Part shown: in pieces, positions 1 through 36,812 of the stretch | Layout of the letters: the number at the start of each line of letters is the position of its first letter | How positions within the stretch are numbered: the stretch's first letter is position 1 | Assembly: GCF_003334315.1 (NCBI RefSeq) | Contig: NZ_QOWR01000048.1 | Strand: one strand, 5' to 3' | DNA from: Escherichia coli | Lineage (GTDB): Bacteria; Pseudomonadota; Gammaproteobacteria; Enterobacterales; Enterobacteriaceae | DNA length: 36,812 bases | Made by a program: the position numbers and the translations under genes | Notes under the pieces: generated by a model | Databases searched by the model: none | The model's input: the letters and a program-made list of their open reading frames with translations, nothing else | Told to the model about the DNA's origin: nothing

Positions 1-22754: not shown

Positions 22755-22860
22755 ACGGTTATAAATCAACATCTTGATTTATAAGCATGGAAATCCCCTG
22801 AGTGAAACAACGAATTGCTGTGTGTAGTCTTTGCCCATCTCCCACGATGGGCTTTTTTTT
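22755..22860 (+). ncRNA. rprA: RprA small regulatory RNA (rpoS translational activator)
   Basis: Sequence ACGGTTATAAATCAAC...GCCCATCTCCCACGATGGGCTTTTTTTT recognised as RprA, including its terminator hairpin and U-tail, between ydiK and ydiL. Confidence 0.93.
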
Positions 22861-22997
22861 AACATTTTTCCGCTTCGCTACCTCGCCCCTCACTCTTTCC
22901 AATAATGTTGCACAAGATACTGTGACTCTCTTCAAGCCGTCAGCAGGCTGATAATGTTATTTATATTTTATTGTTTATTTCATGCAGCCATTACACG

Positions 22998-23354
22998 ATG
23001 AACGCTTATGAACTCCAGGCACTTCGCCATATTTTTGCCATGACTATTGATGAATGCGCGACCTGGATTGCCCAGACCGGTGACAGTGAAAGCTGGCGTC
23101 AGTGGGAAAATGGCAAATGCGCCATTCCTGATCGTGTAGTCGAGCAACTGTTGGCTATGCGTCAGCAACGAAAAAAACATCTTCATGCCATCATAGAGAA
23201 AATAAATAACCGCATCGGCAACAACACCATGCGTTTTTTCCCCGACTTAACCGCGTTTCAACAAGTCTACCCTGATGGCAATTTTATTGACTGGAAGATC
23301 TATCAATCGGTAGCCGCTGAATTATATGCACACGATCTGGAGCGGCTTTGTTAA
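22998..23354 (+). CDS. ydiL: YdiL, uncharacterised protein
   Basis: Start at ATG 22998 (MNAYELQALRHIFAMTIDE...) giving 118 aa. The track ORF begins at an upstream TTG. Confidence 0.8.
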   Translation: MNAYELQALRHIFAMTIDECATWIAQTGDSESWRQWENGKCAIPDRVVEQLLAMRQQRKKHLHAIIEKINNRIGNNTMRFFPDLTAFQQVYPDGNFIDWKIYQSVAAELYAHDLERLC

Positions 23355-23453
23355 TTTCTCCACAAAAAGGAATTGTCGTTGTTACAACAATAATGAACGG
23401 ATACTGACACAACATCGCTACACTTTTTAAAACACCTTTGCTAAGTAGAACCT

Positions 23454-24668
23454 ATGAAAAATCCCTATTACCCTACCGCACTTGGGTTGTATTTTAATTA
23501 CCTGGTGCATGGTATGGGCGTCATTTTGATGAGCCTGAATATGGCCTCGCTGGAGACACTTTGGCAGACTAATGCCGCGGGTGTCTCGATAGTTATCTCA
23601 TCGCTGGGCATTGGTCGATTAAGTGTCTTGCTTTTTGCAGGATTATTATCCGATCGCTTTGGTCGCCGCCCTTTTATCATGCTCGGGATGTGCTGCTATA
23701 TGGCCTTCTTTTTTGGCATCCTGCAGACCAATAACATCATTATCGCTTATGTTTTTGGCTTTCTGGCGGGAATGGCAAACAGTTTTCTCGATGCAGGCAC
23801 TTATCCCAGTTTGATGGAAGCTTTTCCACGCTCACCTGGGACAGCCAATATTTTAATTAAAGCATTTGTTTCCAGCGGACAATTTTTATTACCGCTAATC
23901 ATTAGCCTGTTAGTGTGGGCTGAACTGTGGTTCGGTTGGTCCTTTATAATTGCTGCAGGCATTATGTTTATTAACGCTCTGTTTTTATACCGTTGTACGT
24001 TCCCACCCCATCCGGGTCATCGCTTACCTGTCATAAAGAAAACCACCAGCTCTACGGAACATCGCTGTTCAATTATCGATTTAGCCAGTTATACCTTATA
24101 TGGCTATATCTCAATGGCAACGTTTTATCTGGTTAGCCAGTGGCTGGCACAGTACGGACAATTTGTTGCAGGCATGTCATACACTATGTCGATTAAACTA
24201 CTCAGTATCTACACCGTCGGTTCGCTGCTTTGTGTATTTATTACCGCTCCACTCATTCGTAATACCGTTCGCCCAACAACATTACTGATGCTGTACACCT
24301 TTATCTCATTTATTGCTCTGTTTACCGTCTGCCTGCATCCCACATTTTATGTGGTGATAATATTTGCTTTTGTCATTGGTTTTACCTCTGCTGGAGGTGT
24401 TGTGCAAATTGGCCTGACGTTAATGGCTGAACGTTTCCCTTACGCTAAAGGTAAAGCTACAGGGATCTATTACAGTGCGGGCAGTATTGCGACCTTTACT
24501 ATTCCGTTGATTACGGCTCATCTGTCCCAAAGAAGTATTGCCGATATTATGTGGTTCGATACCGCCATCGCTGCCATCGGTTTTTTACTGGCACTGTTTA
24601 TCGGCTTACGCAGCCGCAAAAAAACGCGGCATCACTCGCTAAAGGAAAATGTCGCTCCGGGTGGGTAA
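23454..24668 (+). CDS. ydiM: YdiM, MFS-family transporter
   Basis: 404 aa, 12 predicted TM helices, MFS loop motif DRFGRRP. Paralogous to the adjacent YdiN. Confidence 0.9.
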   Translation: MKNPYYPTALGLYFNYLVHGMGVILMSLNMASLETLWQTNAAGVSIVISSLGIGRLSVLLFAGLLSDRFGRRPFIMLGMCCYMAFFFGILQTNNIIIAYVFGFLAGMANSFLDAGTYPSLMEAFPRSPGTANILIKAFVSSGQFLLPLIISLLVWAELWFGWSFIIAAGIMFINALFLYRCTFPPHPGHRLPVIKKTTSSTEHRCSIIDLASYTLYGYISMATFYLVSQWLAQYGQFVAGMSYTMSIKLLSIYTVGSLLCVFITAPLIRNTVRPTTLLMLYTFISFIALFTVCLHPTFYVVIIFAFVIGFTSAGGVVQIGLTLMAERFPYAKGKATGIYYSAGSIATFTIPLITAHLSQRSIADIMWFDTAIAAIGFLLALFIGLRSRKKTRHHSLKENVAPGG

Positions 24669-24894
24669 TGCAATATTCTTTTCAGGTCATGCAAGATCTT
24701 ACGGATAAATAACTCTTTCTGCGCTAACTAAGGAAAATCGCGATCAAAAACAAACTATGACATGCAATATTCCTGGAAACATAAACTTTATGCCATGTAC
24801 CCAGGGAAAATCATCTTCAGTATAGTAATTATGTAAACCGTCGAAGAACAATACGTACGGTAACGAAATTATCTTTCAGCAAGGAGCTGTGAAA

Positions 24895-26160
24895 ATGTCT
24901 CAAAATAAGGCTTTCAGCACGCCATTTATCCTGGCTGTTCTTTGTATTTACTTCAGCTACTTCCTGCACGGCATTAGTGTTATTACGCTTGCCCAAAACA
25001 TGTCATCTCTGGCGGAAAAGTTTTCCACTGACAACGCGGGCATTGCCTACTTAATTTCCGGTATTGGTTTGGGGCGATTGATCAGTATTTTATTCTTCGG
25101 TGTGATCTCCGATAAGTTTGGTCGTCGGGCGGTGATATTAATGGCAGTAATAATGTATCTGCTATTCTTCTTTGGTATTCCCGCTTGCCCGAATTTAACT
25201 CTCGCCTACGGTCTGGCAGTGTGCGTAGATATCGCTAACTCAGCGCTGGATACGGGTGGCTACCCCGCGCTCATGGAATGCTTTCCGAAAGCCTCTGGTT
25301 CGGCGGTCATACTGGTTAAAGCGATGGTGTCATTTGGGCAAATGTTCTACCCAATGCTGGTGAGCTATATGTTGCTCAATAATATCTGGTACGGCTATGG
25401 GCTGATTATTCCGGGTATTCTGTTTGTACTGATCACGCTGATGCTGTTGAAAAGCAAATTCCCCAGCCAGTTGGTGGACGCCAGCGTAGCTAATGAATTA
25501 CCGCAAATGAACAGCAAACCGTTAGTCTGGCTGGAAGGTGTTTCATCGGTACTGTTCGGTGTAGCCGCATTCTCGACCTTTTATGTGATTGTGGTGTGGA
25601 TGCCCAAATATGCGATGGCTTTTGCTGGTATGTCAGAAGCTGAGGCATTAAAAACCATCTCTTATTACAGTATGGGCTCGTTGGTCTGTGTCTTTATTTT
25701 TGCCGCACTACTGAAAAAAATGGTCCGGCCCATCTGGGCTAATGTATTTAACTCTGCACTGGCAACAATAACAGCAGCCATTATCTACCTGTACCCTTCT
25801 CCACTGGTGTGTAATGCCGGCGCCTTTGTTATCGGTTTCTCAGCAGCTGGCGGCATTTTACAGCTCGGTGTTTCGGTCATGTCAGAGTTTTTCCCAAAAA
25901 GCAAAGCCAAAGTCACCAGTATTTATATGATGATGGGTGGACTGGCTAACTTTGTTATTCCGCTGATTACCGGTTATCTGTCGAACATCGGCCTGCAATA
26001 TATCATTGTTCTCGATTTTACTTTCGCGCTGCTGGCCCTGATTACCGCAATTATTGTTTTTATCCGCTATTACCGCGTTTTTATTATTCCTGAGAATGAT
26101 GTGCGGTTTGGCGAGCGCAAATTTAGCACCCGGTTAAACACAATTAAGCATAGAGGTTAA
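24895..26160 (+). CDS. ydiN: YdiN, MFS-family transporter
   Basis: Start at ATG 24895, 8 nt after AAGGAG, giving 421 aa. MFS motif DKFGRRA. First gene of ydiN-ydiB-aroD. Confidence 0.9.
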
Positions 26161-26171
26161 AGGAGTTAATT

Positions 26172-27038
26172 ATGGATGTTACCGCAAAATACGAATTGAT
26201 TGGGTTGATGGCTTATCCTATCCGCCACAGTTTATCGCCTGAAATGCAGAATAAAGCCTTAGAAAAAGCGGGATTGCCATTTACCTATATGGCCTTCGAA
26301 GTGGATAACGATAGCTTTCCCGGAGCAATTGAAGGATTAAAAGCTCTAAAAATGCGCGGAACTGGTGTATCAATGCCGAACAAACAACTGGCGTGTGAAT
26401 ATGTTGATGAATTAACGCCAGCAGCCAAACTGGTGGGTGCCATCAACACCATCGTTAATGATGATGGCTACCTGCGCGGCTATAACACCGACGGCACGGG
26501 CCATATTCGAGCCATTAAAGAGAGCGGTTTTGATATCAAAGGCAAAACAATGGTGCTGTTAGGGGCCGGAGGTGCCTCAACGGCGATTGGCGCGCAGGGG
26601 GCAATTGAAGGTTTAAAAGAAATTAAACTCTTTAACCGTCGGGATGAGTTCTTCGATAAAGCCCTCGCCTTCGCGCAGCGGGTTAACGAAAACACCGATT
26701 GTGTCGTCACGGTTACCGATCTCGCCGATCAGCAAGCCTTTGCTGAAGCCCTGGCTTCCGCCGACATTTTAACCAATGGCACAAAAGTGGGTATGAAACC
26801 CCTTGAGAATGAATCATTGGTTAATGATATCAGTCTGTTACATCCGGGACTGCTGGTCACTGAATGCGTGTATAACCCGCATATGACGAAGTTATTGCAG
26901 CAGGCGCAACAAGCTGGTTGCAAAACGATTGATGGATACGGCATGTTGTTGTGGCAAGGGGCTGAACAGTTCACGTTATGGACTGGCAAAGATTTCCCTC
27001 TGGAATATGTTAAACAGGTCATGGGGTTCGGTGCCTGA
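26172..27038 (+). CDS. ydiB: YdiB, quinate/shikimate 5-dehydrogenase (NAD(P)-dependent)
   Basis: 288 aa [35 protein letters not shown]... with Rossmann motif GAGGAS. Confidence 0.97.
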
Positions 27039-27068
27039 CAGGCTGACCGCGTGCAGAAAGGGTAAAAA

Positions 27069-27827
27069 ATGAAAACCGTAACTGTAAAAGATCTCGTCAT
27101 TGGTGCGGGCGCACCTAAAATCATCGTCTCGCTGATGGCGAAAGATATCGCCCGCGTGAAATCCGAAGCTCTCGCCTATCGTGAAGCGGACTTTGATATT
27201 CTGGAATGGCGTGTGGACCACTTTGCCGACCTCTCCAATGTGGAGTCTGTCATGGCGGCGGCAAAAATTCTCCGTGAAACCATGCCAGAAAAACCGCTGC
27301 TGTTTACCTTCCGCAGTGCCAAAGAAGGCGGCGAGCAGGCGATTTCCACCGAGGCTTATATTGCTCTCAATCGTGCAGCCATCGACAGCGGCCTGGTTGA
27401 TATGATCGATCTGGAGTTATTTACCGGCGATGATCAGGTTAAAGAAACCGTCGCCTACGCCCACGCGCATGATGTGAAAGTTGTCATGTCCAACCATGAC
27501 TTCCATAAAACGCCGGAAGCCGAAGAAATCATTGCCCGTCTGCGCAAAATGCAATCCTTCGACGCCGATATTCCTAAGATTGCGCTGATGCCGCAAAGTA
27601 CCAGCGATGTGCTGACGTTGCTTGCCGCGACCCTGGAGATGCAGGAGCAGTATGCCGATCGTCCAATCATCACGATGTCGATGGCAAAAACTGGCGTAAT
27701 TTCTCGTCTGGCTGGTGAAGTATTTGGGTCGGCGGCAACTTTTGGTGCGGTAAAAAAAGCCTCTGCGCCAGGGCAAATCTCGGTAACTGATTTACGCACA
27801 GTATTAACTATTTTACATCAGGCATAA
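27069..27827 (+). CDS. aroD: AroD, type I 3-dehydroquinate dehydratase
   Basis: 252 aa [26 protein letters not shown]... with the Schiff-base lysine in KIALMPQ. Confidence 0.98.
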
Positions 27828-27837
27828 GCAATAATAT

Positions 27838-27865
27838 TTCGGCGGGAATATCCTCCCCCGCCGAA
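27838..27865 (+). terminator. Possible terminator hairpin after aroD
   Basis: 9-bp stem TTCGGCGGG...CCCGCCGAA 11 bp after the aroD stop, but followed by an A-run rather than a T-run, so assignment is tentative. Confidence 0.4.
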
Positions 27866-27971
27866 CTAAAAAAATATATTCAACCGTATTTAATAAAAAT
27901 ATTTCGTGAGTCTCTGTGCGCTAATTATCCATCTGGCGTAGGGAAAATCACACCTGAATCAGGAATTAACA

Positions 27972-29567
27972 ATGAAACCTGTAAAACCACCTCGTATTAA
28001 TGGACGAGTGCCGGTCCTGTCGGCACAGGAAGCGGTGAATTATATTCCCGACGAAGCAACACTTTGTGTGTTAGGCGCTGGCGGCGGTATTCTGGAAGCC
28101 ACCACGTTAATTACTGCTCTTGCTGATAAATATAAACAGACTCAAACGCCACGTAATTTATCGATTATTAGTCCAACAGGGCTTGGCGATCGCGCCGACC
28201 GCGGTATTAGTCCGCTGGCGCAAGAAGGTCTGCTGAAATGGGCATTATGCGGTCACTGGGGACAATCGCCGCGTATTTCTGATCTCGCAGAACAAAATAA
28301 AATTATTGCTTATAACTATCCACAAGGTGTACTTACACAAACCTTACGCGCCGCCGCAGCCCACCAGCCTGGTATTATTAGTGATATTGGCATCGGGACA
28401 TTTGTCGATCCACGCCAGCAAGGCGGCAAACTGAATGAAGTCACTAAAGAAGACCTGATTAAACTGGTCGAGTTTGATAACAAAGAATATCTCTATTACA
28501 AAGCGATTGCGCCAGATATCGCCTTCATTCGCGCTACCACCTGCGACAGCGAAGGCTACGCCACTTTTGAAGATGAGGTGATGTATCTCGACGCATTGGT
28601 TATTGCCCAGGCGGTGCACAATAACGGCGGTATTGTGATGATGCAGGTGCAGAAAATGGTTAAGAAAGCCACGCTGCATCCTAAATCTGTCCGTATTCCG
28701 GGTTATCTGGTGGATATTGTGGTGGTCGATCCGGATCAAACCCAACTGTATGGCGGTGCACCGGTTAACCGCTTTATTTCTGGTGACTTCACCCTTGATG
28801 ACAGTACCAAACTTAGCCTGCCCCTAAACCAACGTAAATTAGTTGCGCGGCGCGCATTATTCGAAATGCGTAAAGGCGCGGTGGGGAATGTCGGCGTCGG
28901 TATTGCTGACGGCATTGGCCTGGTCGCCCGAGAAGAAGGTTGTGCTGATGACTTTATTCTGACGGTAGAAACAGGTCCGATTGGCGGAATTACTTCACAG
29001 GGGATCGCCTTTGGCGCGAACGTGAATACCCGTGCCATTCTGGATATGACGTCCCAGTTTGATTTTTATCACGGTGGCGGTCTGGATGTTTGTTATTTGA
29101 GTTTTGCTGAAGTCGACCAGCACGGTAACGTCGGCGTGCATAAATTCAATGGTAAAATCATGGGCACCGGTGGATTTATTGATATCAGTGCCACTTCGAA
29201 GAAAATCATTTTCTGCGGCACATTAACTGCGGGCAGTTTAAAAACAGAAATTACCGACGGCAAATTAAATATCGTCCAGGAAGGACGGGTGAAGAAATTT
29301 ATTCGGGAACTACCGGAAATTACTTTCAGCGGAAAAATCGCTCTCGAGCGAGGGCTGGATGTTCGTTATATCACTGAGCGCGCAGTATTCACGCTGAAAG
29401 AAGACGGCCTGCATTTAATCGAAATCGCCCCTGGCGTCGATTTACAAAAAGATATTCTCGACAAAATGGATTTCACCCCAGTGATTTCGCCAGAACTCAA
29501 ACTGATGGACGAAAGATTATTTATCGATGCGGCGATGGGTTTTGTCCTGCCTGAAGCGGCTCATTAA
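27972..29567 (+). CDS. ydiF: YdiF, fused alpha/beta family-I CoA-transferase (acetate/short-chain acyl-CoA transferase)
   Basis: 531 aa, K-12 length, RBS AGGAAT upstream. Confidence 0.92.
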   Translation: MKPVKPPRINGRVPVLSAQEAVNYIPDEATLCVLGAGGGILEATTLITALADKYKQTQTPRNLSIISPTGLGDRADRGISPLAQEGLLKWALCGHWGQSPRISDLAEQNKIIAYNYPQGVLTQTLRAAAAHQPGIISDIGIGTFVDPRQQGGKLNEVTKEDLIKLVEFDNKEYLYYKAIAPDIAFIRATTCDSEGYATFEDEVMYLDALVIAQAVHNNGGIVMMQVQKMVKKATLHPKSVRIPGYLVDIVVVDPDQTQLYGGAPVNRFISGDFTLDDSTKLSLPLNQRKLVARRALFEMRKGAVGNVGVGIADGIGLVAREEGCADDFILTVETGPIGGITSQGIAFGANVNTRAILDMTSQFDFYHGGGLDVCYLSFAEVDQHGNVGVHKFNGKIMGTGGFIDISATSKKIIFCGTLTAGSLKTEITDGKLNIVQEGRVKKFIRELPEITFSGKIALERGLDVRYITERAVFTLKEDGLHLIEIAPGVDLQKDILDKMDFTPVISPELKLMDERLFIDAAMGFVLPEAAH

Positions 29568-29580
29568 CAGGAGTATAATG

Positions 29581-30732
29581 ATGGATTTTTCTTTAACTGA
29601 AGAACAAGAACTGCTGCTGGCCAGTATTCGCGAACTGATTACGACTAACTTTCCGGAAGAGTATTTCCGCACCTGCGATCAAAACGGGACATATCCGCGT
29701 GAGTTTATGCGGGCGCTGGCGGATAACGGTATTTCCATGCTTGGCGTGCCGGAAGAATTTGGTGGTATCCCTGCGGATTACGTCACCCAAATGCTGGCGC
29801 TGATGGAAGTGTCAAAATGCGGTGCTCCGGCATTTTTAATTACCAACGGTCAATGTATTCACAGTATGCGCCGTTTCGGTTCTGCAGAGCAGCTACGTAA
29901 AACGGCAGAAAGCACCCTGGAAACCGGCGACCCCGCCTATGCCCTGGCGTTGACGGAACCAGGTGCTGGCTCAGATAACAACAGTGCCACCACCACTTAC
30001 ACGCGTAAAAACGGCAAGGTTTACATCAACGGACAGAAAACCTTTATTACCGGTGCGAAAGAGTACCCGTATATGCTGGTGTTGGCGCGCGATCCGCAAC
30101 CGAAAGATCCCAAAAAAGCCTTCACCCTGTGGTGGGTCGACTCCAGTAAGCCCGGCATTAAGATTAACCCGCTGCATAAAATCGGCTGGCATATGCTCAG
30201 CACCTGCGAAGTCTATCTCGACAACGTGGAAGTTGAAGAGAGCGACATGGTGGGCGAAGAAGGAATGGGTTTCCTCAATGTGATGTACAACTTTGAGATG
30301 GAGCGCCTGATCAACGCCGCGCGCAGCACCGGCTTTGCCGAATGCGCCTTTGAAGATGCCGCCCGCTATGCCAACCAACGTATCGCTTTTGGTAAGCCCA
30401 TTGGTCATAACCAGATGATCCAGGAAAAACTGGCGCTGATGGCGATTAAGATTGACAACATGCGCAACATGGTGCTGAAAGTGGCATGGCAAGCCGATCA
30501 GCATCAGTCACTGCGCACCAGCGCGGCGCTGGCAAAACTGTATTGCGCACGTACCGCAATGGAAGTCATTGATGATGCGATTCAAATCATGGGCGGTCTG
30601 GGCTATACCGATGAAGCGCGCGTCTCCCGCTTCTGGCGTGATGTCCGTTGTGAACGTATCGGCGGCGGTACAGACGAAATTATGATTTACGTAGCAGGTC
30701 GGCAGATCCTGAAAGACTATCAGAACAAATAA
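29581..30732 (+). CDS. ydiO: YdiO, acyl-CoA dehydrogenase family protein (anaerobic enoyl-CoA reductase candidate)
   Basis: Start at MDFSLTEEQELLLASIRELI, after CAGGAG, giving 383 aa. The track ORF begins upstream inside ydiF. Confidence 0.9.
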   Translation: MDFSLTEEQELLLASIRELITTNFPEEYFRTCDQNGTYPREFMRALADNGISMLGVPEEFGGIPADYVTQMLALMEVSKCGAPAFLITNGQCIHSMRRFGSAEQLRKTAESTLETGDPAYALALTEPGAGSDNNSATTTYTRKNGKVYINGQKTFITGAKEYPYMLVLARDPQPKDPKKAFTLWWVDSSKPGIKINPLHKIGWHMLSTCEVYLDNVEVEESDMVGEEGMGFLNVMYNFEMERLINAARSTGFAECAFEDAARYANQRIAFGKPIGHNQMIQEKLALMAIKIDNMRNMVLKVAWQADQHQSLRTSAALAKLYCARTAMEVIDDAIQIMGGLGYTDEARVSRFWRDVRCERIGGGTDEIMIYVAGRQILKDYQNK

Positions 30733-30774
30733 TCTGCAGGCGGCGCAGCTTCTTAACAAACTGCGCCGCCAGAT
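30733..30774. terminator. Bidirectional terminator hairpin between convergent ydiO and ydiP
   Basis: 10-bp stem GGCGGCGCAG / CTGCGCCGCC with a 12-nt loop, extended by ATCT/AGAT; it fills the whole 42-bp gap. Confidence 0.6.
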
Positions 30775-31686
30775 TTATCCAACAAGACTTACCGGTTGAG
30801 GAAATTCAGATAGGATTTCTTGTTCCGCAAAACAGTTTTTAAATTGCCTGCGGTAATCGCTGGGTGAACAGCCGACATGGCGCAAAAACAGTTTGCCAAA
30901 GTGATCGACATTTTCATAACCCACACGCCAGGAGATCTCTGCCTGTGATAATTCAGTATTAGTGAGTAACCATTTCGCTTCCGTCATACACCGTTGAATA
31001 ACATAGTTAATTGGGGAAATACGATACTCTTTGGTAAATTCATGGCAAATATAACTGACGCTGGCACGAAATTTTTTCGATAACTGTTCTAAAGTGATTT
31101 TTTCGCGATAATTATTATTCAGATAGAAAAGAATATCTTTTATCAGAACATCTTTTTTAATATACCCCTGCTCCGAACGATAAGCATTTTTAAAGTTTTC
31201 GTAGTAAAGAATTGCTAATGTATAGGCAAATGCATCCCATAACGAAGATGTTTGGCTATTTTTACTTTGCGGCAAAATCACACTTAGCTCATTAAATAAG
31301 GTTTTAATGACTTCTTTTCCCTGCCCCGCGGCAATTACCGGACAAGAATGCGGTTGCAGTAGATGATTTTCCTCAGCCCCCTGAAACTGAAAGCCGTACA
31401 GCGCACAGGTACACGTCGTTGCCGGATCGTTAACGTCAGAGGCCACCGCATGCAGCCTGCCGCGTTCTATCACCACTATATCATCTGCATGCGCGACATA
31501 TAACGAAGAATCGATGGTAAACCTTGCCACCCCTTTCTTGACGTAAATCAGCTCGGTTTCATTGTCATGAACGTGATGTCCAGACTCCCATTTTGGATCA
31601 TCGCTAAATGCAAAACGTGAAAGCCGTGGCGTTTTACCAGCGACAAACAGCGTTTCACTGGCATTATCAAAACAGCGTTGATACAT
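30775..31686 (-). CDS. ydiP: YdiP, AraC/XylS-family transcriptional regulator
   Basis: 303 aa with N-terminal cupin-like region and C-terminal AraC-type helix-turn-helix (...QAEISWRVGYENVDHFGKLFLRHVGCSPSDYRRQF). Confidence 0.92.
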   Translation of the reverse strand: MYQRCFDNASETLFVAGKTPRLSRFAFSDDPKWESGHHVHDNETELIYVKKGVARFTIDSSLYVAHADDIVVIERGRLHAVASDVNDPATTCTCALYGFQFQGAEENHLLQPHSCPVIAAGQGKEVIKTLFNELSVILPQSKNSQTSSLWDAFAYTLAILYYENFKNAYRSEQGYIKKDVLIKDILFYLNNNYREKITLEQLSKKFRASVSYICHEFTKEYRISPINYVIQRCMTEAKWLLTNTELSQAEISWRVGYENVDHFGKLFLRHVGCSPSDYRRQFKNCFAEQEILSEFPQPVSLVG

Positions 31687-32001
31687 GACAACCTCCCTAT
31701 TCCATGAGCAAGCAAAAACAATATATGCCGGATAAAATACGGCGTGTATTGCGGTTATACAACCGCGTTTAGCGAGAGCTAAACAAGATTATTTACACTG
31801 AATGCAAGATTGTACGGTCATGGAATAACTATATTGCCGCAAATTGCACTTTTGTTTTAGCGATCGCATTTTTTTTGCAAGATTGTTGGCAAGGAAAACA
31901 GCTTGCTCCGTCGAAAACCCCGCACCGCTATCGCACACTATTTTCAGGCCATTTTTACCTTCCATCGGAGATGGTTCCGTATGCGACTCACAGGAGAAAT
32001 C

Positions 32002-32766
32002 ATGAAAATAATAACCTGCTTTAAGCTGGTGCCTGAAGAACAGGACATTGTTGTCACTCCAGAATACACCCTGAATTTCGACAATGCCGACGCCAAAATC
32101 AGCCAGTTCGATCTCAATGCCATTGAAGCTGCAAGCCAGCTTGCAACAGATGACGATGAGATAGCCGCGCTGACCGTTGGCGGCTCATTGTTGCAGAACT
32201 CGAAAGTGCGCAAAGACGTGCTATCCCGCGGGCCGCACAGCCTGTATATGGTGCAGGATGCACAACTTGAGCATGCACTGCCTCTCGATACCGCAAAAGC
32301 GCTGGCGGCAGCAGTTGAAAAGATCGGCTTCGATTTACTGATCTTTGGTGAAGGTTCCGGCGACCTTTATGCCCAGCAGGTTGGCTTGCTGGTCGGAGAA
32401 ATTCTGCAACTTCCGGTGATTAATGCAGTGAGTGCTATTCAGCGTCAGGGCAATACACTGGTGATTGAACGCACGCTTGAAGATGACGTTGAAGTTATTG
32501 AACTCTCTGTTCCAGCCGTGCTCTGCGTCACCTCCGATATTAACGTGCCACGCATTCCTTCGATGAAAGCCATTCTCGGCGCGGGTAAAAAACCGGTAAA
32601 TCAGTGGCAGGCAAGTGATATTGGCTGGAGCCAGAGCGCACCACTTGCTGAACTGACCGGCATTCGCGTACCGCCGCAAACAGAACGTAAGCACATCATT
32701 CTCGATAACGATTCGCCGGAGGCCATTGCCGAGCTGGCGGAACATCTGAAGAAAGCCCTGAACTGA
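32002..32766 (+). CDS. ydiQ: YdiQ, electron-transfer flavoprotein beta-subunit homologue (EtfB/FixA-like)
   Basis: Start at MKIITCFKLVPEEQDIVV, after CAGGAG, giving 254 aa. The track ORF is an upstream extension. Confidence 0.9.
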   Translation: MKIITCFKLVPEEQDIVVTPEYTLNFDNADAKISQFDLNAIEAASQLATDDDEIAALTVGGSLLQNSKVRKDVLSRGPHSLYMVQDAQLEHALPLDTAKALAAAVEKIGFDLLIFGEGSGDLYAQQVGLLVGEILQLPVINAVSAIQRQGNTLVIERTLEDDVEVIELSVPAVLCVTSDINVPRIPSMKAILGAGKKPVNQWQASDIGWSQSAPLAELTGIRVPPQTERKHIILDNDSPEAIAELAEHLKKALN

Positions 32767-32785
32767 AGCCTACGGAGAAGAAACG

Positions 32786-36812: not shown

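Follow-up and report, generated by a model that had tools for sequence, protein, structure and literature searches.

Two genes for MFS transporters, ydiM and ydiN, lie side by side upstream of the quinate/shikimate genes ydiB and aroD in Escherichia coli, which raises the questions of how they came to be neighbours, why their DNA is AT-rich and what they carry. The stretch of DNA analysed here (the window, 36,812 nucleotides) is part of the E. coli chromosome with the gene order ydiK-rprA-ydiL-ydiM-ydiN-ydiB-aroD-ydiF-ydiO-ydiP-ydiQRST-fadK. Positions 22900–27900 were matched in all 5426 of the 5426 complete E. coli genomes, where ydiL, ydiM, ydiN, ydiB and aroD are annotated. The reading we favour, with a probability of roughly 60 %, is that YdiM and YdiN are anciently diverged members of a small MFS subfamily that putatively carry hydroaromatic carboxylates for YdiB and AroD, that their genes became adjacent via loss of a LysR gene, and that their AT-richness is compositional. 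The open reading frames of both transporters were found where the initial annotation had placed them, and the features of the region are as follows.

ydiL, 22998..23354, + strand: small HTH protein of the YdiL/Aca2 family (RefSeq annotation)
ydiM, 23454..24668, + strand: MFS transporter of 404 aa, in the clade of the ydiB-MFS-aroD cassette transporters (tree)
ydiM-ydiN spacer, 24669..24894, + strand: 226 bp with phylogenetically conserved boxes
ydiN, 24895..26160, + strand: MFS transporter of 421 aa, heading the tightly packed run ydiN-ydiB-aroD-ydiF-ydiO
ydiB, 26172..27038, + strand: NAD(P)-dependent quinate/shikimate dehydrogenase (RefSeq annotation)
aroD, 27069..27827, + strand: type I 3-dehydroquinate dehydratase (RefSeq annotation), with a homologue in the cassettes
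ydiF, 27972–29567, + strand: CoA transferase (annotation)
ydiO, 29581–30732, + strand: protein of acyl-CoA dehydrogenase/enoyl-CoA reductase type (annotation)
ydiP, 30775..31686, - strand: AraC-family regulator (annotation)
box pair, 31803..31884, + strand: two copies of TGCAAGATT(GT), 73 bp apart, in the ydiP-ydiQ spacer
ydiQ, open reading frame from 31903, + strand: ETF beta/alpha set with ydiR; translation probably begins some 30 codons downstream of this
ydiR, 32786–33724, + strand: ETF beta/alpha set with ydiQ (open reading frame)
ydiS, 33780–35069, + strand: FixC-type oxidoreductase (open reading frame)
ydiT, 35066–35359, + strand: FixX-type ferredoxin (open reading frame), ending the ydiQRST block (31903..35359)
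fadK (ydiD), 35416..36691, + strand: acyl-CoA ligase (translation)

The ydiN reading frame is open from a GTG at 24889, while the RefSeq start is the ATG at 24895, and the allele in the window is G112D. Only 11 bp separate ydiN from ydiB, and the gene spacings in the run from ydiN to ydiO include 11, 30 and 13 bp. The ydiL product matched PDB entry 1s4k, which is YdiL itself (E 4e-47), as well as the Aca2 anti-CRISPR-associated repressors (E 1e-14), and ydiL was found 5' of ydiM in every locus of the ydiL-ydiM-...-ydiN type. In the window strain fadK is interrupted by an IS1 end at 36692; the final 123 bases of the window match IS1 and occur in each E. coli genome at a median of 10 sites.

The two transporters had been described as aligning along their whole length, and this was borne out. 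In a BLASTP comparison YdiM and YdiN matched end to end over 383 aa with a single gap, 37 % of the positions being identical and 59 % positive (E = 1e-85), far above chance. The stretch first quoted as an example of the similarity does contain MFS motif A (G-x-x-x-D-R/K-x-G-R-R/K, in the TM2–TM3 loop), which reads GLLSDRFGRR at residue 63 of YdiM; the YdiN copy of the motif is at residue 69. It is not in itself proof of specific paralogy, as ShiA also carries the motif (GHFGDRLGRK) despite an overall identity of about 20 % to YdiM and YdiN, and the case for specific paralogy therefore rests on the whole-length alignment. Profile matches over both six-helix halves place the two proteins in the MFS, with Pfam MFS_1 covering residues 12–329 (E 2e-26) and 249–394 of YdiM and residues 18–335 (E 4e-27) and 309–389 of YdiN. 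Against the twelve transmembrane helices expected of an MFS protein, a crude Kyte-Doolittle hydropathy scan (19-residue window, threshold 1.5) detected 8 segments in YdiM and 11 in YdiN. None of the curated NCBIfam models recognises either protein, the best scores being 39–64 bits against cut-offs of 221–418. For TIGR00895 the scores were 39.0 bits for YdiM and 41.3 bits for YdiN (cut-off 418.55), and for TIGR00883, the family of ShiA, YdiN scored 22.5 bits against a cut-off of 443.45 and YdiM had no match. A sequence search of the PDB found no solved close relative; EmrD matched YdiM at E 6e-4 and YdiN had no match. Orthologues share 59–84 % identity across the Enterobacterales for YdiM and 75–90 % for YdiN. 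Both the paralogy and the connection with shikimate have been published before (Hu 2009; Khalfaoui-Hassani 2023), having been described in 2006–2009 with phylogenomics following in 2023, and as first stated the observation adds nothing to it.

The initial annotation took the similarity to indicate a tandem duplication. On such a reading the two genes would have been copied here in the enterobacteria and have diverged afterwards. The genes are indeed adjacent and on the same strand, and their products can be aligned over the whole length at 37 % identity. However, YdiM is closer to the transporters of ydiB-MFS-aroD cassettes in other orders and phyla (43–70 % identity, made up of 59–70 % to those of Klebsiella and Pantoea and 43–58 % to those of Firmicutes) than it is to YdiN (36–37 %). 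In a simple neighbour-joining tree, none of 200 bootstrap replicates grouped YdiM and YdiN to the exclusion of the Firmicute proteins, although rapid early evolution of YdiN could give the same pattern. Unlike lineage-specific in-paralogues, the two copies are not mutual closest relatives and their adjacency is not ancestral. Similarity at the DNA level and a repeat scar are both absent. Finally, a minus-strand LysR gene (300 aa) lies between ydiM and ydiN in 10 loci from Yersinia, Serratia, Brenneria, Prodigiosinella and Symbiopectobacterium, and in Yersinia and Serratia it occupies the position of the ydiM-ydiN spacer. This intervening LysR gene of the Yersiniaceae and Pectobacteriaceae is orthologous to the cassette regulator, the cassette LysR proteins sharing 33–67 % identity. 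Because it separates the two genes in both families, their adjacency in E. coli appears to be secondary, and the lineage leading to the Enterobacteriaceae would have lost the LysR gene, bringing ydiM and ydiN together with no recent duplication. Searches for a LysR pseudogene remnant, made over the whole window and in the spacers of E. coli, Citrobacter and Kosakonia, returned only chance-level matches, so the deletion was either clean or is beyond detectable age. An M-like and an N-like MFS gene also stand in tandem in Sporolactobacillus, and an old tandem event somewhere in the history of the family is therefore possible, but a duplication at this locus in the enterobacteria is not supported and is the least probable of the alternatives that we considered.

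The DNA of the two genes had also been judged by eye to be more AT-rich than the flanking genes. The GC content is lower, at 0.446 for ydiM and 0.455 for ydiN, compared with 0.494 for the window, 0.549 for ydiK, 0.476 for ydiB and 0.507 for aroD, but ydiL is equally low (0.459) and both GC3 and codon adaptation are ordinary. The GC3 values of 0.462 (ydiM) and 0.524 (ydiN) fall within the window range of 0.39–0.62, and the CAI values, calculated with ribosomal-protein and EF genes as the reference set, were 0.304 and 0.358 (window mean 0.383, sd 0.070). The deficit sits instead at codon position 1, where GC1 is 0.44–0.46 versus about 0.59 elsewhere, and Phe, Ile, Tyr, Asn, Lys and Met make up 32–36 % of the YdiM and YdiN residues versus about 23 %. 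The AT-richness is thus explained by the hydrophobic amino acid composition of membrane proteins. A mark of recently acquired foreign DNA, for example from a low-GC Firmicutes donor, would fit a GC content 4–5 points below that of the window, and the transporter family is abundant in Firmicutes, as PMC10588857 also reports. We rejected this cause, as the CAI and GC3 are unremarkable and inside the spread of the neighbouring genes, and a recent foreign origin is very improbable. All 5426 E. coli genomes carry the two genes, which also occur across Enterobacteriaceae, Yersiniaceae and Pectobacteriaceae, and their GC3 follows that of the host in every genus examined, from 0.49 in Yersinia to 0.75 in Intestinirhabdus. 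Any transfer between phyla is ancient.

A role in transport related to shikimate or quinate had been suggested from position, and the wider gene context upholds this already published suggestion. When the window proteins were used in tblastn searches, a ydiB and/or aroD homologue adjoined the transporter in 75 of 80 loci and a LysR regulator was present in 49, though these are species-level loci chosen by similarity to YdiM and phylogenetically clustered, and the counts are not independent. The loci span the Enterobacterales, Sutterella, Lactobacillaceae, Enterococcus, Paenibacillus and Sporolactobacillus, and the context is conserved from Enterobacterales to Firmicutes. A quinate/shikimate dehydrogenase and/or dehydroquinase was also found beside the transporter in the loci L084, L087, L089 and L091. 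In Telmatospirillum, a YdiN relative with 51 % identity lies within a classic quinate/shikimate catabolic cluster encoding a TetR protein, a type II dehydroquinase, a shikimate dehydrogenase and a QuiC1-like protein. According to PMC10588857, 75–86 % of YdiM/N homologues are found near shikimate-pathway genes.

A quinate/shikimate transport role is therefore well supported by gene context. The candidate substrates are quinate, shikimate, 3-dehydroshikimate or the reduced products, which would cross the inner membrane to reach the cytoplasmic YdiB and AroD, probably by proton-coupled uptake of the acid as is typical of MFS carboxylate symporters. YdiM and YdiN may differ in substrate (for example quinate versus shikimate or dehydroshikimate) or in direction (substrate in, reduced product out). 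According to PMC4585142, which reports Johansson and Liden 2006, carbon limitation induces ydiN together with ydiB and aroD, and it was proposed that YdiN transports shikimate or by-products. Deletion of ydiN raised the shikimate titre 1.3-fold, in the same direction as deletion of shiA (PMC8788726), and a YdiL/M/N-Aro module has been predicted, with shikimate-related phenotypes in ydiN and ydiB deletions (PMC2672614). Several observations count against a hydroaromatic substrate. The ydiN and ydiB deletions may cause aromatic auxotrophy through polarity on aroD, and the TCDB entry for YdiM is a putative isoprenol exporter (PMC10588857). The established shikimate importer, ShiA, belongs to a different MFS family with 20 % identity. 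In addition, growth of E. coli on quinate or shikimate is not known to us.

YdiM and YdiN could instead be efflux pumps, YdiN for quinate and dehydroshikimate by-products and YdiM for isoprenol or other solvents. Johansson and Liden proposed YdiN as an exporter of aromatic by-products (PMC4585142), a ydiM deletion is isoprenol-sensitive (cited in PMC10588857), and the several cassettes with two or three MFS genes would fit an importer plus an exporter. However, in Klebsiella, Pantoea, Paenibacillus (L061) and some Enterococcus the cassette has a single MFS gene together with cytoplasmic enzymes of catabolic type and a LysR activator, and uptake is therefore needed. Extracellular shikimate also rises on deletion of ydiN, as it does on deletion of the importer shiA (PMC8788726). 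Efflux is unlikely, though of the alternatives to hydroaromatic uptake it is the one we would give most weight.

A second functional alternative is that YdiM mainly imports copper to serve bo3 quinol oxidase biogenesis, and that its association with shikimate genes is incidental or indirect. Khalfaoui-Hassani et al. found that a ydiM deletion has slower 64Cu uptake, impaired bo3 oxidase with loss of bo3-dependent growth, and altered haem content, which counts against the hydroaromatic reading, but it found no CcoA-type metal motif in the protein and itself reports the shikimate linkage (PMC10588857). The effect on copper could be indirect, for example via catechol-type chelators made from dehydroshikimate. 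Moreover, the transporter lies within ydiB-MFS-aroD operons of lactobacilli and enterococci, which to our knowledge are without bo3 oxidase. We regard copper import as the main function as a good deal less probable than efflux.

The ydiM-ydiN spacer is likely the regulated promoter region of ydiN. An alignment of nine spacers from Escherichia, Citrobacter, Kosakonia and Intestinirhabdus revealed conserved boxes, namely ATGCAATATT at 24668 and 24762, ATGCAAGAT at 24689, ATGCCATGTA near 24790 and GTATAGTAAT near 24822. Both copies of TGCAAGATT(GT) in the ydiP-ydiQ spacer correspond to the motif of the ydiM-ydiN spacer and are kept in the same four genera, so that a TGCAAKAT box is common to the ydiN and ydiQ promoter regions. 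Enrichment is limited to exact degenerate 9-mers, whose weight comes mainly from their conservation across genera; the 10-mer ATGCAATATT, with one mismatch allowed, was not enriched window-wide (4 found versus 4.7 expected). YdiP is a candidate regulator of the cluster. A scan for sigma-70 promoters and terminators over 22500–28100 gave nothing above chance, and none on the + strand of the ydiM-ydiN spacer, so the transcript boundaries are ones that we infer. A transcription unit ydiN-ydiB-aroD-ydiF-ydiO would begin with ydiN and be driven from the conserved spacer of 226 bp, and ydiL-ydiM would form a separate regulator-transporter pair.

Examination of the cassettes revealed a further pattern. 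In every complete locus the core lysR-ydiB-MFS-aroD is accompanied by one of three non-homologous modules for C=C reduction. The first, a FadH/OYE-type Fe-S flavoenzyme, was found in Klebsiella, Pantoea, Enterococcus and Paenibacillus, and the second, ApbE with a FAD_binding_2 flavin reductase, in Lactobacillaceae. The third, an acyl-CoA dehydrogenase and ETF with CoA activation (YdiF/YdiO/ETF in E. coli), was found from Escherichia to Yersinia, in Sutterella and in Sporolactobacillus sp. CQH2019. Two Sporolactobacillus species differ precisely in their ene-reductase module. We propose that ydiF and ydiO constitute a CoA-dependent ene-reductase module. They lie 3' of aroD in all 33 of the 33 ydiL-type loci that extend that far, and in L084 and L091 they form a single run on the same strand as ydiN and ydiB; in L084 a YdiP homologue is divergent from ydiN. 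Homologues of ydiQRST adjoin ydiN-ydiB-aroD in Sutterella (L091) and the cassette in Sporolactobacillus (L048), and a FadK-type ligase is present in the clusters of both. Sutterella wadsworthensis has a ydiM-like gene together with ydiN-ydiB-aroD-ydiF-ydiO-ydiQRST-fadK, with 51–83 % identity to E. coli, and the set adjoins two flavocytochrome-type reductases.

The association of ene-reductase modules with the core, the shared TGCAAKAT box and the full ydi set in the shikimate-respiring S. wadsworthensis suggest that a single regulon, serving to use plant hydroaromatic acids reductively, may comprise the whole of ydiL-ydiM-ydiN-ydiB-aroD-ydiF-ydiO-ydiP-ydiQRST-fadK, as opposed to two shikimate genes lying by chance beside an 'anaerobic beta-oxidation' cluster. 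We put this forward tentatively, with the odds somewhat against it. Quinate or shikimate would be imported by YdiM and YdiN and interconverted by YdiB and AroD to 3-dehydroshikimate or shikimate, and the conjugated C=C bond would then be reduced as an electron sink. In E. coli the reduction would take place at the level of the CoA ester, with YdiF or FadK activating the acid, YdiO reducing it and YdiQRST supplying the electrons. Literature searches linking ydiO or ydiF with shikimate or quinate, and ydiQRST with ydiB or aroD, found nothing relevant, as did a search on cyclohexanecarboxylate, shikimate and the gut; one on dihydroshikimate or quinate in lactobacilli found nothing useful. Reduction of quinate and shikimate by gut and cider bacteria has long been observed, the products being saturated cyclohexane-carboxylates, the precursors of urinary hippurate. 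If the genes do form one pathway, those behind this reduction could be tested in E. coli, Klebsiella, Enterococcus and Lactiplantibacillus, and around ten y-genes whose function has long been uncertain (ydiL, M, N, B, F, O, P, Q–T and fadK) would fall into it. The pattern would also account for the ydiB- and ydiN-dependent quinate and dehydroshikimate by-products met in metabolic engineering.

Among known systems, the carnitine/crotonobetaine reduction system of E. coli (caiTABCDE with fixABCX) and the caffeate respiration system of Acetobacterium woodii (CarABCDE) both take up an unsaturated acid and use its reduction to dispose of electrons. The genes from ydiN to fadK match these in kind, comprising a transporter, a CoA transferase, a CoA ligase, an enoyl-CoA reductase of acyl-CoA-dehydrogenase type and a dedicated ETF/FixCX set, and differ in substrate and in having an additional dehydrogenase and dehydratase (YdiB and AroD). 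YdiO is proposed to act on a shikimate-derived CoA ester. As transporters, YdiM and YdiN are the same proteins as the YdiM/YdiN/YfkL subfamily of Khalfaoui-Hassani et al. (2023, PLoS One), for which the paralogy, the Firmicute-rich distribution, a ydiB>aroD>aroK neighbourhood and a single Klebsiella gene between ydiB and aroD were reported; the available excerpts mention neither the LysR regulator and how Enterobacteriaceae lost it, nor the alternation of ene-reductase modules, the shared TGCAAKAT boxes or the supercluster of Sutterella (PMC10588857). TCDB places them with the aromatic acid:H+ symporters (TC 2.A.1.15; PcaK, MhpT) as 2.A.1.15.12 (YdiM) and 2.A.1.15.13 (YdiN), according to the same paper. 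The corresponding model, TIGR00895, is among their top weak NCBIfam matches (39–41 bits versus a cut-off of 418.55), but their presumed substrates are alicyclic hydroxy-acids, not aromatic acids. ShiA, the shikimate/dehydroshikimate:H+ symporter of E. coli from the metabolite:H+ symporter family, is likewise an MFS protein with motif A and the same presumed class of substrate, and its deletion affects the shikimate titre much as that of ydiN does (PMC8788726). Unlike YdiM and YdiN, with which it shares about 20 % identity, it is of another MFS family and its gene is unlinked to ydiB and aroD, lying beside amn in K-12. A parallel to the proposed reduction comes from a study of shikimate respiration (bioRxiv 10.1101/2022.12.26.521950), whose available portion holds no link that we could find to the ydi genes or an MFS transporter and credits FAD_binding_2-type flavin reductases. 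There, Eggerthella lenta and Sutterella wadsworthensis respire shikimate to hydroshikimate, which demonstrates that reduction of the enoate bond of shikimate serves gut bacteria for growth.

The region belongs to the Escherichia coli chromosome. Positions 22900–27900, annotated as ydiL, ydiM, ydiN, ydiB and aroD, were present in every one of the 5426 complete E. coli genomes searched and are 98.5 % identical to K-12, where the gene order is ydiJ, ydiK, rprA, ydiL, ydiM, ydiN, ydiB, aroD, ydiF, ydiO, ydiP, with ydiJ and ydiP on the minus strand. Gaps of 11, 30 and 13 bp separate ydiN from ydiB, ydiB from aroD and ydiF from ydiO, respectively, in the window. The open reading frames and the annotation agree with the coordinates that the initial annotation assigned to ydiM and ydiN.

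Features of the ydiM-ydiN region (window positions)
22757–22860: rprA, sRNA gene between ydiK and ydiL, per the K-12 annotation
23454–24668: ydiM, 404 aa
24889 (GTG, open reading frame) or 24895 (ATG, annotated start) to 26160: ydiN, 421 aa
24668–24771 (ydiM-ydiN spacer) and 31803–31884 (ydiP-ydiQ spacer): TGCAAKAT boxes, conserved in four genera

The rprA terminator hairpin occupies 22833–22852 and is followed by a T run. Less than 80 % of 22900–27900 was retained in 110 of the 5426 genomes. In strain CP53, IS903B is inserted in ydiM and the rest is approximately 100 % identical to the window, in strain MB50 a deletion spared only aroD and part of ydiB, and IS1 insertions were another cause of reduced coverage. 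Many clusters of shortened YdiM and YdiN proteins (245–344 aa), with hundreds of members each, were also found, and the genes of this region are often disrupted in natural E. coli. A 668 aa YdiN-YdiB fusion (protein P0128; MFS_1, Shikimate_dh_N and SDH_C) encoded by one Logan contig is probably a read-through across the ydiN-ydiB gap in a single assembly. The strain studied here carries two lesions in the gene cluster. One is in fadK (start at 35416), which is broken by an IS1 end at 36692–36812 that includes the sequence GGTAATGACTCCAACTTACTGATAGTG; the final 123 bases of the window match IS1, with a median of 10 matching places in each E. coli genome. The other is in ydiN, where codon 112 (25228–25230) is GAT (Asp) rather than the GGT (Gly) of K-12, a glycine nearly invariant across the family (G106 in YdiM numbering). 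The surrounding 61-mer was matched in 5230 complete E. coli genomes, exactly in none, and G112D is therefore a private allele that could be either a loss-of-function change or a sequencing error.

The paralogy of YdiM and YdiN was confirmed by a full-length BLASTP alignment (383 residues aligned with one gap, of which 37 % are identical and 59 % positive; E = 1e-85), and both halves of each protein match Pfam MFS_1. The segment quoted earlier in favour of this relationship contains the universal MFS motif A and would alone be no proof of specific paralogy. The motif reads GLLSDRFGRR in YdiM, is also found in YdiN, and is GHFGDRLGRK in ShiA, though overall identity to ShiA is only 20 %. Neither protein was recognised by the curated family models of NCBIfam, and a sequence search of the PDB found no close relative with a solved structure.

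An origin of the pair by tandem duplication, also proposed in the initial annotation, was not borne out. The window proteins were mapped by tblastn to 80 species-level loci, the best 80 of 405 matches ranked by YdiM similarity, which are taxonomically clustered such that counts describe lineages and not independent events. Genes in these loci were assigned by tblastn and a few NCBIfam scans, and YdiN-like proteins from outside the Enterobacterales were sampled through four look-ups only. Orthologues of both YdiM (59–84 % identity) and YdiN (75–90 %) occur across the Enterobacteriaceae, Yersiniaceae and Pectobacteriaceae. YdiM is 59–70 % identical to the single MFS transporter of the compact ydiB-MFS-aroD locus (cassette) in Klebsiella, Pantoea, Phytobacter, Edaphovirga and Mangrovibacter, and 43–58 % identical to the cassette transporters of Lactobacillaceae, Enterococcus, Paenibacillus and Sporolactobacillus, but only 36 % identical to YdiN in the same comparison. 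In a neighbour-joining tree (89 dereplicated proteins, 393 columns, 200 bootstraps, ShiA as the outgroup) the YdiN clade had 100 % support and YdiM was nested among the cassette transporters, while a grouping of YdiN and YdiM that leaves out the Firmicute sequences appeared in none of the 200 replicates; the method is a simple one, and rapid early change in YdiN could make the protein look more isolated than it is.

A gene for a 300 aa LysR protein lies on the opposite strand between ydiM and ydiN, which are 1.6–1.9 kb apart, in Yersinia, Serratia, Brenneria, Prodigiosinella and Symbiopectobacterium. This LysR gene was found in 49 of the 80 loci, and orthologues (33–67 % identity) are present in nearly every cassette locus, where they follow aroD (Klebsiella, Pantoea) or are divergent from ydiB (Firmicutes). 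Escherichia, Citrobacter, Kosakonia and Intestinirhabdus do not have it, and neither their spacers nor the window as a whole yielded a remnant. The simplest reading of these sequences is that the split between YdiM and YdiN would be older than the exchange that gave different phyla the cassette, with the adjacency of the two genes in E. coli a result of loss of the regulator gene. In two loci from Symbiopectobacterium, which are insect symbionts, ydiN contains internal stop codons (L029, 10805–12049; L059, 7467–8588) and ydiM, lysR, ydiB, aroD and ydiF are still alignable, which looks like pseudogenisation in reduced genomes.

The AT-richness noted for ydiM and ydiN stands as far as raw GC content is concerned. 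Values of 0.446 and 0.455, respectively, compare with 0.494 for the window and are lower than those of the flanking ydiK (a membrane-protein gene; 0.549), ydiB (0.476) and aroD (0.507), with ydiL equally low (0.459). The shortfall sits at codon position 1 (0.44–0.46 versus approximately 0.59), and Phe, Ile, Tyr, Asn, Lys and Met make up 32–36 % of YdiM and YdiN versus approximately 23 % in other genes. GC3 is 0.462 for ydiM and 0.524 for ydiN (window range 0.39–0.62) and tracks the host and neighbouring genes, at 0.49–0.54 in Yersinia, 0.60–0.64 in Citrobacter and 0.73–0.75 in Intestinirhabdus. The CAI, with weights from 27 K-12 ribosomal-protein and elongation-factor genes, is 0.304 and 0.358 (window mean 0.383, sd 0.070). 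Because the deficit is at position 1, GC3 and CAI are ordinary and GC3 follows the host, the AT-richness is real but due to protein composition, and is not a meaningful bias. Recent import was rejected as its cause, GC3 and CAI being unremarkable. The window stretches lowest in GC were 7001–8000 (0.356–0.382) and 9501–10000 (0.40), and these and ydiP (30775–31686; GC 0.417, GC3 0.388) are all below ydiM and ydiN.

The association with shikimate and quinate holds. The transporter gene adjoins a ydiB and/or aroD homologue in 75 of the 80 loci, and in Sutterella, one of the five exceptions, ydiN-ydiB-aroD is found approximately 15 kb further along. In Telmatospirillum, a 51 %-identical YdiN relative is clustered with genes for TetR, a type II dehydroquinase, shikimate dehydrogenase and a QuiC1-like dehydroshikimate dehydratase, a textbook quinate/shikimate catabolic cluster. 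Several Lactobacillaceae loci (L052, L055, L082 and others) surround one aroD and one flavin reductase with as many as three MFS genes of the family and with two or three paralogues of ydiB, which suggests several hydroaromatic substrates or several steps.

Both the paralogy and the shikimate link are already in the literature. Johansson and Liden (2006), as summarised in PMC4585142, observed co-induction of ydiN, ydiB and aroD under carbon limitation and proposed that YdiN transports shikimate or its by-products. A YdiL/YdiM/YdiN-Aro module was predicted by Hu et al. 2009 (PMC2672614), who also described shikimate-related phenotypes for ydiN and ydiB deletions, and deletion of ydiN increased the shikimate titre 1.3-fold, like deletion of shiA (PMC8788726). 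In Khalfaoui-Hassani et al. 2023 (PMC10588857), ydiN is named a paralogue of ydiM (TC 2.A.1.15.12 and 2.A.1.15.13), and 75–86 % of the homologues are near shikimate-pathway genes, with a Firmicute-rich distribution. The same paper reports slower 64Cu uptake and a bo3-oxidase defect on deletion of ydiM, a copper phenotype from which a role for YdiM in copper handling could be argued; a further rival would make YdiM and YdiN efflux proteins. We favour, at a probability of roughly 0.6, the reading that both carry hydroaromatic carboxylates for cytoplasmic YdiB and AroD, and we infer substrate identity, transport direction and proton coupling. The gene ydiN would head a ydiN-ydiB-aroD(-ydiF-ydiO) unit, and ydiM would be paired with ydiL.

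The 9-mer ATGCAAKAT occurs four times in the window, always between genes, with three copies in the ydiM-ydiN spacer and one in that of ydiP-ydiQ (1.19 expected; four reached in 0 of 100 shuffles), and TGCAAGATT is found twice before ydiQ, 73 bp apart. Escherichia, Citrobacter, Kosakonia and Intestinirhabdus have conserved boxes in both spacers, and Serratia, Yersinia, Brenneria and relatives have one copy between lysR and ydiN. An extra TGCAAKAT copy precedes ydiL by approximately 95 bp in Citrobacter, Kosakonia, Intestinirhabdus and Serratia, not in E. coli. These boxes are a candidate operator for a shared regulator, perhaps YdiL or the AraC-family YdiP. YdiL (22998–23354; PDB 1s4k) matched four Aca2 structures at E values of approximately 1e-14, with no match to any NCBIfam model, and judged by sequence is clearly a homologue of Aca2, an HTH protein that represses anti-CRISPR operons. 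In every locus with the ydiL-ydiM-...-ydiN order (ydiL-type), ydiL precedes ydiM, and YdiL may therefore autoregulate ydiL-ydiM.

A C=C reductase of one of three unrelated kinds accompanies the core lysR-ydiB-MFS-aroD throughout, and tblastn showed one in 71 of the 75 loci. The first is a 660–690 aa two-domain Fe-S flavoenzyme (FadH/OYE-type) encoded immediately upstream of ydiB in 25 cassette loci, whose hosts range from Klebsiella to Enterococcus, Paenibacillus and Sporolactobacillus vineae. Its best NCBIfam match is BaiCD (448–469 bits, under the cut-off) and its best PDB matches are the E. coli 2,4-dienoyl-CoA reductase 1ps9 (E 2.5e-63), OYE ene-reductases and 2-naphthoyl-CoA reductase. 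The second is CoA-dependent, with YdiF and YdiO after aroD in every one of the 33 ydiL-type loci of sufficient length (and ydiP and ydiQ where reached). The third, after aroD in 13 Lactobacillaceae loci, is ApbE and a 796 aa FAD_binding_2 flavin reductase; a Levilactobacillus locus (L054) has this and a weak match to the first. Three of the four loci lacking a module by tblastn are truncated at a locus or contig end (L006, L057, L061). The fourth, from Sporolactobacillus sp. CQH2019 (L048), contains by NCBIfam fixB, a ydiS-type fixC (608 bits, cut-off 466), fixX, lysR, an acyl-CoA dehydrogenase, an etfB-like gene, ydiB, aroD, two MFS genes and a FadK-type ligase (767 bits, cut-off 736), and its congener S. 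vineae has the FadH/OYE enzyme where this locus has the dehydrogenase and ETF genes. Two metagenomic contigs also combine these genes in tight same-strand runs, namely ydiN, ydiF, ydiO, ydiQ, ydiR and ydiB in L084, and ydiN, ydiB, aroD, ydiF and ydiO in L091, with ydiQRST-fadK divergent. L091 overlaps a Sutterella wadsworthensis contig (98.8 % identity), and in this species genes for a YdiM-like protein, an AraC protein, a two-component system and two reductases of the flavocytochrome type adjoin the cluster. S. wadsworthensis has been shown to grow on the reduction of shikimate, at its enoate bond, to hydroshikimate (bioRxiv 10.1101/2022.12.26.521950).

Conventionally, ydiFO, ydiQRST and fadK are assigned to anaerobic fatty-acid beta-oxidation (PMC3967523, citing Campbell et al. 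2003), and a literature search of incomplete coverage found no paper linking ydiF/ydiO, ydiQRST or fadK to ydiB/aroD. We suggest, tentatively, that the ydi supercluster might instead serve reductive use of hydroaromatic acids, a reading against which this assignment and the loss of the LysR regulator in E. coli were counted. Quinate or shikimate would be imported by the supercluster and interconverted through YdiB and AroD, and the conjugated C=C of shikimate or 3-dehydroshikimate would be reduced as an electron sink, in E. coli at the CoA-ester level by YdiF or FadK, YdiO and YdiQRST. The ydiM/ydiN finding itself has been described before; the pattern of reductase modules goes further and offers a lead that can be tested. 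Lactobacilli from cider and plants were reportedly found decades ago, by Whiting and Coggins, to form dihydroshikimate and dihydroxycyclohexane-carboxylate by reduction of quinate and shikimate. The CoA-ester reduction proposed for ydi would resemble that of crotonobetaine by caiTABCDE/fix and of caffeate by CarABCDE.

Follow-up and report, generated by a model that had tools for sequence, protein, structure and literature searches.

Conserved candidate operators for an AraC-type regulator, most likely YdiP, in the ydi gene cluster of Escherichia coli

Two exact copies of the 11-bp direct repeat TGCAAGATTGT lie in the spacer separating the divergent genes ydiP and ydiQ of Escherichia coli, and both belong to a four-part set of conserved, predicted regulator sites found in at least 11 groups of enteric bacteria. 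The two copies, here called half-sites B and C1, are probably the high-affinity halves of two operators for a dimeric regulator of the AraC/XylS type, most likely YdiP, which would activate the ydiQRST-fadK operon from one of them. The same four-part layout recurs upstream of ydiN within the 36,812-bp window, i.e. the whole stretch of DNA that was analyzed.

The repeat and its chance expectation

Based on the list of open reading frames and the annotation of the identical E. coli O157:H7 region, ydiP occupies positions 30775-31686 on the minus strand and the ATG of ydiQ is found at 32002 on the plus strand. The intervening spacer (31687-32001, 315 bp, 43% G+C) shows 99% identity or more in 5249 of the 5367 E. 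coli genomes that possess it. Both copies of TGCAAGATTGT are located on the plus strand, at 31803-31813 and 31876-31886, 73 bp apart from start to start, in agreement with the original prediction for the repeat as well as for the extent of the spacer. The window contains no other exact copy, and near matches with up to two mismatches stay at chance level (11 seen, 14.3 expected). Present in the window in just two exact copies, the repeat does not resemble a dispersed element of the REP, ERIC or similar type, and an Rfam search returned no match at E ≤ 1.

The chance of finding such a repeat had been put at roughly 1%, an estimate that stands for the spacer, where an exact direct repeat of at least 11 bp arises in 1.7% of 5000 dinucleotide-preserving shuffles (P = 0.017), but fails for the window as a whole. 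Five exact 11-mer repeats with copies less than 300 bp apart were counted there against 1.9 expected, and 84% of block-shuffled windows contain at least one. As such repeats are to be expected somewhere in 36.8 kb, the identity of the copies is weak evidence when taken alone, and repeat statistics were rejected as proof of function. The question was thus settled by comparative data. The same 84% favors reading the repeat as a chance occurrence or functionless remnant, which its restriction to two exact copies in the window and the missing Rfam match speak against. Three further exact 11-mer direct repeats with copies less than 300 bp apart, a number near chance expectation, are ATTCTGGCGTT, TCACCGGCGTT and GCAATTGAAGG, found at 1356/1626, 10418/10709 and 26325/26601, respectively.

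Conserved half-sites in orthologous ydiP-ydiQ spacers

A scan for YdiP using one genome per species yielded 40 loci, all of which carry ydiQ-ydiR divergently upstream of ydiP and ydiO-ydiF downstream. The clades represented are Escherichia, two groups of Citrobacter, Kosakonia, Serratia/Symbiopectobacterium, Brenneria, Dickeya, Prodigiosinella, Yersinia, a 'Martelella' contig and an Enterobacterales MAG. It should be noted that the contig labeled Martelella alba (L037, NZ_SZPQ01000057.1), an alphaproteobacterial name, contains a complete enterobacterial-type ydi cluster together with its operators, and the label probably results from contamination or a mislabeled assembly.

Phylogenetic footprinting, the check proposed with the original prediction, was carried out on 38 orthologous ydiP-ydiQ spacers of 315-911 bp from the 11 clades (range over the loci, 314-911 bp). 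Without any motif seed, TGCAAGAT emerged from these 38 spacers as the most widely shared 8-mer (11 of 11 clades), and TGCAAGA is the only 7-mer of normal complexity that occurs at least twice per spacer in all clades. In the adjacent aroD-ydiF spacer of the same genomes, serving as control, no 8-mer is common to more than three of nine genera. Both copies of the repeat keep their position and orientation in Escherichia, Citrobacter, Kosakonia, Serratia/Symbiopectobacterium, Brenneria, Dickeya, Prodigiosinella, Yersinia and others, within spacers that are otherwise diverged and unequal in length. The most divergent MAG (YdiP identity 58%) likewise contains the A-B pair described below and a C1-C2-like block. 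The view of the repeats as candidate operators of an AraC-type regulator recognizing direct repeats thus holds, both copies being conserved in place and orientation across genera. Full 11-base identity, however, is specific to the E. coli lineage, as the conserved part of TGCAAGATTGT outside this lineage comprises only the eight bases of TGCAAGAT and the last T; copy 1 reads TGCAAGATAGT or TGCAAGATAAT in E. albertii, E. whittamii, Citrobacter, Kosakonia and Yersinia.

Motif-anchored alignments revealed four half-sites, all on the plus strand and pointing towards ydiQ, with A and B forming a first predicted operator (O_P) and C1 and C2 a second (O_Q). O_P reads AACAAGATTAT, followed 21 bp on by TGCAAGATTGT. 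Half-site A (AACAAGATTATTTACAC, 31782-31798), the ydiP-proximal member of O_P, scores 17.5 bits with a PWM built from the A, B and C1 sites of the ydiP-ydiQ spacers, and its core CAAGAT (CAAAAT in the C. freundii group) precedes copy 1 by exactly 21 bp wherever a spacer contains both. Half-site B (TGCAAGATTGTACGGTC, 31803-31819) corresponds to copy 1 with the exact 11-mer and is conserved as TGCAAGATnnTA in 11 clades. Despite the unequal spacers, most genera keep A and B at distances of about 97 and 118 bp, respectively, from the start codon of ydiP. Exceptions are Yersinia, Prodigiosinella, the 'Martelella' contig and MAG L035, where B lies 27-255 bp from the ydiP ATG. The pair faces away from ydiP, which does not sit easily with its reading as a YdiP operator. 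A terminator-like hairpin at 31767-31784, the one found in a scan of the spacer, is not conserved.

O_Q reads TGCAAGATTGTTGG, followed by the degenerate AACAGCTTGCTCCGTCG. Its strong, promoter-distal half consists of a T-tract and C1 (TTTTTT-TGCAAGATTGTTGGCAA, 31870-31892), with C1 proper (31876-31892) corresponding to copy 2 and representing the best PWM match of the window at 24.7 bits. This stretch, TTTTTTGCAAGATwGTTGG, hardly changes from E. coli to Yersinia and Dickeya. The promoter-proximal half, C2 (AACAGCTTGCTCCGTCG, 31897-31913; AACATATTATCATGTCG in Yersinia), follows 20-21 bp after C1 and is a weak match, sharing only CA..T..T..G with it. All clades keep a block gAAAACAGaTTGcCCCGTCGAAAA, which becomes TAAAACATATTATCATGTCGTT in Yersinia and Dickeya, at an unchanging distance from C1, and C1 and C2 together make up a 45-bp conserved block in the anchored alignments. 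Considering the nine genomes with short spacers (alignment A2), all 13 columns of A are invariant, as are 10 of 12 in B, 16 of 20 in C1 and 20 of 27 in C2, compared with one of 35 in the stretch after B. C2 is therefore conserved as well as the strong sites despite its degeneracy. A sigma-54 reading of TGGCA...TTGC within C1-C2 was rejected by eye because of its wrong spacing.

Only A, B and C1 reach at least 13 bits in the 36.8-kb window. The half-sites are about 17 bp long and paired as direct repeats, with a period of 21 bp for A-B in every spacer and 20-21 bp for C1-C2. The two copies of the 11-mer had been viewed as half-sites of one operator; instead, each has its own, less similar partner about 21 bp away, so that they appear as the strong half-sites of two separate predicted operators, each with two half-sites.

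Promoter-like elements and a second copy of the layout upstream of ydiN

The best candidate for the -10 element of a ydiQ promoter is CACACTATTTT (31934-31944, plus strand), found in all clades at C1+57 to C1+67 as CGCACACTATTT or, in Yersinia, Dickeya and Brenneria, as TATCAATATATC, and preceded by about 20 variable bases after C2. Taking this predicted -10 element as reference, C1 would extend from about -72 to -56 and C2 from about -51 to -35. A consensus promoter scan found no sigma-70 promoter with a proper -35 element in the spacer proper, which fits an activator-dependent promoter; its only match is located on the minus strand at 31691-31663, straddling the ydiP start codon. Directly upstream of C1, a CRP-like element is predicted at 31850-31871 (TTTTGTTTTAGCGATCGCATTT), based on comparison by eye with the consensus TGTGA-N6-TCACA. 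It reads TGTTT-N6-TCGCA in E. coli, and its CGATCnCA block is invariant in genera with short spacers. Genomes with long B-C1 spacers (L023-L032, from Serratia, Yersinia, Dickeya, Brenneria and Citrobacter) contain a better and conserved CRP-like match, TTATGAT-N6-TCACA.

An FNR target named 'ydiP/ydiQ' was reported in a ChIP-chip study, with CTTTCTTGACGTAAATCAACTCGG as the predicted site in K-12 (Grainger et al. 2007). This site maps inside the ydiP coding region (31533-31556), is unrelated to the repeat and was rejected as its explanation. Its right half-site in the window is ATCAG instead of ATCAA.

A weaker PWM match led to a second set of sites in the ydiM-ydiN spacer (24669-24894), all on the plus strand. 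A' (TGCAATATTCT...) and B' (TGCAAGATCTTACGG) start at 24669 and 24690, 21 bp apart, and together cover 24669-24706. C1' (TGCAATATTCCTGGAAA) and the C2-like C2' (AACTTTATGCCATGTAC) span 24763-24800, with TGCAATATTCCTGG beginning at 24763, 73 bp past the start of B'. A candidate -10 element of the ydiN promoter, TATAGT (24821-24826, plus strand), is located at C1'+57, and TATAGT, TAAAGT or TACATT is found at this offset in nine of nine aligned genera. The A'-B' pair is conserved in ten genera with a spacing of 21 bp (22 bp in Kosakonia) and the C1'/C2' sites in 9-10 genera. Across the ten genera, ydiN spacers contain TGCAAWAT pairs at 21 bp, a downstream block TGCAATAAAnnTGG...AAAC...ATG and a -10-like TAnAnT at a fixed offset.

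The sites at ydiN carry T or A where those at ydiQ have an invariant G (TGCAAWAT vs TGCAAGAT), and single ydiN-type sites consequently score poorly with the ydiPQ-trained PWM, which is why a composite score and a relaxed regular expression were used. The composite A/B/C1 score at ydiN is 23.7, compared with -8.2 for the next-best place in the window and a maximum of 6.4 among 200 shuffled windows, none of which reaches it. Pairs of [GA]CAANAT separated by 20-22 bp are found twice in the window, once in each of the two spacers, against 0.05 expected, and a 20.9-kb Yersinia locus contains them in the same two places only. Pairwise alignment of the ydiP-ydiQ and ydiM-ydiN spacers of E. coli gives matches at the sites only, indicating a shared regulatory grammar and not a recent duplication. 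Two related regulators may lie behind the G vs T/A difference between the operator classes. The recurrence of the layout at ydiN, a composite score unreached in shuffles and above all conservation in 11 clades within diverged spacers effectively refute a chance origin, which we regard as extremely improbable.

The ydiM stop codon is followed 1 bp later by the start of A' in E. coli, Salmonella, Citrobacter and Kosakonia, none of which carries the LysR-type regulator gene of some other genera. That gene separates ydiM from ydiN, to which it is divergent, in Brenneria, Dickeya, Symbiopectobacterium and Yersinia (2344-3246 in L052, 2300-3202 in L053, 2478-3377 in L058 and 17895-18797 in L060). 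In Prodigiosinella (L057, 1-2844), Mu-like phage genes (GemA, Mor, DUF3164) are located directly upstream of the ydiN regulatory region, replacing ydiL and ydiM.

At ydiP-ydiQ, B and C1 are 73 bp apart in Escherichia, Kosakonia and the C. amalonaticus group, 250-251 bp apart in the C. freundii group and 327-354 bp apart in the remaining genera, including Serratia, Yersinia, Dickeya and Brenneria. The seven-turn spacing emphasized in the original prediction is therefore not conserved across genera, but it does recur at the ydiN operator, where 73 bp is found in E. coli and C. freundii. Other distances, taking both loci together, are 76, 84, 181, 250-251 and 284-376 bp, without a constant helical phase. 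These distances bear on the proposal that YdiP binds here but mainly represses or loops, A-B and C1 holding a repression loop with 73-bp phasing, and C2 and the presumed -35 overlap being irrelevant. Such a loop would agree with A, B and C1 being strong and C2 weak, and with the 73-bp distance being found twice in E. coli, in unrelated spacers, as well as in other genera. We nevertheless consider it quite improbable, as B and C1 are 181-376 bp apart in many genera with no constant helical phase and the C2 block is conserved like the strong sites. The fixed distance of C2 from a conserved -10-like block at both promoters suggests activation.

For an activating YdiP, we hypothesize that dimers would occupy A+B and C1+C2, the half-sites of about 17 bp lying about 21 bp, i.e. 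two helical turns, apart. Effector-bound YdiP would fill the weak C2 and contact RNA polymerase at the -35 region, in the way AraC acts from I1-I2 and MelR from sites 2 and 2', thereby activating ydiQRST-fadK, and the ydiN promoter would be activated likewise from a position overlapping its -35 region. The CRP-like site just upstream of C1 may add catabolite control. O_P could serve in ydiP autoregulation, in cooperation or looping with O_Q, or in both.

The arrangement is of the textbook AraC/MelR type, as judged from the predicted sites. MelR, an AraC family member, controls the divergent melR-melAB region of E. coli through several paired sites of about 18 bp, with the weak site 2' overlapping the -35 element and being filled only in the presence of inducer. 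A CRP site is located among the activator sites, and a further site near the melR promoter mediates autoregulation. Similarly, ydiP is divergent from its presumed target operon, and paired sites, a weak promoter-proximal site, a CRP-like element and a group of sites near the regulator gene are all predicted. In contrast to MelR, the half-site TGCAAGAT-N4-G is unrelated, all direct repeats point towards the operon, the layout is duplicated at ydiN, and the sites are predicted from sequence.

AraC dimers bind direct-repeat half-sites 21 bp apart, a strong, distal I1 and a weak, proximal I2 that overlaps the -35 element, together covering about -72 to -35. CRP binds just upstream and the further upstream site araO2 can be used for looping, as summarized in the 'light switch' model. 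C1 and C2 resemble I1 and I2, being strong and distal or weak and proximal, with a period of 20-21 bp and a location of about -72 to -35 relative to the predicted -10 element, and YdiP shares with AraC an N-terminal cupin and a C-terminal double HTH. Unlike in the AraC system, the upstream element is a full operator with two half-sites (A+B) instead of a single half-site, and its distance varies from 73 to about 350 bp among genera. CaiF is a small non-AraC protein that recognizes inverted half-sites in the divergent caiTABCDE-fixABCX region under CRP and anaerobic co-control. The enzyme set regulated by CaiF is paralogous to that of the ydi cluster; the direct repeats next to an AraC-family gene set the ydi system apart.

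The binding protein and the ydi cluster

The protein binding the candidate sites is most likely YdiP, judging from gene arrangement and site architecture. YdiP consists of a Cupin_2/AraC_binding domain (residues 28-143) and an HTH_18 domain (residues 202-281), and its sequence matches in the PDB are the DNA-binding domains of AraC and SoxS. The DNA-binding domain is 61% invariant, compared with about 33% for the rest of the protein in the same genera, which agrees with an operator that does not change, without being specific evidence for one. In all 40 loci, ydiP is the only regulator gene directly abutting an operator.

Published binding data for YdiP point to cold-shock and highly expressed genes, with no common consensus motif (PMC8464067, PMC9283627). 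ChIP-exo in glucose M9 medium yielded five weak sites (sdhC, uxaB, secG, cspA and yihQ) and no peak at ydiP-ydiQ or ydiN (PMC8464067), and the five regions (NC_000913.3 coordinates) contain no CAAGAT-type motif above shuffled expectation. ChIP-seq at 15 °C, in a study naming YdiP 'CsiP', placed the protein at tRNA, rRNA and highly expressed genes but at none of the ydi genes (PMC9283627). The YdiP peaks given in Supplementary Data 12 of PMC9283627 are 0.8-22 kb wide and centered on tRNA, rRNA, lpp, ompC, dnaK and similar genes. Such a peak pattern is typical of non-specific enrichment, and the cold-shock assignment may not reflect sequence-specific binding. As both studies used aerobic glucose or cold-shock conditions, not anaerobic or inducing ones, the missing ChIP peak is weak evidence. 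Literature searches covering ydiP, ydiQ, ydiQRST, ydiN/ydiB and the motif itself did not turn up a description of a YdiP operator at these genes, nor a YdiP EMSA or footprint.

The absence of YdiP peaks from both spacers could also mean that the conserved sites are genuine but bound by another protein, be it YdiL, a small Aca2-like HTH protein, the LysR-type regulator encoded beside ydiN or an unlinked regulator. In support of YdiL, its gene at the head of the cluster is syntenic in Salmonella, Citrobacter, Kosakonia, Dickeya, Symbiopectobacterium and Yersinia, and where the LysR-type gene is present, the A'-B' pair falls between it and ydiN. That gene is absent, however, from E. coli, Salmonella, Citrobacter and Kosakonia, all of which retain the sites. 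Direct repeats with a 21-bp period are a hallmark of AraC-type dimers, while Xre/Aca2-type and LysR-type proteins prefer inverted or dyad sites. Given further that YdiP alone abuts an operator in 40 of 40 loci and that its ChIP experiments were carried out in the absence of any candidate inducer, we consider a different binder unlikely. About 85 bp upstream of ydiL, at 22895-22935, AATAATGTTGCACAAGATACTGTGACTCTCTTCAAG is conserved in E. coli, Salmonella, Kosakonia, C. freundii and C. amalonaticus. This block contains a motif-like TTGTGCAAyATTATT on the minus strand as well as an imperfect palindrome, CACA-N6-TGTG, and may represent a further site bound by the regulator in question, or one through which YdiL controls its own gene.

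With YdiP as the regulator, the same four-part layout before ydiN would imply one local regulon consisting of ydiN-ydiB-aroD, ydiP and ydiQRST-fadK. Co-induction of ydiN, ydiB and aroD has been described for a shikimate-accumulating strain (reviewed in PMC4585142), which fits an effector from the shikimate pathway. We take several cai/fix proteins to be paralogues of ydi enzymes, specifically CaiA and YdiO (acyl-CoA dehydrogenase-type reductases), CaiB and YdiF (CoA-transferases), CaiC and FadK (ligases) and FixABCX and YdiQRST (electron-transfer proteins). It is conceivable, though rather unlikely, that a single effector-responsive YdiP regulon joins the quinate/shikimate genes ydiN, ydiB and aroD with ydiF, ydiO, ydiQRST and fadK. 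The cluster would then encode an anaerobic pathway for a hydroaromatic acid, e.g. shikimate or quinate, proceeding via a CoA thioester by analogy with the carnitine cai/fix system, and not a back-up for fatty-acid beta-oxidation.

A G+C-rich hairpin, GGCGGGAATATCCTCCCCCGCC, is located just past aroD in the aroD-ydiF spacer (27828-27971), and no motif was found either in this spacer or in the 150-200 bp or so preceding ydiF in the 40 loci; together, these observations suggest that ydiF-ydiO may be transcribed separately from ydiN-ydiB-aroD. YdiO and YdiF are 88-96% and 86-93% identical to their E. coli counterparts, even in Yersinia and Dickeya (L002-L041), compared with 58-69% for YdiP and 59-76% for YdiQ/YdiR in the same loci. 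The high identity of YdiO and YdiF points either to exceptionally tight constraint or to part of the cluster having been transferred recently. The ydi cluster has been lost in host-restricted Salmonella (PMC3967523).

If the single-pathway reading is true, the targets behind the published role of YdiP as a cold-shock regulator ('CsiP') would not be its primary ones. YdiP is among the remaining uncharacterized transcription factors of E. coli and can now be assigned a specific, testable candidate operator and a probable regulon. The shared sites link shikimate/quinate genes with genes for 'anaerobic fatty-acid oxidation', two groups annotated to unrelated pathways, a connection that may help to reveal which substrate is truly handled by a gene cluster often used in metabolic engineering.
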